A DNA stretch of 64,000 bases from an uncultured Anaerolineales bacterium. GTDB taxonomy: Bacteria; Chloroflexota; Anaerolineae; B4-G1; SLSP01. Under the pieces are notes generated by a model, which saw nothing but the letters and a program-made list of their open reading frames with translations, was not told the DNA's origin and made no database searches. Numbering within the stretch: position 1 is the first letter of the stretch; each line of letters begins with the position of its first letter. Below, one piece after another: positions 1 to 64,000 of the stretch. The stretch spans positions 17,786 to 81,785 of the forward strand of contig CAYTGR010000013.1 of the NCBI GenBank assembly GCA_964437445.1, read 5' to 3'. The translations under genes and the position numbers were made by a program.

Positions 1-31
1 GGAACTGGCCGCGACGCACTCGCCCCGCCCC

Positions 32-637
32 GTGCATTTCCTGCAGGCCTGGGCCACGGATGCTCAGACGGAATGGATGGCGGCCTTAGAGGGCGAGGGG
101 TACCAAATAGTGCGGCGCTTCAACAATATGCTGCATCCCTTGACTTCAATTCCTGTTAAACCATTACCGGCCGGGTTTGAACTCCGCCCGGTGCAGCCGG
201 AGCATTTCCGGGCGATTTGGGAAGCCCAAAAAGAAATGAATCAGGGTATGTTTGAAAACGCCGACGAGGATTGGACTGAAGACCAATACCCGGCTTGGTT
301 GGAAGCCGCTCAGCGGACCTCCGCGCTGTGGCAGGTAGCCTGGGCAGGTGACCGGCTGGCGGGGATGGTGCTTGCGCGCATTGACGCGGCGCAAAATGCG
401 GAACGGGGACAAAAGCGCGGTTATACGGAGCATATCTACGTGCGCCGGCCCTGGCGGCAACAGGGCCTGGCCGGTGCCTTGATTGTGCGTGCTCTCCAGA
501 TGCTCCGGGCACAAGGCATGGAGGAGGCCGAATTGGGCGTGGATGCGGACAATGAAAGTGCTGCCTATCGGCTGTACGAGAGCCTGGGCTATAAAACCTA
601 CTACGTGGATCTCTGGTGGCGAAAAGCTATGGTTTAG
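32..637 (+). CDS. GNAT family N-acetyltransferase (GTG start; no in-frame stop between the window edge and nt 32, so the true start may lie upstream)
   Basis: 201-aa ORF. Acetyl-CoA motif A (RRPWRQQGLAGALIVRAL, R-x-x-G-x-A) followed by the typical GNAT C-terminal beta strands (AAYRLYESLGY). Confidence 0.7.
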   Translation: MHFLQAWATDAQTEWMAALEGEGYQIVRRFNNMLHPLTSIPVKPLPAGFELRPVQPEHFRAIWEAQKEMNQGMFENADEDWTEDQYPAWLEAAQRTSALWQVAWAGDRLAGMVLARIDAAQNAERGQKRGYTEHIYVRRPWRQQGLAGALIVRALQMLRAQGMEEAELGVDADNESAAYRLYESLGYKTYYVDLWWRKAMV

Positions 638-708
638 CGGGCTGCCGCCATGGGGGCACACGATTTTGGGGTTTGCCAGCTGGTATCTTCTCAATATTTG
701 GGGATTCA

Positions 709-775
709 GGTTTGTAATGAGGCGCTTTAGCGCCGTTTTCAGCGCGCTGAAGCGTGCCACCACGAACTTTTGCCC
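709..775. repeat. Dispersed palindromic repeat, family A copy 1 (GGTTTGT..GGCGCTTTAGCGC..loop..GCGC..AAGCG..CCACCACGAAC)
   Basis: Near-identical core also at 55104..55168 and 60354..60412. Imperfect hairpin. Lies between convergent 3' ends of the GNAT gene and the permease gene. Confidence 0.6.
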
Positions 776-860
776 TGCTTTTTGAGCAGATACCGGTACT
801 GTGTGTCAGGAGCCCGATGCAGCATGATGAGGGTGGGGTTTGTCCACCACCCTCATAGTG

Positions 861-2249
861 TTACACCAGGCCCAGGAGCCGCCACCAGGTGACTTCAATG
901 GGGATCAGGACGAGCAGCGTGACTAACGTGAGCGGCAGACCGTATTTCAGCACCTGGCGGTTGCTGTAACCGCCGATTTCGCCCTGACCGAGCAGGATGG
1001 CGACGTGCTGGAAGGGGAAAAGGTAGTGAATGGAGACGGCGGTATAGACCAGGAGCGCCGGGAACAGCGGACTCCAGCCCGCCGAGGTGGCATAATGGAC
1101 CATCGGTGGCGCGACGATGGACATACAGGCCAGAGCGCTGCCCAACAGCATATGGATGAGCATGGTTGCGCCGCCGATCAAGGCCGCGAAGGCGTAGGGA
1201 TTCTGCGGCGGGATGGCAGGCAGTAAACGGGCGGCCAGCCAGTCCGAGAGGCCGGTCGTTTTGCCCACCGTGCCGATTGCCAGCGCGCCAACCACAAAGA
1301 ACAGAATCGGCCAGTTGATGCCGGTGCTGAGATCTTGAGCCTCCAACACATCGCCCACGCCGGGCAGCGATAACCCTACCACTGCCAGCAACGCCACCCA
1401 GGCCGGATCAAGATGGTGGATGAAGTCCGTGGTCCATAACGCCAGCGCTGCCAGCACCCACAGTAAGGTGACTATTTCGGTGCGGCGCAGGGGACCCAGG
1501 GTGTTCTGCTCTTGCCGCAGGGCGGCGCGGTCAATATGGAGCGGGCCGGTTTGCGGGAACACCAGCAGGTGTAACCCCAGCATCAACAGCGAAGCCAGCA
1601 GGCCCGGCACGGCCATATATCTGGCCCAATCCAGCCACCCCACCGAAAGGCCGCTAAACCCCACCGTCGCCAGATTGAGGGTGGAGTCGCCGGTCAGCAC
1701 CATGGTGGAGGTGGCGGTCGTGGACACAAAAACCGAAAGCCCCACCGAAGCCTGATCCGCCGCGTTCATCCCGGCACGTTGGGTAATGGCGCGCAGCAGC
1801 GACATCAGTAGCAGAGCGCGCGGGAACGGGTGCGGGATGAGAAAGCTCAACACGAACCCCAGTACGTAGGTCAGAACAATGAGACTGTGGTATGAATTGG
1901 CATAGCGGATAATGAAAAAATAGGCTATGCGTTCGGCCAGGCCCGATTTGGTGACCGCGGCGGCGATTAGGAACGAGCCGATAATCAGCCACATCAGCGG
2001 TAAAGTCCAGATGTGAAACACGACCTCCGGCGTCGCCAGCCCCAACAGCAGGTAGCCCATGAGCATCAGCAGGGTGGCGTAGGCCGGCGGGACGACGTTG
2101 AAGATCCACCAGACCACCGTGAACAGGGTGATGCTGAGCGTCTTCCGTCCCGCCGGGCTGAGGTCACCGGGCAAGGGTAGCCCCCATAAAACCACCGCCA
2201 GAAGCAGGGAAAGGCCAATCCCTGCCAGTTTACGATTCCCAAACTGCAC
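861..2249 (-). CDS. Anion/solute permease of the ArsB/NhaD superfamily (DASS/CitMHS-like), polytopic
   Basis: 488-aa ORF (861..2327) with about 12 hydrophobic helices. The first 20 codons overlap the upstream esterase, so the start is probably the internal GTG near 2249. Confidence 0.55.
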   Translation of the reverse strand: MQFGNRKLAGIGLSLLLAVVLWGLPLPGDLSPAGRKTLSITLFTVVWWIFNVVPPAYATLLMLMGYLLLGLATPEVVFHIWTLPLMWLIIGSFLIAAAVTKSGLAERIAYFFIIRYANSYHSLIVLTYVLGFVLSFLIPHPFPRALLLMSLLRAITQRAGMNAADQASVGLSVFVSTTATSTMVLTGDSTLNLATVGFSGLSVGWLDWARYMAVPGLLASLLMLGLHLLVFPQTGPLHIDRAALRQEQNTLGPLRRTEIVTLLWVLAALALWTTDFIHHLDPAWVALLAVVGLSLPGVGDVLEAQDLSTGINWPILFFVVGALAIGTVGKTTGLSDWLAARLLPAIPPQNPYAFAALIGGATMLIHMLLGSALACMSIVAPPMVHYATSAGWSPLFPALLVYTAVSIHYLFPFQHVAILLGQGEIGGYSNRQVLKYGLPLTLVTLLVLIPIEVTWWRLLGLV

Positions 2250-2265
2250 GCGGACGTGATTCAGG

Positions 2266-3165
2266 TTAGCGGCATAAGGCTTGATCAAGGAAATGCAGCA
2301 CTTTCTGGATGTTATGCGGCTGTTCAAACGCCGGGTCGGCGTGCCGTGCCCCGGGTAGCAACTCTAACGTGACCTGCTCCGGGCCAAGCACAGCGCGCAA
2401 TTTGGCGGCCAGGTTAACGGATTGTTGATAGGGCACGGTATCATCCCGGTCGCCGTGCTGAATGAAAAACGGCGGCAGGCCGGGGCGGATGTATGTCTCC
2501 GGGTTGGCCTGGCGCACCACGTCAGGGATTTGGGTGATGGGCTGTCCCAACAGCAAGGATTCGGGCGAGTGCGGCCCGTTGTGGGCCAGGTGCGGCTGTG
2601 GTGCCAGGCCGGATTCGGCCAGTTGGGCATCCATTTGAAGGAAATTGGTTGGGCCGAACCAATCTACCACCGCCTGAACCTGCGCAGGGTCGTCAGGGTT
2701 GCCCAGGGTCAGGTCTTCCAGTTCGGGGATCCCGGCGGAAACGCCCGCCATCAAGGCCAGGTAGCCACCGGCCGAGCCGCCCCAGACGGCAATCCGGGTG
2801 GGGTCAAACAGAAACTGGGTGGTGTTGGCACGCACCCAACGGATGGCGGCTTTCACATCCTGCACCAGCGCCGGGAAAAGCGCTTCGCCGCTCAGGCGGT
2901 AATTGATGGAAACCACGGCATAACCGTGTTTCAGCCCTTCCAGCATGGGCATCAATTGGGCATCGCGTTTATCCCCGCCCATGAAGGCTCCACCGTGGAT
3001 GGCGAGAATGACCGGGAAAGGCCCATTTCCTTCCGCCGGCCAGTACAGGTCTAATTTTTGGGCCGGCGACAGGTTGGCGTAGGGAATATCAAACATTTTG
3101 CGCTCAATGTGATCGGTTTTAGCTTCCGGGATCACCAACGGTACGGCATAATGTTTCTCGTTCAT
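2266..3165 (-). CDS. Alpha/beta-hydrolase esterase (HGG oxyanion motif, GGSAGG nucleophile elbow), cytoplasmic paralog
   Basis: HGGAFMGGDK, SINYRLS, WGGSAGG and HGDRDD motifs. No signal peptide. Start placed at the ATG at 3165, which has an AAGAGG RBS 6 nt upstream; the 3258 start of the ORF track would overlap the permease. Confidence 0.75.
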   Translation of the reverse strand: MNEKHYAVPLVIPEAKTDHIERKMFDIPYANLSPAQKLDLYWPAEGNGPFPVILAIHGGAFMGGDKRDAQLMPMLEGLKHGYAVVSINYRLSGEALFPALVQDVKAAIRWVRANTTQFLFDPTRIAVWGGSAGGYLALMAGVSAGIPELEDLTLGNPDDPAQVQAVVDWFGPTNFLQMDAQLAESGLAPQPHLAHNGPHSPESLLLGQPITQIPDVVRQANPETYIRPGLPPFFIQHGDRDDTVPYQQSVNLAAKLRAVLGPEQVTLELLPGARHADPAFEQPHNIQKVLHFLDQALCR

Positions 3166-3199
3166 AGTTGCCTCTTTGAATCTTGTGGTTAAGGATAGC

Positions 3200-4171
3200 T
3201 CAGGCCGAGGGCGCCGGCTTGCGGGTAGGCCGGCGCTGGCTTTTCTGGTACTCGTCAAACGTCACGGCCCCCAGCAAAATCAGCCCCTTGACGATATACT
3301 GCGCATAGGTGCCCAGGCCGGCCAGCTGCATCCCATTCCCCAGCACGGCCAGGATGAAGACCCCGGTCACCAGCCCCAGCATATTGCCTTCCCCCCCGAT
3401 AAAACTGATGCCGCCGACGATAGCCGCCGTCAGACAGGTGAATTCGGTCCCCGGGCCGAACATGGAATTGGTGGTGTTCGCCTTGGCGATCATCACCAGG
3501 GTGGCGATGGCGACGAAAAAGCCGCATATCGTATAGACGGCTATTTTCATCCAGGTAGTTTTGATCCCCGCTAACCGGGCCGCTTCCTCGTTGCCCCCTA
3601 ACGCCAGCACATTCCACCCGAAAGAGGTCCTGGCGTAGACAAAACTCGCCAGCAGCACAATCGCCAGCGTGAGCCAGACATCGTAGGGAATGTTCAGGAA
3701 CTTCCCACTGGTGATCACCAGAAATTCGGCCGGGTAATTTCTAAACGTATTGGCTTTGGAGACGATATAGGAGAGACCCTGGAAAACTGTGCTGGTGGCA
3801 ATCGTGACAATCAAAGGGAAGACTTTGACCTTGGCGACGATGAAGCCATTGAAAAAACCCAGCAGGGTGCCGAGCGTGATGCCGATCAGGATGGCGAGCC
3901 AGACCGGCAGATGGTAAACCACCATGCTCATCGCCGTGACCACGCCGACCAGGGACATCTGGTAGCCCACCGACAGATCAATGCCACCGCCGATCATCAC
4001 AAACGACAGGCCAACGGCGGCGATAATGAAATAGGTATTTTGGGTGATGATATTGGTCATGTTGCGGAGGGTCAAAAAATAGGGGCTGGAAAAAGAGAAC
4101 AGCACCATCAAGATAATCAGGATGAACATGACCGTATATTTTTGCAGACCACGTAGATTAATTCTGAACAT
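3200..4171 (-). CDS. Sugar ABC transporter permease (RbsC/BPD_transp_2-like)
   Basis: Hydrophobic polytopic protein with GGIDLSVG motif typical of ribose/monosaccharide ABC permeases. Likely start is MFRINLRG (4171), overlapping the ATPase stop by 14 nt; the ORF track extends to 4282. Confidence 0.75.
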   Translation of the reverse strand: MFRINLRGLQKYTVMFILIILMVLFSFSSPYFLTLRNMTNIITQNTYFIIAAVGLSFVMIGGGIDLSVGYQMSLVGVVTAMSMVVYHLPVWLAILIGITLGTLLGFFNGFIVAKVKVFPLIVTIATSTVFQGLSYIVSKANTFRNYPAEFLVITSGKFLNIPYDVWLTLAIVLLASFVYARTSFGWNVLALGGNEEAARLAGIKTTWMKIAVYTICGFFVAIATLVMIAKANTTNSMFGPGTEFTCLTAAIVGGISFIGGEGNMLGLVTGVFILAVLGNGMQLAGLGTYAQYIVKGLILLGAVTFDEYQKSQRRPTRKPAPSA

Positions 4172-5669
4172 AAGAGTCCTCGTTCTCTGCTGGGTGATGG
4201 CCAGAGGCCAGTTCAATGACATAGCGTTGGTCAAATTTTTCATGGGGGATTTCTCCCATGAATCGGCCTTCGCATAACACAATCAGACGATCTGACATGC
4301 CCAGTAACTCTTCCATGTCGGAAGAAATCATCAAGATGGTTTTACCCTGATTGACCAGGTCTACCATCAAATGGTAGATTTCTTGCTTGGCGCCGACATC
4401 AATGCCCCGGGTCGGTTCGTCAAAGATCAAAATACTGGTATCGGCGGCCAGAGTTTTGGCCAGCACCACTTTCTGCTGATTCCCACCCGAAAGGTGAATG
4501 ACGCGCTGCTCCATAGAAGGGGCCCGGATGTTGAACTTCTCTATGTAGTAGCGTGCCACTTGCTTCACGGCGCGGGAATCCACCACGGAATAAGGGGCCA
4601 GCCGGTTAAAGATGGAAAGTGAAATGTTAAAGCGGATACTGGCATTTAAAAGGCACCCGTGATGCTTGCGATCCTCCGGGATAAGGCCGATCCCGCAAGC
4701 CAGGGCCTGATCCGGCGCCCGGATGTCCCGCTTTTTCCCGGCGACCCAGACCTCGCCGCCCTCTTTGGGGGCGGCCCCATAAATGAGACTCGCCAGCTCC
4801 GTCCGCCCGGAACCCACCAGTCCTGCTATGCCCAGAATTTCCCCCTGCCTCACGGCAAAAGAGATATCCTGGTCCCCCAAACCTGAAAGATGGCGTACTT
4901 CCAACACCGTCTCGCCGGGTGCCCCTGTGCGGCGGGGATAATACTCTTTCAACTCCCGGCCCACCATAAGATTGATCAACAGCTGCCGGTTTGCCTGGCT
5001 TGTCACTAACGTATCCACATAACGCCCGTCCCGCATCACCGTCACCCGGTCCGCAATTCTAAACAGCTCCTCCAACCGGTGCGAGATGTAAATGACAGTC
5101 ACTCCCCGTTCTTTGAGCCGGCCGATAATTTCAAACATCGTCTCCACTTCAGCCGCGGAAAGGGGCGCGCTGGGTTCATCCATGATCAGCAGCCGGGCAT
5201 TCTGCGAAATGGCCTTGGCGATTTCCACCAGCTGCTTTTGCGCCGGGCTGAGCTTGCGCACCGGCATGGCGGGATCCAGCGTGACATTCATCAGGGCAAA
5301 GATTTGGGCCGCGCGAGCCTGGACCTCTTGAGCCTGGACCAGCCAGCCCCGCTTTTCACCGAGAAAAACATTTTGGGCCACCGATAACGATTCCACCAGA
5401 CTGAATTCCTGATAGATTACCGCTATCCCCAGCGACCGGGCCAGAGCGGGCGTCATTTTGGCATATTCCTGAGAGTCCCAAACAATACTGCCCCTATCGG
5501 GCGCAATAGCGCCGGAAATGATTTTAATCAGCGTGGATTTCCCGGCTCCGTTTTCCCCCAGGAGGGCATGGACTTCGCCGCGCTCAAAACTCACCGAGAC
5601 ATCGTCCAGCGCTACTACACCTGGATAGGTCTTGGTCAGGTGCCTGACGGTTAAGATGGGTTGTTGCAT
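4158..5669 (-). CDS. Sugar ABC transporter ATP-binding protein, duplicated NBD (RbsA/MglA-like)
   Basis: 503 aa. Walker A GENGAGKST in the N-terminal half. Second NBD carries the LSGGNQQKV signature and a Walker B D/E. Confidence 0.9.
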   Translation of the reverse strand: MQQPILTVRHLTKTYPGVVALDDVSVSFERGEVHALLGENGAGKSTLIKIISGAIAPDRGSIVWDSQEYAKMTPALARSLGIAVIYQEFSLVESLSVAQNVFLGEKRGWLVQAQEVQARAAQIFALMNVTLDPAMPVRKLSPAQKQLVEIAKAISQNARLLIMDEPSAPLSAAEVETMFEIIGRLKERGVTVIYISHRLEELFRIADRVTVMRDGRYVDTLVTSQANRQLLINLMVGRELKEYYPRRTGAPGETVLEVRHLSGLGDQDISFAVRQGEILGIAGLVGSGRTELASLIYGAAPKEGGEVWVAGKKRDIRAPDQALACGIGLIPEDRKHHGCLLNASIRFNISLSIFNRLAPYSVVDSRAVKQVARYYIEKFNIRAPSMEQRVIHLSGGNQQKVVLAKTLAADTSILIFDEPTRGIDVGAKQEIYHLMVDLVNQGKTILMISSDMEELLGMSDRLIVLCEGRFMGEIPHEKFDQRYVIELASGHHPAENEDSYVQN

Positions 5670-5815
5670 GGATGAAACTCCATTGAATCCACAGGTTGTT
5701 GAGGGCTTGGAAGTTTACAAGGCGTGAAACGTTGAAATACTCGCTGATATTGGACGTTTCACGCCCTGGATTTCGCTGACTGCTTTTCGCCTTTTGGGGT
5801 TGCAGCGGCGGCGTT

Positions 5816-7024
5816 TTATTGCGGCGGGCCGGGCAGTACCAACGGTTGCGGGGCGGCCGTCGGCACCACAATGACCCCACTGCTTTCCGCCGGCACCGCC
5901 ATCAGCTGGCCGTCCACGGCTGTCACCAGGTCCAGCACATCCCAGATGATCTTGGGCACCTGTTCATCGTTTAGCATCTTGCCGGCATATTCTATCGTTC
6001 TGCCGACCAGGTCCCCGCCAAAGCGCACGGTACCACGGAACACGCCGTTCCCTTTGGAAGAATCCGCAATTGCGGGACCTTCGCCGCCGATCATGCCCAC
6101 CCCGAAAACTGCCACCTGGCTCAGGTCGCTGATGGCACTGAGGCCCGCGCCCTTGTTGTACTCATCCATGATGGCTTTGGAAGCGCCCATCGCTCCATCG
6201 CCGGCGTAAGCAATGACCAGTTTGACGTTAGGATTGGTAGTCAGGATATTCTGCATCGTCGTCTGGCCGGCCTGGAACATTTCAGCCTGTTGGATCTGGA
6301 CAATTTTGACCGCCGGGGTGTAAACCGGGTTGACTACCCGATCCGCCACCGACTTTCCGGGCAGATAGTTGCCGCTGGCATCCGAGACCGCCGTGCCGGT
6401 GGCATCAATATAGGCGCCGGTAGCATCTTTCAAGTAAGGCTCGCCGATCATCTGCAACCCGGCCGAACGGGCTACCGCTTCCTCGTTCAGGGTGGAGTTG
6501 AAAATTACCGTCTCCACGGAACCAGGAGCCGCCTCAGGATAGGTCATGTCTACCCATTGTTTAGCCATCAGTGCCGCATATTCACCGGCTAAGAACTGGT
6601 TCATTTTCATCACGGCGTCATAGGCGTTTGCATCGCCCGGATCGCCGCCGGCGAACAGGACCTTGACCCCGGCCTGCCGGGCAGCCACTAACTTGGGCAC
6701 CAGACTGGTTGGTTCCACGGCCATGATGAACAGAAACTTGACTTTCATGGCCGTGAAGTTTTCCACCTGGGTGGCCTGCGTGACCGCATTGCCATCGGCG
6801 CTGGCGACCTGGACATCATACTGCGCCCCAAAGGCATTCTTGAAGGCATCCTGGAACCCCAACATGAGGGGGTTATCCAGGGAGGGCAACGCCACCGCGA
6901 TGATCTCTTTTTGGGTGGGGGCCGATGTTGTGGGGGCTGTAGTCGTTGTGCCCGGTGTTGTTGAACAGGCTACCAGTCCCATGATCAACAACCCGATCAG
7001 AGCCACAAACTTGCTTGTCTTCAT
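5816..7024 (-). CDS. Sugar ABC transporter substrate-binding lipoprotein (type I periplasmic-binding fold)
   Basis: Lipobox LVAC after the signal peptide, followed by a Thr/Pro-rich linker (TTPGTTTTAPTTSAPT). Rest is a PBP fold, co-operonic with the ABC ATPase and permease. Confidence 0.75.
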   Translation of the reverse strand: MKTSKFVALIGLLIMGLVACSTTPGTTTTAPTTSAPTQKEIIAVALPSLDNPLMLGFQDAFKNAFGAQYDVQVASADGNAVTQATQVENFTAMKVKFLFIMAVEPTSLVPKLVAARQAGVKVLFAGGDPGDANAYDAVMKMNQFLAGEYAALMAKQWVDMTYPEAAPGSVETVIFNSTLNEEAVARSAGLQMIGEPYLKDATGAYIDATGTAVSDASGNYLPGKSVADRVVNPVYTPAVKIVQIQQAEMFQAGQTTMQNILTTNPNVKLVIAYAGDGAMGASKAIMDEYNKGAGLSAISDLSQVAVFGVGMIGGEGPAIADSSKGNGVFRGTVRFGGDLVGRTIEYAGKMLNDEQVPKIIWDVLDLVTAVDGQLMAVPAESSGVIVVPTAAPQPLVLPGPPQ

Positions 7025-7063
7025 TTCCTATCTCCTTAAGTTTTCCTTTGGCTGATCAACGAC

Positions 7064-8107
7064 TCACTTCAGATAACGATCCAGGAAGGCTAAAATCAGC
7101 TCCACATTAGCAGTTTCCCAGAATTCGGCGGTACCATGCCCTGCCCCTTCCAGAAACATTAGGGTGACCTTTTCTGAGCCAACGGCCGACACCAGCGCGT
7201 CGTAGAGCAACTGGCTTTGTTGCGGGGGGACATTGCAATCCGCCGTGCCATGCTGGATGAGGAAGGCAGCGTCATCAGCGCTGACATAAGTGATAGGATT
7301 GACCGCTTGCACGGCTTCCGGTACTGTCTGGATCGGCGCGCCCACCAGCAAGGATTCGGGAGAATCGGCAGCATCATGGGTGACCGGGCAACTGGTGCCG
7401 GCGAACTGGGCATCCATCTGCAAGAAATCGGTCGGCCCGTACTGATCTACCACGGCCTGCACACAGCTGGATTGATCAGCATACCCCAACTCCGCGCCCT
7501 CCAGAGCCGCCACGCCGCAGGAAGTGCCCAGTAAAGCGACCAGACTGCCGCCTGCCGAGCCTCCCCAGGCCCCGAATTTATCGGGGTTGAGCCGATACTG
7601 GGCCGCGTTAGCTCGCAAAAACCGAACGGCGGTTTTCAGATCCTGAATCTGAGCCGGGGCTAAGGCCTCGCTGCTCAGGCGGTAATTAACGCTGGCTACC
7701 GCATAGCCGGCGGCCAACAGCTGATCCACGCCGGCCTTGCCCATCGCATCCGCTTTATCACCCATCATAAAGCCGCCGCCATGTACCAGGATCACCAACG
7801 GGAAGGGGCCATCACCTTCCGGCAGGTACAAATCCAGTTTTTGGGTCGGCGAAAGGGATGCATACGCCAGGTCAGGGTATTGAGGTTGTGCCACCGTCGT
7901 CGGTAGCCCGCCCCCCATTCTGCCACCGGCAGGACGGCCACCCGCCGCACTGGTAGGCGTTGCGGTCGGCACGGTTGTCGCCGCCGGGATCTCCGGGGAC
8001 GGCGCGACCGTGGTCTGAACAGGCTCTTGGGTCGGAGTTGGCGTCCCGCAAGCCGCAAGCAACCAGACCAGTACCATTGCCAGGGTCAAAGCTAAAGACT
8101 GTCTCAT
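7064..8107 (-). CDS. Secreted lipoprotein esterase, alpha/beta-hydrolase paralog of 2266..3165
   Basis: Likely start MRQSLALTLAMVLVWLLAACG (lipobox) at 8107 with an AAGGAAA RBS. Pro/Thr linker, then HGGGFMMGDK, SVNYRLSSEAL, WGGSAGG and IQHG motifs collinear with the cytoplasmic paralog. Confidence 0.75.
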   Translation of the reverse strand: MRQSLALTLAMVLVWLLAACGTPTPTQEPVQTTVAPSPEIPAATTVPTATPTSAAGGRPAGGRMGGGLPTTVAQPQYPDLAYASLSPTQKLDLYLPEGDGPFPLVILVHGGGFMMGDKADAMGKAGVDQLLAAGYAVASVNYRLSSEALAPAQIQDLKTAVRFLRANAAQYRLNPDKFGAWGGSAGGSLVALLGTSCGVAALEGAELGYADQSSCVQAVVDQYGPTDFLQMDAQFAGTSCPVTHDAADSPESLLVGAPIQTVPEAVQAVNPITYVSADDAAFLIQHGTADCNVPPQQSQLLYDALVSAVGSEKVTLMFLEGAGHGTAEFWETANVELILAFLDRYLK

Positions 8108-8191
8108 GGATATTTCCTTTCGTTTTCTAAAAAATAACGCTTTCACTGTAGATAGTATAACTTTCCCGCGGCCTGGAAGCAATTCAAAATG

Positions 8192-8217
8192 TGCTATAAT
8201 CTATTCCAGAATGGAAT
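8192..8217 (+). promoter_or_regulatory. Extended -10 promoter (TGcTATAAT) and 15-bp palindromic LysR box ATTCCAGAATGGAAT (T-N11-A)
   Basis: Perfect inverted repeat TTCCA-GAA-TGGAA about 30 nt upstream of the LysR start, in the divergent region between the LysR gene and the esterase/sugar operon. Confidence 0.5.
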
Positions 8218-8245
8218 AAGTCGGGGCAATGAATGGGGGGCAGAC

Positions 8246-9130
8246 ATGGAAGTTAAACAACTGGAATACTTCTTAAAGATTGTGGAAACGGGGAACTTCT
8301 CCATGGCGGCTGAGGAGCTGTATATTTCGCAATCTTCGCTTTCCAAGCAGATTATCGCCCTGGAAAAGGAACTGGGGTGCGCCTTGTTTGATCGCAGCAA
8401 GCGCCAAATCGCGCTGACCCCCGCCGGTGAAACCCTGCTGGGCCATGCCCGCGTCCTGGTGCAGGCCTCGCAGGCGCTGCTCTCCGACCTGGCCCAATAC
8501 AAGACTGTCCCGGCTTTAGCGATCGTGGCTATCCCGGTCATTGCCCAATATGGCATCCCGGCCTACCTGACCCGGTTCAGGCAGGCCTTTCCTGCGATCC
8601 AGGTGACCCTGGAAGAGCGCGAGGCCTCCGCCATCCTGCCGGCGCTGAGCAGCCACCAGTTTGATCTGGCTTTGCTCCGCGATAACTATCTGGATAAAAC
8701 CCAATATGCCTGCGTGGAAGTCGCCTGTGATAAGTTTCTGGTGGTGCTCTCCGACCAACACCGGTTGGCTACCCGCTCAACCCTCTCCCTGGCCGAGCTC
8801 GCTAACGAAAACTTCATCATGTTTGATAAAGGTACGGTGGTACACGAACTGGCAGTGGAGGCCTGCCGGCAGGCCGGATTTGAGCCGCGCATTTTCTATG
8901 CCAGCTTGCGGGTGGAAAGTATTCTCGGCCTGGTGGCCTCGCAGGCCGGGATTGCGCTGATGATGGAGAAGGTCTATGCCTATCATCAGCATCCTCATGT
9001 CCTGGCGCTCCCGCTGACCGAAACGATTGAGAGCCATCTTGTCCTGGCCTGGTTGAAGGACAAAAAACTCTCGCGCCCGGCCAGAAAGTTTGTGGCCTTT
9101 ATGGAAGAGGCGGTGACTGTTCAAGGTTGA
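8246..9130 (+). CDS. LysR-family transcriptional regulator
   Basis: N-terminal HTH (LEYFLKIVETGNFSMAAEELYISQSSLSKQI) plus a LysR substrate-binding domain. Start chosen at MEVKQ (GGGGGG RBS) rather than ORF-track start 8189. Confidence 0.9.
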   Translation: MEVKQLEYFLKIVETGNFSMAAEELYISQSSLSKQIIALEKELGCALFDRSKRQIALTPAGETLLGHARVLVQASQALLSDLAQYKTVPALAIVAIPVIAQYGIPAYLTRFRQAFPAIQVTLEEREASAILPALSSHQFDLALLRDNYLDKTQYACVEVACDKFLVVLSDQHRLATRSTLSLAELANENFIMFDKGTVVHELAVEACRQAGFEPRIFYASLRVESILGLVASQAGIALMMEKVYAYHQHPHVLALPLTETIESHLVLAWLKDKKLSRPARKFVAFMEEAVTVQG

Positions 9131-9402
9131 CGGTTGATGGGGGGCAGAGCAATCTCATCACTGGAGCGGGTCATTCTTGCACCGACATCCTGGCCTTGTT
9201 GGCAACTTTTGGCATGGGGATTGGCACAATGGGTGTATACTGTAAGTAAGTGACATCCAGGGGCCGGCAAGAGCCCCTGGCGCGCCAGGCCAGGCGCGGC
9301 AATTCCCCAGAACCGGCAGGGCCTGCTGTCCACGGGACCCGGCAAGTTTCTTGGGGGTAATTAAAAACTATTCAGCATAGCCTGTAACCCAGGAGGTTTT
9401 TT

Positions 9403-11844
9403 ATGGAAGACAAAGAGAAACCCACCATTAACGTAGAACGCCGCCGCCCCGGCAGTAGCACGTCCGCCACGCAGCGCGAACGGGCAGAAGCCCCCTCCCG
9501 CCAGCGCGAACGTCAATCAGTTACAGGGGGGAGTGGTAGTAGCAGTTACCAGGGGGTCCCCTCCATCCCGGGCCTGGAAAATCTGCTTCGCTCGCCCATC
9601 GGCATTGGGGCGATCATTCTGCTGTTCATCTGTGGTCTATCCATTTACTTGCTGTTGGGAGGCACGCTCTCTCTGGAAGATATCAGCCCTCCCGGTTACC
9701 AGGAAGAAACTGCGCCTCCTGGGGTGGTTGAGCAACCCGGGCCAACCCCTACTCGCCGTCCCACCCTGGTGCCGGCCCCGGCCGGGAGCGCCGGGCAAAC
9801 CTGGACTGTCATGTTGTACCAGGATGCAGATGACAAAGTGCTGGAACAGGATATTTTTGTTGACTTGAATGAAGCCGAGCGGGTGGGCTCAGGCCCCAAT
9901 TTGAATATTGTGGCCCAAATTGATCGTTATCAGGCTGGCTTTGCCGGAGATGGCAACTGGGTTGGCGCCCGGCGCTACTTTGTGCGCCAGGATGACGATT
10001 TGAGCGTGGTGGGGTCAGAGCTGGTGCAGGATTTGGGCGAGGTTAACATGGCGAACGGGGACACCCTGGTTGATTTCGCAACCTGGGCCATTGAAAATTA
10101 CCCCGCGGACCATTACGTCCTGATCCTCAGCGACCACGGCATGGGCTGGCCGGGCGGGTGGAGCGATGCCACCGCTACCGGTCACAGCGGGCAGCTGCCG
10201 CTCCAAAGGATGCTGGGAGACAACCTTTACCTGAACGAATTGGACCAGGCTTTGGAAACGATCCGTTCCCAGAGTGGCATAGATCAATTTGAAATGATTG
10301 GCATGGATGCCTGTTTGATGGGCCATATTGAAGTGATGAGTGCCCTGGCTCCCTATGCCAGATACGCAGTGCTCTCGCAGGAAACGGAGCCAGCCCTGGG
10401 TTGGGCCTACGCGGCTTTCCTGGGCGAGCTGCGCGACAATCCGGGGATCACCGGGGCGCAACTGGGACAATTGATCGTAGATAGTTACATTGTGGACGAT
10501 CAGCGCATTGTGGATGATACCGCGCGGGCCGATCTGGTGGGACGCGGGTCCCCGTTGGAGTCTCTGTTCGGCGTGTCCGGTCTGCCCTCTGCTGCGCAGG
10601 TTGCGCGCCAGATGAGCCAGAATGTCACCCTGACTGCCGTTGATCTGCAATCTATGCCGGACCTGATGAGCGGTTTGAACGACTTCGCCGTTGCTTTGCA
10701 GGGGATCAACCAGCGCTCGGTGGCCCAGGCCCGGAGCTATGCTCAATCCTTCACCAATATTTTCGGTCAGAATGTGCCACCGGCCTACATTGACCTGGGT
10801 AACTTTGCTGACCTGGTGGCGCAATCCAGCGGCAACCGTGAGGTGGCCCAGGCCGTTGCCCGGCTCCAGGCGGTCTTGCAGCAGACCATCGTTGCCGAGA
10901 AGCACGGCGCGCGCGTGCCCGGGGCGACCGGGGTGTCCATTTACTTTCCCAATTCGCAGCTTTATGCCACGGCGGCGGCCGGGCCAGAATCCTATACCGG
11001 CCTGGCCCAACGCTTTGCTGCCGAGTCGCTGTGGGACGATTTCCTGGCCTACCATTACACCGGTGAAGCGTTTGAGGCGCAGCGGGGAACGGTCGCCGTG
11101 CCCCCGACGGGCGCGCTACGCGCTCCTGCTGCGGGCGGCATCCAGGTTTCGGCCATCAGCGCGTCGGCGACGGAAGTGGCGCCAGGGGGAAAAGTTCACC
11201 TGAGTGTAGCGCTTGAGGGTGAAAATCTCGGCTATGTGAAGCTGTTGGTGGGTTATCTGGATCAAACTGCCAATTCGCTGTATGTAGCCGATAGTGATTA
11301 CCTGGCCAGCCCCAACACCCGCGAAGTCGGCGGGATTTATTATCCTGATTGGGGCGTCAAAGCATTCACCCTGGCGTTTGACTGGGAGCCCCTGGTCTAC
11401 GCCATTGATGATGGAACGACGCGCTATCCCGCCCTGTTTGCGCCCGCAACCTACGGTAGAACGAGCGAAGAGGCCGTTTACACGGTAGAGGGGATTTATA
11501 CCTTTGCCGATTCTGGCGACCAACGCTACGCCCGCCTGTACTTCGTCAACGGTGTGCTGCAACAGGTCTTTGGTTTTACCGGCGAAGACGCTGCCGGCGC
11601 GCCGCGTGAGATCCTCCCCCGGCCCGGCGATACCTTCACGCTGCTGGAGAAATGGATGGATTTGGATGACCAGGGGCAGGTGGTGCAGACCGTTTTGCAG
11701 GCCGGCAACACGCTGACCTTTAGCGACCGGATGTTCACCTGGGATGTCCTGGATGCGGCGGCGGGGCAATATGTCGTGGGCTTTATCATTGAAGACCTGG
11801 ACGGCAATGCCCAGGTAGTCTTCAAGCCCATCAAGGTGCGCTGA
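9403..11844 (+). CDS. Membrane-anchored clostripain-family (C11, clan CD) cysteine peptidase with C-terminal beta-rich domains
   Basis: Charged cytoplasmic N-terminus, one TM helix (IGIGAIILLFICGLSIYLLLGG), Pro-rich linker. His-Gly (ILSDHGMGW) and Cys (IGMDACLMGH) dyad blocks are spaced as in C11 peptidases. Confidence 0.65.
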   Translation: MEDKEKPTINVERRRPGSSTSATQRERAEAPSRQRERQSVTGGSGSSSYQGVPSIPGLENLLRSPIGIGAIILLFICGLSIYLLLGGTLSLEDISPPGYQEETAPPGVVEQPGPTPTRRPTLVPAPAGSAGQTWTVMLYQDADDKVLEQDIFVDLNEAERVGSGPNLNIVAQIDRYQAGFAGDGNWVGARRYFVRQDDDLSVVGSELVQDLGEVNMANGDTLVDFATWAIENYPADHYVLILSDHGMGWPGGWSDATATGHSGQLPLQRMLGDNLYLNELDQALETIRSQSGIDQFEMIGMDACLMGHIEVMSALAPYARYAVLSQETEPALGWAYAAFLGELRDNPGITGAQLGQLIVDSYIVDDQRIVDDTARADLVGRGSPLESLFGVSGLPSAAQVARQMSQNVTLTAVDLQSMPDLMSGLNDFAVALQGINQRSVAQARSYAQSFTNIFGQNVPPAYIDLGNFADLVAQSSGNREVAQAVARLQAVLQQTIVAEKHGARVPGATGVSIYFPNSQLYATAAAGPESYTGLAQRFAAESLWDDFLAYHYTGEAFEAQRGTVAVPPTGALRAPAAGGIQVSAISASATEVAPGGKVHLSVALEGENLGYVKLLVGYLDQTANSLYVADSDYLASPNTREVGGIYYPDWGVKAFTLAFDWEPLVYAIDDGTTRYPALFAPATYGRTSEEAVYTVEGIYTFADSGDQRYARLYFVNGVLQQVFGFTGEDAAGAPREILPRPGDTFTLLEKWMDLDDQGQVVQTVLQAGNTLTFSDRMFTWDVLDAAAGQYVVGFIIEDLDGNAQVVFKPIKVR

Positions 11845-12128
11845 GCGCCAGGTAGTGCTGCTGTGCAGCCACCTCATCCCCCCACCGGCCAATCCTATGG
11901 AGTGGCGCCGTGGGGGGATGTTTGCGAATGGCTGTACCGACCGGCCTGATGCCCAGCACAACGACCCGCTGCGTGGAGGTGCTGGCGGGCGTGCTGTTGG
12001 CGCTGCCCGTTGCCACCACGAGGCCGCCGTTGAGCGCAATTTTGCAGGCAGGGTGTCAGAGAATTTGCCAGGAGGACGCTGAGAGTTTATTGAGGCTCAA
12101 GTTGCATGACCCCCAGCGTTACGTCTGG

Positions 12129-12818
12129 TCACTGCCGCAGTACCAGCGGCAGCAGCACTGTCGCCACAGTGTAGCCTACCCGGACGCCGCGAATCAGCTG
12201 CTGCGGGTCGAAATCATTCAGGGATGCCAGGATGACGTATTCATTCTGGTTGTTGTCAATGACCCAGGCCGGTGATATGACCAGGTTCCGGCTCAAGATC
12301 TCCGTGCTGGAAATGTTGGTGGTGGTGGTCAAAACCGTGACGATTGTAGTGGTATCCAGGGGAATCCGCACAAGGCCGAGCGTAAGGTTGGCTGAGGAGT
12401 TGTCGCGAAAGTAGAAGAGCAGTTCCTGGACCCGCGCCCCCTGGGGTAGTTGCAGCGGTATGGTCATCTCCGCGGGAAGGAGGGCGGTGGTCGTGAGCAG
12501 GGCTCGCCCACTGTAACCAAAGTTGTACACCAATTGATCCCGGCTATCGTAGGTCTGGAAAGCGAGGCCCGAAAAAGTACGGTACGCGAGACCCGGGGTG
12601 ACTGGTAGCGCCGCGGGACTGGCCGCTTCGTGAGGCCCGACCGGGCCGGGGAGGGAAAACGCGGAGGCCGTCGGTTCTTCCAGAACCGGGAGGGCCGGCG
12701 GCGTCACAACCACCTGGGCGCCGGTGCGGGCGGCGGCCGGCAGCCATCCCGGCCCCAGACTGAGGCCGAGGCCAACGGCGATCATGGCCATCAGGATCAC
12801 AAAGCGCGGGCGAGACAT
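12129..12818 (-). CDS. Secreted hypothetical protein ending in the LPLV tail
   Basis: Signal peptide MSRPRFVILMAMIAVGLGLSLG. C-terminus ...TVLLPLVLRQ. No recognised domain. Confidence 0.5.
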   Translation of the reverse strand: MSRPRFVILMAMIAVGLGLSLGPGWLPAAARTGAQVVVTPPALPVLEEPTASAFSLPGPVGPHEAASPAALPVTPGLAYRTFSGLAFQTYDSRDQLVYNFGYSGRALLTTTALLPAEMTIPLQLPQGARVQELLFYFRDNSSANLTLGLVRIPLDTTTIVTVLTTTTNISSTEILSRNLVISPAWVIDNNQNEYVILASLNDFDPQQLIRGVRVGYTVATVLLPLVLRQ

Positions 12819-13010
12819 AGGTACCTCCTTAAGTTTTAGCAGAAGTTTTTGATAAAAATAGTCAATGGCGGGCGTTCAGCGGTCCGGATTAGTGGCGCAT
12901 AAAGAAGCGCGGGGTGGATGGGTGAGTTTCTGAGTGCGGTGTGGGTGGGGTGACCGCTATAATCATTATAGGCACAGAGCCTCCTCACGTCAACGCCGAT
13001 GCTTGTCCCC

Positions 13011-13037
13011 TTGACCTTGAGGGGATGACTATATAAT
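13011..13037 (+). promoter_or_regulatory. Putative sigma70-type promoter TTGACC-N15-TATAAT, about 255 nt upstream of the Eis-like GNAT
   Basis: Hexamers read directly. The 15-nt spacer is short, so confidence is low. It would give a long 5' leader containing the family-B element. Confidence 0.3.
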
Positions 13038-13190
13038 TGAGGTGATGGGCGAAAATCGAACCCTCAATTAAGACGGCGAACCAAAGTTCGCGTCACGTTG
13101 GCTACTGACTGGGCAACTAAGTGACTGCTTGATTGTTTGCCTTCAGAGGAATTCCCCATGGCCTGGCGTTCACACCAGCCGGGGGGATGA

Positions 13191-13285
13191 AAATGTGAGC
13201 TGTGAGCGGTGAACAGGAAACAGGAACTTCTACCTCCTGCTCTCTGCTCACTCCTTAACTGGTTTCTATTTTCAAAGGAGCTATT
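13191..13285 (+). repeat. Family B conserved leader element, copy 1, ending 6 nt before the start codon
   Basis: AAATGTGAGC(TGTGAGC)GGTGAACAGGAAACAGGAAC..CCTGCTCTCTGCTCAC..CTTAACTGGTTTCTATTTTCAAAGGAG. Near-identical to 55227..55322. Internal imperfect hairpin; contains TGTGAGCGG. Confidence 0.65.
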
Positions 13286-13291
13286 ATTATT

Positions 13292-14554
13292 ATGATGAAC
13301 GACATTCGGTTGTTATCCGATCCGGGTATCGTAGCCTACGTAGATATCGTCATCAATGCTTATCCGGGGTTCAAAATCGCCTCGGAGGAGGACCGGCAGC
13401 ATCTCATTGACCGGCTGGTGGATGTGCAGGCCAATGTCCCAACGGTGCACCTGTACGGCCTCTACCGGGACAACCAATTGTTGGGCGGGATGCGCCTGCA
13501 CGATTTCTGCATGAATATGCTGGGGGTTGAAATCGGTGCCGGCGGCGTGGGCATGGTCGCCGTGGACCTGGTGCACAAGAAGGAGCACGTGGCCCGCGAA
13601 CTGATCGTTTATTTCTTGCAGCACTACCGGCAGCAGGGCGTTACGCTGGCTCTGCTCTATCCCTTCAGGCCCGATTTTTATTACAGGATGGGTTTCGGCT
13701 ATGGCCCTAAGATCAGCCAGTACCGTTTCCAGCCGGCGGGCCTGCACGGGAACGCTTCCAAGGCGCGCGTGCGCTTCCTGACTGCCGACGATAAGCCGGC
13801 CCTGATGGAGTGCTACGACCGCTATCAGGCCCAGACGCACGGCATGATCGTGCGGTACCCGCCGGAGTGGGAGGGCTGGTTCAGAAACCTGGGTCTGGAT
13901 AATCGCATCGCAGGTTACGGGCCGGCGGGCCGGTTGGAGGGCTACCTCATCTTCGGCTTCAAGGCCCGGCCGGTGGATAGCCCGCTGCGTAACGATCTCA
14001 TCGTCAAGGAATTCGTCTATACCAGCCCCGCCGCGCTGAGCGAGTTGCTGGCCTTTCTGCATTCCCAGGCCGACCAGATCGACCGGATTGTGCTGACCAC
14101 GCACGACGAGAACTTCCACCACCTATTGGTGGACCCGCGCAACGAGTGCGAGGCGCTCATCCCTTCAGTTTACCACGAGAGCAACGTCCAGGGGGTGGGG
14201 CTGATGTACCGGGTGATTGACGTACCGGGATTGTTTGCCGCCCTGGCTGGCCATAACTTCAATGGGCAGACCTGCCGGCTGCGGTTGACCGTGCGCGATT
14301 CGCTTTTCCCGATCAATGCCGGGAGCACACTGCTCTATTTTGAACAGGGCCGCGTCAGCCTGCCGGCGACCGGCCCGCACGATGTGGAGATCACGCTAGA
14401 TATCGCCGAGTTCTCATCGTTAGTGGTCGGTGCGGTGGATTTCAAGCACCTCTACACCTACAATCTGGTGGAGATTTCCGACCCGGCCTATCTGCCTGTC
14501 GTCAATGCTATCTTTGCCGTGCCGGAGAAACCGGTCTGCCTGACGGCGTTCTGA
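13292..14554 (+). CDS. Eis-like GNAT acetyltransferase (N-terminal GNAT plus C-terminal SCP2-like domain architecture)
   Basis: 420 aa. Length and layout match the Eis/Acetyltransf_9+17+SCP2 family. AGGAG RBS. Confidence 0.55.
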   Translation: MMNDIRLLSDPGIVAYVDIVINAYPGFKIASEEDRQHLIDRLVDVQANVPTVHLYGLYRDNQLLGGMRLHDFCMNMLGVEIGAGGVGMVAVDLVHKKEHVARELIVYFLQHYRQQGVTLALLYPFRPDFYYRMGFGYGPKISQYRFQPAGLHGNASKARVRFLTADDKPALMECYDRYQAQTHGMIVRYPPEWEGWFRNLGLDNRIAGYGPAGRLEGYLIFGFKARPVDSPLRNDLIVKEFVYTSPAALSELLAFLHSQADQIDRIVLTTHDENFHHLLVDPRNECEALIPSVYHESNVQGVGLMYRVIDVPGLFAALAGHNFNGQTCRLRLTVRDSLFPINAGSTLLYFEQGRVSLPATGPHDVEITLDIAEFSSLVVGAVDFKHLYTYNLVEISDPAYLPVVNAIFAVPEKPVCLTAF

Positions 14555-14778
14555 AGGAGCGGGGTGGGGGCGGGCGCTGTGTTTTGCCCGCCCCGGTTAA
14601 TCTGATCAGTAACGTCGGGCGTTCGTTGGACTCTGGGGAACAGGGGTAGGCCGTGGAAGTGCTCCTTACCCATGCCTTGAGTCGCTCGCCTCACCGAAGT
14701 CCACGGCCTGTTGCTCGGGTTTTCCCGGCCTCCTTAACTTGTTGGGGCCACTCTATCATTCATACTGTGGAGCTATCC

Positions 14779-17469
14779 ATGACATTACGCCTGAAGACAC
14801 TGTTGATCATGGGAGTGCTGTTGGTGGGATTGGTCAGTATTCTTTACCTGGCCCTCTCCACTATCCTGGCCGACGGTTTTAAGCGGGTTGAGGAAACCAG
14901 CATCCGTAAGGATGTGGAGCGGGCGCTGAAAACCGTAGCCAACGACTTGGCGAACTTGAGCTCCACGGCGCGGGATTATGCCGAGTGGGATGACACCTAT
15001 GCCTTTGTCCAGGACCGGAATCCTGATTATATTGAGGCCAACCTGGTTGATTCCACTTTCTCCGAACTCAAGATCAACGTGTTCATGTTGTTTGACGACG
15101 CCGGCCAGCTGGTCTTTGCCAAGGGGTTTGATCTGGATGATGCCGTGGTGACGCCGGTCACGGAAGGATTGTTGAGCTATTTTCAGCCTGGCAGCGCTTT
15201 TTTGTATCATCCCGATTTGCAAACCCGCTACAGTGGCATTTTATTGCTCCCTGAAGGGCCGCTGTTAATGGCGGCCTGTCCTATCCTTACCAGCCAGAAT
15301 AAGGGCCCAATCCACGGGACGCTGGTGTTGGGGCGCTATCTGGATGCGTTGAAGGTGCAGCAGCTGGCCGACCTGACTAATTTGACATTGACCATTCGGC
15401 GGCTGGATGATCCCCAGCTGCCCGACGATGTGCGGGCGATTCAGGGGCAGTTCTCTGATCCCGCGACGATTGTAGTTCAAACATTGGGCGACGAAACCAT
15501 CGCCGGCTACAGTCAGATCACAGACGCTTTTGGCAAGCCGGTGTTATTGTTGCGCGTGGTAGTGGCTAGAGATGTCTATCGGCAAGGTCAACTCAGCCTG
15601 ACCTATTTGCTTTTCTCACTCCTGACCCTGGGATTGATGTTCAGTTTGATTACCTTATGGCTGTTAGAGCGGTTGGTGTTAGCGCCGGTGCTAAGATTGA
15701 GCGCTGAGGTTGGATCGGTGACCCGGCAGGAAGACCCGGCTTTGCGGGTGACGGTTCCCGGCAAGGATGAACTGGGCAAGCTGGCAGTTGCGCTCAACGG
15801 CATGTTGGAAGCGTTGGAGGTTTCTCAGAGACGCCTGCAAGAAAGCGAAGTGCGCTACCGGGCCGTGGTGCAGCAATCGGTAGAAGGTATCGTCGTGGCC
15901 GATGCGGCGACCAAACAGATCCTGGAGGCCAATCTGGCTTTTCAGCGCCTGCTGGGGTACAGTGGGGAGGACCTGCGTTGCCTGACCTTATATGAGGTGG
16001 ATACCCTGAATCGGGAGGCCATTGATTGGACGGTTGAGGCGATCATGGAATCCGGGCAGTCTTTGCTGGGGGAGCGCCAGTTTCGTTGCAAGGATGGCTC
16101 GTTAATTGATGTGGAAATAAGTGCCAACGTGTTGTGGTTGAGCGGGCAGCGGGTCGTGAGTATGCTTGTGCGCCATATCGGCGAGCGCAAGCGGGCCCAG
16201 GCGGAGATTCTGCGGCTCAATGCGCGCCTGCAGCGGCGCGCCGAGGAACTGTCGGCGCTTAACCAAGTGGGACGTTCTATGGCCGCCGTTTTAGAGTTGC
16301 CGGATCTCTTGCAGCTGGTCCAGGTAGAAGCCATGAACCTGCTGGCAGCGGACGCTGCAGCCATATTTCTCTATGAACCGGCCACCGCTTTGTTGACGTG
16401 CGTTGCCGCGCACGGGCCGGGCGAGGCGGAGATGGTGGGCCGGCGTATTCCCGACCGGGTGGGGCTGGCCGGTTGGGTGGCCCAGCATCAACAAACAGCT
16501 CTGGTGACGCAGGTAGCAGACGATCCCCGCTTTCAAGAGTTGTTACCCTTCATGGAATGGTATCGCGGCCGCTCGGTTTTATCTGTGCCGCTGCTGTTTA
16601 ATGCGGTGGTCAGTGGGGTGATTGAAGTGGTCAGCCAGGACAGGCAATTGTTTGATGCCCATGACCAGGAGCTCCTGGAAGCGATTGCTGCGGCCGCGGC
16701 AATTGCCGTCAACAACGCCCAGCTGTACACCAATCTCCAGCTGGCGCTGCGCCAGGAGCAGACGATGCGCGCCCAGCTGATTCAGGCTGGCAAACTGAGT
16801 GCGATGGGACGCATGGTGGCCTCGGTCGCCCACGAGTTCAATAACCCGTTGCAGACTATCAAGAATTGCCTTTTCCTGGTGCAACAGGACATTGGTCCGG
16901 CACTGGCAGAGAATGAGTTTATGCACACGGCCACGTCGGAAATCCAGCGGCTTTCCGACCTGGTGACGCAGTTGCGGGCAGTATATCGCACGCCCGCGGT
17001 CGAGCAGCGCCAGCCTTTGGATCTGGTACAGACCCTGGACGTGGTCCATACGTTGATGCTGCCACACCTGGATAAGCACCGGGTCAGCTGGGAGATCTCC
17101 CTGCCCGCCGTTCCGCTCCAGGTAGTGGGCATTGCAGATCAACTGAAGCAGGTCTTTCTGAACATTGCGTTAAATGCGGTGGATGCCATGCAACCGGGTG
17201 GCGGCGTCCTTACCGTTGCTTTTGTGCTCTCAGACGCGGGCGATAGCGCCGGGGTGGTTTTCCGTGATACCGGACCTGGCCTGGCACCGGAAGTGCTCGC
17301 TAACCTGTTTGAGCCGTTTTTTACAACCCGGGAGGGCGGCATGGGCCTGGGTCTGGCGATCAGTTATGACATTGTGCAGAGCCATGGGGGGCGGATAGAG
17401 GTCACCAGTCCGCCGGGGGCGGGAGCGCAATTCACGGTTTGGCTACCCCTGGCCTCCCCGGACGGATGA
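14779..17469 (+). CDS. Sensor histidine kinase with periplasmic CHASE4-like domain, HAMP, PAS, GAF, HisKA and HATPase
   Basis: TM helix, then the CHASE4 signature (ARDYAEWDDTYAFV), second TM, PAS (QSVEGIVVADAATKQILEAN), GAF, H-box SVAHEFNNPLQ, and a G-box HATPase_c. Start at MTLRL (14779). Confidence 0.85.
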   Translation: MTLRLKTLLIMGVLLVGLVSILYLALSTILADGFKRVEETSIRKDVERALKTVANDLANLSSTARDYAEWDDTYAFVQDRNPDYIEANLVDSTFSELKINVFMLFDDAGQLVFAKGFDLDDAVVTPVTEGLLSYFQPGSAFLYHPDLQTRYSGILLLPEGPLLMAACPILTSQNKGPIHGTLVLGRYLDALKVQQLADLTNLTLTIRRLDDPQLPDDVRAIQGQFSDPATIVVQTLGDETIAGYSQITDAFGKPVLLLRVVVARDVYRQGQLSLTYLLFSLLTLGLMFSLITLWLLERLVLAPVLRLSAEVGSVTRQEDPALRVTVPGKDELGKLAVALNGMLEALEVSQRRLQESEVRYRAVVQQSVEGIVVADAATKQILEANLAFQRLLGYSGEDLRCLTLYEVDTLNREAIDWTVEAIMESGQSLLGERQFRCKDGSLIDVEISANVLWLSGQRVVSMLVRHIGERKRAQAEILRLNARLQRRAEELSALNQVGRSMAAVLELPDLLQLVQVEAMNLLAADAAAIFLYEPATALLTCVAAHGPGEAEMVGRRIPDRVGLAGWVAQHQQTALVTQVADDPRFQELLPFMEWYRGRSVLSVPLLFNAVVSGVIEVVSQDRQLFDAHDQELLEAIAAAAAIAVNNAQLYTNLQLALRQEQTMRAQLIQAGKLSAMGRMVASVAHEFNNPLQTIKNCLFLVQQDIGPALAENEFMHTATSEIQRLSDLVTQLRAVYRTPAVEQRQPLDLVQTLDVVHTLMLPHLDKHRVSWEISLPAVPLQVVGIADQLKQVFLNIALNAVDAMQPGGGVLTVAFVLSDAGDSAGVVFRDTGPGLAPEVLANLFEPFFTTREGGMGLGLAISYDIVQSHGGRIEVTSPPGAGAQFTVWLPLASPDG

Positions 17470-17607
17470 CTTCACTGCAAAGAGGCTCGTGCAAAGTCAT
17501 CCAGACATCAAGAAATAGCTGGCTGAAGACGAAAACCTGCGCGGACTTTGCACTTTGGCGTGAGCTCTCAGGCTTTTTGTAAGTGACTCAGGGATGGGGA
17601 GGTAACC

Positions 17608-18420
17608 ATGGCCGGTGAGACGATTCTGATCATTGATGACGAAGTCAATCTGCGCGTGACCCTGGCTGCCATTCTACAGCGGGCGGGTTATACCGTCACA
17701 GCAGTGGGCCACCCAACGCAGGCATTGCAAAGCCTGACGGCCGGTCCGTTTGACCTGGTTTTTCTGGATCTGCAGCTTCCCGACATGGATGGCTTGACAC
17801 TCTTGGGCGAGCTGCGCCGGTTGTACCCGGAAATGCCGGTCCTGATCTTGACGGCCCACGCTACGTTGAAATCGTCTATTGAGGCCGTGCGGTTGGGAGC
17901 CAGGGATTACTTGCTGAAACCGCTGGATCCCCCGCAGATTCTGAGCCGCGTGCAGGAGATGCTGGAAACCCAGCGCCATGCCCAGCGGCGGCGCGAGATT
18001 GTGGCGCAAATCCAGGCGCTGTTGGCCGAACTACAACAACTGGATCAGGCTGACGGGGAACAGACTCCGTCTGATCTGCTGCTGGCCGGCCTGCAGGCGG
18101 CCGTCCCCAGCAGTCGCTTTTTGCAGCGTGGCCCCTTGACGGTGGATCTACATGCGCGCAGTGTGTTGTGGGAGGGCGCGGCGGTAACTTTACCACCGGG
18201 AGCGTTTGATTATCTGGTGACGTTGGTACGCCATGCCCCGGAGCCGGTCACTTATACCGCCTTGGTGATGCAATCGCAGGGATACGAGGTGAGCCGCCAC
18301 GAAGCGCAGGAATTGGCGCGCTGGCGCATCCATCAACTCCGCCAGGCTCTGGAGCGCGATCCGGGCCAACCCCAATATATCCATACCGTCCGGGGGATAG
18401 GGTACCGTTTAGTCATTTGA
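17608..18420 (+). CDS. Response regulator: receiver plus OmpR/PhoB-type winged helix, separated by a long coiled-coil linker
   Basis: DDE..D phospho-acceptor motif (IIDDE..DLVFLDLQLPDMDG). C-terminal Trans_reg_C (...IHTVRGIGYRLVI). Confidence 0.85.
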   Translation: MAGETILIIDDEVNLRVTLAAILQRAGYTVTAVGHPTQALQSLTAGPFDLVFLDLQLPDMDGLTLLGELRRLYPEMPVLILTAHATLKSSIEAVRLGARDYLLKPLDPPQILSRVQEMLETQRHAQRRREIVAQIQALLAELQQLDQADGEQTPSDLLLAGLQAAVPSSRFLQRGPLTVDLHARSVLWEGAAVTLPPGAFDYLVTLVRHAPEPVTYTALVMQSQGYEVSRHEAQELARWRIHQLRQALERDPGQPQYIHTVRGIGYRLVI

Positions 18421-18460
18421 TTGGTTCAAAAGAGCTCCTACCACTTAGCGAGTTCTTAAA

Positions 18461-18490
18461 CCCGGTGGCATAACCCCACCGGGTTTTTCT
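18461..18490 (+). terminator. Rho-independent terminator after the response-regulator gene
   Basis: Perfect 8-bp stem CCCGGTGG/CCACCGGG with loop CATAACC, followed by TTTTTC. Confidence 0.7.
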
Positions 18491-18639
18491 TCCAGACGTT
18501 ACCTCAAATAATAATCATGAGAGCGCGCCAATGAAGTCCTACGATAACCTCACGTTTCCCGCCAGGATCAATGGTATTATTTTAGTAAGAAGAAAGCGAA
18601 TGGCAGTCAGAGCTTCAGAGGTCAACTTTAGGAGGGGCC

Positions 18640-19800
18640 ATGGATATCAAAGGGGAACGCGGGCAAGCATTGTTTGTAGTATTGTTTGCCATGGTGGCCT
18701 TACTGGTCATTGTGGGCCTGGCGATTGATGGTGGGCAGTTATACAAGGCGCGGCGTGACGTTCAGACCGCGGCCGACGCCGCGGCCCTGGCCGGGACTCG
18801 CGAACTGTCCCAGGCTATCGTCACCTGTAGTGCCGGCGGCAGCGCCCAGGATCGCCTGGTCCGGGATGCGATTGTAGAGTATGCCGCGCTCAACGGCGTC
18901 ATTCACGACAATGTGAATGGCCGCATTTGGGCCTGGTACGTCGACAAAAATCAGGCTCGCTTGAGCAGCGTGGGGTTGGGAAGCGTGCCTAACGGGGCCA
19001 CCGGCGTGGAGGTTTCCATGGTTGTGACCCATCCGACGGCCTTCCTCCGGGTCGTGGGGCAGAATGATATTGTCGCCCCAGGCGAGGCGCTGGCGATGGC
19101 CGGGCGACTCACCCAGATGTCCGGGAATCTGATGCCGGTCGGCGTCCCGGACGAGGTGATTGGGCAGATCAATCCGAATGATACGCTCTGGATCTTTGAC
19201 GATGGGCGCTATTGCCGGGACAACGCGGGGAGCGAGTGTCTGGATACCGGAGACTCGGCGGCGTACCGTGGCTGGTTCAACTTTAACTACATCTACAACC
19301 TGGAGCACCTGCCTAAGGCGGATCCCCTATACCGGACGATTACCACCAGCCGCAGCAATGCTGATATCAAAAACTGGCTGCAAGGAATCGGGGTGCCGGT
19401 CATCCTCGCCGGCAACGTCGGCGCGACGAACGGTGATTACATCTACGGAGATACGGGTGAGCGCGCCGGCGCGATGGATGAGATTTACGATACCTATGAG
19501 GGAGAGACGATTTACTTCCCGGTCTATGATATGGTTTACTCGGGCGAGTACCTGGCCCAGTATCCCGGCATCTTCCAGGCCCCAGAAGGGGGATGGGCCA
19601 ATACCATCATCGGGAAAAAGAACGCCTTTATGTACCACATCGTCGGGTACGTGGCCGCCATTCCCACGGGGGTGTCTAAGGATAAGTTGCGCACCAGCTT
19701 TCAGACTTCCATTATTGGTGAGGGTCAGATTCAACCGGGTGACGGTCTGGGAACCTGTTCTAGTCGCATGTTGACCTATGCCGTGACCTTGTGGCGGTAG
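18640..19800 (+). CDS. TadG-like (Flp-pilus TadE/G-like N-terminal domain) protein with large C-terminal domain
   Basis: N-terminus GQALFVVLFAMVALLVIVGLAIDGGQLYKARRDVQTAADAAALAG is a pseudopilin-like hydrophobic segment plus Tad N-domain. TAGGAGGGG RBS. Confidence 0.6.
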   Translation: MDIKGERGQALFVVLFAMVALLVIVGLAIDGGQLYKARRDVQTAADAAALAGTRELSQAIVTCSAGGSAQDRLVRDAIVEYAALNGVIHDNVNGRIWAWYVDKNQARLSSVGLGSVPNGATGVEVSMVVTHPTAFLRVVGQNDIVAPGEALAMAGRLTQMSGNLMPVGVPDEVIGQINPNDTLWIFDDGRYCRDNAGSECLDTGDSAAYRGWFNFNYIYNLEHLPKADPLYRTITTSRSNADIKNWLQGIGVPVILAGNVGATNGDYIYGDTGERAGAMDEIYDTYEGETIYFPVYDMVYSGEYLAQYPGIFQAPEGGWANTIIGKKNAFMYHIVGYVAAIPTGVSKDKLRTSFQTSIIGEGQIQPGDGLGTCSSRMLTYAVTLWR

Positions 19801-19866
19801 GCCATTTCATCAAGGTCCTGAAGGGTTCTGATTTCAAAGTTAAGGATCAGCAGCAGGGGGTGGGGG

Positions 19867-21759
19867 ATGATAAAATCTGGCAGACACAACCGGGGGCAGG
19901 CACTGGTAGAATTTGCGTTGATACTGCCTCTTTTGCTGTTGATCATCTTTGGGATTATTGATTTTTCGCGCGCGTTTTTTGTCTACGTCAACCTGACCAA
20001 TGCCGCGCGCGAGGGCACCCGCTATGGACTGGTCAATCCGCGCGATTACACAGGGATTGATACTCACGCGCGCAGTACAGTTGACCTGGTGCCGGCTCCG
20101 TTGGTGACCGTCAATGTCTGGTATGATAAAGGTCCCGGCACGGCCACTTTTAGTAATCCCCAGTATGTGACCGTGGGGGATCGGGTCGTGGTGGAAATTG
20201 CTTACGATTTGGAGCCGGTGACACCGCTTATCCAACCCTTTGCCCCGGTTTTTCCGTTGCATACAGTGAATGCGCGCACCATTCAGACCTTGGGCACAGT
20301 CGTGAGCGACAATCCCAACCCGGCGCCGCCGAACGAGCCGCCTGGGGATGGAGCGACGCCGACCTCCACGCCCGGGGGTGGGCCAACCGCTACCGCCACG
20401 CCGGTTGCCCCGACGGCGACCGCGACGCCACGGCCGCCGACGGCCACGCCTACGCCGGTCCCCCTGCGCATTGTCCGGCCGCTGCTGCCGGGGAGTACCC
20501 AGGTGGGCGGGATTGGGCAGCCGGGGCAGATGGTGACGCTGCGCATTGTGCAAACCGGCTTCCAGCAGAGCGTGTTTGTAAATTCCAACGGACAGTTCTT
20601 GTTCACGGGCATTCCGCCTCTGGTGGCAGGGTACACCGTGATTGTGCAGGGCTATGGTCAACAGGACCTGGTTGTGGTGGAGACCGGAACGGCCACACCG
20701 ACGGCGACCCCGACTCCTCTCCCTTCTCCCACTCCCACCCCAAGCGGGGTGTTTATCGCCGTTACGCCCGGCTGTGCTCCGGTGGGCGCAACCCAAACGT
20801 TCCAGGTGACCGGATCTAACTGGCCGACCGGCAGCGCTCAAAAAAGGATCGCCATCTATTGGGATACGGTGGATAGTTCACCGGAAGCCCGGATCAGTGC
20901 CGCGGTGTCCTTCAATACCTCCATTCAGGTCAATGTGACGGCCGGCACGCATACCATCATAGCCCGGACGGAGGACAACCAGGGTAATTACACGGGAGGT
21001 GCTCAAGTCACTTTCCAGGTAACGGCTCCTTGCCCGGCCACCCCAACGCCAAGGCCCCAGGCGCGCCCCAACCTGATCATCAATGGGATGCTGTTGCGTG
21101 ATACGCCGCCGTTGGGCACCTACCAGAAGCTGCATCTGGAAGTGGGGATCTCTAACCAGGGGGCTCTCGACGCGGCCTCGCTGTTCTGGGTGGATTTGTT
21201 TGCTGATACACCTGCCGACCCCCTGGCTTTCAGCAGCGTGGATTATGTGGCAGTGGATGGCCTCCTGGCTGGCAGCACCCTTTCGTTTACCATGTATGTG
21301 CCCGACGGATTTGCTGCCACGGGGGTGCATACCCTGACGGCTATGGTGGACACCTGGGATCAGATCGCCGAGACCAGTGAACTGGATAACCTCAGCCGGG
21401 TTTACACGGTTACGATTGCGAGCGCTAACCCGACGCCCACGCCCACGCCGACGCCGGAGGTGACGCCGGGAGCCGGTGGCGCGATTGAGGGCACCACGTA
21501 CATGTACACCGACGGGTTGCGGCCGCAGAGCGGGGTCAGTGTCTACGTTTACGACGCGCAGGGTCGCCTTTATGGTTCTACCCGTTCGGATAACAACGGC
21601 GCGTATCATATCGGCGATTTGCCGCCCAACTCCACCGGCTATACCGTGCGCGCCGTCTTGCGGATTGGTGACCAGTTGTACGTGGATCAGGCCGTAGCGC
21701 CGGTCTATGCCGGGATGACTACCACCGGGGTTGACTTCACTTTTGTTCCTGCTAATTGA
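19867..21759 (+). CDS. TadE-like N-terminal domain fused to Pro/Thr linkers, Ig-like, CARDB-like and carboxypeptidase-regulatory-like domains (adhesin-like)
   Basis: N-terminus GQALVEFALILPLLLLIIFGIIDFSRAFFVYVNLTNAAREGTRYG is a TadE motif. Two PT-rich linkers. C-terminus SGVSVYVYDAQGRLYGSTRSDNNGAYHIGDL is a CarbopepD_reg-like beta-sandwich. Confidence 0.65.
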   Translation: MIKSGRHNRGQALVEFALILPLLLLIIFGIIDFSRAFFVYVNLTNAAREGTRYGLVNPRDYTGIDTHARSTVDLVPAPLVTVNVWYDKGPGTATFSNPQYVTVGDRVVVEIAYDLEPVTPLIQPFAPVFPLHTVNARTIQTLGTVVSDNPNPAPPNEPPGDGATPTSTPGGGPTATATPVAPTATATPRPPTATPTPVPLRIVRPLLPGSTQVGGIGQPGQMVTLRIVQTGFQQSVFVNSNGQFLFTGIPPLVAGYTVIVQGYGQQDLVVVETGTATPTATPTPLPSPTPTPSGVFIAVTPGCAPVGATQTFQVTGSNWPTGSAQKRIAIYWDTVDSSPEARISAAVSFNTSIQVNVTAGTHTIIARTEDNQGNYTGGAQVTFQVTAPCPATPTPRPQARPNLIINGMLLRDTPPLGTYQKLHLEVGISNQGALDAASLFWVDLFADTPADPLAFSSVDYVAVDGLLAGSTLSFTMYVPDGFAATGVHTLTAMVDTWDQIAETSELDNLSRVYTVTIASANPTPTPTPTPEVTPGAGGAIEGTTYMYTDGLRPQSGVSVYVYDAQGRLYGSTRSDNNGAYHIGDLPPNSTGYTVRAVLRIGDQLYVDQAVAPVYAGMTTTGVDFTFVPAN

Positions 21760-21774
21760 TCTGTAGAGGATGAG

Positions 21775-23034
21775 ATGCGACCACGTTATTGGGGTCTGGT
21801 TATCGGAATGGTGTTAGCTTTGGTGCCGGTCATCGTTGGGGCGGCGGCCTTAGCCGAATGGGTGGGGGCCGATCCGGCGTTCCAGCTGGTTGCCAACGGC
21901 GATGGACAACATGCCGACCTGGCGATCAGAACCGGGCAGACGGCAGTAGTCTGGGCCGGCCGCAGTACGCCGGGCATTTACCTGGGCACTGCGGGCGGGA
22001 GCAGCTGGACGACAACCACTCTGACGACGGCTGCCGAGGTCCATCATCCGGTCGTTGTTTATTCGGGTACCCGCTGGATTGCTGTGTGGGCGCAGGGCAT
22101 TCTTTCAGATGTGACGATTATGAGCCAGGATCAGGACGGCCTGGCGCAAGCTGTGGTTACGCATATGTTCGGTGAGGCCTTCCCGCAGCTCAAAAGTGGC
22201 CCTACCGGACAATATCTAACCTTTGCTGCCAGCACTTCTTACGCCGAACGCACGTTGACCGATCTCTATCTCAGCCACCGACCGCTGACGGCTACGGCCT
22301 GGGCTACCGCCATTGTAGTGACTCGTACGCAGGTGATCCCCGGTCAGACCGGCGGGGGCGTATGGAACCCCCGCCTGGCACTCAGCCCGGATGGACTGAC
22401 TCTGCACCTGGTCTGGCAGCAGACAGTGGGCATCACCCGCACGGTCTGGTATCTCTCCGGTACCTGGACTCCAGGCGGTGTCATGTGGGGATCGCCGCAA
22501 CAGGTCTCGCCACCCGATCAGAGTGTAGCGGTGTTGCCGGATGTGGCCGCGACGGCGGACCAGGTGTATGTCACCTGGACTGAAGTGGCGGGGGGGGTGG
22601 CCTATTCCAATACCCAGTATATCAACCTGTGGCAGCTGGGAAAGCCGGCTGTCCGGGTCTCCCCTGATTTCTATGTCAACAACGTCCAACCTACCTGGGC
22701 AGCCTCAACGCTGGATGCGCAGGGGCAGCAGGTCTGCTTCACCTGGCACGCTAATGCCCCTGGCCTTCCCTCCGGGGAGGGAAAAGAGGAAGTCTGGCTG
22801 CGGTGTTCCAAAGATGGCGGAGCGACCTGGATGGAGATGGTAAATGTCTCCGAGAGCCCGGCCACTTATTCTTTGAATCCCAGAGTGGAGCTGGACGCCA
22901 GCGGGCGGGTAGCGCTGGTCTGGACCGAAGTGGCCATGGATCAGGAACAGCGGAAATTTTATGATGTTTATTACCGCAGCGGCCCGGCACAAATGTTGCA
23001 TGTCTACTTGCCCCTGGTATTGCGGAGATCTTGA
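21775..23034 (+). CDS. Secreted BNR-repeat (sialidase-like beta-propeller) protein ending in the LPLV tail
   Basis: N-terminal signal/anchor. One canonical BNR motif SKDGGATW plus degenerate copies. C-terminus ...HVYLPLVLRRS. Confidence 0.5.
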   Translation: MRPRYWGLVIGMVLALVPVIVGAAALAEWVGADPAFQLVANGDGQHADLAIRTGQTAVVWAGRSTPGIYLGTAGGSSWTTTTLTTAAEVHHPVVVYSGTRWIAVWAQGILSDVTIMSQDQDGLAQAVVTHMFGEAFPQLKSGPTGQYLTFAASTSYAERTLTDLYLSHRPLTATAWATAIVVTRTQVIPGQTGGGVWNPRLALSPDGLTLHLVWQQTVGITRTVWYLSGTWTPGGVMWGSPQQVSPPDQSVAVLPDVAATADQVYVTWTEVAGGVAYSNTQYINLWQLGKPAVRVSPDFYVNNVQPTWAASTLDAQGQQVCFTWHANAPGLPSGEGKEEVWLRCSKDGGATWMEMVNVSESPATYSLNPRVELDASGRVALVWTEVAMDQEQRKFYDVYYRSGPAQMLHVYLPLVLRRS

Positions 23035-23642
23035 CCATGCGCGCTATAAAGGGGTTGGCTTTATTGCTGGGGGGGCTGGTGGTCCTGCTGGTTCTGCTGG
23101 TCGCAGGCTGGCAGGGCCGGCGCTGGTTGACCACGGCGTTCCCGGAGCCTACCCTGGCCTGGAGCGGGCTAAGCGCTCCCGTGGCGTTGTCGGATGCCGC
23201 CGGGCGTAGCGCGGAGCGGGCGACGGCCTGGGCCGCGGATGCTGTTCTGGTGGAGGTAGAGGGGGCCTGGCGTCCGGCCCCGGACTGGATCCAGGTGGAG
23301 ACGCCGCCGCTGGCCTGGACGTTTTATTACTACTCTGCCATCCAGCGGTCAGTCGCGGCGGTGACGGTACAGGGAGATTCTCTGCTCTGGTCTCCCCCTC
23401 TGGAAGTCACAGTCGCGCCGGAGGTGTTGTCCACCTTCCCGCCCGTGTACGGCGCTAACGTGGCCTGGCTCTCTCTGCGGGCCGCCGGTGGCGATCAACT
23501 GTTGCAGGAAGATGGCGAAACTACCGTGCGGCTGACGTTGCATCAGGTTGAGGGCACACCCCTCTGGGAAGCTGTAGCATTTCGGGAGGGACAATTTTTG
23601 CAGGTACGATTAGATGCTCAGACCGGCCAGGTTGTCCCCTAA
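23031..23642 (+). CDS. Membrane-anchored hypothetical protein (type II topology), translationally coupled (ATGA) to the BNR gene
   Basis: N-terminal TM LALLLGGLVVLLVLLVAGW. Remainder extracytoplasmic with no known motif. Confidence 0.45.
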   Translation: MTMRAIKGLALLLGGLVVLLVLLVAGWQGRRWLTTAFPEPTLAWSGLSAPVALSDAAGRSAERATAWAADAVLVEVEGAWRPAPDWIQVETPPLAWTFYYYSAIQRSVAAVTVQGDSLLWSPPLEVTVAPEVLSTFPPVYGANVAWLSLRAAGGDQLLQEDGETTVRLTLHQVEGTPLWEAVAFREGQFLQVRLDAQTGQVVP

Positions 23643-23745
23643 GGGCGGCGCGTAGTTACGCCAATCCTGAGCTATGCTCAGGCCAGGCCTTGCTGACACG
23701 GCCAGCGGGTGGCCTCAAGGCCGTTCAGAGCTGACTTTTTAGGAG

Positions 23746-23795
23746 GTTCTTCGCGGGCGGGCCTTGTCTGCCGGCGAAGAACTTCTGTTTTTATC
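23746..23795 (+). terminator. Rho-independent terminator closing the TadG/TadE/BNR operon
   Basis: 9-bp stem GTTCTTCGC/GCGAAGAAC with a 19-nt GC-rich loop, followed by TTCTGTTTTTAT. Confidence 0.65.
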
Positions 23796-23879
23796 CCTCG
23801 TGCTTCTACCACCGGTCGCTTCGCTGAAAGCGCAGTAGTTGAAACCACCAACCCGGGTGGTTACATCCCGGGTTAATGA

Positions 23880-23997
23880 TGAGGACACAGCAACGAATTC
23901 TCATGGTTATCTCATGTTATTAACGTAAGAAAATGGTATTATTTAGGTAAGATATAACCTACCGGAAATTTGAAGCTTAGCAATCAGGAGGCGTGAA
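23880..23997 (+). promoter_or_regulatory. AT-rich promoter region upstream of the small TadE-like gene
   Basis: Local AT island (for example ..ATGGTATTATTTAGGTAAGATATAACC..) in a 65% GC background. AGGAGG RBS before the ATG at 23998. Confidence 0.35.
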
Positions 23998-24417
23998 ATG
24001 TTTAAAATTGCCCAGCGCCGTGAACAGGGACAGAGTCTGGTGGAATTTGCACTTTTGTTGCCGTTGTTGCTGATTTTGTTGTTGGGAGTGCTTGACCTGG
24101 GGCGTGTTTTTTACGTTTTGGTAGCCTTGAAAGACGCTGCCGACGAAGGAGCTACCTACGCTGCCATCCGACCATCGGATACCCAGGGAATTCAATTGCG
24201 AACTGCGGATGCTTCTGGCTCATTAGTGACCATTGATCCGGCCCAGGTGACGGTGGTGCGGCCGGCGACGGTAGTCCCCGGTGCTCCGATCACGGTGACG
24301 GTTGAGCACTCTTTTGAATTCTTCAACCCCTTCATTGCCCCGGTGCTTACCAGCGCTGCGAACAACAGTATGGTCCTGCATACCAATTCCACTCATCCCA
24401 TTATTTCAGTGCGGTGA
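23998..24417 (+). CDS. TadE-like protein (minor pseudopilin-like), stand-alone
   Basis: N-terminus GQSLVEFALLLPLLLILLLGVLDLGRVFYVLVALKDAADEGATYA is a TadE family signature. 139 aa. Confidence 0.7.
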   Translation: MFKIAQRREQGQSLVEFALLLPLLLILLLGVLDLGRVFYVLVALKDAADEGATYAAIRPSDTQGIQLRTADASGSLVTIDPAQVTVVRPATVVPGAPITVTVEHSFEFFNPFIAPVLTSAANNSMVLHTNSTHPIISVR

Positions 24418-24541
24418 GTGCGCGCGTTGAGGTGGGGGCAGGGCTGGCGAAGGGGGCGGATGGATGATCACCCATGAGGGTAGGAATTAGGATTTGCGCT
24501 GTCTAGGGATAATTTAAGACAAGACTGTTGAGAATGAAAAT

Positions 24542-24573
24542 CTGCCGCCGGGGGTAAATTATCCCCCGGCGGC
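24542..24573 (+). terminator. Strong hairpin (12/13-bp stem CTGCCGCCGGGGG..CCCCCGGCGGCA), probable terminator or attenuator with a weak U tract
   Basis: Inverted repeat read directly. Followed by ATGTTGCTGGTTGG. Confidence 0.4.
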
Positions 24574-24743
24574 AATGTTGCTGGTTGGCGGGCGATCCCG
24601 GCGCTGGCGCCGGTCCGGTGGCGGGTGCAACCGCCTGGACCCGATGGCGTGGCTCAAGAAAAACCGCCCCCAGCACGTAATGGCTCCGTTATCGCCTCCA
24701 CGGGGAGTTTATCTTACGCAAAACATACCTGTATCCACATTTG

Positions 24744-24752
24744 TGTTATAAT
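24744..24752 (+). promoter_or_regulatory. Extended -10 promoter element TGtTATAAT upstream of the PHP/PKD gene
   Basis: TGTTATAAT lies 70 nt upstream of the ATG at 24824. No good -35, which extended -10 promoters tolerate. Confidence 0.4.
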
Positions 24753-24823
24753 GTGCCCCTGTTTTGCTGTTGCCGGCGCTCTCAACCGTATGATTTTTGC
24801 AGACTCTGTTCAGGAGGCTTAAC

Positions 24824-27286
24824 ATGCACTTGCACCGTTCCCGCATCGTGTGCGCCCTGGTGGGGCTGGCGCTCCTCGGCGCGTTCTGGCTGTCCGGCGT
24901 CCGGCCGGGCTCCGGGCCGGTCCAGATCGCTCGCGCTCAGACCACCGGCGTCACGCCCACCGGCCTCCAGGACTATGAGCGCTGGGTGGGCTCGCTGCAT
25001 TCCCACGTCGGCATGGACGGTGACGATGGCGCGAATGGCTCCACCGCCGCGCAGGCCTTCGCCTACGCCCGCAACCTGCCCCATCTCCAGTATTTCGCCG
25101 TCAGCCCCCACCTGCACGCTTCCCGCAGCGGCGACGCCACCCTCTGGTATGAAAACACCTACGATACCCTCCGGGCGCAGGCGGCCGGCGCTACTACCGC
25201 CGACTTTGTGGCCGTGGCCGGGGTGGAGGTCGGTACAATCTCCAAAGGCGGCCACTGGAATCTCTTCAATGCCCAGGACCTGGTGGGACAGGATCATCCC
25301 GACGGTGACTGGAACGACGCCGATGACTACTACGATCATCTTGCCGGGCTGGGGGCTGCCAGGGAGCTGGTCGCGGCGCAATTCAACCATCCCAACACCA
25401 CTGACTTTGGCAACCGCTACGACGCCAATGCCGCGCCCTACGTTGGCACGCTCGCCGTCTCCAGCGGGCCGGCCTTCTCTGCTGCTACCGATTTCGGCGA
25501 CAGTGGCAGCAATTACGAATCGGTCTGGGCGCATTTCCTGAGTCTGGGCTGGAAACTGGCCCCGGCGGCCGATCAGGACAATCACAACGCCACATGGGGC
25601 GCCTCGTCCAGTGAGTACACCGTCATCGTGCGGCCCAAAGGGACGGCGTTGACGCCGGCCAACGTCGTGCAGGGGCTGCGGGAGCACATGACCTACGCCA
25701 CCGAGGATGCCAACCTGCAATTAGGCTTCATCGCCAACGGTTGGAGCATGGGGCAGACGATCGGCGGCAGCCCAAACGTGGCCTTCGTCGTCTGGTGGAA
25801 CAATCCCTCGGCTACGATTTACAATCTCAACAACAATACGGCCCGCGCTGAGGCCGCCAGTGACGCCATTCAGAATATCTGGCTCTACAAAAACGGCTTT
25901 AGCACGCCGGTAGCGAGCTACCAGCCGCGGACGGTAAGCGGGGCGTGGGCAGTTACCGTCACCGCCACGGCGGGGGACTGGTTCGTGGTCAAATTCCAGG
26001 ACAGCAGTACATTAGCGACCACTGGCCGGACAACCGACCTGGCCTGGTCGGCCCCGGTCTGGTACGATCCGGCGCACGCCGACGTACCGCTGACCGTCAA
26101 CGGGGCTGCCCCCGTGCCGGTGGCCGGGGTCGCCCTGAGCGGGCCGCTCAGCGGGACCGTGGGGGCGACTTCAGCCTTTACCGCCACAGTTACGCCGTTC
26201 TCGGCAACGTTGCCCATCACTTACGTCTGGGAGGCAGTTGGACAGGCTCCGCTCACCCACACCGGCGGCTTGAGCGATACGGCAATGTTGGCCTGGGGTA
26301 TGCCGGGGACCTACCCGGTGACGGTCACCGCGCGCAACGCGGCCGCCAGCGTCCAGGCCAGCCAGATTATGGTGGTCGTAGCACCTCCGGCCTCCACCGC
26401 CGTCGCTGTTGAGGGTGTCGCTCTGAGCGGGCCGCTCAGCGGGACCGTGGGGGCGACTTCAGCCTTTACCGCCACAGTTACGCCGTTCTCGGCAACGTTG
26501 CCCATCACTTACGTCTGGGAGGCAGTTGGACAGGCTCCGCTCACCCACACCGGCGGCTTGAGCGATACGGCAATGTTGGCCTGGGGTATGCCGGGGACCT
26601 ACCCGGTGACGGTCACCGCGCGCAACGCGGCCGCCAGCGTCCAGGCCAGCCAGATTATGGTGGTCGTAGCACCTCCGGCCTCCACCGCCGTCGCTGTTGA
26701 GGGTGTTGCCCTGAGCGGGCCGCTCAGCGGGACCGTGGGAAGCATGGCGACCTTCACGGCCACGGTCACGCCGCTTTCAGCGACGTTGCCTATCACCTAT
26801 GTCTGGGCGGTGACCGGGCAGCCGCCAATCACCTGCACCAACGAGGGGTTGACCAGCACCGTCACGTTCCCCTGGCTGCTGGCCAGGACCCAGGAGGTCA
26901 CCGTGACCGCGGTCAATATCCAGGGGAGCGCTACCGCGACACAACCGGTTTCAGTGACGGAGCCGGTGGCCGGGGTGGCCGTAGCCGGGATGTGGCTCAG
27001 CGGTCCCGGCCAGGTGCTGGTCGGAACCGGGGCCACGTTCACTGCCACGGTCACGCCGCCCGACGCAACCGTGCCGCTCACGTACACCTGGCAGGCCACC
27101 GGGCAACTGCCGGTCACGCACACGCACGCGCAACTGAGTGACACCGTCGCCTGGACGTGGGACACCCCTGGTATCCAGACGTTCACCGTGACCGTCCAGA
27201 ATATCGGCGGGCCGGTGGTCCAGGTCGCCGCCGTGACCGTGACCGCGCACACGCTCTATGTGCCGCTGGTCCTGGCGCAGTGGTAG
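24824..27286 (+). CDS. Secreted PHP-domain (CehA/McbA-like metallo-phosphoesterase) protein with four PKD/Ig-like repeats and the LPLV tail
   Basis: Signal peptide. PHP motifs LHSHVGMDGDDG and PHLHAS. Four ~96-aa repeats (..SGPLSGTVGATSAFTATVTP..PITYVW..). C-terminus ...HTLYVPLVLAQW. Start at 24824 (AGGAGG RBS). Confidence 0.65.
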   Translation: MHLHRSRIVCALVGLALLGAFWLSGVRPGSGPVQIARAQTTGVTPTGLQDYERWVGSLHSHVGMDGDDGANGSTAAQAFAYARNLPHLQYFAVSPHLHASRSGDATLWYENTYDTLRAQAAGATTADFVAVAGVEVGTISKGGHWNLFNAQDLVGQDHPDGDWNDADDYYDHLAGLGAARELVAAQFNHPNTTDFGNRYDANAAPYVGTLAVSSGPAFSAATDFGDSGSNYESVWAHFLSLGWKLAPAADQDNHNATWGASSSEYTVIVRPKGTALTPANVVQGLREHMTYATEDANLQLGFIANGWSMGQTIGGSPNVAFVVWWNNPSATIYNLNNNTARAEAASDAIQNIWLYKNGFSTPVASYQPRTVSGAWAVTVTATAGDWFVVKFQDSSTLATTGRTTDLAWSAPVWYDPAHADVPLTVNGAAPVPVAGVALSGPLSGTVGATSAFTATVTPFSATLPITYVWEAVGQAPLTHTGGLSDTAMLAWGMPGTYPVTVTARNAAASVQASQIMVVVAPPASTAVAVEGVALSGPLSGTVGATSAFTATVTPFSATLPITYVWEAVGQAPLTHTGGLSDTAMLAWGMPGTYPVTVTARNAAASVQASQIMVVVAPPASTAVAVEGVALSGPLSGTVGSMATFTATVTPLSATLPITYVWAVTGQPPITCTNEGLTSTVTFPWLLARTQEVTVTAVNIQGSATATQPVSVTEPVAGVAVAGMWLSGPGQVLVGTGATFTATVTPPDATVPLTYTWQATGQLPVTHTHAQLSDTVAWTWDTPGIQTFTVTVQNIGGPVVQVAAVTVTAHTLYVPLVLAQW
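26129..26704 (+). repeat. Two perfect 288-bp tandem copies encoding PKD-like repeats 1 and 2, with more diverged copies downstream
   Basis: The 288-nt block from 26129 is repeated base-for-base from 26417. A third copy from about 26705 and a fourth near 27000 are diverged. In frame (96 aa). Confidence 0.85.
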
Positions 27287-27394
27287 CAGGATACAAAAGT
27301 CCAGCCGCATCATGATGCTGGCGTCGCCGGTGAGCTGGCGGCGCCAGCGTTCAAGGGATTGGCTCTCACCGGGTCTCCCCCGCAGGGGGCCGTT

Positions 27395-28447
27395 TTACAG
27401 GTCCTCCGGCAGATGGATGGCAAACCGGCACACGTCATCGCCCCGGAGCACCGAGGCGACGATTTCAATCGTTACCGGTCGGCCAATCGCCCCTTCAAAT
27501 TGCCGGCGATACCAGCCCGAGCCGCAGTAGCAGAAGGCCACCGGCATCCCTTGATCCAGCTGATGGCGGATCAGCGGGCAGAAGCAATAGGCGCTGCGCC
27601 GCTCTAGCTCGGTTTTAGCCGCGGTGTAAGCCTGCGGGTCGCGGGGCCCTTTGGTGGCGTAGATCGTATGGCCTGCGCGCGTGGGGTGCTCGCCCCAGCC
27701 CGGGTCGTGTTCCATCAAGTCAAGGACGGCGTCCACGGCCTGGAGACCGTCGTGGGTTTGGGCATATGCTGCATCAAAGGCGGCCTTGAGTTTGGCGACC
27801 TGGCCCGGCGGGAAGACGTGGGCGCAACCGGAGAGGATGTTATACTTTTGCTGTTCGTCCGCCAGGCCCTCCAGCCGTTCCAGCATTCCTTTTACCCACA
27901 GAAAGCGCTCCTCTGGGCGAGAGGTGATGCTCAACGTTTCGCTCCCTTGCATCACCACGGCGCGTGCCTCTTGACCCAGGACTTGTTCCAGACCGTGGGC
28001 CAGCTTGCCGTTCCAGTCATGGATGATGTACTGTGCTTCGGTCCCCGGCCCGCCTGGATGGGCGGCGTCGGTGTACACTTCGCGCCCAAACTCGTCAGAG
28101 ATGAGGGCGTGCTCGGCGGCGTAGGCGTAGAGCTGGCTGTAAGTTTCCCGGAGCTTTTCGGGCGCATCCTGATGGACGAGGGCGAGCACTTCCAGGGCCG
28201 GCAAAACCCTGGTGCGGAGGGTCGGCGTCGTGACTTCGCGCTGGACAGGGAAGCCAATTTCGGCGTCGTACCCATCGGTGACGCTGGTGACAAACTGGAA
28301 GAGGGCGAAGGGCGCCCCGGCGATAACGTCCTCTGGCAACTCCTGAACCATTTGAGCCAGGAGCGGCCCGATATCGCTGCGCCGTTGTACCACAAACCTG
28401 GCTGTGGCCACCAGACTGGCTGCTAAATGCTTGTGCTGAATCTCCAT
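27395..28447 (-). CDS. GyrI-like (AraC-effector/SOUL-type) ligand-binding domain fused to an unknown Cys-rich C-terminal domain
   Basis: N-terminal ~150 aa resembles GyrI-like small-molecule-binding fold. C-terminus has CFCP..CYCGSGWYRRQFE..C cysteine cluster. No match recalled for the C-terminal domain. Confidence 0.4.
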   Translation of the reverse strand: MEIQHKHLAASLVATARFVVQRRSDIGPLLAQMVQELPEDVIAGAPFALFQFVTSVTDGYDAEIGFPVQREVTTPTLRTRVLPALEVLALVHQDAPEKLRETYSQLYAYAAEHALISDEFGREVYTDAAHPGGPGTEAQYIIHDWNGKLAHGLEQVLGQEARAVVMQGSETLSITSRPEERFLWVKGMLERLEGLADEQQKYNILSGCAHVFPPGQVAKLKAAFDAAYAQTHDGLQAVDAVLDLMEHDPGWGEHPTRAGHTIYATKGPRDPQAYTAAKTELERRSAYCFCPLIRHQLDQGMPVAFCYCGSGWYRRQFEGAIGRPVTIEIVASVLRGDDVCRFAIHLPEDL

Positions 28448-28839
28448 TTCACTCCTTTTTTAAGTTCTGGGATCACTTTCCCTGCCCGGCTAACACCTGC
28501 TGAAGATTCCTCGTGGCCCAGGATAACCGCGCCGCTTTTTTTCTCCGGCAGTAAGTCAGAGAATTTGTCCCACTGAAGCCCATGCCGCCGTGGCTGGCCG
28601 TTTCCACCCTGTCAAAGAGCAGGAGCCTTTTTCAGTATACTGAGGCTTGGAGCGCTTGTCATCGTCTAAAATGAGGATTTAGCCGGCTATTTAACGCCAC
28701 CAGGAGGACCTGTCACTCCACATTTCGCTGATGAGGGCCGGTTTTATGCTCAACGCCCAGCTGAGACCTGCGGAAAGGCGGCCGTTGGTGTAGCAAATTC
28801 CATGACTCTGCAGAGAAAAGCTCTTTTACCGCTGAATGT

Positions 28840-28904
28840 GCTGAGTACGCAGAGAATTGTCTGAAAACTCAGTGTTCTCTGCGTACTCAGCGGGAGATTT
28901 TTTC
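28840..28904 (+). terminator. Intrinsic-terminator-like hairpin (17-bp perfect stem, 18-nt loop) with T6 tract on the plus strand
   Basis: GCTGAGTACGCAGAGAA..TTCTCTGCGTACTCAGC then GGGAGATTTTTTC. Both flanking genes are on the minus strand. Confidence 0.55.
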
Positions 28905-28915
28905 GGGGCGGTCTT

Positions 28916-29497
28916 CTATGTATCATGATTTAGCAGAGCGTACAAATACACATCCTGATAGCGTCCCTTCCAAAAGCCGAACTCGCGCCGTACTCCTTCC
29001 CGGTCAAAACCGAGTTTCTCCAGGACGCGGATGGAGCCGCCATTGTCGGGGATGACCAGCGCCTCAATGCGGTGGACAGGCATCAGGTCCTGTGGGCCGA
29101 AGCTGAAACGGATTATCGCCTGCAAGGCTTCGGTCATGAAGCCTTTGTGCCAGTGATCGGGATGGAGTTCGTAGCCGGCCTCCACAGTCTGCGTCCCGCG
29201 TCGCACGCTGAAATAGCCGCATGAACCAATCACAAGGGCCGGGTTTTCTCGCAGGGCAATCGCCCAGCGGAAGCCCATCTTGTCCTTGAACAGATTCATC
29301 CGGCTCTTGACACGTGCCTCGGCCTCGTTGATGGATTGCAGCGGCTCGGTTTCCAGCCACTCGTTGACATCCGCGCGGCGCAATATATCAAATACTGCCT
29401 GGGCGTCGTCCAGACTAAACTCACGCAGAATTAGTCTTTGAGTGGTCAATACGGGAAAAGTGCAGGGAGCTGGCGAGTTTTCGCTATCATGGTTCAT
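28916..29497 (-). CDS. GNAT N-acetyltransferase (RimJ/RimL-like, Acetyltransf_3)
   Basis: 193 aa. LILREFSLDDAQAVFDIL N-terminal signature and a GNAT core. Confidence 0.7.
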   Translation of the reverse strand: MNHDSENSPAPCTFPVLTTQRLILREFSLDDAQAVFDILRRADVNEWLETEPLQSINEAEARVKSRMNLFKDKMGFRWAIALRENPALVIGSCGYFSVRRGTQTVEAGYELHPDHWHKGFMTEALQAIIRFSFGPQDLMPVHRIEALVIPDNGGSIRVLEKLGFDREGVRREFGFWKGRYQDVYLYALLNHDT

Positions 29498-29779
29498 CGG
29501 ATTACCTCAGATAGGAGTTATCTGCAGGATTGTGAATTCATTATATCCGACTTTGCCGGGGGCGGCAATTGGCCGGGCGCCATCCGGGTGCGTTTCAGTT
29601 CTCGGGCCATTTTTGCCAGTCAAGGGGATTTTTTAAAAAGGGGAGATTTTGTGCGCGGGTTGAGCGGTCGGGCAGCGACGTTGAAGAGAGCCTGCGCGTG
29701 GCAGGCTCTCCTGGCCTTGCCGCTTCAGCCCCTGGATGGGGAAAGACGGCAATGGAAGTTCTGCTGGGATTGTTTTCCC

Positions 29780-31699
29780 TCAGGGTCGCTGCCCGCCGGG
29801 AAGACCTGGGTTGCCGCCTGGCCGGCCAGGGCCGCCCTCCACAGCCGAGCCGGCACTGGTGACCATGCTGGAAATCGTAAAACTGGTAATCTGAGTGCCG
29901 GCGGTATAGGTTCCACCAGAATATAGACCGTCGGTCACTGTACCGGTTGAACTTCCACCAGTGTAGACCAGATAGGTTGTCCCATTCTTGAGTTCAGGTG
30001 AGCACAACACGACTGACTGGTACACTTTGGTCGGTACAAAGGTCAGAATGCCCTCGCCATCTTGAGTTTCAATGTGGACCGGCGTCCCGGCAGCCTGCTG
30101 GCTGGCGAAATTATACAGCACTGAATACTGCGTGGAGGAAGCACTGGGGGCTTGGGCCATGCCGGCGCTGCCCGCAGCCACCAGAAGACCGCCGGTGACC
30201 TTAAACTCGCCGGTATAATCCAGGGGACCGTTCCCGTTGTCGGTGGGCCCGTTGACGATCACCGTCCCGCCGGTCATGGCAATGGGACCGTTGGCGTCAA
30301 TCCCGTCGCCGCCAGCATCAATGACGATGTAGCCTCCGTTGAGGTAAAGTGGATAGTTGCCGGCCGCCATGAAGTCGTTTTGCCCCGGGCGCTCGTTGAC
30401 TGAAGAGCCATCCACGCCGCCGGCGGTGTTGATCCCATCGTCGCTGGCCAGCAGGTGGATCTCCCCGCCATTGATCGTAATCATGGCGCTTTCAATCCCC
30501 TCATAGGATTGGGTAATGTTCAGCTGGCCGCCGCTGATAGTCAGGGTAGCATCGGAATGGAGGCCGTCATCGCCGGAGGTTAGCAGCAGTTCCCCGCCGC
30601 TTAGCGTTAAACTGCCGTTGGAATGGATCGCGTCATCTGCGGAATCAATGGTGATCATACCACCGGTAATGGCAATATCCACGCCGGCCTTCAGCCCTTT
30701 GGCACTGGCCGTAGTATCCGCGTCGCTGGCGCTGCTTTCCATGCCTTGATTGCCCCAGCCAGCTTGATGACTGACGCCGTTGCTGCTGCCGCCACCCGAG
30801 ACGAGGGCAAGAGTGCCGCTGCTGACCACCAGCCTGGTCGCGGCCTGCACCGCGTCCAGCCCGGCCGTGATGTTCAAAGTGCCGCCCTCAATGACAATGT
30901 ACCCCTTTTCAGCATCGTCCGTATTGTTGGCTTGCAGCCCGTCGCCCCCCGCGTTGACCGTGATTGTTCCGGCTTTGACCGCAATGGAGTCCCGGCCCTT
31001 GATACCATCGTTGGTGGCGTTGATGATGAGCGTGCCGCCGGTAATTTTCAGATCGTCTTTGCTGACAATGCCGTGGTTATAGGTGGCGTTGACGGTGAGT
31101 GCACCGTTGCCGTTAAAAGTGAGGTCATCATGGCTGAAAATCGCCGCATTGGGCTCATCTGATTCCGCGCTCTCCAAGCGATAAGCGCTCCCGTCGGCGA
31201 CATAGTTTTCAGTCCCGGCGGCCAGGGTGATGACCGTCTTCTCCGCATTGGCTACGTAAATAGGCGCGCTGGTGGAGCAGGTGATGTTCGCTCCATTCAG
31301 CACAAGCCTGACGGTTTCTTTGTCCTCTGTATTGACGACAATCTGCCCGTCATTCAAGACGCCGCTGAGGCTGTACCGGCCGGCCTTCGTGATGGTGACG
31401 ACCGTGCCGTTCACCGTGACGCCGTCCCCCTCAACGGTGACGGTATTGCCCTCCAACTTGATGTAGGACATACCGGAACTGTTGGTACTGGTATCCAGGT
31501 CCTCGCTTTCGTATTCTACGGTAATGGGGGCGTACACTACCGCCGCGTCCTGTTCCGTCTCGCCCGCGGGATTGGCTACGGTTCCGGCCTGGCCGGTCGC
31601 CGCCGCCAAAGTCCCCGCGCTGCCAACGGCAGCACCGGAACAAGCGGTGAAGGTCAAGATAAGAACGAAGAGCAATCCTAATGCTATGATTTTTTTCAT
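29780..31699 (-). CDS. Secreted lipoprotein with right-handed beta-helix repeats, Cthe_2159-like carbohydrate-binding family
   Basis: Lipobox signal MKKIIALGLLFVLILTFTACSG. Many ~22-aa repeats (G.DGI..NG.L.I.GG.L). C-terminal Gly/Pro-rich tail. Confidence 0.5.
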   Translation of the reverse strand: MKKIIALGLLFVLILTFTACSGAAVGSAGTLAAATGQAGTVANPAGETEQDAAVVYAPITVEYESEDLDTSTNSSGMSYIKLEGNTVTVEGDGVTVNGTVVTITKAGRYSLSGVLNDGQIVVNTEDKETVRLVLNGANITCSTSAPIYVANAEKTVITLAAGTENYVADGSAYRLESAESDEPNAAIFSHDDLTFNGNGALTVNATYNHGIVSKDDLKITGGTLIINATNDGIKGRDSIAVKAGTITVNAGGDGLQANNTDDAEKGYIVIEGGTLNITAGLDAVQAATRLVVSSGTLALVSGGGSSNGVSHQAGWGNQGMESSASDADTTASAKGLKAGVDIAITGGMITIDSADDAIHSNGSLTLSGGELLLTSGDDGLHSDATLTISGGQLNITQSYEGIESAMITINGGEIHLLASDDGINTAGGVDGSSVNERPGQNDFMAAGNYPLYLNGGYIVIDAGGDGIDANGPIAMTGGTVIVNGPTDNGNGPLDYTGEFKVTGGLLVAAGSAGMAQAPSASSTQYSVLYNFASQQAAGTPVHIETQDGEGILTFVPTKVYQSVVLCSPELKNGTTYLVYTGGSSTGTVTDGLYSGGTYTAGTQITSFTISSMVTSAGSAVEGGPGRPGGNPGLPGGQRP

Positions 31700-31743
31700 G
31701 TCACTTTATCCCCTTGATGGTTTGTGTAGTCACAGGCCCGGCG

Positions 31744-32400
31744 TTAATTTTCATCCAACCGCTGCGTGGAAAAAAGTCCGGTATAGTCCAGGGACGGTTC
31801 GGTGGAACGGACTACCACGACTTCGTCCTGCGGTTCAGTATAGGTGATTTTGATCTCCGCGACGTCGTGCAGAAAATCAATCTTCCCGATTTCGCAGCGG
31901 AGGATATCCAGCCCTGTCCGCTCGCGCAGGTCGGCGAGCAAGGACTGGTAGTGTTCCGGTTTGATCCACTCAATACGCTCATACGTAATGGATTTCTGGC
32001 TGACGTTGCGCAGACCCCATTCCTTCTCAATCAAAAGCAACATCGCTGCAATTGCCAGATCGGCAATGACCAGGCTGGCGTAAACTTCCTGCGCGATCAA
32101 CACCGCGTTGATGACCGGGAGCGCCAGCATCACGAACAGGTACGACATCTCGCGGATCGGGATGGGATCGGTGCGAAAGCGCAGGATTGTGAAGATGGCA
32201 AAGAGGCTGAGGCCCAACCCTATACTGAAATCTACGTCGCTGAGCAAACTGGTGATCAAGAAAGCCAGCGTGTTGAACGTCAGAAACATCAGGACATAGT
32301 TCTTATCGCGCCTGGCGGGAGCATAGATGTAGCGCACGATCAAAAGTGCTACCCCGCCGTTGAACAGAAAACTTAAGCCAAAGACCAGAAAATCGTCCAT
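31744..32400 (-). CDS. DUF4956-like small membrane protein, translationally coupled (TAATG) to the VTC gene
   Basis: Three or four TM helices then a soluble C-terminal domain. Start MDDFLVFGLS overlaps the VTC stop by 1 nt. Confidence 0.45.
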   Translation of the reverse strand: MDDFLVFGLSFLFNGGVALLIVRYIYAPARRDKNYVLMFLTFNTLAFLITSLLSDVDFSIGLGLSLFAIFTILRFRTDPIPIREMSYLFVMLALPVINAVLIAQEVYASLVIADLAIAAMLLLIEKEWGLRNVSQKSITYERIEWIKPEHYQSLLADLRERTGLDILRCEIGKIDFLHDVAEIKITYTEPQDEVVVVRSTEPSLDYTGLFSTQRLDEN

Positions 32401-33227
32401 TACTTGCTCTCCTGGATGATGCGATTGAGCCACACCTGTTGTGGCTTGAAATGGTTATGCTTGACCTGCGGCACGAGCAGGGAGACCCCCAGACAGTACT
32501 TGCTAAAACTCAGCGGCCGTATCCCCCATTGTCGCAGTTGCCCGATGAATTCGGACCGTAAAGCGTGAACTGATTGCTTGATCTCGGCGATGACGACGCC
32601 GGGGAGCGCCATTTCCGTTTGCCCGACGCGAAAGGAGAGGCCGATATCCAATGTCAGGCGTTCTGCCCGGTGCTTGCTCACCAACGTGATCCGCTGGAAG
32701 TGGCTCCAAAGTGCGGGGACTAAGCCGGCGGCGGGATAGGGGAAGACGGCAGCCAGGAAGTCGCTGCCGCGCCGGCTGATCTGGGGTGTGATCCCCGGAA
32801 TGGGCAGGCGTTCCTTGACGGTGACGTCCTGATTGGTTTTACGCTTCACCTCCAGGAACGCTAAGCCGGAGTCCGCATACGCTCGGGCGCGCACCTTGTA
32901 CCGTTCGCGCCGCCCGTTGTGATGCTGGTGATAGAGGGCATAATCTGGAGTATCAAAGTACAGGGTTTGGTAACGGTGTATCCGGCGCCCGTCAATATCC
33001 AGCACCTCGTAACCGTCGCCGAGCTGGGCGAGGGCACGGGCCAGTTGGCCCTCGCTCAGCACCATTTTCGTGTCAATGCGTCGCAGCAGCGCGACATCCT
33101 GCATCTCCGCCAGGCTGACGGGCGCAAAACCCGATAATGTGTGCGCCAACGACTGGCGCGCTAACGTGGTGGCCGGCGTTCTCGCTGCCGGCAGATAGGG
33201 TTCTTCATGTCGTATCTGGGTCAACAT
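32400..33227 (-). CDS. VTC-domain (CYTH-like, polyphosphate-polymerase-domain) protein
   Basis: 275 aa with charged beta-tunnel motifs (YQTLYFDTPDYALY, RYKVRARAY, LEVKRK) typical of the VTC/CYTH fold. Confidence 0.55.
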   Translation of the reverse strand: MLTQIRHEEPYLPAARTPATTLARQSLAHTLSGFAPVSLAEMQDVALLRRIDTKMVLSEGQLARALAQLGDGYEVLDIDGRRIHRYQTLYFDTPDYALYHQHHNGRRERYKVRARAYADSGLAFLEVKRKTNQDVTVKERLPIPGITPQISRRGSDFLAAVFPYPAAGLVPALWSHFQRITLVSKHRAERLTLDIGLSFRVGQTEMALPGVVIAEIKQSVHALRSEFIGQLRQWGIRPLSFSKYCLGVSLLVPQVKHNHFKPQQVWLNRIIQESK

Positions 33228-33509
33228 AGCTCTACTTTCCTTAATTTCCTTATTTCCTTTTTTCCTTAGCCTTCAGAATTTCCCGTACCTCCAAACTTTA
33301 TGTGCAGTTTACAACATTGATCTGAGAGCAAACCAAGAAAGAGCTGAGAGATAACTTAGAGTCCAGCTAAAAATTTTCCTGACGTGTGCTCTGTGGGCTT
33401 GCCCTACCGTCAGAGGAAAGCCAAAGCGGATCCAACCGGCGCTAAGGTAAATGCCTGATCCAGGACTGGCAGAAGTGACCTGAAAGTTGAAACGCATCTT
33501 GATTTTTGC

Positions 33510-33538
33510 TTGACAAGCCGTACAGCAACCCTATACTG
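33510..33538 (+). promoter_or_regulatory. Sigma70 promoter TTGACA-N17-TATACT for the 33571 gene
   Basis: Consensus -35, 17-nt spacer, -10 TATACT, about 30 nt upstream of the start. Confidence 0.55.
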
Positions 33539-33570
33539 GACCTCAGTAACTCATTTGAGGGAGATCACAC

Positions 33571-35802
33571 ATGGCGCTCCACAAACCCTGTTTACTCCTC
33601 GTGGCCTTGCTGTGCCTGTTGCCGGGCCTCAAGGCCGTGCCTTCGCCCCAGCCGGCGCTGGCGGTGCAGGAGATTTATACCGACGCGCTGGCAGCGGGGT
33701 GGAGCAATTGGTCCTGGGCCACAGTGAATTTGCAGGCCACCGCGCCGGTCCACTCGGGCAGCCGCAGCATTGCCGTGACCTGTAGCGCCTGGCAGGGACT
33801 TTATTTGCATTACCCTGAACTTGCCACGGCCGGCTTTACACATTTACGCTTTTTCATCCATGGCGGCAGCGCCGGTGGCCAGCAGCTCCACGTGTACGCG
33901 ACCTATCCGGTCAACGGCTCCGACCAGAATGGGCCGGCGGTCGCTGTGTCGCCGCCGGCGGCCAATACCTGGAGCGAAGTGCGCATTGCCCTCGCCGACC
34001 TGGGGGTGGCGAACGTCGCGCTGACCGGCCTGATCTGGCAGAATACGACCGGCGGCGCGCAGCCTACGTTTTACGTGGACGATATCGCCCTGGTGGCGGA
34101 CGAAAGCCCCGACGGTCCCACCCTGAGCGCCGGCTACCTGCGGCCGCGCGCGGTGCCCGCCGATGGGGGGACGCAAACCGTGGTCCGCGTCCGGGTCGGT
34201 GATCCCCAGGGCCTGTCTGACATCGCCAGCGTGACGTTGGACGGCAGCGCGCTGGGCCGGGGCGCGATCCCCTTGCGCGACGACGGCTGGAGCAACGACG
34301 GCGCGACGGGCGATGGTGTGTACGGGGCCGTGTTCACGGTCGCGCCGGGCACGGCCAGCGGCGAGCCCCAGCTGCTTGTCACCGCGCAAGACCAGGCCGG
34401 ACATCGCGCCAGTTTGCAATTGGGCGCGCTGGCCGTGCTGGCCTCGGCGGGCGGCCGGATTCCCTCGGCGTTGCCGCAGCGCCTGGGCTGGGGCTCCAAC
34501 GCCTGGAGTGAGACGCCCGGCCAGGACTGGCAGGTCAATAGCGGCGTCCCCTGGAACTACGTTTACCAGTACATCACCTACGACTGGTACGTGAACGGTT
34601 GGGGCGGCAACTTTGTCGGGCGCTTTGTGAACCAGGCCTGGAACAAGGGCTACGTCCCGCTGATATCGGTTTACATGATCCTGGAAGTGCCGCCCAACTG
34701 TGGCGAGAGCGCCACCTGTTACGCCGCCAAGTTGCAGAACTCCCAGACGGTGAGCACTTATCTGGCCGCACTGCAGGAAGCGGCCCGGCAGGCCCAGGGC
34801 CCGCATCCCGTCATCTTTCACCTGGAGCCTGATTTTTACGGCTACATGCAGCAATTGAGCAACAGCGCCGAGCGCCCGGCCGGCGTCCAGCCCGACGATC
34901 CCAGCTCCTACCCCGTGGCGTTGAACGTGGCCGGCTATCCCAACACCCTGGCCGGATTCGGGCGGCGCATGGTGGATCTGATCCACGCTACCGCGCCCAA
35001 TGCGCTGGTCGCGCCGGCCGCGAGCATGTGGGCGACCAACGGCGACCCGAACTCGGTTCCCGTCGCGCAAGTGACCAGCATGGGGCAACGCACGGCGGCC
35101 TTCCTGGAAGCGATGGGCGGGGCGCAGGCGGACCTGCTGGTGGTAGAGTGGAGCGACCGCGACGCGGGTAGCGGCCTGCGTCCCTGGTGGGACGATACGA
35201 ACCTCACCCTGCCGCGCCCCACACGGGCGATCTTGTGGGAGAATGCGCTCTCGGTCGCGGCGCACAAGCGGCTGATCTTGTGGCAAATGCCCGTCGGCAA
35301 CATGGCGTTGGATAACACCTGCGACCATTATCGCGATAACCGTGCGGCTTACGTGTTCCAGCACCCCCGTGATTTGGTGGATGCCGGGGTCTTGGCCGTG
35401 CTGTTCGGCGGCGGGGCCGAGTGCCAGACGCAGGTGACGACCGACGGCGGATTTGTCGCCGCGCAAGGCGCGATCGCGTATGCCCGCCCGCTGACGCCAA
35501 CAGGGCTTGCAGCGGGCCCGGTGGTCGGACCGCTGGTGCCTGTGCGCTGGGATGAGAACACCGAGCCGGACCTGTGGGGCTATCGGGTCAGCCAGCAACG
35601 GGCGCAGGGGGGAGCAGCTCTTGCCGTTGATGCCGGCCGGAAGAACGCGCGGATGCTTTTGCTTCCGCAGGCCGGCGACTGGCGCGTCAGCGTGGCGGCT
35701 TACGACGCCATGGGGCAGCTGGGGCCGGCCTCGGCCGTCATTACCGTCACAACCACTATCAACGCCCAACAGGTTTTCCTGCCCCTCGTTCAACGCCATT
35801 AG
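33571..35802 (+). CDS. Secreted multidomain protein: N-terminal CBM-like, Ig-like, central putative glycoside-hydrolase-like barrel, C-terminal Fn3-like; ends in the LPLV tail
   Basis: Signal peptide MALHKPCLLLVALLCLLPGLKA. Central region rich in W/Y (GWGSNAWSE..WNYVYQYITYDWYVNGWGGNF). C-terminus ...QQVFLPLVQRH. Enzyme family not identified. Confidence 0.4.
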   Translation: MALHKPCLLLVALLCLLPGLKAVPSPQPALAVQEIYTDALAAGWSNWSWATVNLQATAPVHSGSRSIAVTCSAWQGLYLHYPELATAGFTHLRFFIHGGSAGGQQLHVYATYPVNGSDQNGPAVAVSPPAANTWSEVRIALADLGVANVALTGLIWQNTTGGAQPTFYVDDIALVADESPDGPTLSAGYLRPRAVPADGGTQTVVRVRVGDPQGLSDIASVTLDGSALGRGAIPLRDDGWSNDGATGDGVYGAVFTVAPGTASGEPQLLVTAQDQAGHRASLQLGALAVLASAGGRIPSALPQRLGWGSNAWSETPGQDWQVNSGVPWNYVYQYITYDWYVNGWGGNFVGRFVNQAWNKGYVPLISVYMILEVPPNCGESATCYAAKLQNSQTVSTYLAALQEAARQAQGPHPVIFHLEPDFYGYMQQLSNSAERPAGVQPDDPSSYPVALNVAGYPNTLAGFGRRMVDLIHATAPNALVAPAASMWATNGDPNSVPVAQVTSMGQRTAAFLEAMGGAQADLLVVEWSDRDAGSGLRPWWDDTNLTLPRPTRAILWENALSVAAHKRLILWQMPVGNMALDNTCDHYRDNRAAYVFQHPRDLVDAGVLAVLFGGGAECQTQVTTDGGFVAAQGAIAYARPLTPTGLAAGPVVGPLVPVRWDENTEPDLWGYRVSQQRAQGGAALAVDAGRKNARMLLLPQAGDWRVSVAAYDAMGQLGPASAVITVTTTINAQQVFLPLVQRH

Positions 35803-35863
35803 CGGGATTGGGTTTTCCCCTCTCTATCATTACAGACAAACAGTCAAGGTCACGTACAAAATT

Positions 35864-35893
35864 CACAGAGCGGCGCTTGAGCGCCGCTCTGTG
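35864..35893 (+). terminator. Perfect 13-bp stem hairpin CACAGAGCGGCGC-TTGA-GCGCCGCTCTGTG after the 33571 gene (weak U tract)
   Basis: Perfect palindrome read directly, followed by TGTTGAAG. Confidence 0.5.
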
Positions 35894-35916
35894 TGTTGAA
35901 GCGCGGTATAAAGTAC

Positions 35917-35975
35917 TTGACAAAATTAAGTTGTATGTTAATATTATCAATATACGACTTGATATTATCAACATA
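35917..35975 (+). promoter_or_regulatory. Promoter TTGACA-N16-TAATAT with two direct repeats ATATTATCAA(T/C)ATA spaced 21 bp apart (candidate operator)
   Basis: AT-rich island immediately upstream of the DUF2089 HTH gene. The repeats overlap the -10 and +1 region. Confidence 0.5.
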
Positions 35976-35988
35976 AACCAGGGAGGTT

Positions 35989-36360
35989 GTGATGCATCCA
36001 GTTCCTACGGAATGTCCGGTCTGCCACGACGATTTATTAGTCACGCGGCTGGTTTGCCGGCGCTGCGGTACGGTGCTCAAAAACCGGTTTGAGCTGGACG
36101 CGCTTTCGCGTCTGATACCAGAGCAGCGCCATTTCGTGGAGGTGTTTCTCCGCTGTGAGGGGAAACTCAACTGCGTCCAGGACGCGCTGGGGATCTCTTA
36201 TCCCACCGTCCGCAGCCGGCTGGACGAAGTCATCCGGGCGTTGGGACCCCGGGCCCCGGAGCCGGCGGGCGCGCCCGCGTCACGTCAGGAGATCCTGGCG
36301 CGGCTGGCCCGCCAGGAGATCACCGCCGAAGAGGCCTTGACCCTGCTGGAAACTTTGTGA
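35989..36360 (+). CDS. DUF2089-type zinc-ribbon plus HTH protein
   Basis: CPVCHDDL..CRRCG zinc ribbon, then a sigma-70 region-4-like HTH (ISYPTVRSRLDEVIRAL). Confidence 0.6.
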   Translation: MMHPVPTECPVCHDDLLVTRLVCRRCGTVLKNRFELDALSRLIPEQRHFVEVFLRCEGKLNCVQDALGISYPTVRSRLDEVIRALGPRAPEPAGAPASRQEILARLARQEITAEEALTLLETL

Positions 36361-36374
36361 CGAAGCTGGCTTAA

Positions 36375-37634
36375 TTGAATCAAAAGGAGCAAAAGGAGAA
36401 GGAGATGTTTGACCAAACTGTAGCAACCGGGGCCGCGCCCCACATTGTGGTAGAAGAATGTTCAGGTAGCCTGGCCGTGCGGGGGACGGAAACCCGGCAA
36501 GTCCGTATCCGCATGTCGGGTGACGCCGAATCCAGCGCGCTGACCCAGGAAGGGGACGTCCTCACGTTCCGGGCGCCTGGAGATTGCCGTCTTACCTGCC
36601 CGCCTGGCACTATGCTGACCCTCAAAGCCGTGCGGGGGGACTTGCAGGTGCGCATGGTGCACGGGGCGATCACCGCAGGCCAGGTCAATGGTAGCGCCGA
36701 TTTGCGGGACGTCGGCTCGCTGGCCCTGGGACAGGTCTCTGGCGATTTGCGCGCGCGGGGTGTGGCCGGGGACGTGGTGGGACAAGGGGTGTCCGGCGAC
36801 GCCCGCGTCCGGGCGGTGGCCGGACAACTCACGCTGCACCAGGTCGGCGGCGACCTGCGGGCCGACGCTGTGCAGAAAGGGATCGCCGTGGAAGCTGTGA
36901 GCGGCGACGTGCGTTTAGGCCCGCCCTTTGCTCCGGGGGCTGCTTATCGCCTCAGCGCCGGCGGGGACCTGGTCGTCAGGCTGAATAGAGAGGCCAGCGT
37001 CCATTTTAAACTCCAGGCCAGGGGAAACGTTCAGGTGCGCGTCCCCAACCTGGCCCTGCAAGAGCAAGAGGGAGCGCTGGTAGGGGATTTAGGGACCGGC
37101 GAGGCGTTGCTGGAGGCCTCGGTCGGCGGGCGAGCCGTGCTCAAAGCGGGTGAGTTGGAGAGCGACGAGTTCCCTGAGTCCTACGATCTTGACCTGAGCG
37201 TCCTGGATGACCTTGGCCCGCTGGTTGAGGCGCGGGTCGCTGAGGCCATGGCTGACCTTAATCTGCGGCTGGAAAACGAGGGCTGGTTCATGGCCGATGA
37301 AGGCCGGTTGCGGCAGCGGGTGGAGCAGATTGCCGAACAGGCGGCCGAGCGCGCCCGTCAGGCCGCCGAACGGGAGGCCGAGCGGGCCCGCCGGGCGGCC
37401 GAACGGGAGGCCGAGCGGGCCCGTATCCAGGCGGAACAGGCTGAGCGGCGCTGGCAGCGGGCCAGTGGTCACCGGCCGGCCGCCCCGCCGACGCCACCGG
37501 CTCCTCCAGCTCCGCCGGCCTCTGCGACCGACACGATCACACGCGAGGAACGGCTGCGGGTGTTGCGGTTGGTGGAAGCGGGCCGGCTCACGCCCGAGGA
37601 GGCCTCCGATTTGATTGCAGCTCTGATGAGCTGA
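36375..37634 (+). CDS. DUF4097 (toast-rack/putative adhesin beta-strand repeat) protein with Ala/Glu/Arg coiled coil and C-terminal EERLRVLRLVEAGRLTPEEA motif
   Basis: Repeated V.GD.R motifs (VSGDLRARGVAGDVVGQGVSGDARVRAVAG), the AEREAERARRAAEREAERAR repeat, and a Pro-rich segment. Confidence 0.55.
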   Translation: MNQKEQKEKEMFDQTVATGAAPHIVVEECSGSLAVRGTETRQVRIRMSGDAESSALTQEGDVLTFRAPGDCRLTCPPGTMLTLKAVRGDLQVRMVHGAITAGQVNGSADLRDVGSLALGQVSGDLRARGVAGDVVGQGVSGDARVRAVAGQLTLHQVGGDLRADAVQKGIAVEAVSGDVRLGPPFAPGAAYRLSAGGDLVVRLNREASVHFKLQARGNVQVRVPNLALQEQEGALVGDLGTGEALLEASVGGRAVLKAGELESDEFPESYDLDLSVLDDLGPLVEARVAEAMADLNLRLENEGWFMADEGRLRQRVEQIAEQAAERARQAAEREAERARRAAEREAERARIQAEQAERRWQRASGHRPAAPPTPPAPPAPPASATDTITREERLRVLRLVEAGRLTPEEASDLIAALMS

Positions 37635-37835
37635 GGCTGTTCTCGGCGTGATGCAATCCGTATGGAAGAAGAATGGGGTTTTTGCGCGCGGCTTCGCCGC
37701 GCGCAAAAACCAGCTTATAAAGATAAAGATTTGTCGTCTGCGGTTGATTTGACAGAATCCTCATCCGGTATAAAATAGTTTCATCTGTTAACTGTTAAGA
37801 TTCTTTATTAATCGCCCTGCGTCAGGAGACATCTT

Positions 37836-38303
37836 ATGCTAAATGAACCGCTGCCGGCAGAGCAGCTGGAGCAGGTGATTGACCGGTTCTGGGAGACGGT
37901 TCCGCCGCTGTGGAACCAGGTCCGTGCCCATATCCGCGCCGTCGCCGCTGCCGAGTTTGGTCTCACGGTGGAGCAGTTCCACATCCTCCGGCATATCCGC
38001 CGGGGCGTGACTTCGGTGAGCGAGCTGGCGGCCGCCAAGCAGATCAGCCGCCCGGCCGTCAGTCAGGCCGTGGATGGACTGGTCCAGCGCGGCCTGATCA
38101 GCCGCACGCCCAACTTAGTCGACCGGCGCTGCGTGCAGCTGGAACTCACGCCGGCCGGCAGCGCTTTGCTGGCAGCGGTGTTTGAAAACACCCACGCCTG
38201 GATGAAGGAGCAGCTGGCAGGGCTCACTCCGGGGGAGTTAGCGGAGCTGCTGGGGGCCCTGGAAGCGCTGAAAAAGGTACAGGCCCGCTGGTCGGCCGAA
38301 TGA
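37836..38303 (+). CDS. MarR-family transcriptional regulator
   Basis: Winged HTH HILRHIRRGVTSVSELAAAKQISRPAVSQAVDGLVQRGLISRTPNLVDRR. Confidence 0.85.
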   Translation: MLNEPLPAEQLEQVIDRFWETVPPLWNQVRAHIRAVAAAEFGLTVEQFHILRHIRRGVTSVSELAAAKQISRPAVSQAVDGLVQRGLISRTPNLVDRRCVQLELTPAGSALLAAVFENTHAWMKEQLAGLTPGELAELLGALEALKKVQARWSAE

Positions 38304-38342
38304 TGGTTTTCCAGGCGGGCGAAGCGCGAGGGGAGGGGTAAG

Positions 38343-40304
38343 ATGATGGGAATGCATGGGGGTGGCCCCTGGCCCGGGTTTTTGCGGGCACCTGCCGAAA
38401 AGCCTCAGCTCACCTGGGGGCTGCTGAAGCGCGTCCTGGGGTACTCCACGCCCTATCGCTGGCAAATTGCAGCTGTAGCCGCGATCATTTTTCTCACCGC
38501 GTTCCTGAATCTGTTGCCCCCGCTGATTTTTCGGGAATTGATTGACCACACGCTGCCGGACCGCGACCTCCAGCGTTTGGTCTTGTTGGCCGGGGGGATT
38601 TTTCTCGTGCCGCTAGCCAATGGCGGGCTGGATGTGATCCAACGACGGCTGCGCGCGCAGGCCGGCGAAGGGGTGATTTACGACCTGCGGGTGGCGCTCT
38701 TCGCCCATTTGCAACGCCTGTCGTTGCGCTTCTTTACCCACACCAAGGTCGGCGAGCTGATGAGCCGTTTGAACAACGACGTGGTCGGCGCGCAAAATGC
38801 CATCAGCAACACGCTGGTGAACATTTTTTACGATCTGGTGCAAGCCATTGTTCTGTTGGTCGTGATGTTCTCTCTGGAATGGCGGCTGACCCTGCTCAGC
38901 CTGATTTTGTTGCCGCTATTCGTCGTCGTTGCGCGGCGGGTGGGGGTACGCCTGCGCGACACCGCCCGCGAGCAGATGGATCTCAACGCCCAGATGAATG
39001 CCATGGCGAACGAAACGCTCAACATCGGCGGGGCGTTGCTGGTGAAGCTCTTTGGCCGCTCTGTTGTAGAGGTAGAACGTTTCAGTGGGCGCGCTGCCCT
39101 GGTGCGCGACAAGGGGGTGGAGCGCGCCGTCTTGGGCACCCTCTTTTTCATCAGCATCAGCCTGTTGAGCGCGGCCGGCTCCGCGTTGATCTATGGCGTC
39201 GGCGGCTATTTTGTCATTCAAAGGGTTTTCACCATTGGCACAATTGTGGCCTTCAGCACCTATCTGGGCAACCTGTACCGGGCCTTGAACTCGCTGGCCA
39301 ATGCGCCGGTGGAATTTGCGACCTCGGTGGTCAGCTTTGAGCGCGTCTTTGAGGTGCTTGACCTGCCGCCCGACATCCCCGAGTCGCCCGACGCCATGGT
39401 GCTCCAGGAAGTACGCGGCGAACTGGTCTTTGAGGATGTTACCTTCAAATATGACGTGGACGAAAAGGCGCTGCTCAGCGACGTGCATCGTTACGGGCAG
39501 ATGGAAGCCGTGACGGCGGTGCTCTCCGGGGGCAAAGGGGCAGGTACGGGGAGAAGCCGGGAGGGCAACGGTGGCGGTGAAGAAGCCATCCGCACCCAGG
39601 CGCGCGAGATGGCCCTGGAACACATTGATTTCCGCGTCGCACCCGGCCAGCTGGTGGCGTTGGTCGGCCCCAGCGGGGCGGGCAAGACGACGCTGACCTA
39701 TCTGATCCCCCGGCTCTACGATCCCACCGCGGGGCGGATTCTGCTGGATGGGCACGATCTGCGCGCGGTGACGCTGGCCTCGCTCGCGGCCCAGATTGGC
39801 ATGGTCACCCAGGAAGCGTATCTGTTTCACGACACGATCCGCACGAACCTGCTCTATGCCCGGCTGGATGCTACCCAGGACGAGCTGGAGGTCGCTACCC
39901 GGGCCGCCAACATCCACGATTTCATCATGAGCCTGCCCGCCGGCTACGATACCATCGTCGGCGAGCGCGGTTACCGGTTGAGCGGCGGCGAGAAGCAGCG
40001 GATTGCGCTGGCGCGTGTCATCCTCAAGAACCCCCGCATTCTGGTGCTGGATGAAGCCACCAGCCACCTGGATAGCGAATCTGAGGCGCTGATTCAGGAG
40101 GCGCTCAAGCGGGTCATGGCCGGACGCACCAGTATCGTCATCGCGCACCGCCTGAGCACCATCCTGGCCGCCGACCTGATCCTGGTCTTTGACCGGGGCC
40201 GGATTGTGGAGCGCGGCACGCATCAAGACCTGTTGGCCCTGGGCGGGCTGTACGCCCAATTATACGAGACCCAGTTCAGCCGTGGGCGCGGGTTCTCATT
40301 CTGA
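38343..40304 (+). CDS. ABC exporter, fused TMD-NBD (MsbA/MdlB-like), with a Gly-rich insertion preceding Walker A
   Basis: Six TM helices. GPSGAGKTT, LSGGEKQR, ILVLDEATSHLD. Extra ~45 aa (SGGKGAGTGRSREGNGGGEE) between the NBD N-terminal strand and the P-loop. Confidence 0.85.
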   Translation: MMGMHGGGPWPGFLRAPAEKPQLTWGLLKRVLGYSTPYRWQIAAVAAIIFLTAFLNLLPPLIFRELIDHTLPDRDLQRLVLLAGGIFLVPLANGGLDVIQRRLRAQAGEGVIYDLRVALFAHLQRLSLRFFTHTKVGELMSRLNNDVVGAQNAISNTLVNIFYDLVQAIVLLVVMFSLEWRLTLLSLILLPLFVVVARRVGVRLRDTAREQMDLNAQMNAMANETLNIGGALLVKLFGRSVVEVERFSGRAALVRDKGVERAVLGTLFFISISLLSAAGSALIYGVGGYFVIQRVFTIGTIVAFSTYLGNLYRALNSLANAPVEFATSVVSFERVFEVLDLPPDIPESPDAMVLQEVRGELVFEDVTFKYDVDEKALLSDVHRYGQMEAVTAVLSGGKGAGTGRSREGNGGGEEAIRTQAREMALEHIDFRVAPGQLVALVGPSGAGKTTLTYLIPRLYDPTAGRILLDGHDLRAVTLASLAAQIGMVTQEAYLFHDTIRTNLLYARLDATQDELEVATRAANIHDFIMSLPAGYDTIVGERGYRLSGGEKQRIALARVILKNPRILVLDEATSHLDSESEALIQEALKRVMAGRTSIVIAHRLSTILAADLILVFDRGRIVERGTHQDLLALGGLYAQLYETQFSRGRGFSF

Positions 40305-40387
40305 CGAAAATGAGCGGCATAAGAATCCCACAAACGGGGGGGCGCTTCTGCTCTCTATTTCCTGCCCCCTCTTAACGGAGCAATTTC

Positions 40388-42133
40388 ATGGCCTATGTTT
40401 TTAAACTCAAGTCGTTCGTCAAGCCGTATTGGCGATTGGCGCTGCTCTCGCTGGTCCTGCTGGTCGGCCTCGTGTTTATGGATCTTGCCATTCCCCGGTT
40501 GATTCAGCGCATCATTGACCAGGGGATCGCCCGCCAGGATCTGCCGACGGTGGTCAACACGGCGTTGATCATGCTTGGCCTTTCGGTGTTGAGCACGCTC
40601 TTTGCCGTCGGCAACAACATCTTTTCCATCCGGGCCGGCGAAGGGGTGGCGCGCGACTTGCGGGAAGCGCTTTTTCTCAAAATCCAATCCTTCTCCTTTG
40701 GCAACCTGGATCAGTTGAGCACCGGGCAATTGCTGGTTCGGCTCAGTAGCGATACTACGCTCTTCCAGCGGATGGTGCAGGTGCTTTTGCGCATCGGTAC
40801 CCGCGCACCGCTGCTGATGATCGGCAGTTTGATTTTGATGTTTAATACCGACCGCCGGCTGGCCCTGCTGATGATCCCTTTGCTGATCATCACTTTGGGG
40901 ATTGTCACCTTTTTCATTGCTAAGATGGGGCCGCTTTTCCGCACCGCCCAGCAAAAGCTGGATTGGTTGAATACGGTGTTGCAGGAGGCCATTGCCGGCG
41001 TGCGCGTCGTCAAGGCCTTTGTGCGCGAGGACCACGAGCGCGCGCGTTTCGCTGCGGCCAATGAGTCCTACACTGACCGCTCCATTCAGGTGATGCGTTT
41101 TATGGCGACGCTGGGCCCGGCGTTGAGCATTTTCGTGAACGTGGGGGTGGTGATGGTCATCTGGGCCGGCGGGCTCCAGGCGATCCAGGGCCGGCTCTCG
41201 TTAGGGCAGATTGTTGCTTTCACCAATTACTTGCTTACCACACTGGGACCACTCACCATCATGGTCATGCTCTCCAACGTGGTGGCAGCGGCGACTGCCT
41301 CCGCCGAGCGGATTGTCCAGGTGCTGGAGATGGTGCCGGAGGTGCAGGACGCCCCGGATGCCCTCACGCTCCCGGCGCTGGAAAAGCCACAGGTGGTCTT
41401 TGAGAATGTGGCCTTTCACTATAACGGCGCGACCGACAGCGCGGTGCTGAACGGTGTGACCTTTACCGCCGAACCCGGCCAGACGGTGGCCCTGCTGGGC
41501 GCGACCGGGGCCGGGAAATCCACTCTCGTCAATTTGATCCCCCGCTTTTACGACGTGGCCGCCGGCCGGGTGTTGCTCAACGGCGTGGATATCCGCCGGC
41601 TGCAGCAGGATAGCCTGCTGGCCCACATCGGCATTGTGCCGCAGGAGACGGTGCTCTTCTCCGGCACCGTGCGCGATAACATCCGCTACGGTTGCCCCAA
41701 CGCCGACGACGCGGCGGTCGTCGCGGCGGCCCAGGCGGCCCAGGCCCACGAGTTTATCCTGAATCTGCCTCAAGGCTACGACACGCACGTTGAGGAGCGC
41801 GGGGTCAACCTCTCGGGCGGCCAAAAGCAGCGCCTGGCCATCGCCCGCGCGCTGCTCATGCGCCCGGCCATCCTTATCCTGGACGACAGCACCAGTTCGG
41901 TAGACGTGGAGACCGAGACGAAAATCCAGGATGCGCTCGTGACGTGGATGCACGACCGGACCTGTTTTGTGGTGGCGCAGCGCATCAGCACCGTTTTGCG
42001 GGCCGACAAAATCCTGGTGCTGGATCAGGGCCGCGTGGTCGCTGAGGGGACGCACAGTCAGCTGTTGCAGTCCTGTCCGATTTATCAAGAGATCTACGCC
42101 TCCCAGCTGGGCAATGGCGTGACCCTGGAGTAG
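40388..42133 (+). CDS. ABC exporter, fused TMD-NBD
   Basis: GATGAGKST, LSGGQKQR, ILILDDSTSSVD. Confidence 0.85.
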   Translation: MAYVFKLKSFVKPYWRLALLSLVLLVGLVFMDLAIPRLIQRIIDQGIARQDLPTVVNTALIMLGLSVLSTLFAVGNNIFSIRAGEGVARDLREALFLKIQSFSFGNLDQLSTGQLLVRLSSDTTLFQRMVQVLLRIGTRAPLLMIGSLILMFNTDRRLALLMIPLLIITLGIVTFFIAKMGPLFRTAQQKLDWLNTVLQEAIAGVRVVKAFVREDHERARFAAANESYTDRSIQVMRFMATLGPALSIFVNVGVVMVIWAGGLQAIQGRLSLGQIVAFTNYLLTTLGPLTIMVMLSNVVAAATASAERIVQVLEMVPEVQDAPDALTLPALEKPQVVFENVAFHYNGATDSAVLNGVTFTAEPGQTVALLGATGAGKSTLVNLIPRFYDVAAGRVLLNGVDIRRLQQDSLLAHIGIVPQETVLFSGTVRDNIRYGCPNADDAAVVAAAQAAQAHEFILNLPQGYDTHVEERGVNLSGGQKQRLAIARALLMRPAILILDDSTSSVDVETETKIQDALVTWMHDRTCFVVAQRISTVLRADKILVLDQGRVVAEGTHSQLLQSCPIYQEIYASQLGNGVTLE

Positions 42134-42136
42134 GCC

Positions 42137-43975
42137 ATGTCACATTCATCTATGCCCTCTCGTGAAGCGTCCCCCGATTACCGCGCGCGTATGGCGAGCC
42201 GGGGGCCGGCGCGGCCCGGCAAAATTGAGAAGGCCCGCGACCCCCGCCAGGCATTGCGACGACTTGTGCGCTATCTCAGTCCGTACAAGGCGGCCCTGGT
42301 GCTGGTCGTGGGGCTGGTGTTGCTCTATACCCTTCTGGGGTTGCTGGAGCCCTACCTGATGGGCGTCGCCATTGACCGTTTCATCGCTACCAGGAACGCC
42401 GCCGGGTTGGGACGCATGGCGCTGTTGATGTTGGGGGTCTACCTGCTGGATAACGGGTGTCAGGCCGCTGCCAGCTGGGCGATGGCGCGCATCTCTCAGA
42501 GCGCGCTCCAACGGCTGCGCGGCGATCTGTTCGGTCACTTGCAAAGTCTCTCTATCAGTTTCTTTGACCGCCACACGGCCGGCGAACTGATGAGCCGCCT
42601 GACTAACGACATTGACGCCATCAACCAGGCCGTCTCGCAAAACGTGGTCTCGTTGGTGGCGAGCGTCCTCTCGCTGGGGGGGATGCTCATCGCCATGTTC
42701 GTGCTGAACTACTGGCTGGCGCTGGCGTCGTTGCTGGTCGTTCCCATCATGGCCTGGTTTACCAACTTTGTCGCTCGCTATACGCGCAAGGGTTTTCGTG
42801 AATTGCAAAAGCAGCTCGGCGAGCTCAGCGGGGTGATGGAGGAGGCGATCAGTGGGCAGCGCGTGGTCAAGGCGTTCCGCCGCAACGACACCGTGATCGC
42901 CGCTTTCCGCCAGCACAACCAGGAGGTCTACCGGGCGGGCGTTTACGCCAACACTTACGCGATGCTCTTGATGCCGTTGACCAACGTGTTAGGCAACTTT
43001 TTCGTGATCGTGTTGGCCGGGTTTGGCGGTTGGCTGGCGCTACAAGGGCTGGTCACGGTGGGGATGATCGCCACCTTCATCAACTACGGCCATAATTTCG
43101 TCAACCCGCTGCGCCAGCTCGCCAACCTTTACAACTCCATCCAGGCGGCGCTGGCCGGAGCCGAGCGGGTCTTTGAGATCCTTGATATCCCCGCTGAGGT
43201 GGACGATACCTCCGAGGCGGCGCGCCTGCCGGCAATGGCCGGCGATGTCCGCTTTGAGAATGTTCAGTTTGGCTACGTCCCCGGCACCCCGATCATCAAA
43301 GCGATGTCGTTGGAGGCGCACCCCGGCGAGACGGTGGCGCTGGTTGGGCCGACGGGCGCGGGCAAGACCACGCTCATCAATTTGCTGATGCGCTTCTACG
43401 AGGTAGAGGGCGGCCGCATCACGATTGACGGCCGCGACCTCCGCCAGCTCCGCAAGGCCGACCTGCGCCAGCAGTTGGGGCTGGTACTGCAAGACACCTT
43501 CCTCTTCTCGGCAACGGTGCTGGAGAACATCCGTTACGGGCGGCTGGACGCGACCGACGAGGAGTGCGTGGAGGCTGCCCGCCTGGCGGACGCCGATCCC
43601 TTTATCCGGCAGTTGCCGCATGGGTATCAGACGTTGCTTTCGGAGCGGGGCAGCAACCTCAGCCAGGGCCAGCGCCAGCTGCTTTCCATCGCCCGCGCGA
43701 TCCTGGCCGATCCCGGCATTTTGATCCTGGACGAGGCGACCAGCAGCGTGGATACCCGCACCGAGGCGCGGATCCAAAAGGCGCTGCTGCGGTTGATGCA
43801 GGGGCGGACCAGCTTCGTCATTGCACACCGCCTGAGCACCATCCGCGACGCCGACCAGGTCATTGTGATCAACAACGGGGAGATCGTGGAACAAGGGACA
43901 CACCAGCAGTTGTTGGAGCGGCGCGGCTTTTACCACCACCTCTACGTCAGCCAGTTCAAAGGGCAGGCGATTTAA
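42137..43975 (+). CDS. ABC exporter, fused TMD-NBD (probable heterodimer partner of the preceding gene)
   Basis: GPTGAGKTT, LSQGQRQL, ILILDEATSSVD. The two genes are 3 nt apart. Confidence 0.85.
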   Translation: MSHSSMPSREASPDYRARMASRGPARPGKIEKARDPRQALRRLVRYLSPYKAALVLVVGLVLLYTLLGLLEPYLMGVAIDRFIATRNAAGLGRMALLMLGVYLLDNGCQAAASWAMARISQSALQRLRGDLFGHLQSLSISFFDRHTAGELMSRLTNDIDAINQAVSQNVVSLVASVLSLGGMLIAMFVLNYWLALASLLVVPIMAWFTNFVARYTRKGFRELQKQLGELSGVMEEAISGQRVVKAFRRNDTVIAAFRQHNQEVYRAGVYANTYAMLLMPLTNVLGNFFVIVLAGFGGWLALQGLVTVGMIATFINYGHNFVNPLRQLANLYNSIQAALAGAERVFEILDIPAEVDDTSEAARLPAMAGDVRFENVQFGYVPGTPIIKAMSLEAHPGETVALVGPTGAGKTTLINLLMRFYEVEGGRITIDGRDLRQLRKADLRQQLGLVLQDTFLFSATVLENIRYGRLDATDEECVEAARLADADPFIRQLPHGYQTLLSERGSNLSQGQRQLLSIARAILADPGILILDEATSSVDTRTEARIQKALLRLMQGRTSFVIAHRLSTIRDADQVIVINNGEIVEQGTHQQLLERRGFYHHLYVSQFKGQAI

Positions 43976-44101
43976 GCGGCCGGTATCGTGAGGGGGCGTA
44001 ACGCCGGGAGGATTGGCCATTGGGGATGACCTGATGGGCGTGGTAATCCCTGACGCTGGTCTCGCCGGGCTGCGGGAAGACACTGCCCGACGGCGGGGAA
44101 G

Positions 44102-45421
44102 CTATCCTTTGCGCCGGGCGCGCTGCTGTTGAAATAGTGCCGGCCAGGCTCGTATCCCCAATACGGCAAACGGAACCAGAACGGTCACATAGCGGTTAGC
44201 GTCAAAGCGGATCAGCGTTAGCTGGGCTGTCCTATCGGCCGGGCAGGTGATGGGCAATCCACCGATGACAATAATCCCTTGTCCAACGCAGTCATACATG
44301 GCGGGCACGCGCAGCAGCACCAACCCCATCAACGCCAGCGCCGCCAGGCCCAGGATTTTCGCGTGGCGGCTGGTGCTCACTCCCAGCCCCAGTAGTCCCA
44401 GGGAGATGAGGGCCGACCAGATCAAAATTCCCGACTGCGGGTTGAGCAGACTGGCAAAAATGTATCCCCCATCCAGCGTTAGCCGGTTGATGTCGCCTTT
44501 GAGAATACCGACATGCCAGGGCGTGCCAAACTGCGTGGCGTTGTACACCAGCAAGATCACTGCCGCTGCCAGACCTCCTGATATCCACCGGTGCAACCAG
44601 CGCCATTCCCTGAGGATTACCAGAGCGACCGTAACCACTGCCACCATGACCGCCGTTTCCAGCCGAACCAGTACCAGCACCCCCCCACACAATCCGGCCA
44701 GCCATTGTGTCCCGGCTGTTGGGGTGAGTGAGCTTTTGACAAAGAAGTAGCAGAACAGGGCACTGATGCCCAGGGCAGTCAGGGTGGCGTAGGCGGGCGT
44801 TTGGACGATATTGTGCATCAGCACCGGTGCTGTGACCACCATCAGCGGCGCCAGACTGACCCCCTGGACGGACCGGGACTCCAGGGACAGCGTCTTGATC
44901 ATGATCAGCAGCCCGCCGAAGAGCAGGCCGTAGCTTGTTAACAGCATGGCGGCGATGATCTTCCACCGGAACCAGCTGTTCTCGGCAGCGATGTAAAAGT
45001 CCTTGAAAAAGAGTTCCCGGAATAGAAGGGGGGTGGCAGGAATCAGCGTTTGCTCTGTGACCGGTGCTGGCGATGGGGGCACCTGTTCCGGCGGGAAGGA
45101 GGGGGGAGTCACGGTTACAGTTTGCACGAAAGGTTCCACTACCAGCGAGAGGACGGTATAGGGGATCAGCGTGAGGATGGGATAGCCGGGCGAGCGTTGT
45201 TCCAGGAAGGGCAGATTGTGGACCAGGGGCGTGCTATCGCTTCCGGCCAGTCTCTGTACGATAGCGTAATAATCAATCGCATCAGTTTGGACGTTGGCCA
45301 TTCCTGCTGTCACAATGACAACTGCCAGCAAGATCAATAACGCAGCGCACAGTGCGTAATCCAGCCGGTGTAACCATTGCATTTTGTTCTTTCCCCCGTG
45401 GATTGGGTTTTGGAATCCCAT
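44102..45421 (-). CDS. Polytopic membrane protein, possibly a GT-C-type glycosyltransferase (weak)
   Basis: About 11 hydrophobic helices with a central Pro-rich extracytoplasmic loop. No definitive motif. Confidence 0.3.
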   Translation of the reverse strand: MGFQNPIHGGKNKMQWLHRLDYALCAALLILLAVVIVTAGMANVQTDAIDYYAIVQRLAGSDSTPLVHNLPFLEQRSPGYPILTLIPYTVLSLVVEPFVQTVTVTPPSFPPEQVPPSPAPVTEQTLIPATPLLFRELFFKDFYIAAENSWFRWKIIAAMLLTSYGLLFGGLLIMIKTLSLESRSVQGVSLAPLMVVTAPVLMHNIVQTPAYATLTALGISALFCYFFVKSSLTPTAGTQWLAGLCGGVLVLVRLETAVMVAVVTVALVILREWRWLHRWISGGLAAAVILLVYNATQFGTPWHVGILKGDINRLTLDGGYIFASLLNPQSGILIWSALISLGLLGLGVSTSRHAKILGLAALALMGLVLLRVPAMYDCVGQGIIVIGGLPITCPADRTAQLTLIRFDANRYVTVLVPFAVLGIRAWPALFQQQRARRKG

Positions 45422-45675
45422 TGCTCAGATCAGCCCGCGAGTATTATCGTTTGGAAATGGAGCAAAGGCAAGCCCAGACCGTTGGCTCCCTTTCCCTCTG
45501 CCCAAAAAGGGCGATAATGGGGGGTGGGGAGATGCGGAGCGGAGATAAAATGGAGGGGGAATTCCCTGAACCGGAGTTCACGAACGCCGGGCGAACTAAA
45601 GCTCGCGTTACGTTTGCCACTGGCTGAGCAACTAAGCGACCCAAGGCTCATTGACTTTAAAGAGGAGGTATTGCC

Positions 45676-47016
45676 ATGCAAGTCAACCCGGGGATTTTTA
45701 AAGCTTACGATATTCGTGGCCTCTACCCGACCGATCTGAACGAGGCGATTGCCTATCTCATCGGGCGGGCCTTTGTGACCTACGTGGCCGGGCAGCAGGT
45801 CATCGTTGGGCGCGACATGCGCCTCTCCGGCCCGGCGTTGATGGCGGCGGTCGTGCGGGGGATCACCGACCAGGGGGCGGACGTGCTTGACATCGGGATG
45901 GTCAGCACCGACCAGTATTACTTCGCCTGCGCGCAGTTGGGGCTGCCGGGCATGATGGTGACCGCGTCGCACAACCCCAAGCCTTACAACGGCTTCAAGA
46001 TGGTCCAGAAGATGCCCTACCTGCTCAGCGGCGACGCCGGCATCCAGGAGCTGCGGCAGCTGGTGGAGAGTGAAGCTTTCCCTGTTCCCGCGCGCCACGG
46101 GCAGGTGGTGGCGCAGGACTTCCGCGCCGCCTTTGTGGAGAAGCTGCTCTCACTCATTGATGTCCCGGCGCTCCGGCCGCTCAAGGTCGTCGCCGATACC
46201 GGCAACGGCATGGTCGGCCCCAGCCTGCTGGAGGTCTACAGCCGGCTGCCGGTGCAGCTGGTCGGCCTCTATCTGGAACCTGACGGCAACCTGCCCAACC
46301 ACGGGCTGGATCCGCTCATGCCGGAGAATCGCGCCGAGCTCCAGCGGCGGGTGGTGGAGGAGGGGGCCGACGTCGGCTTTGCCTTTGACGGCGACGGCGA
46401 TCGCTTTTTCGTCATTGACGACCGGGGGCAGTTTGTCCCTGGTGATTTTCTCACCGCGCTGTTGGGCAGCTATCTGCTGGAGAAACAGCCCGGCGCGAAG
46501 ATCATTCATGACGTGCGGGCCTCGTGGGCTGTCCGTGACCTGATCCAGGCCGGCGGCGGGACACCGCTCATGGAGCGGGTGGGGCATGCCTTCATCAAGC
46601 GGCGGATGGCGGCCGAGGGCGCGGTCTTCGCCGGCGAGGTCTCCGGGCACTATTACTTCAAGGATTTCTTCTACGCCGATTCAGGCCTTACCCCGTCGTT
46701 GTTGGTGCTGGAGATGCTCTCCAAACGCGGCGTGAAAATGTCCACGCTCCTGCAGGCGCTGGAGGCGCGCTACTTTATCTCCGGCGAGATCAACTCTACC
46801 GTGCGCGACCCGGCGGCCAAGATGCAGGAATTGACCGAGCGGTATAGCGACGGAGAGCAGCAAACGTTAGACGGCATCTCCGTCATTTATCCGACCTGGC
46901 ACTTCAACGTGCGGCCTTCCAACACCGAGCCGTTGTTGCGGCTGAACTTAGAGGCAATGAGCCGCGCGGAACTGGAACAGCGGCGCGACGAGGTACTGGC
47001 GATCATCCGGGGATAA
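45676..47016 (+). CDS. Phosphomannomutase/phosphoglucomutase (alpha-D-phosphohexomutase)
   Basis: Active-site TASHNP, metal loop DGDGDR, sugar-binding GEVSGH. Confidence 0.9.
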   Translation: MQVNPGIFKAYDIRGLYPTDLNEAIAYLIGRAFVTYVAGQQVIVGRDMRLSGPALMAAVVRGITDQGADVLDIGMVSTDQYYFACAQLGLPGMMVTASHNPKPYNGFKMVQKMPYLLSGDAGIQELRQLVESEAFPVPARHGQVVAQDFRAAFVEKLLSLIDVPALRPLKVVADTGNGMVGPSLLEVYSRLPVQLVGLYLEPDGNLPNHGLDPLMPENRAELQRRVVEEGADVGFAFDGDGDRFFVIDDRGQFVPGDFLTALLGSYLLEKQPGAKIIHDVRASWAVRDLIQAGGGTPLMERVGHAFIKRRMAAEGAVFAGEVSGHYYFKDFFYADSGLTPSLLVLEMLSKRGVKMSTLLQALEARYFISGEINSTVRDPAAKMQELTERYSDGEQQTLDGISVIYPTWHFNVRPSNTEPLLRLNLEAMSRAELEQRRDEVLAIIRG

Positions 47017-47053
47017 CCCGGGCAAAAATGATTTCACTGACACAGTTCCACCC

Positions 47054-47872
47054 ATGATTGAACTTCCTGCCACTCATTATGCCAACGTGTTACCGTTATT
47101 GCGGGACGCCAGGCAGCCGGTGGTCCCGCACTCGGTTTGCGAAGGGTACAATCCCGGCCGCGTCTTCGCCGATGACCCCGACCGTCCCACGAGCGCATTG
47201 GTCTGGCTCCCGTGCGGCTATCTCTTCCTGGCCGGCGAACCGGCAGCGGAGCTCACGCCGGCGGCCCTGGCCCCGCTCCTGTGGGAGACGCTCGTGCCGG
47301 CCTGGCAGGCCGCCGGCGAGACCGGGTTCGTGCTCGTGCCGTTCTCCGCTGCCTGGGCCGCGTTGTTGGCGGCCTTGCTGCAGGACCAGCCCCATGAGCT
47401 GATCTATCGCCGGACGTTCACGTTTGACTTGCAGCGCTTCGCCGCGCACCGTGATTGGGCGGCGCGCATCCCGGCTGGGTTTGGGATGCAGCGCATGGAC
47501 CAGGCGCTGGTGGAGCGCCTGGGGGGGATGCCGTCGTGGGCCTCCACGGAGGATTTTCTCGCGCGGGGGATCGGCTACTGCCTGCTGAAAGCGGATGCTG
47601 TCGCCAGTACCTGCACGACGGTGTTTGCCACCTCCACCCGCGTGGAAATTGACGTGCATACCGACGCGGCTTATCGCGGGCAAGGGCTGGCAACGCTGAC
47701 CGCCGCGGCGCTGATTGATGAGTGTCTGCGCGGCGGGCGGCAGCCCCATTGGGAGTGCTTTTGGAATAACGCGGCGTCGGATCGCCTGGCCGGCCGCCTG
47801 GGCTTTGAATTCAAGGAAGATTACCCGGTCTACTTTTGGGAGCCGCCGGCGGCAGCGGACGGTAGACCGTAG
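47054..47872 (+). CDS. GNAT-fold acetyltransferase-like protein
   Basis: C-terminal RGQGLATLTAAALIDE..LGFEF block is a GNAT motif A/B. Confidence 0.55.
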   Translation: MIELPATHYANVLPLLRDARQPVVPHSVCEGYNPGRVFADDPDRPTSALVWLPCGYLFLAGEPAAELTPAALAPLLWETLVPAWQAAGETGFVLVPFSAAWAALLAALLQDQPHELIYRRTFTFDLQRFAAHRDWAARIPAGFGMQRMDQALVERLGGMPSWASTEDFLARGIGYCLLKADAVASTCTTVFATSTRVEIDVHTDAAYRGQGLATLTAAALIDECLRGGRQPHWECFWNNAASDRLAGRLGFEFKEDYPVYFWEPPAAADGRP

Positions 47873-48070
47873 ACGGCGAACAAGGTCTGAAAAAGCCGGC
47901 ATTCTCTGTAGTGTTGGTGGTGGGCGCAAGAATCGTCAAGGTGGGGCCGTTGACGTGCCTGGGTGGGGGGCAAATGCGCAAGCGGCGTCAAGACGGGGCG
48001 GGGCTGATCGGCTATACTGAGGGCGTGAACCGGGGGAACCGGTCCAAAAATCGCTTTCAGGAGGCTGGGA

Positions 48071-48559
48071 ATGGACGCGCAAGAGTTTGTGGTGAAGCCG
48101 ATCGGGCATGTACGGGCAGGCGAGAATGGTTTTTGCCTGGAGATTGATCCGGCTTATGCGCCGGCGTTGCAGGGGTTGCAGGGGTTCGGTTACGTAGTGG
48201 TGCTCTGGTGGTGCCATCTGCTGGATGGGCCGGAGTACCGGCAGGTTTTGATCTGCCAGCAGCCGTACAAGGAAGCGCCGGCCGAAATGGGCATTTTTGC
48301 CACCCGGGCGCCAGTCCGCCCCAATCCGATTGCGGTGACGCCGGTGGCGGTCCTGGACCTGGACGTAGAGCGGGGTATCATTACCATCCCCTACATTGAC
48401 GCCGAGGACGGGACGCCGATCCTGGATCTCAAACCCTATTCTCCTTGCAGTGACCGGGTGCGCGATGCGCGGGTGCCGGACTGGTGCGCCGCCTGGCCGC
48501 AATGGTATGAGGATTCTGCCACCTTTGATTGGTCCGCGGTCTTCGTCAACGCGCGGTAA
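48071..48559 (+). CDS. trmO: tRNA (adenine37-N6)-methyltransferase TrmO (TsaA/YaeB family)
   Basis: GIFATRAPVRPNPIAVT and DAEDGTPILDLKPY match TsaA family conserved blocks. Confidence 0.7.
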   Translation: MDAQEFVVKPIGHVRAGENGFCLEIDPAYAPALQGLQGFGYVVVLWWCHLLDGPEYRQVLICQQPYKEAPAEMGIFATRAPVRPNPIAVTPVAVLDLDVERGIITIPYIDAEDGTPILDLKPYSPCSDRVRDARVPDWCAAWPQWYEDSATFDWSAVFVNAR

Positions 48560-48664
48560 CGGCGCGGCTGAAGCCGCAGAAGATAAGGTTAAAGAGGGTT
48601 TTTCAGGGGTGGGCAAAGCCTGCCCGTGAAAAACCCTTAAACCTTTGGGGGAGGGCCCGAGACG

Positions 48665-49177
48665 ATGAAAGCACGTCTGGTTGAAATGCCGGCCTTGTGG
48701 CTGGTCGGGTTTGATTTTTTCGGCGATCCGTTTAGGAGCCACGGTGGTTGGAGCGCCGAGAACGAAATCGGCCGGCTGTGGCAGCGCTGGATGAATTACC
48801 TGGAGACGGCGCCCTCCTCCCTGGATGCCGTTAAAGAGATGGCAGTCATGTACGAAGTCCACATCTACCACCCGGAGACGCTCCAGACCGGCGAGTTGGA
48901 GGTTTTCACCGGCGTGGAAGTCGCCCAGGTGCAGGTGATGGAACTGCCGCTGGAGGTCGTGGTCAAGCGGGTGCCGGGAGGGCGCTATGCCGTCTTTACC
49001 CTCACCGGCGAGGCGATTGTTTCCGACTGGCTCTGGCAGCTGGACACCGAATGGCTGCCGGCGCTGGGGGTGCAGCGGTTAGCCACACACAGTTTCCAGC
49101 GGTATGACGCGCGTTTCAAGGGGATGGACCGGATCGCTGAATCAGAGTTGGACGTCTACATTCCGCTGGCGTCGTGA
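48665..49177 (+). CDS. GyrI-like small-molecule-binding domain protein
   Basis: 170 aa with alpha/beta GyrI-like pattern. Directly upstream of an AraC regulator that carries its own GyrI-like domain. Confidence 0.55.
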   Translation: MKARLVEMPALWLVGFDFFGDPFRSHGGWSAENEIGRLWQRWMNYLETAPSSLDAVKEMAVMYEVHIYHPETLQTGELEVFTGVEVAQVQVMELPLEVVVKRVPGGRYAVFTLTGEAIVSDWLWQLDTEWLPALGVQRLATHSFQRYDARFKGMDRIAESELDVYIPLAS

Positions 49178-49187
49178 GGGCAGGGCG

Positions 49188-50033
49188 ATGGCGGATGTGG
49201 AGAGCATGGCGCGCGCGGTGGATTTCATTGAAGCGCACCTGCAAGAGCCGATCGGGGTGGGCGAGATGGCGTTGGCCGTCTCGTATTCCCTCTATCATTT
49301 TTGCCACACCTTCAGCCGGCTGACGGGCCACACGCCTTATGACTACCTGATGCGCCGCCGTATCGCCGAGGCCGCGCGCACGCTCTGGCAGACCGACCAT
49401 AAAATCATTGACGTTGCCCTGATGTATCAGTTTAACAGCCCGGAGACCTTTTCGCGGGCTTTCAAGCGGGTGCTGGGATGGCAACCGCAGCAGTGGCGCC
49501 GGCAGGCGCGGATCGGGCCGCGCCAGTTGATGCCGCCGTTGACGCTAACGCACCTGCGCCACTGGCAGCGGTGCGCCTGGCGGCCGGTGGTTGAGCAGCG
49601 GCCGGCGCTCTCGTTCGTGGGGGCGATGACCTGGCTGCCGGCGGAGACGGCGGACCCTGCTCCGGCGTGGGCCTGGTTGCGGCGCGAATTGGGTGATGCC
49701 GCGCCGGGGCCGTTTTACGGGTTGACCTGCGGGGCGGCTGATGGTGCGCCGGACGTGACCTGCTTAGCGGCGGTGGCGGATAGCGGCGCACTCGCGGCCG
49801 GCCGCGCGCTCGTCGTCAAGTCGCTGCCGCCGTTGACCTGGGGGATCGTTACCCATCGCGGCCCGGCGGGCGATTTCGGCCTGACGCTGGATTATCTTTA
49901 CCACACCTGGCTGCCGCAGACCGACTACCGTCCGGCCTGGCCGGGGTATCTGGAGTCCTACGGTCCCACACCGGGGCGGTCGGCGGCGGAAGAGAGCGCG
50001 TGGGAGGTCGCGGTCCCGCTGGTGAGGGGGTGA
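49188..50033 (+). CDS. AraC-family transcriptional regulator with C-terminal GyrI-like effector domain
   Basis: AraC HTH pair (MALAVSYSLYHFCHTFSRLTGHTPYDYLMRRRIAEA..PETFSRAFKRVLG). Start at MADVES (49188). Confidence 0.8.
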   Translation: MADVESMARAVDFIEAHLQEPIGVGEMALAVSYSLYHFCHTFSRLTGHTPYDYLMRRRIAEAARTLWQTDHKIIDVALMYQFNSPETFSRAFKRVLGWQPQQWRRQARIGPRQLMPPLTLTHLRHWQRCAWRPVVEQRPALSFVGAMTWLPAETADPAPAWAWLRRELGDAAPGPFYGLTCGAADGAPDVTCLAAVADSGALAAGRALVVKSLPPLTWGIVTHRGPAGDFGLTLDYLYHTWLPQTDYRPAWPGYLESYGPTPGRSAAEESAWEVAVPLVRG

Positions 50034-50044
50034 GCGGGCCGCGG

Positions 50045-50536
50045 TTACGCCGCGCCGCGAAAGACGACGCGGAATCGCTCGCAGAGTACCGGCATGGTCT
50101 CAGTACATTCCAGGCCGAGCGCCGCGCACTCCCGCCCAAAGTAGCGCCAGTGGACCTCACGCCAGGCCGCCAGTGAGCGGTCATCCTCGCCCTCGGCATA
50201 GGCGTGCTCGGCCGTCACTGCATTGAACGGGCGAATTTCCAGGTGCGTGGTCTGGATGATACAGAGTGGCTGGCCCGCACCGTTGAGGATTACGCTGTAA
50301 TCACCCACCTGGGGCAGCGGCTCGTGTTGGACCTCGTAGGCCTGCAAGAGCGAGGCGGTGCCGGTCTTGCGGCCTGCCATGACCAGCGCTCCCAATTCAT
50401 CGGCGACGGCGGGAGTGTGGCCGAAGCTCCAGGCCGTGAACGTAGCGGGCCGGTTGGCCTCCGGTAGGGTCGCCAGGTAAGCTGCCCAGAAAGCGGCAAC
50501 CTTTGGGCTGTTCCCACTCTCATCATTGTTATCCAT
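50045..50536 (-). CDS. ASCH-domain (PUA-like) protein
   Basis: About 160 aa, small beta-barrel pattern with the conserved GxKT..E stretch (AGRKTGTASLLQAYEVQHEPLP). Confidence 0.45.
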   Translation of the reverse strand: MDNNDESGNSPKVAAFWAAYLATLPEANRPATFTAWSFGHTPAVADELGALVMAGRKTGTASLLQAYEVQHEPLPQVGDYSVILNGAGQPLCIIQTTHLEIRPFNAVTAEHAYAEGEDDRSLAAWREVHWRYFGRECAALGLECTETMPVLCERFRVVFRGAA

Positions 50537-50576
50537 ACGTTTGCCCCCACTGCCATGAGTAAAATAACCCAAGTTG

Positions 50577-51626
50577 CTACCTATCATTGGTAAGGGTTGC
50601 CGTTTCTGCTCCCGCCCTCATCCCTTTGCCTTCATCCTTCTTACTGACTGCGTCCCGGAAGAGCGCCGCCATCCGGCAGGCAGCTACCGGAGCGTGCCCC
50701 ACGGCGGTCTCGTCGGAGAGGACCAGGCCGCGATAGCCCTGTTGCAGCGCCGCGTAGAGATAGCAGAGCTCCGAACGGGTGGGGTCGGCGTGGGCGGTCA
50801 TGTGCTCCAGCACCTGTCCTGCCAGCAACGTGGGCCTGGGGAGCGCGCTCACCTGCGCTGAGAAGCGGTAGACGGTCTCGGCGAGCGCCCGCAGGCCCAC
50901 TTCTGCCCCTAAATCCCCGCGACAGAGCCAGAGCTCATCGGCGTAAGTGGCCAGCGACGCCGCTTCGCTCACGGCCGGTTCCCGCTCCAACTTGGCGATC
51001 AGATAGGCTGCCGGCCCGATCAGATTCCGGTAGCGAGCCATCTCCACCGCGTCCTTCACGTAAGAGAGCGCGTAACGCACCGCCGGCAACGTCTGTGTCT
51101 CGGTGATGATCTGGCGATCTTTCTCCGATAGCGCCTCCTGCCGGTGCTCGGAGGCGGTGTAGGTGATCCCTTTGCGGGCGGATAGTTCGCCGCCCTGGAG
51201 GACGCGAGCGCGGAGTTGTGTCGCCGTGGCTGCCTCCACCGCCAGCCTGACGCGGGCGTCGTTCAGCGCGATGACGCCGCTGGAGCCGGGGGCGGCCTGG
51301 AAGAAGTCGGGGTGGGGGACCGGCAGCACGGCGGGTTGGTCGCTGGCGGCGGCGTAGATCAGCGTCACCTCCGCACCGGCCTGGAGCGTCGCCGATGGGA
51401 AATCTCCCAACCGCCATTTGCTCCCTTGCAGGTCCAGGATGAGGGGCGGTTGCATCTGGCCTGCATGGTAGTGTTCCCACCGCTCTACCCAGCGGCGCAT
51501 TTGCGGCAGGTCCAGGTGCGACGTGTTGAGCCGGAACGCGGTCGCGCCGGCGGCCCGCAGCGCGTCCCAGATCGCTTCGCCCTCGCTGCTGGGACCTAAG
51601 GTGGCGACAATCTCGTAGTCCAGCAT
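50577..51626 (-). CDS. Pyruvate-kinase-like protein comprising only the barrel (A) and B domains, lacking the C-terminal regulatory domain
   Basis: FRLNTSH (R/N/S substrate loop), KLEREPAV (KIEN-like), LCRGDLGAEVG (GDLG), QVLEHMT (QMLESM-like). 349 aa, versus about 470 aa for canonical PK. Confidence 0.7.
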   Translation of the reverse strand: MLDYEIVATLGPSSEGEAIWDALRAAGATAFRLNTSHLDLPQMRRWVERWEHYHAGQMQPPLILDLQGSKWRLGDFPSATLQAGAEVTLIYAAASDQPAVLPVPHPDFFQAAPGSSGVIALNDARVRLAVEAATATQLRARVLQGGELSARKGITYTASEHRQEALSEKDRQIITETQTLPAVRYALSYVKDAVEMARYRNLIGPAAYLIAKLEREPAVSEAASLATYADELWLCRGDLGAEVGLRALAETVYRFSAQVSALPRPTLLAGQVLEHMTAHADPTRSELCYLYAALQQGYRGLVLSDETAVGHAPVAACRMAALFRDAVSKKDEGKGMRAGAETATLTNDR

Positions 51627-51649
51627 AGCACTCCGTTAAAGGTGTTTTA

Positions 51650-51735
51650 CCCGTTGAAACGGGACCGCAGACCGCGGACCACAGACCACGGACTTGAAAC
51701 CCGTGGTCTGTGGTCTGTCGTCTGTGGTCATCGCG
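51650..51735. repeat. Family C long palindrome built from GACCACR heptamers, copy 1
   Basis: GACCACAGACCACGGAC-TTGAAAC-CCGTGGTCTGTGGTC is a perfect 15-bp stem that extends imperfectly to about 30 bp. Sits between the helicase 3' end and the PK-like gene. Second copy at 57075..57160. Confidence 0.6.
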
Positions 51736-51760
51736 AGCAGCGTCCAGCCATGACTGGCAC

Positions 51761-54700
51761 CTACCGCCACCGCTCAAACGCCAGCTGGCGGATGCGGCGC
51801 CGGGGCCGGGCCCGCGCCTGGAGCAGGATGCGCCGTCCCTCCTCGGTGCGGGTGTAGATGAGCCGCCCGCCGCCGACGTAGTGCCGCCAGTGGCGCGCTA
51901 ACGCTTCGGCGCGCTCTTTGCGGGTCGCCAGCACTTCAGGGACGCGATGGTAGGCCCGCAGGTCTTCGCTCAGTCCCAACAGGGCGCGCACGGCGGCCCA
52001 GAGCGGCCGGTAGATGAGGCCGCGCAAGGAGGCGCTGTCGCGCTCAATCAGGTAGCGGGCGTCACCTAAAGGCCCCAGCAATTCGCGGTAGGCGCGCGCG
52101 AAGGTGTCGGCATCTTCCGGCGAGGCGTAGTCCACGAAAACCTCGTAGCCGCCCTCCTCTGTCTCTACCACGCGGAGATAGGCATCGGTCAGGGTGTGGC
52201 TGACCAGACCCGCGTCACGCAGCGCCGCCAGCAGCGCCCGCCCCATATCCAGGAGCACCGCGTCGGCGGGCAGCTCCAGAAAGGTCCGCCGGAAGAGCTT
52301 GTAAATCTCGTAGCCGTTGAGCGCGAGCGTTCCGACCAGCGCAGCGAGGGTGGCAAGCGGGATGCACAGGAGCAGCGCTTCGGGCGCCCCACTGCCCAGG
52401 TAAATCAGGTTGAGCCAGATCACCGCTGCGGTAGCCACCAGGCTGACCAGGAGCCGCCGGCTCATCGCAGTGAGCGATTCCTGCACGGTGTAGGCTGTAC
52501 GGAACGTCAGGTCTTCTTTGACCAGGTGGGTGGCGCTGTAACTGAAGTTGGAGTAGGGTTGCCCCACGCCCCACAGGTCGTAGATGTGGTCTCGCTCGCC
52601 GACGGCGGCTAACATCCGGCGCGTGTAAGTGTCAAAATGGATCTGCTTGAAAGGCCGCTGCCAGAGGTCACGGGCCAGGTTCAGATCCACGTGGGCGACG
52701 CCGCGCACGATCTGGCCGGCCAGCGCCGGGGGTGCAACCTGGCCCTGGAAGGCCGCGCCGAGCTGCCGTTGCAGGTCCTGGGCGGGACGCTGGGCCACGA
52801 CGCCCCAGGTGCGGCTATGTTTGGCGACAAAGCGGCGCAGGTCGGCATCGCCTTTATCAAAGGCGCGGCTGACGCAGACGACATCCCAGTTGTGCGCCAC
52901 TTTGCGCGGCCAGGCCGGATCCAAGCGGATGCTGCGCCCGCGAATTTGCTGGACGCCGGTGCTGGTGGTGACGGCGGTCAGGTCAATCAGCGTGTTGAGG
53001 CTGAGCGCGTCCCAGCCCTCGCCGAAAATGCCGCGCGTCCCGACTAAACAGCGGGTCAGCCCCTGTTCAAACAGCGCCGTGAGGAGCGCCACGTAGGTGC
53101 GTGATGACCACACGGCCCCGCTCCCCACCAGTTGCAGGATGCGCGGATCGTCGGTCGGCTGCCAGTCCCAGGTGAAGGTTGTGCCGCGCGCCGCCAGCCA
53201 CTGGCGGATGGCGGCGTCTAAGGCGTCGCGGCGACGGGCATCTATCAGCACCAGCTGGCCGGTGACCAGGATGGGGCCTAATACCTCGGCGACCGGGGCG
53301 GCGACCAGGCGGCGGAAGACGCGCACGGCGCTGCCGGCGTCGGCATCCAGCACCCCTTTCAAGCCGCGCGTGCTGGCGCTCAGCCGTTCGTAATCGGTGA
53401 TCACGACAGCGCGCAAAGGCGGGCCGAGTGCGGCGGCCTCGGCGGTGAGGATTTCTACCACGGCCTCATCTTTGGCTTCCGAAAGCGCGAGCACCAGGTC
53501 GCCGGGGGAGCGCCCGTGGCGGATCCCCCGCTCGCTGAGCGTGATGCCGAACGTCAGCAGCAGCTCGCGCAGCTCGCGGTAGAGCGCGTGCGCGCCGGGG
53601 TCGGCGCTGGGTTTGAGCACAACCAACCCAAACCGCTCCAGCAACGTCAGCCAGTCATCCATGGTGGGTGATCCCTGCATCTCTTCCGTGATGAGCACAT
53701 CGGCCGGGAGCGGCGCTCCCAAGGCCTGTAGCACTTTCACGGCAGCGCTACAGAGCAGCGGCTCGCGGTTGAAGAAGGCCTCAAAAGAGAGAGGGGCAGC
53801 GGGGGAAGGAGGAGAGGGGGAGAAGGAAGAAGGGGAGAGGGGGGTATTGGCCATGTCTGTGCCGTTTTCGGCTTCCGCGTCTGTCTCAGCGGGCTCTTCT
53901 GCCGTGGATGCGTTGGAGACGTTGATGCGCCGATTGGCTGCTTCGTCTCGCTGCTCCACCAGGGCTACCACCCAATCGCGGAAGGCCGGTGTGCCTGTGA
54001 CCCGCTGGATGGCGGTCTCAAACTCCTGCTGGATATGCTTGAGGTAGTGCTGTTCGCGCGGAGATGGCTCGCAGAAGTAGACCAGGTCGCGGTAGGGGGC
54101 GAGATTCCCCTCTTTGACCACGGCGGGAGTGGGCACCTCAAAATCCACCTCGCCGAGCAGCCAGGTGTAGTTCTCGTACTCCGTTTCGTTTTCGGGCGAG
54201 GGCAGCGTGGCTGTCAGGCCGATGACGCGCACTCCCGGCAGCGCCTGGATCAGCGCGCGCAGGACGAAGGCCCAGTAGTCCAGCAGGTGGTGGCATTCGT
54301 CTAAGATGACGGTGCCCGTTCCCTGCGCTACCAGGCGGGCAATCAGGTCGCGGGCGTTGGGGTGGAGGAATTGCTGCACGGACACCTCGCCGCGCTGCAA
54401 AATCTCGCGCTTGAGGCGGCGATACCGTTTGGCGATCTCGGCGCGAAAGGCGGCGGGGTTGCTGCTGCGCAGGGCCTCAATCCGCACGCGGGCGGCCTCT
54501 TCAGTCTCGGTTTTGCTCCCGCTCAGCAGGTCATCCACCCAGCGCTCCAGCGCGACTTCGGTCACGAACTCCAACGCCTCGCCGGGGGTGGAGAGCGCCT
54601 GGTAGGTGAGGCAGGTGATCTCGGCCAGGCGACCCGGCTCTAAGCTGGTATGCCCGGCTATCCAGGCCGGATCGTCGATGAAGAGGCCGATCTTCTCCTG

Positions 54701-54964
54701 CCATTGCTGCTGGATGGTGGTGGTCGGCGCAAAGACGACGGCGGGCTGCCCGAACCGGCGGATCAGCTCCAGGCCGACAATCGTCTTGCCCGCGCCCGGC
54801 GGGGCGACGATGTGGTATTTGGCGTCATCGTGCTGCGGGGCGGCCAGCTGGCGTTCTACCAGGTCCAGCACCATCTGCTGGTATTTGCGGAAGGTGCCGC
54901 GAAAGCGCAGCGCAGCCAGCGCCGGCGCAGCCGGGGGAGCGGGAGGGCTTTGGCTTTTCTTCAT
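51761..54964 (-). CDS. Superfamily-2 DEAH-type (ResIII-like) helicase with a low-complexity insertion and a C-terminal two-TM membrane module
   Basis: Walker A VAPPGAGKTIVG, motif II ILDECHHL, motif VI QIRGRSIRL. Ser/Pro-rich insertion. C-terminal ~330 aa contains LVSLVATAAVIWLNLIYL and LLLCIPLATLAALVGTLAL hydrophobic helices. Confidence 0.8.
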   Translation of the reverse strand: MKKSQSPPAPPAAPALAALRFRGTFRKYQQMVLDLVERQLAAPQHDDAKYHIVAPPGAGKTIVGLELIRRFGQPAVVFAPTTTIQQQWQEKIGLFIDDPAWIAGHTSLEPGRLAEITCLTYQALSTPGEALEFVTEVALERWVDDLLSGSKTETEEAARVRIEALRSSNPAAFRAEIAKRYRRLKREILQRGEVSVQQFLHPNARDLIARLVAQGTGTVILDECHHLLDYWAFVLRALIQALPGVRVIGLTATLPSPENETEYENYTWLLGEVDFEVPTPAVVKEGNLAPYRDLVYFCEPSPREQHYLKHIQQEFETAIQRVTGTPAFRDWVVALVEQRDEAANRRINVSNASTAEEPAETDAEAENGTDMANTPLSPSSFSPSPPSPAAPLSFEAFFNREPLLCSAAVKVLQALGAPLPADVLITEEMQGSPTMDDWLTLLERFGLVVLKPSADPGAHALYRELRELLLTFGITLSERGIRHGRSPGDLVLALSEAKDEAVVEILTAEAAALGPPLRAVVITDYERLSASTRGLKGVLDADAGSAVRVFRRLVAAPVAEVLGPILVTGQLVLIDARRRDALDAAIRQWLAARGTTFTWDWQPTDDPRILQLVGSGAVWSSRTYVALLTALFEQGLTRCLVGTRGIFGEGWDALSLNTLIDLTAVTTSTGVQQIRGRSIRLDPAWPRKVAHNWDVVCVSRAFDKGDADLRRFVAKHSRTWGVVAQRPAQDLQRQLGAAFQGQVAPPALAGQIVRGVAHVDLNLARDLWQRPFKQIHFDTYTRRMLAAVGERDHIYDLWGVGQPYSNFSYSATHLVKEDLTFRTAYTVQESLTAMSRRLLVSLVATAAVIWLNLIYLGSGAPEALLLCIPLATLAALVGTLALNGYEIYKLFRRTFLELPADAVLLDMGRALLAALRDAGLVSHTLTDAYLRVVETEEGGYEVFVDYASPEDADTFARAYRELLGPLGDARYLIERDSASLRGLIYRPLWAAVRALLGLSEDLRAYHRVPEVLATRKERAEALARHWRHYVGGGRLIYTRTEEGRRILLQARARPRRRIRQLAFERWR

Positions 54965-55103
54965 GCGGGGTATTGTAACCGGAATTGGATTTTGGACAAG
55001 AGGCCGGGTGGGGATACAATGGGGGAGAGCGGGAGAAGGTGAGAGCGGGAGAGGGTGAGAGCGGGAGAGCAGGAGAGCAGGAGAAGGGAAATAAAATAGG
55101 TGT

Positions 55104-55168
55104 GTAGTTTGTAGTGACGCGCTTTAGCGCGGCAAAACGGCACTGAGGCGCCTCACTACTACAAACAG
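55104..55168. repeat. Family A palindromic repeat, copy 2
   Basis: GTAGTTTGTAGTGACGCGCTTTAGCGCGGCAAAACGGCACTGAGGCGCCTCACTACTACAAAC. Lies in the divergent region between the helicase and GH13 genes. Confidence 0.6.
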
Positions 55169-55226
55169 AGCGCTATGTTCAAGGGAGGAGATTTCATCCT
55201 TTTACCTTCATCCTTCATCCTTTTTT

Positions 55227-55322
55227 CAAATGTGAGCGGTGAGCAGGAAACAGGAACTGCTACTTGCTGCTCTCTGCTCTCTGCTCTCTGCTCACTTCTT
55301 AACTGGTTTCTATTTTCAAGGG
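55227..55322 (+). repeat. Family B conserved leader element, copy 2, about 58 nt upstream of the GH13 start
   Basis: Near-identical to 13191..13285. Lacks the TGTGAGC duplication but has (CTGCTCT)4 versus 2 in copy 1. Followed by (TGCAACGC)3 at about 55335..55358 and a GGAGG RBS. Confidence 0.65.
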
Positions 55323-55379
55323 ATGAGATTCTGCTGCAACGCTGCAACGCTGCAACGCTTTTTTACTGGGAGGTATACC

Positions 55380-57071
55380 ATGAAACGCTTATCGCTGCTG
55401 GTTCTCTTGGGGGTTCTGACCGCTTGTGTGACCCCGACAACACCGGCTACACCGGCGCCCACCACGCCGCCGCCCGCACCGACCACCGCGGTGCCAACGG
55501 CGACGCTTACGCCGTCTCCCTCCACCGGCTGGTGGAACGACGCGGTCTTCTACGAAGTCTTTGTCCGCAGTTTTTACGATAGCAATGGCGATGGCATCGG
55601 TGATCTTCAGGGGCTGATCGCCAAACTGGATTATCTTAACGATGGCGATCCGCAGACCGACACCGATCTCGGCGTCACGGCGCTCTGGTTGATGCCGATC
55701 ATGGAGTCGCCCAGTTATCACGGCTACGATGTGGTGGATTACTACACCGTGGAACAGGACTACGGGACGAACGAGGATTTCAAGCAGCTGATCGCCGAGG
55801 CGCACCAACGGGGTATCCAGGTGATCGTGGACCTGGTCATCAACCACACCTCCAGCCAGAACCCCTGGTTCCTGGAAAGCGCGCGCGACCCCAACTCGCC
55901 CAAACGGGATTGGTACATTTGGAACCAGCAGGACCTCCAATTCCTTGGCCCCTGGAAGCAGGATGTCTGGTATGAGAAGAACGGCGCTTATTACTATGCG
56001 GTCTTCTGGTCGGAGATGCCCGATTTGAACTACCAGACGCCGGCTGTGACTAAGCAGATTTACGATGTGGCCCGCTACTGGCTCCAGGAGATGGATGCCG
56101 ACGGCTTCCGCATGGACGCGGTGCGCTACCTGGTGGAGGAGAATCTGCTGGAGAAGAATCGCCTGTTAGCCAGCAGCCCGGCCAATCTCCGGTGGCTCCA
56201 GGAGTTCCGGGACTATTGCGCCACGGTGGACCCAGAGGCGCTGACCATCGGCGAGGTCTGGACCGACACGCCCGAAGCCTCCCGTTACGTCAAGCAGGGG
56301 GCGCAAGACCTGGTCTTTGAGTTTGATCTGGCCGAGGATCTGTTGAGCAGCGTGATGATCGGCTCGCCCGGCAAGTTCCAGGCCACCCGCCAGGAGGTGC
56401 TGGCGAGCTATCCGCCGGGACAGTACGGCACTTTCCTGACCAACCACGATCAGAACCGCGTCATGAATGTGCTCCAGGGAGATCAGGACAAGGCCAAACT
56501 GGCCGCGGCGGCCTTGTTGACGCTCCCCGGTGTCCCCTTTATCTACTACGGCGAGGAGATCGGCATGGTGGGAGCCAAGCCCGATGAGCAGATCCGCACG
56601 CCGTTCCAGTGGTCAGCGGAGCCAGCGGCCGGCTTCACCACGGGGATGCCGTGGCAACCGGTCAACGCTGATTACGTTACCGTCAATGTGGCCGTGCAAC
56701 AGAAGGACCCGAATTCGTTGCTCAACACCTACCGCCAGCTGATCCACCTGCGGCAGGCGCACGCAGCCTTGCGCACCGGCTCGTTCACGGCGCTGAACAG
56801 CAGCAGCGGCCTGGTGGATGCCTTCCTGCGGGAGCAAGGGGACGACCGCCTGCTGGTGGCGCTCAATTTTGACGGGCAGCGCCAGGAGGGGGTGACGCTG
56901 TCGCTTGCGGGCGGCCCGCTGCCGGCCGGCACCTATGCCGTCACCAACGCGCTGACCGGCGCCGACCTGCCCGCGCTCAAAGTAGGCGAGGGAGGGCAGC
57001 TCAACGGCTACCGGCTGCCGCCTTTGGCTCCCCGCCAGGCGCTGATCGTGCTGCTGCGGCGGGTCTTCTGA
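55380..57071 (+). CDS. GH13 alpha-amylase-family lipoprotein (oligo-1,6-glucosidase/trehalose-synthase-like subfamily)
   Basis: Lipobox LLGVLTAC plus PT linker. Regions I-IV present: DLVINH, GFRMDAVRYL, EVWT, LTNHDQNR. Start at MKRLS (55380). Confidence 0.9.
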   Translation: MKRLSLLVLLGVLTACVTPTTPATPAPTTPPPAPTTAVPTATLTPSPSTGWWNDAVFYEVFVRSFYDSNGDGIGDLQGLIAKLDYLNDGDPQTDTDLGVTALWLMPIMESPSYHGYDVVDYYTVEQDYGTNEDFKQLIAEAHQRGIQVIVDLVINHTSSQNPWFLESARDPNSPKRDWYIWNQQDLQFLGPWKQDVWYEKNGAYYYAVFWSEMPDLNYQTPAVTKQIYDVARYWLQEMDADGFRMDAVRYLVEENLLEKNRLLASSPANLRWLQEFRDYCATVDPEALTIGEVWTDTPEASRYVKQGAQDLVFEFDLAEDLLSSVMIGSPGKFQATRQEVLASYPPGQYGTFLTNHDQNRVMNVLQGDQDKAKLAAAALLTLPGVPFIYYGEEIGMVGAKPDEQIRTPFQWSAEPAAGFTTGMPWQPVNADYVTVNVAVQQKDPNSLLNTYRQLIHLRQAHAALRTGSFTALNSSSGLVDAFLREQGDDRLLVALNFDGQRQEGVTLSLAGGPLPAGTYAVTNALTGADLPALKVGEGGQLNGYRLPPLAPRQALIVLLRRVF

Positions 57072-57074
57072 GCT

Positions 57075-57160
57075 GGACCACGGACAACAGACCACAGACC
57101 ACAGACCACGGACAACAGACCACGGACCACCCGTGATGGAGTGTGGTCCGTGGTCTGACC
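57075..57160. repeat. Family C heptamer-based palindrome, copy 2
   Basis: GACCACGGACAACAGACCACAGACCACAGACCACGGACAACAGACCACGGACCAC-loop-GTGGTCCGTGGTCTG. Lies between convergent GH13 and H+-PPase genes. Confidence 0.6.
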
Positions 57161-57250
57161 TGTCGGGAGTCAGGCGCTTGAGCGCTATCCCACCCGCTGA
57201 AGCGCGTTACAACAAACTGTTATCGGCTGTCTGTCGTCCGTGGTCGGTGG

Positions 57251-59314
<2,064 letters not shown>

Positions 59315-59422
59315 AGAATTCCCTTTCTAAGATAACAATCTTTCATAATCTTTCCTGCATTCGCAAAACAGCGAACCGGCGGGGCCGATTCGCTGAACGG
59401 TCACCAGGTACGGGTTACATAC

Positions 59423-60229
59423 TTACATGTTGGCCGAGCGCCACCAGGCGTAGTGGTTGGCGCGCAGATCGTCTTGTGAGGGCATCGGGAACCAGATCAG
59501 GTCCTCATAGTTGCCCACGTAGAATCCCCCCTTGATGGTACGGTACGGGAAAGTGGCCGGATTAGCGCGGTCCACCATCTTGGAGTTGACCGTCTTGGTC
59601 TTCAAATCCAGCAAGCATTCCCGCAGGTGATCAATGTTGGAGTAGGGCAGATTGCCCACCGCGCCGAACTCCGGGTCCAGGGCCAGCTCGCCCAGTTGCA
59701 GCTCCACAAAGGCGACTGCCGGCAACGTCAGCAACGTGGTGGGGTTCTTGCCGATCAGGTCGTGGAAGGCGCAGGGACCCAGGCTGCTGACTACCAGCGG
59801 CGTCACGGGCACCAGCTCTTTGTAGAGGTGCAGTCCTAACGTATCGGCCGGGCACTCCCACTTGGGATCCAGCCCTAATACGCGCCCATCAGAGGTCGCC
59901 AGGTAAAGCTTTTGCAGCGCCTTGAGATCAAGGTGCTCCAGCACCCGGTAGACGGAGATGTAGATGGAACGCTTGGGGCTGCCATCTTCATGCGGGACGC
60001 AGCGACGGATCCCCTCATCTATCTGGAAATATTCATGCCGGAAAGAGGGGTCCACTTCCACAAAAATAGCCTGCCCACGGGACTTTTTCTTGGTGCCGGT
60101 GGCGTAATAAACGCCGAATTCCTCCGGGGACAACATGGAAGCAATGAGCGCTTCGGGGATCATAGAAAAGTACAGATGTACAGCCATAAGGCACTCCTTT
60201 CTGGTTAGCTTCTGGCAAACAGGATCCAA
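59423..60229 (-). CDS. Hypothetical cytoplasmic protein
   Basis: 268-aa ORF with protein-like composition but no motif I recognise. Confidence 0.4.
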   Translation of the reverse strand: MDPVCQKLTRKECLMAVHLYFSMIPEALIASMLSPEEFGVYYATGTKKKSRGQAIFVEVDPSFRHEYFQIDEGIRRCVPHEDGSPKRSIYISVYRVLEHLDLKALQKLYLATSDGRVLGLDPKWECPADTLGLHLYKELVPVTPLVVSSLGPCAFHDLIGKNPTTLLTLPAVAFVELQLGELALDPEFGAVGNLPYSNIDHLRECLLDLKTKTVNSKMVDRANPATFPYRTIKGGFYVGNYEDLIWFPMPSQDDLRANHYAWWRSANM

Positions 60230-60353
60230 ATCTCAGGCATTATAACGCATTTTGCGATAATTCCAAGCGAGCGCCAGGGCGGGCCTCCTGCCGGCGTTTG
60301 CGGCGCTTGTTTTCTATGCTATATTGTGCCCTGGCGCTGCTATTTACGAAGAT

Positions 60354-60412
60354 AGGTTTGTCGTGCGGCGCTTTAGCGCGGTCAAGACGGCGTTAAAGCG
60401 CCGCACTACGAA
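60354..60412. repeat. Family A palindromic repeat, copy 3 (best-formed hairpin)
   Basis: GTGCGGCGCTTTAGCGC-GGTCAAGACG-GCGTTAAAGCGCCGCAC gives a 16/17-bp stem, flanked by GGTTTGTC and TACGAACA as in the other copies. Confidence 0.6.
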
Positions 60413-60432
60413 CAATTACCGGGAGGTTAACG

Positions 60433-61127
60433 ATGAGGTATTTATCCGTTCTCTGTGCGTTGACCTTTACTATTCTTATCCTTTCGGCTTGTGGGCCATC
60501 TCAACCCGGCTCCCCCACGGTCTCGCCGACTACACCGCCGGTTTCGCCTACGGCCACGGCTATGCCGCCTACACCGACTCCTACGCCGCCTCCGCCGCCC
60601 CCCACGCCAACCGCCACAGCGGTCATCCCTTCTCCCACACCTTCTCCCACGCCGTTTACCACCTCAGGCTGGTCTACCACTGCCTCAACCCGCACCGAGT
60701 TGAGTTTTGCTTTCCCCGGCCACTGGGATGGGTCTTCTCCGCTTACCTTTGGCGAGGGTGAATTCGTCAAAGACCCCAAGCAAGCGATAGGGGTGACGTT
60801 CCAAATCAAGCTGAGCGGGCGGCCGGCGGCGCTTTTAAATGCCTGGGGGGCTAAGACCGTTGGTATCGTGGGCATCGTCACCTTTGCCCCGGAATCCGTG
60901 ACCGATGGCCCTGCGGTTACTATTGCGCGCCTGGAGGTGCCGACGAAAATCGCGCAAGGGAATGGGATGACGGCTCAGGTGGCCTATGTTCAGCTGAGGT
61001 GGCTTTTGTGCCGAACAAGAACCGGGTGCTGGAATTCATCACTTATGCGCCCTCGGCCACCTGGACTGAGGCCAATCAGGTGGCTTTCAGACATTTGTTG
61101 GGCCTGATGATAGACATCCGGCCGTAG
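60433..61127 (+). pseudogene. Pro/Thr-linker lipoprotein gene interrupted by an apparent -1 frameshift at about 60994 (20-bp imperfect tandem duplication)
   Basis: Frame 1 reads lipobox LILSAC, a PT-rich linker, ..MTAQVAYV, then junk to 61107. Frame 0 from about 60993 reads AEVAFVPNKNRVLEFITYAPSATWTEANQVAFRHLLGLMIDIRP* (stop 61125..61127). GCTCAGGTGGCCTATGTTCA and GCTGAGGTGGCTTTTGTGCC are adjacent. Confidence 0.5.
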
Positions 61128-61240
61128 CTTGTTAAGGGGCGGCTGGGGATTGACGCAGACGCCGCTATTTTTCACCGCCGAGGCTGCCGAGAAGCCATGC
61201 ATGACTCTGCACCCTCTGTGTTCTCGGCGGTACAATTCAG

Positions 61241-62659
61241 GTGGTGACTATGACGGAACGAGAGGTGGCACAACCGGCGGTAATGGAGCTCCCCGCCGTT
61301 CATAAAGGCTGGCTGCTGGTGGTGGTGGGGATAGCCACCTTTATGACCGCGCTGGATGGCAGTGTGGTCAACACGATTGTGCCGGTCATCCAGCGGGTCT
61401 TTGGCGTGTCTGAAGCGGCTATCCAATGGGTGGTGACGACTTACCTGCTGGTGGTGAGCGGCTTACTGCTGAGCTTTGGGCGGTTGGGCGATCTGCGGGG
61501 GCATCGGGCCATCTATCTGACCGGATTTGGCATTTTTGTCCTCGGCTCGGCGCTCTGCGGCCTGGCGCCGACGTTGACGGTATTGGTGGCAGCGCGCGCG
61601 CTCCAGGCGCTGGGGGCCGCCATGCTCGCGGCCAATGCGCCGGCGATCCTGACCCGCTCTTTCCCGGCGGCCCAGCGGGGACAGGCTTTGGGGCTGGCGG
61701 CGACTATGACCTACCTGGGGCTGACGGTGGGGCCTTCCCTGGGAGGCTGGTTGGCGCGCGCCTATGGCTGGCGGGCCGTCTTTTATATCAATCTGCCGGT
61801 AGGGGCGGTAGCCCTGATCCTGGGCCGGCTGTTCATTCCCCACGACGAGGGGGCTGAGCGACCGGAGTCGTTTGATCTGACCGGCGCTGTGCTCTTCACC
61901 GTGGGGCTGGTAACGCTGCTTTTGGGGCTGAATCGCGGTTCGGCCTGGGGGTGGGGCTCGCCCCGTGTCCTGGGATTGTTGGGCCTGGCGCTGGTGCTGC
62001 TGGCGGCCTTTCTGGTGGTGGAGCGCCGCGTGGCCCAGCCGATGCTGGATCTGAGCCTCTTTCGGCGCTGGCTTTTTTCCGCTGCGGCCTTCAGCGCGGT
62101 ATTGAATTACATTTGCACGTACACGGTGATTTTTCTGTTGCCGTTTTACCTGATCCGGGGGCGCGGGCTGGATTCGGCGGAAGCCGGACTGGTGCTCACC
62201 GCGCAGCCGCTGGTGATGGCGCTGGTAGCGCCGCTCAGCGGGACCCTTTCCGACCGGATCGGCTCGCGGTTGCCGGCGACGTTGGGGATGAGCGTGCTGG
62301 CGCTGGGACTTTTCCTGCTGGCGCGCCTGACGCCCACCACGCCGCTGCCTGGCGTGATGGCCCGCCTGGCCGTGACCGGGTTGGGGTTGGGGCTGTTTGT
62401 CTCGCCGAACAACAGCGCCTTGATGGGGGCTGCGCCGCGCCACCGCCAGGGGATCGCCGCCGGGATTCTGGCCACCGCCCGCAGCGTCGGGATGGTGTTG
62501 GGCGTGGGACTGGCGGGCGCGATTTTCACGACCGTGCTCACGCGCGGGGAAGCGGCCGGCTCGCTCACGGCGCTCCTTGACGGGGTAGCGGCCAGTTTCA
62601 CCGTCGCAGCCGGGATTGCGCTCCTGGGGGCCGTGATCTCGGTCGTGCGCGGCAGGTAG
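61241..62659 (+). CDS. MFS transporter, 14-TMS DHA2-type drug:H+ antiporter family
   Basis: 472 aa. Motif A-like GRLGDLRGHR between TM2 and TM3. 14 predicted helices. Confidence 0.85.
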   Translation: MVTMTEREVAQPAVMELPAVHKGWLLVVVGIATFMTALDGSVVNTIVPVIQRVFGVSEAAIQWVVTTYLLVVSGLLLSFGRLGDLRGHRAIYLTGFGIFVLGSALCGLAPTLTVLVAARALQALGAAMLAANAPAILTRSFPAAQRGQALGLAATMTYLGLTVGPSLGGWLARAYGWRAVFYINLPVGAVALILGRLFIPHDEGAERPESFDLTGAVLFTVGLVTLLLGLNRGSAWGWGSPRVLGLLGLALVLLAAFLVVERRVAQPMLDLSLFRRWLFSAAAFSAVLNYICTYTVIFLLPFYLIRGRGLDSAEAGLVLTAQPLVMALVAPLSGTLSDRIGSRLPATLGMSVLALGLFLLARLTPTTPLPGVMARLAVTGLGLGLFVSPNNSALMGAAPRHRQGIAAGILATARSVGMVLGVGLAGAIFTTVLTRGEAAGSLTALLDGVAASFTVAAGIALLGAVISVVRGR

Positions 62660-62671
62660 GCTACCTTCGTG

Positions 62672-64000
62672 ATGCATGATTTAAAACGCTCTCCATACGC
62701 GATTTACGTGGTGCTCGTGCCGTTGCTGGTGGGGATAGGGCTCGCCGGCTACGGCTGGTTCTCCCAGCGAACGGTGGCCCCGGCGGCAACGGTCGTCGCG
62801 GTGACGCCAACGCCGGCCGCCCATCCTACCTTCCGCCCGCAATTCCAGGCCGCGCCGATCACGCCGACGCCGTTACCCACGCGCCAACCTCCACCTGTGC
62901 CCACTACCACTTACACCGTTCGCGCCGGCGATACGCTCTCCGGCATTGCCGGGGCGGTGGGTGTCCCCGTAGAGGAGCTGATCCGGCTGAATAACCTGAC
63001 CGACCCCGATCATTTGCTGGCAGGGCAGGTGTTACAGTTGCCGATCCAGACACCGCTGAGCGGCTCTGGTGTCTTGCTCATCCCCGATAGCGAGCTGGTC
63101 TACGGACCGGGTTATGCCGGCTTTGACGTAGCCGCTTTTACCGCTTCTTACCCCGGTTACTTCAACCAATACACCGAAGAGCTCAACGGGCGCACCTATA
63201 CTGCTGCTGAGCTGGTAGAGCTGGTGGCGCTTCAGTACAGTGTTGGCCCGCGGGTGTTGCTGGCCTTGCTGGAACTGCGCAGCGGCTGGCTCAGCAACCC
63301 CGATCCGGCCCCTGAAGCCCGGCTGTATCCGCTGGGGTATCACCAGGAAGATTGGCAGGGGCTGGCGGTGCAGCTGAACATCGCCGCTAATCAGCTCAAC
63401 GCTGGGTTCTACGGCTGGCAGCGCGGGACGCTCTGGACGTTACGGCTGAGCGACGGGCAGTATATCCAGCTGGCGCCGACCCTCAATGCCGGGACGGTGG
63501 GAGTCCAGCGGGCGCTGGCCTGGCAGACCGATACGGCGACCTGGACGCGCCAGGTCTCAGCCGCCGGGTTCCTGGCCGTCTACCGGCAGCTCTTCGGCGA
63601 TCCCTTTGCCTATGCCGTGGAGCCACTGTTGCCCACTAATTTGCACCAGCCGTCCTTCAACCTGCCCTGGGAACGGGGCACGACCTGGTATTTCACCGGC
63701 GGCCCGCATGGGGGGTGGGGGACGGGCAGCGCCTGGGCCGCGCTGGATTTCGTCACCGACGAGCAGCAGATCGGCTGCCAGGTCAGTACCCAGTGGGTAG
63801 CGGCGGCTGCCCCTGGACAGATCATTTTCAGTGACGACGGCATGGTGTTGGAGGACGTAGACGACGACGGCTTTGCCGGGACCGGGTGGGTGTTGCTCTA
63901 CCTGCACGTCGCCGCGCGCGACCGGGTGCCGGTGGGCAGCTGGCTGCGGGCGGGCGACCGGATCGGCCATCCCTCCTGTGAAGGGGGCGTGGCGGAGGCG
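62672..64000 (+). CDS. LysM-domain M23 metallopeptidase, 3'-partial (runs off the window end)
   Basis: N-terminal TM, PT linker, LysM (YTVRAGDTLSGIAGAVGVPVEELIRLNNL..GQVLQLP). M23 motifs near the end (LYLHVAARDRV..GDRIGHPSCEGG). No stop before 64000. Confidence 0.65.
   Translation, partial: MHDLKRSPYAIYVVLVPLLVGIGLAGYGWFSQRTVAPAATVVAVTPTPAAHPTFRPQFQAAPITPTPLPTRQPPPVPTTTYTVRAGDTLSGIAGAVGVPVEELIRLNNLTDPDHLLAGQVLQLPIQTPLSGSGVLLIPDSELVYGPGYAGFDVAAFTASYPGYFNQYTEELNGRTYTAAELVELVALQYSVGPRVLLALLELRSGWLSNPDPAPEARLYPLGYHQEDWQGLAVQLNIAANQLNAGFYGWQRGTLWTLRLSDGQYIQLAPTLNAGTVGVQRALAWQTDTATWTRQVSAAGFLAVYRQLFGDPFAYAVEPLLPTNLHQPSFNLPWERGTTWYFTGGPHGGWGTGSAWAALDFVTDEQQIGCQVSTQWVAAAAPGQIIFSDDGMVLEDVDDDGFAGTGWVLLYLHVAARDRVPVGSWLRAGDRIGHPSCEGGVAEA

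Follow-up and report, generated by a model that had tools for sequence, protein, structure and literature searches.

A three-gene unit of VTC, DUF4956 and Cthe_2159-type proteins, recurrent across bacterial phyla, as a candidate system for polyphosphate synthesis and delivery to the cell surface

PPK1 and PPK2, whose folds are unrelated to that of VTC proteins, make polyphosphate (polyP) in the cytoplasm and have no dedicated membrane or surface partners; to our knowledge, the prevailing view is that bacterial polyP has no other source than these two enzymes and arises inside the cell. A VTC polymerase of the putative kind described below would yield the same product. The yeast VTC complex (3G3Q, 3G3R, 7YTJ, 8I6V) couples polyP synthesis to translocation (PMC9911596). 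In bacteria, VTC, DUF4956 and CotH genes are known as a trio next to the pel operons of Gram-positives, no mechanism being given (Whitfield et al. 2020). The trio of S. intermedius (cotH, polyphosphate polymerase and DUF4956; SIR_1594, SIR_1593 and SIR_1592) affects the Pel level; deletions of DUF4956 and CotH had weak phenotypes, with aggregation affected, and no aggregation phenotype was reported for the VTC deletion. The authors of that study proposed that polyP stays in the cytoplasm and likened DUF4956, to which they ascribe an ACT domain, to MgtC (mBio 2025). The C. perfringens locus NELoc-2 includes a VTC domain, a 'tubulin/FtsZ' membrane protein and CotH, again with no mechanism given. 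Cthe_2159 of C. thermocellum binds cellulose, the acidic polysaccharide polygalacturonic acid and Ca2+ (Close et al. 2014). In the B. cereus group, PPK-independent extracellular polyP has recently been reported.

The locus studied here lies in a 64-kb stretch of DNA (the window) and consists of three closely spaced minus-strand genes in the order VTC, DUF4956, Cthe_2159-type lipoprotein (Table 1). ORFs and junctions agree with the linkage described in the first-pass annotation: the VTC stop and the DUF4956 start share TAATG, a 1-nt overlap, and a 44-nt gap separates the DUF4956 gene from the lipoprotein gene. On public contigs, independently made gene calls recover these products (275, 218 and 639 aa), the 218-aa one being identical. 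We infer that the genes form a single operon for an envelope-spanning unit, the promoter of which presumably lies in the 343-nt divergent region. Promoter and terminator scans returned no convincing site for the operon, and the sole strong promoter-like site in that region (33510-33537, + strand) is directed at the other gene. Rfam searches yielded no family at E<=1 in 33228-33570 and no credible match in 29000-36500.

Table 1. Features of the locus, in window coordinates
Feature	Position	Strand	Description
VTC-domain protein	32400-33227	(-)	275 aa, pI 10, without signal peptide; putative Vtc4-type triphosphate-tunnel polyphosphate polymerase; PF09359
DUF4956 membrane protein	31744-32400	(-)	218 aa; ATG at 32400; PF16316
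Cthe_2159-type beta-helix protein	29780-31699	(-)	639 aa; predicted lipoprotein, Cys20; PF14262
Signal peptide and lipobox of the beta-helix protein	31640-31699	(-)	MKKIIALGLLFVLILTFTA/C, read from translation
Four tandem AAGGAAA units	33236-33267	(-)	period 8-9; 3' end 8 nt before the VTC ATG
Divergent intergenic region, 343 nt	33228-33570	.	between the operon and the gene for a 743-aa secreted protein

HMM searches recovered the VTC, DUF4956 and Cthe_2159 domains far beyond their curated cut-offs, as the first-pass annotation had assigned them. The sole Pfam domain of the 275-aa protein is VTC (PF09359; E=6.7e-26; 91.7 bits, cut-off 23; profile positions 2-234 of 235); the CYTH model gives no match, and the protein carries no hydrophobic segment, SPX domain or C-terminal membrane domain. 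NCBIfam contains no model for VTC or DUF4956. Because phmmer found no match to the VTC protein in the PDB, and a profile built from 22 VTC homologues reached only E=0.78 there, to Vtc2, structure prediction was needed to recognize the relationship with Vtc4. The best Foldseek matches of the AF2 model (pLDDT 89.8) were the Vtc4 structures 3g3r, 3g3q and 8i6v_E (E ~1e-11 to 1e-10, TM 0.56-0.58), and the top 12 consisted of Vtc4, Vtc3 and Vtc2 (E 2e-11 to 7e-9).

We then compared the tunnel residues of Vtc4 that Hothorn et al. 2009 reportedly found to matter functionally. K54, R113, R115, K128, K138 and R140 correspond to Vtc4 K200, R264, R266, K281, K294 and R296 in HMM and pairwise alignments, and R179, E215, K217, S242 and K243 align with Vtc4 R361, E426, K428, S457 and K458. 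Since hhalign and hmmalign covered only the first half of Vtc4 (its sequence checked against PDB 8I6V_E), pairwise alignment and motifs served to place the residues of the second half, and R190 was equated with R373 by motif inspection alone. The sole change among the residues checked is Vtc4 Y359, which is F177 here, and the mapped residues are invariant or nearly so across 79 homologues. Structure prediction thus bore out the VTC domain named in the first pass, with a model nearest Vtc4 and every checked tunnel residue but Y359 kept.

Polymerase and polyphosphatase are indistinguishable by sequence, and the fold family includes hydrolases and cyclases. The VTC protein might instead be a tri- or polyphosphatase or another triphosphate-tunnel enzyme, such as a nucleotide cyclase, that gates or energizes transport of a cation or glycan precursor by DUF4956, which we regard as improbable. 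YgiF, CYTH cyclases, and thiamine and inorganic triphosphatases share the fold and supply the next-best structural matches, and D52 takes up a strand 1 position that is Thr in Vtc4 and an acidic metal ligand in tunnel enzymes of the hydrolase type. However, YgiF, the cyclases and the hydrolases all rank behind Vtc4, whose structures match best over the full length; the basic tunnel residues of Vtc4 are conserved together with E426 and S457-K458; and Pfam VTC, not CYTH, is the sole match.

Like the yeast complex, the bacterial system combines the triphosphate-tunnel fold, the basic tunnel residues and the E426 and S457-K458 equivalents with a pairing of a soluble cytosolic enzyme and a membrane component. 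Identity to yeast Vtc4 is only ~16-17%, below phmmer detection. Whereas the yeast catalytic subunit carries SPX and a three-helix membrane domain and has Vtc1-type partners, the bacterial protein, a putative polymerase, lacks these and is accompanied by extracytoplasmic proteins and by a separate membrane partner, DUF4956, without detectable likeness to Vtc1. The eukaryotic analogy drawn in the first pass stands for the fold and the tunnel residues, with the caveat that DUF4956 has no detectable relation to the eukaryotic VTC membrane domain.

DUF4956 (PF16316; E=1.7e-48; 165 bits, cut-off 30.6) is, as first described, a small membrane protein with a C-terminal soluble domain. Its AF2 model (pLDDT 71) has helices at 2-26, 33-53, 58-75, 82-103 and 107-127, followed by a small alpha/beta domain of strands and a helix at 134-188. 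An Arg-rich loop (R74, R76, P81, R83) is invariant across 72 homologues. The pLDDT 71 model gave no significant structural match, the Vtc1 membrane domain and VTC complex chains included, and because the model is also of moderate quality, a channel role is only putative. A singleton VTC-DUF4956 fusion, if real, implies a cytoplasmic DUF4956 N-terminus, which conflicts with the charge-based five-helix topology. At 50% identity the DUF4956 family resolves into ~1,900 clusters, a moderate size.

The 639-aa protein matches PF14262 in two stretches (E=3.9e-102, 341 bits) and is homologous over residues 86-304 to the Cthe_2159 structure 4PEU/4PHB (E=3.9e-51). Its N-terminus starts MKKIIALGLLFVLILTFTAC and contains the lipobox MKKIIALGLLFVLILTFTA-C20, identified by pattern scan and not by a trained predictor; these results agree with its original description as a Cthe_2159-like beta-helix lipoprotein. 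Homology to Clostridium thermocellum Cthe_2159 is clear over the beta-helix core, but that protein has ~290-313 aa, so that the present one, with its lipobox, is twice as long, and its gene follows CotH, whereas the window lipoprotein gene follows VTC-DUF4956. The mature lipoprotein is acidic (pI 4.1), and direct binding of polyP by the beta-helix would therefore need bridging cations. The founding Cthe_2159 gene lies directly 3' of a CotH gene, and in A. clariflavus the Cthe_2159-CotH neighbours are found inside an exopolysaccharide cluster. Natively, Cthe_2159 may serve a role other than the plant-cell-wall one assumed for it in published work.

To see how far this arrangement extends, we examined 80 species-level loci from Chloroflexota and Bacteroidota. 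DUF4956 follows VTC in 76 of them, and in all 40 loci whose flanks reach >=5 kb in both directions. Among 75 loci, 51 have an overlapping junction and 19 others one of 0-30 nt. One DUF4956 gene had no VTC neighbour. A surface partner occurs within 5 kb in 32 of the 40 full-flank loci (Cthe_2159 in 14, CotH in 10, both in 8), a lower bound because one locus (L086) has a divergent CotH with a T9SS tail; the other 8 show the core pair without a recognized surface partner. A lack of HMM support for the domains, or of co-occurrence in other genomes, would have refuted the first-pass proposal; both were examined and both support it, co-occurrence by a wide margin. Signal peptides were detected in 1/81 VTC, 39/44 Cthe_2159 (as an N-terminal hydrophobic segment, with a lipobox in 32/44 by pattern scan) and 27/30 CotH proteins. 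The predicted topology of a cytoplasmic enzyme, a membrane protein and a secreted or lipid-anchored partner holds across relatives. Two high-frequency neighbour 'families' in the clustering were discarded as antisense ORFs of VTC and DUF4956.

The core pair also recurs in Deinococcus (CotH-VTC-DUF4956), in Alphaproteobacteria (Aminobacter, DUF4956-VTC-phytase-like protein) and in two unassigned metagenomic contigs; Pseudoalteromonas has the arrangement LTD-DUF4956-porin. The contigs read Cthe_2159-VTC-DUF4956::DUF2490 barrel and VTC-DUF4956-DUF2490-x-Cthe_2159, and the DUF2490 barrel argues for an outer membrane in both hosts. The DUF4956-DUF2490 fusion has 36 members. VTC-DUF4956 and DUF4956-CotH fusions are represented by one example each and carry little weight, since such singletons may be frameshift artefacts. 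A chance juxtaposition of three functionally unrelated genes is extremely improbable, given that the arrangement is kept in the 80 species-level loci and in several phyla, that codons overlap and that fused genes occur.

These neighbourhoods also bear on the location of the product. It is conceivable, if rather unlikely, that VTC is a PPK1 alternative acting in the cytoplasm, that DUF4956 only tethers or regulates it through MgtC-like helices and an ACT-like sensor, and that the surface proteins come from envelope or phosphate-stress genes that simply share the same regulation. The S. intermedius authors' cytoplasmic proposal and their MgtC-like/ACT description (mBio 2025) favour this, as do ACT-like structural matches of the DUF4956 C-terminal domain, which are weak (E>0.1), and a dedicated two-component system that adjoins the module in 26/80 loci and would fit a stress regulon. 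Those two-component systems could not be assigned to PhoBR or another equivalog, so a link to phosphate starvation cannot be claimed. MgtC, with five helices and a C-terminal ACT-like domain, resembles DUF4956 in overall layout, with several helices preceding a small alpha/beta domain, but the Pfam MgtC model does not hit DUF4956 even at E<=10, and the moderately confident DUF4956 model yields no significant structural match. Translational coupling suggests a stoichiometric complex over regulation, in each phylum that we examined the third partner lies outside the cytoplasm, and outer-membrane barrels fused or adjacent to DUF4956 are hard to explain with a product kept inside.

Compared with the described loci, the present one shares the VTC and DUF4956 pair and a secreted third protein with the pel-associated trio of Gram-positives. 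That trio has CotH and is contiguous with pelDEADAFG, whereas here the third protein is a Cthe_2159 lipoprotein, and neither CotH nor pel-type domains or genes were found among the ORFs annotated around the operon. While the S. intermedius study placed the trio only at pel loci, we find it also in loci without pel among the called or annotated neighbours. In NELoc-2, a VTC gene is likewise followed by a small membrane-protein gene, of ~220 aa, and then by CotH, but in this Firmicute pathogen the pair is duplicated around a resolvase and lacks Cthe_2159; the 'tubulin' gene was compared by description only. The first-pass statement that the module is functionally undescribed thus needs qualification: the VTC-DUF4956-CotH version is in the literature, with weak phenotypes in S. 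intermedius, whereas we found no literature description of the Cthe_2159 or outer-membrane-barrel versions.

We favour, at a probability of roughly 45%, the reading that the module combines a cytoplasmic polyP polymerase, a membrane conduit and a surface handler. Judging from fold and residues, the cytoplasmic Vtc4-type VTC protein would take the gamma-phosphate of ATP and build a polyP chain in its basic tunnel. DUF4956 would dock VTC at the membrane, in the role of the unrelated membrane helices of yeast Vtc1/3/4, and pass the chain as it grows, or some phosphoryl product made from it, across to the outer face; the obligate linkage, translational coupling and invariant Arg loop point to such docking and passage. 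The acidic, probably Ca2+-loaded Cthe_2159 lipoprotein may then receive, hold or process the product at the cell surface. A secreted CotH kinase may take that role in sister loci, alone or with Cthe_2159, and in the two contigs with an outer-membrane barrel partner the barrel would be added to cross the second membrane. This last step is suggested by a third partner that is variable yet always extracytoplasmic.

The surface partners also lend themselves to a phosphorylation scheme, for which the odds appear low: VTC-DUF4956 would export polyP or another phosphoanhydride donor mainly as fuel for extracytoplasmic enzymes, where ATP is scarce, CotH and perhaps Cthe_2159 would phosphorylate surface glycans or proteins, and this operon would be a CotH-less version acting on a glycan. 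CotH and Cthe_2159 replace or accompany one another beside the core pair, and the founding Cthe_2159 gene adjoins CotH, in A. clariflavus within the exopolysaccharide cluster. The module lies beside Gram-positive pel operons and affects the Pel level; NAGPA phosphodiester glycosidases, GH114 and a phytase-like protein are among its neighbours; and Cthe_2159 binds an acidic polysaccharide (Close et al. 2014). However, the ORFs annotated around the operon in the window include no CotH. Moreover, we know of no evidence that CotH can use polyP as a donor, of no catalytic activity of Cthe_2159 and of no phosphorylated glycan from these organisms.

The favoured reading of polymerase, conduit and surface handler would have consequences beyond this locus. 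A widespread Vtc4-like enzyme, always in company with a membrane protein and in most cases also with secreted proteins, would provide bacteria with a eukaryotic-type synthase-translocase route, and the module is tied to biofilm (Pel) and virulence loci. More speculatively, and with little confidence, VTC-DUF4956 could be a PPK-independent bacterial polyP synthase-exporter, a third polyP route, that feeds extracytoplasmic chemistry in which CotH uses polyP as donor, Cthe_2159 captures it or transfers it onto surface polymers, and DUF2490 or porin barrels carry it across a second membrane. [quoted passage not shown] The synthase-translocase route would in itself make testable the origin of such polyP, the phosphoryl donor of CotH outside the cell and the function of the Cthe_2159 family.

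Finally, the four tandem, Shine-Dalgarno-like AAGGAAA units noted in the first pass just 5' of the VTC start are present. TRF gives a period of 8 and 4.0 copies, and of the 9 AAGGAAA matches in the window (4.7 expected), 4 fall inside 32 nt. One co-occurring strain contig (L088) has three copies and an 87%-identical relative (L093, L094) a single AAGGGAA, and no related locus has >=2 AAGGAAA copies. A conserved regulatory element was rejected because the repeat is missing from all other loci; the array is a variable strain- or lineage-specific expansion of the ribosome-binding region, outside the conserved module.

The window contains three linked minus-strand ORFs, as the first-pass annotation had proposed, and they form a real module: genes for a VTC-domain protein, a DUF4956 membrane protein and a Cthe_2159-type beta-helix lipoprotein. 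The DUF4956 gene starts at the ATG at 32400 within TAATG, sharing one base with the VTC stop codon, and the Cthe_2159-type ORF, whose product begins MKKIIALGLLFVLILTFTAC, follows after 44 nt. All three proposed domains were matched in Pfam well over the curated thresholds; NCBIfam holds no model for VTC or DUF4956. Public contigs of this organism that are independent of the window carry gene calls for identical 275-, 218- and 639-aa proteins, and the names borne by its nearest homologues put it in Anaerolineae (Chloroflexota).

Location of the module genes, compared loci (L-numbers, other contigs) and further features of the window
Feature	Location	Strand	Remarks
VTC-domain gene	window 32400-33227	minus	275 aa; PF09359, E=6.7e-26
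DUF4956 gene	window 31744-32400	minus	218 aa; PF16316, E=1.7e-48
Cthe_2159-type gene	window 29780-31699	minus	639 aa; PF14262, E=3.9e-102
21-nt tandem repeat	window 31394-31442		N-terminal part of Cthe_2159 gene
Four AAGGAAA units	window 33236-33267		upstream of minus-strand VTC gene; period 8-9 nt
743-aa secreted-protein gene	window 33571-35802	plus	divergent from operon
DUF2089 and DUF4097 genes	window 35989-37634	plus	
829-aa secreted-protein gene	window 24797-27286	plus	
Membrane H+-pyrophosphatase gene	window 57251-59314	minus	PF03030, E=7e-233
CotH gene followed by Cthe_2159 gene	L095 4556-7861; L096 4553-7870		CotH product has domains LTD, Fn3_assoc, CHB_HEX_C, CotH
CotH, VTC, DUF4956	Deinococcus plasmid		1-nt overlap
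DUF4956, VTC, phytase-like esterase family protein gene	Aminobacter plasmids		
LTD protein, (VTC remnant), DUF4956, porin	Pseudoalteromonas plasmid		
Cthe_2159, VTC, DUF4956 fused in frame to DUF2490 outer-membrane barrel, LytS/LytTR	contig L100		
DUF4956-DUF2490 fusion (protein P0395)	L100 6001-7383		DUF2490 barrel with own signal peptide
VTC, DUF4956, DUF2490, small ORF, Cthe_2159	contig L105		
Separate adjacent DUF4956 and DUF2490 genes	L105 1950-3465		then Cthe_2159
VTC, DUF4956-CotH fusion, three further CotH genes	contig L102		
DUF4956 gene after RR-HK pair	L104 5001-5813		270 aa

With a pI of 10, the VTC protein is basic; it lacks a signal peptide, an SPX domain and a membrane domain. 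Searching the PDB with phmmer gave no match for it. For an AlphaFold model that drew on 79 homologues (pLDDT 89.8, pTM 0.87), the best Foldseek matches were the catalytic domain of yeast Vtc4 and its paralogues (3G3R, 3G3Q, 8I6V, 7YTJ and 9UMG; E 2e-11 to ~1e-8, TM ~0.56-0.58, 16-17% identity), and YgiF and cyclases and triphosphatases of the CYTH type ranked below them. Residues were mapped onto Vtc4 by HMM and pairwise alignments, using a Vtc4 reference sequence that matched chain E of PDB 8I6V at 100%. The alignment pairs K54 with K200 of Vtc4, R113 with R264, R115 with R266, K128 with K281, K138 with K294, R140 with R296, R179 with R361, E215 with E426, K217 with K428, S242 with S457 and K243 with K458, and R190 corresponds to R373 through the ERLTLD/VRISLD motif only. 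These Vtc4 residues reportedly line the tunnel and are required for polymerase activity (Hothorn et al. 2009). The set is kept except at Y359, where F177 is substituted; the mapped residues are invariant or nearly so across the 79 homologues, the F177 column being only nearly invariant. With one such substitution in an otherwise retained set, we regard a non-polymerase chemistry in the tunnel as quite improbable.

When 1.84 billion cluster representatives were searched with a profile, DUF4956 was recovered in 1,935 clusters at E<=1e-3, and in 1,156 at the stricter E<=1e-10. The model of the window's DUF4956 protein, of moderate confidence (pLDDT 71), predicts five helices (2-26, 33-53, 58-75, 82-103 and 107-127) and a small beta-alpha-beta-beta domain (134-188). 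Conservation across 72 homologues is highest in the loop that joins helix 3 to helix 4, LR(Y/F)RTDPIPxRE, in which R74, R76, P81 and R83 are invariant; by the positive-inside rule, this arginine loop and the C-terminal domain would face the cytoplasm. Foldseek against the PDB returned nothing significant for the model; the Vtc1 membrane chains went unmatched, and the C-terminal domain gave weak, non-significant ACT-like matches. A streptococcal homologue has been described in the literature as MgtC-like with an ACT domain; Pfam MgtC did not match DUF4956 at E<=10.

A one-genome-per-species scan with the VTC alignment found 546 relatives. The 80 top-ranking loci, of which 79 belong to Chloroflexota and one to Bacteroidota, were typed with HMMs built by iteration, with the window's own proteins and a CotH seed as starting points. 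DUF4956 lies directly downstream of VTC in 76 of these 80, most of the four exceptions being at contig ends or having a disrupted DUF4956 ORF, and it is present in all 40 loci whose flanks reach 5 kb or more on each side. The VTC stop overlaps the inferred DUF4956 start in 51 of 75 loci, and a gap of 0-30 nt separates them in 19 more. An association with a secreted partner, Cthe_2159 or a CotH kinase, was also recovered: among the 40 full-flank loci, 32 carry Cthe_2159 (14), CotH (10) or both (8) and 8 neither; the number with a partner is a lower bound because the CotH HMM missed the divergent CotH, with its T9SS sorting tail, of the Bacteroidota locus. A signal peptide or lipobox is predicted in 39 of 44 Cthe_2159 partners and 27 of 30 CotH partners, and in 1 of 81 VTC proteins. 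With secreted kinases in some loci and Cthe_2159 as partner in others, exported polyphosphate might act as donor for extracellular phosphorylation, which we consider unlikely. In 26 of the 80 loci, an OmpR-type regulator and a BaeS-like kinase lie in the same orientation no more than 5 kb away; the pair could be assigned to no known regulon. NAGPA phosphodiester-glycosidase genes, on the upstream or the downstream side of VTC, stand in a string with Cthe_2159, VTC, DUF4956 and a response regulator-histidine kinase (RR-HK) pair in five Chloroflexota loci (L049, L067, L068, L075 and L081), a hint of sugar-phosphodiester chemistry.

The 639-aa protein is homologous over residues 86-304 to the solved Cthe_2159 structure (4PEU/4PHB, E=3.9e-51), but is twice as long, with a predicted lipobox at Cys20, and its mature form is strongly acidic (pI 4.1; 65 Asp+Glu versus 22 Lys+Arg). 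The N-terminal part of its gene contains 2.3 copies of a 21-nt tandem repeat (75% matches). Cthe_2159 of C. thermocellum reportedly binds cellulose and polygalacturonic acid and resembles PL9 lyases (Close et al. 2014). The founding gene, as represented by that of a 99%-identical protein and by its orthologue in Acetivibrio clariflavus, is preceded at a distance of 24-51 nt by a gene for a large secreted CotH protein, which makes CotH and Cthe_2159 partners in their own right. Because of this pairing, which in A. clariflavus falls within an exopolysaccharide cluster, our data suggest that "cellulose-binding" is not the native role of the family.

On plasmids from outside Chloroflexota and on the taxonomically unassigned contigs L100, L102 and L105, the partner and the gene order vary. 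Aminobacter pAM01 (L098 5469-7721) and eight related plasmids have DUF4956 before VTC, and the gene after VTC is annotated "esterase-like activity of phytase family protein". The DUF4956-DUF2490 fusion forms a cluster of 36 members, every one 460 aa long, and the DUF2490-containing module looks like the form used by bacteria that have an outer membrane. The VTC-DUF4956 fusion and the DUF4956-CotH fusion each occur as a single example and could be artefacts. On contig L104, a DUF4956 gene has PSCyt and PSD1 domains as neighbours and no VTC gene within 5 kb, and is an exception to the near-obligate pairing.

What stays invariant in the module is the Vtc4-like cytoplasmic enzyme with the polytopic membrane protein to which it is translationally coupled, and the variable partner (CotH kinase, Cthe_2159 beta-helix, LTD protein, phytase-like protein or outer-membrane barrel) is always outside the cytoplasmic membrane. 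Given these two features, the simplest mechanism, to which we assign a probability of roughly 0.45, is that the VTC enzyme would make polyphosphate from ATP at the inner membrane face, that the polymer would pass through or along DUF4956, and that the extracytoplasmic partner would use or retain it at the cell surface. A reading with polyphosphate staying cytoplasmic and DUF4956 as anchor or regulator seems doubtful beside a partner that is always extracytoplasmic. Synthesis with surface use would parallel the yeast VTC complex, in which synthesis is coupled to translocation, although the membrane component, DUF4956, is non-homologous. As far as sequence analysis reaches, the initial reading of the trio is supported.

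The module is a bacterial form of a known type of machine that has been partly noticed before. No paper naming both DUF4956 and VTC was found in the library searched, nor any description of the Cthe_2159 or DUF2490 versions. A cotH/"poly-phosphate polymerase"/DUF4956 set has been noted as accessory to Gram-positive pel operons, and NELoc-2 of C. perfringens carries VTC, "tubulin/FtsZ" and CotH genes. In S. intermedius, deletion of the DUF4956 or CotH gene reduced aggregation and altered Pel levels, and no defect was reported for VTC deletion; that study reported the trio at pel loci only, whereas the loci analyzed here carry it elsewhere too. The first-pass label "functionally undescribed" is thus not wholly right for VTC-DUF4956-CotH, whose deletion phenotypes are weak. 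The module is relevant to two topics of present interest, extracellular polyphosphate and the secreted CotH kinases. An August 2026 preprint (PMC13484657) describes ~100 uM extracellular polyphosphate whose presence in the B. cereus group depends on neither PPK1 nor PPK2, and states that the group has no VTC4 homologue. Since phmmer with the bacterial VTC protein misses yeast Vtc4, a BLAST-type search that starts with Vtc4 would probably overlook VTC-domain proteins of bacteria as well.

The four tandem AAGGAAA units noticed upstream of VTC are present, the final one ending 8 nt ahead of the ATG; the window has 9 occurrences versus 4.7 expected, 4 of them within these 32 nt. In our reading, the repeat is an expanded ribosome-binding region that is prone to slippage. 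A contig from a co-occurring strain (L088) has three copies versus four, an 87%-identical relative (L093, L094) has a single AAGGGAA, and at least two copies were found in 0 of 86 related loci; the repeat is not conserved and does not belong to the module. Slipped-strand variation at the ribosome-binding site is possible, and the repeat could modulate expression.

Elsewhere in the window, the H+-pyrophosphatase, 24 kb from the operon, is another membrane phosphoanhydride enzyme, with no sign of linkage to it. In the 829-aa protein, the N-terminal region looks PHP-like by eye, and there are PKD repeats and two ~95-aa repeats identical in sequence, which point to a very recent tandem duplication. 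The 743-aa protein has no Pfam match, and over its first 140 residues it is similar to an endoglucanase-associated module (PDB 7T7Y, E=1e-9); its gene adjoins the operon in strain-level contigs and not in a 58%-identical relative. Just past it are genes for a DUF2089 zinc-ribbon/HTH regulator and a DUF4097 "toastrack" protein with a SHOCT-like tail.
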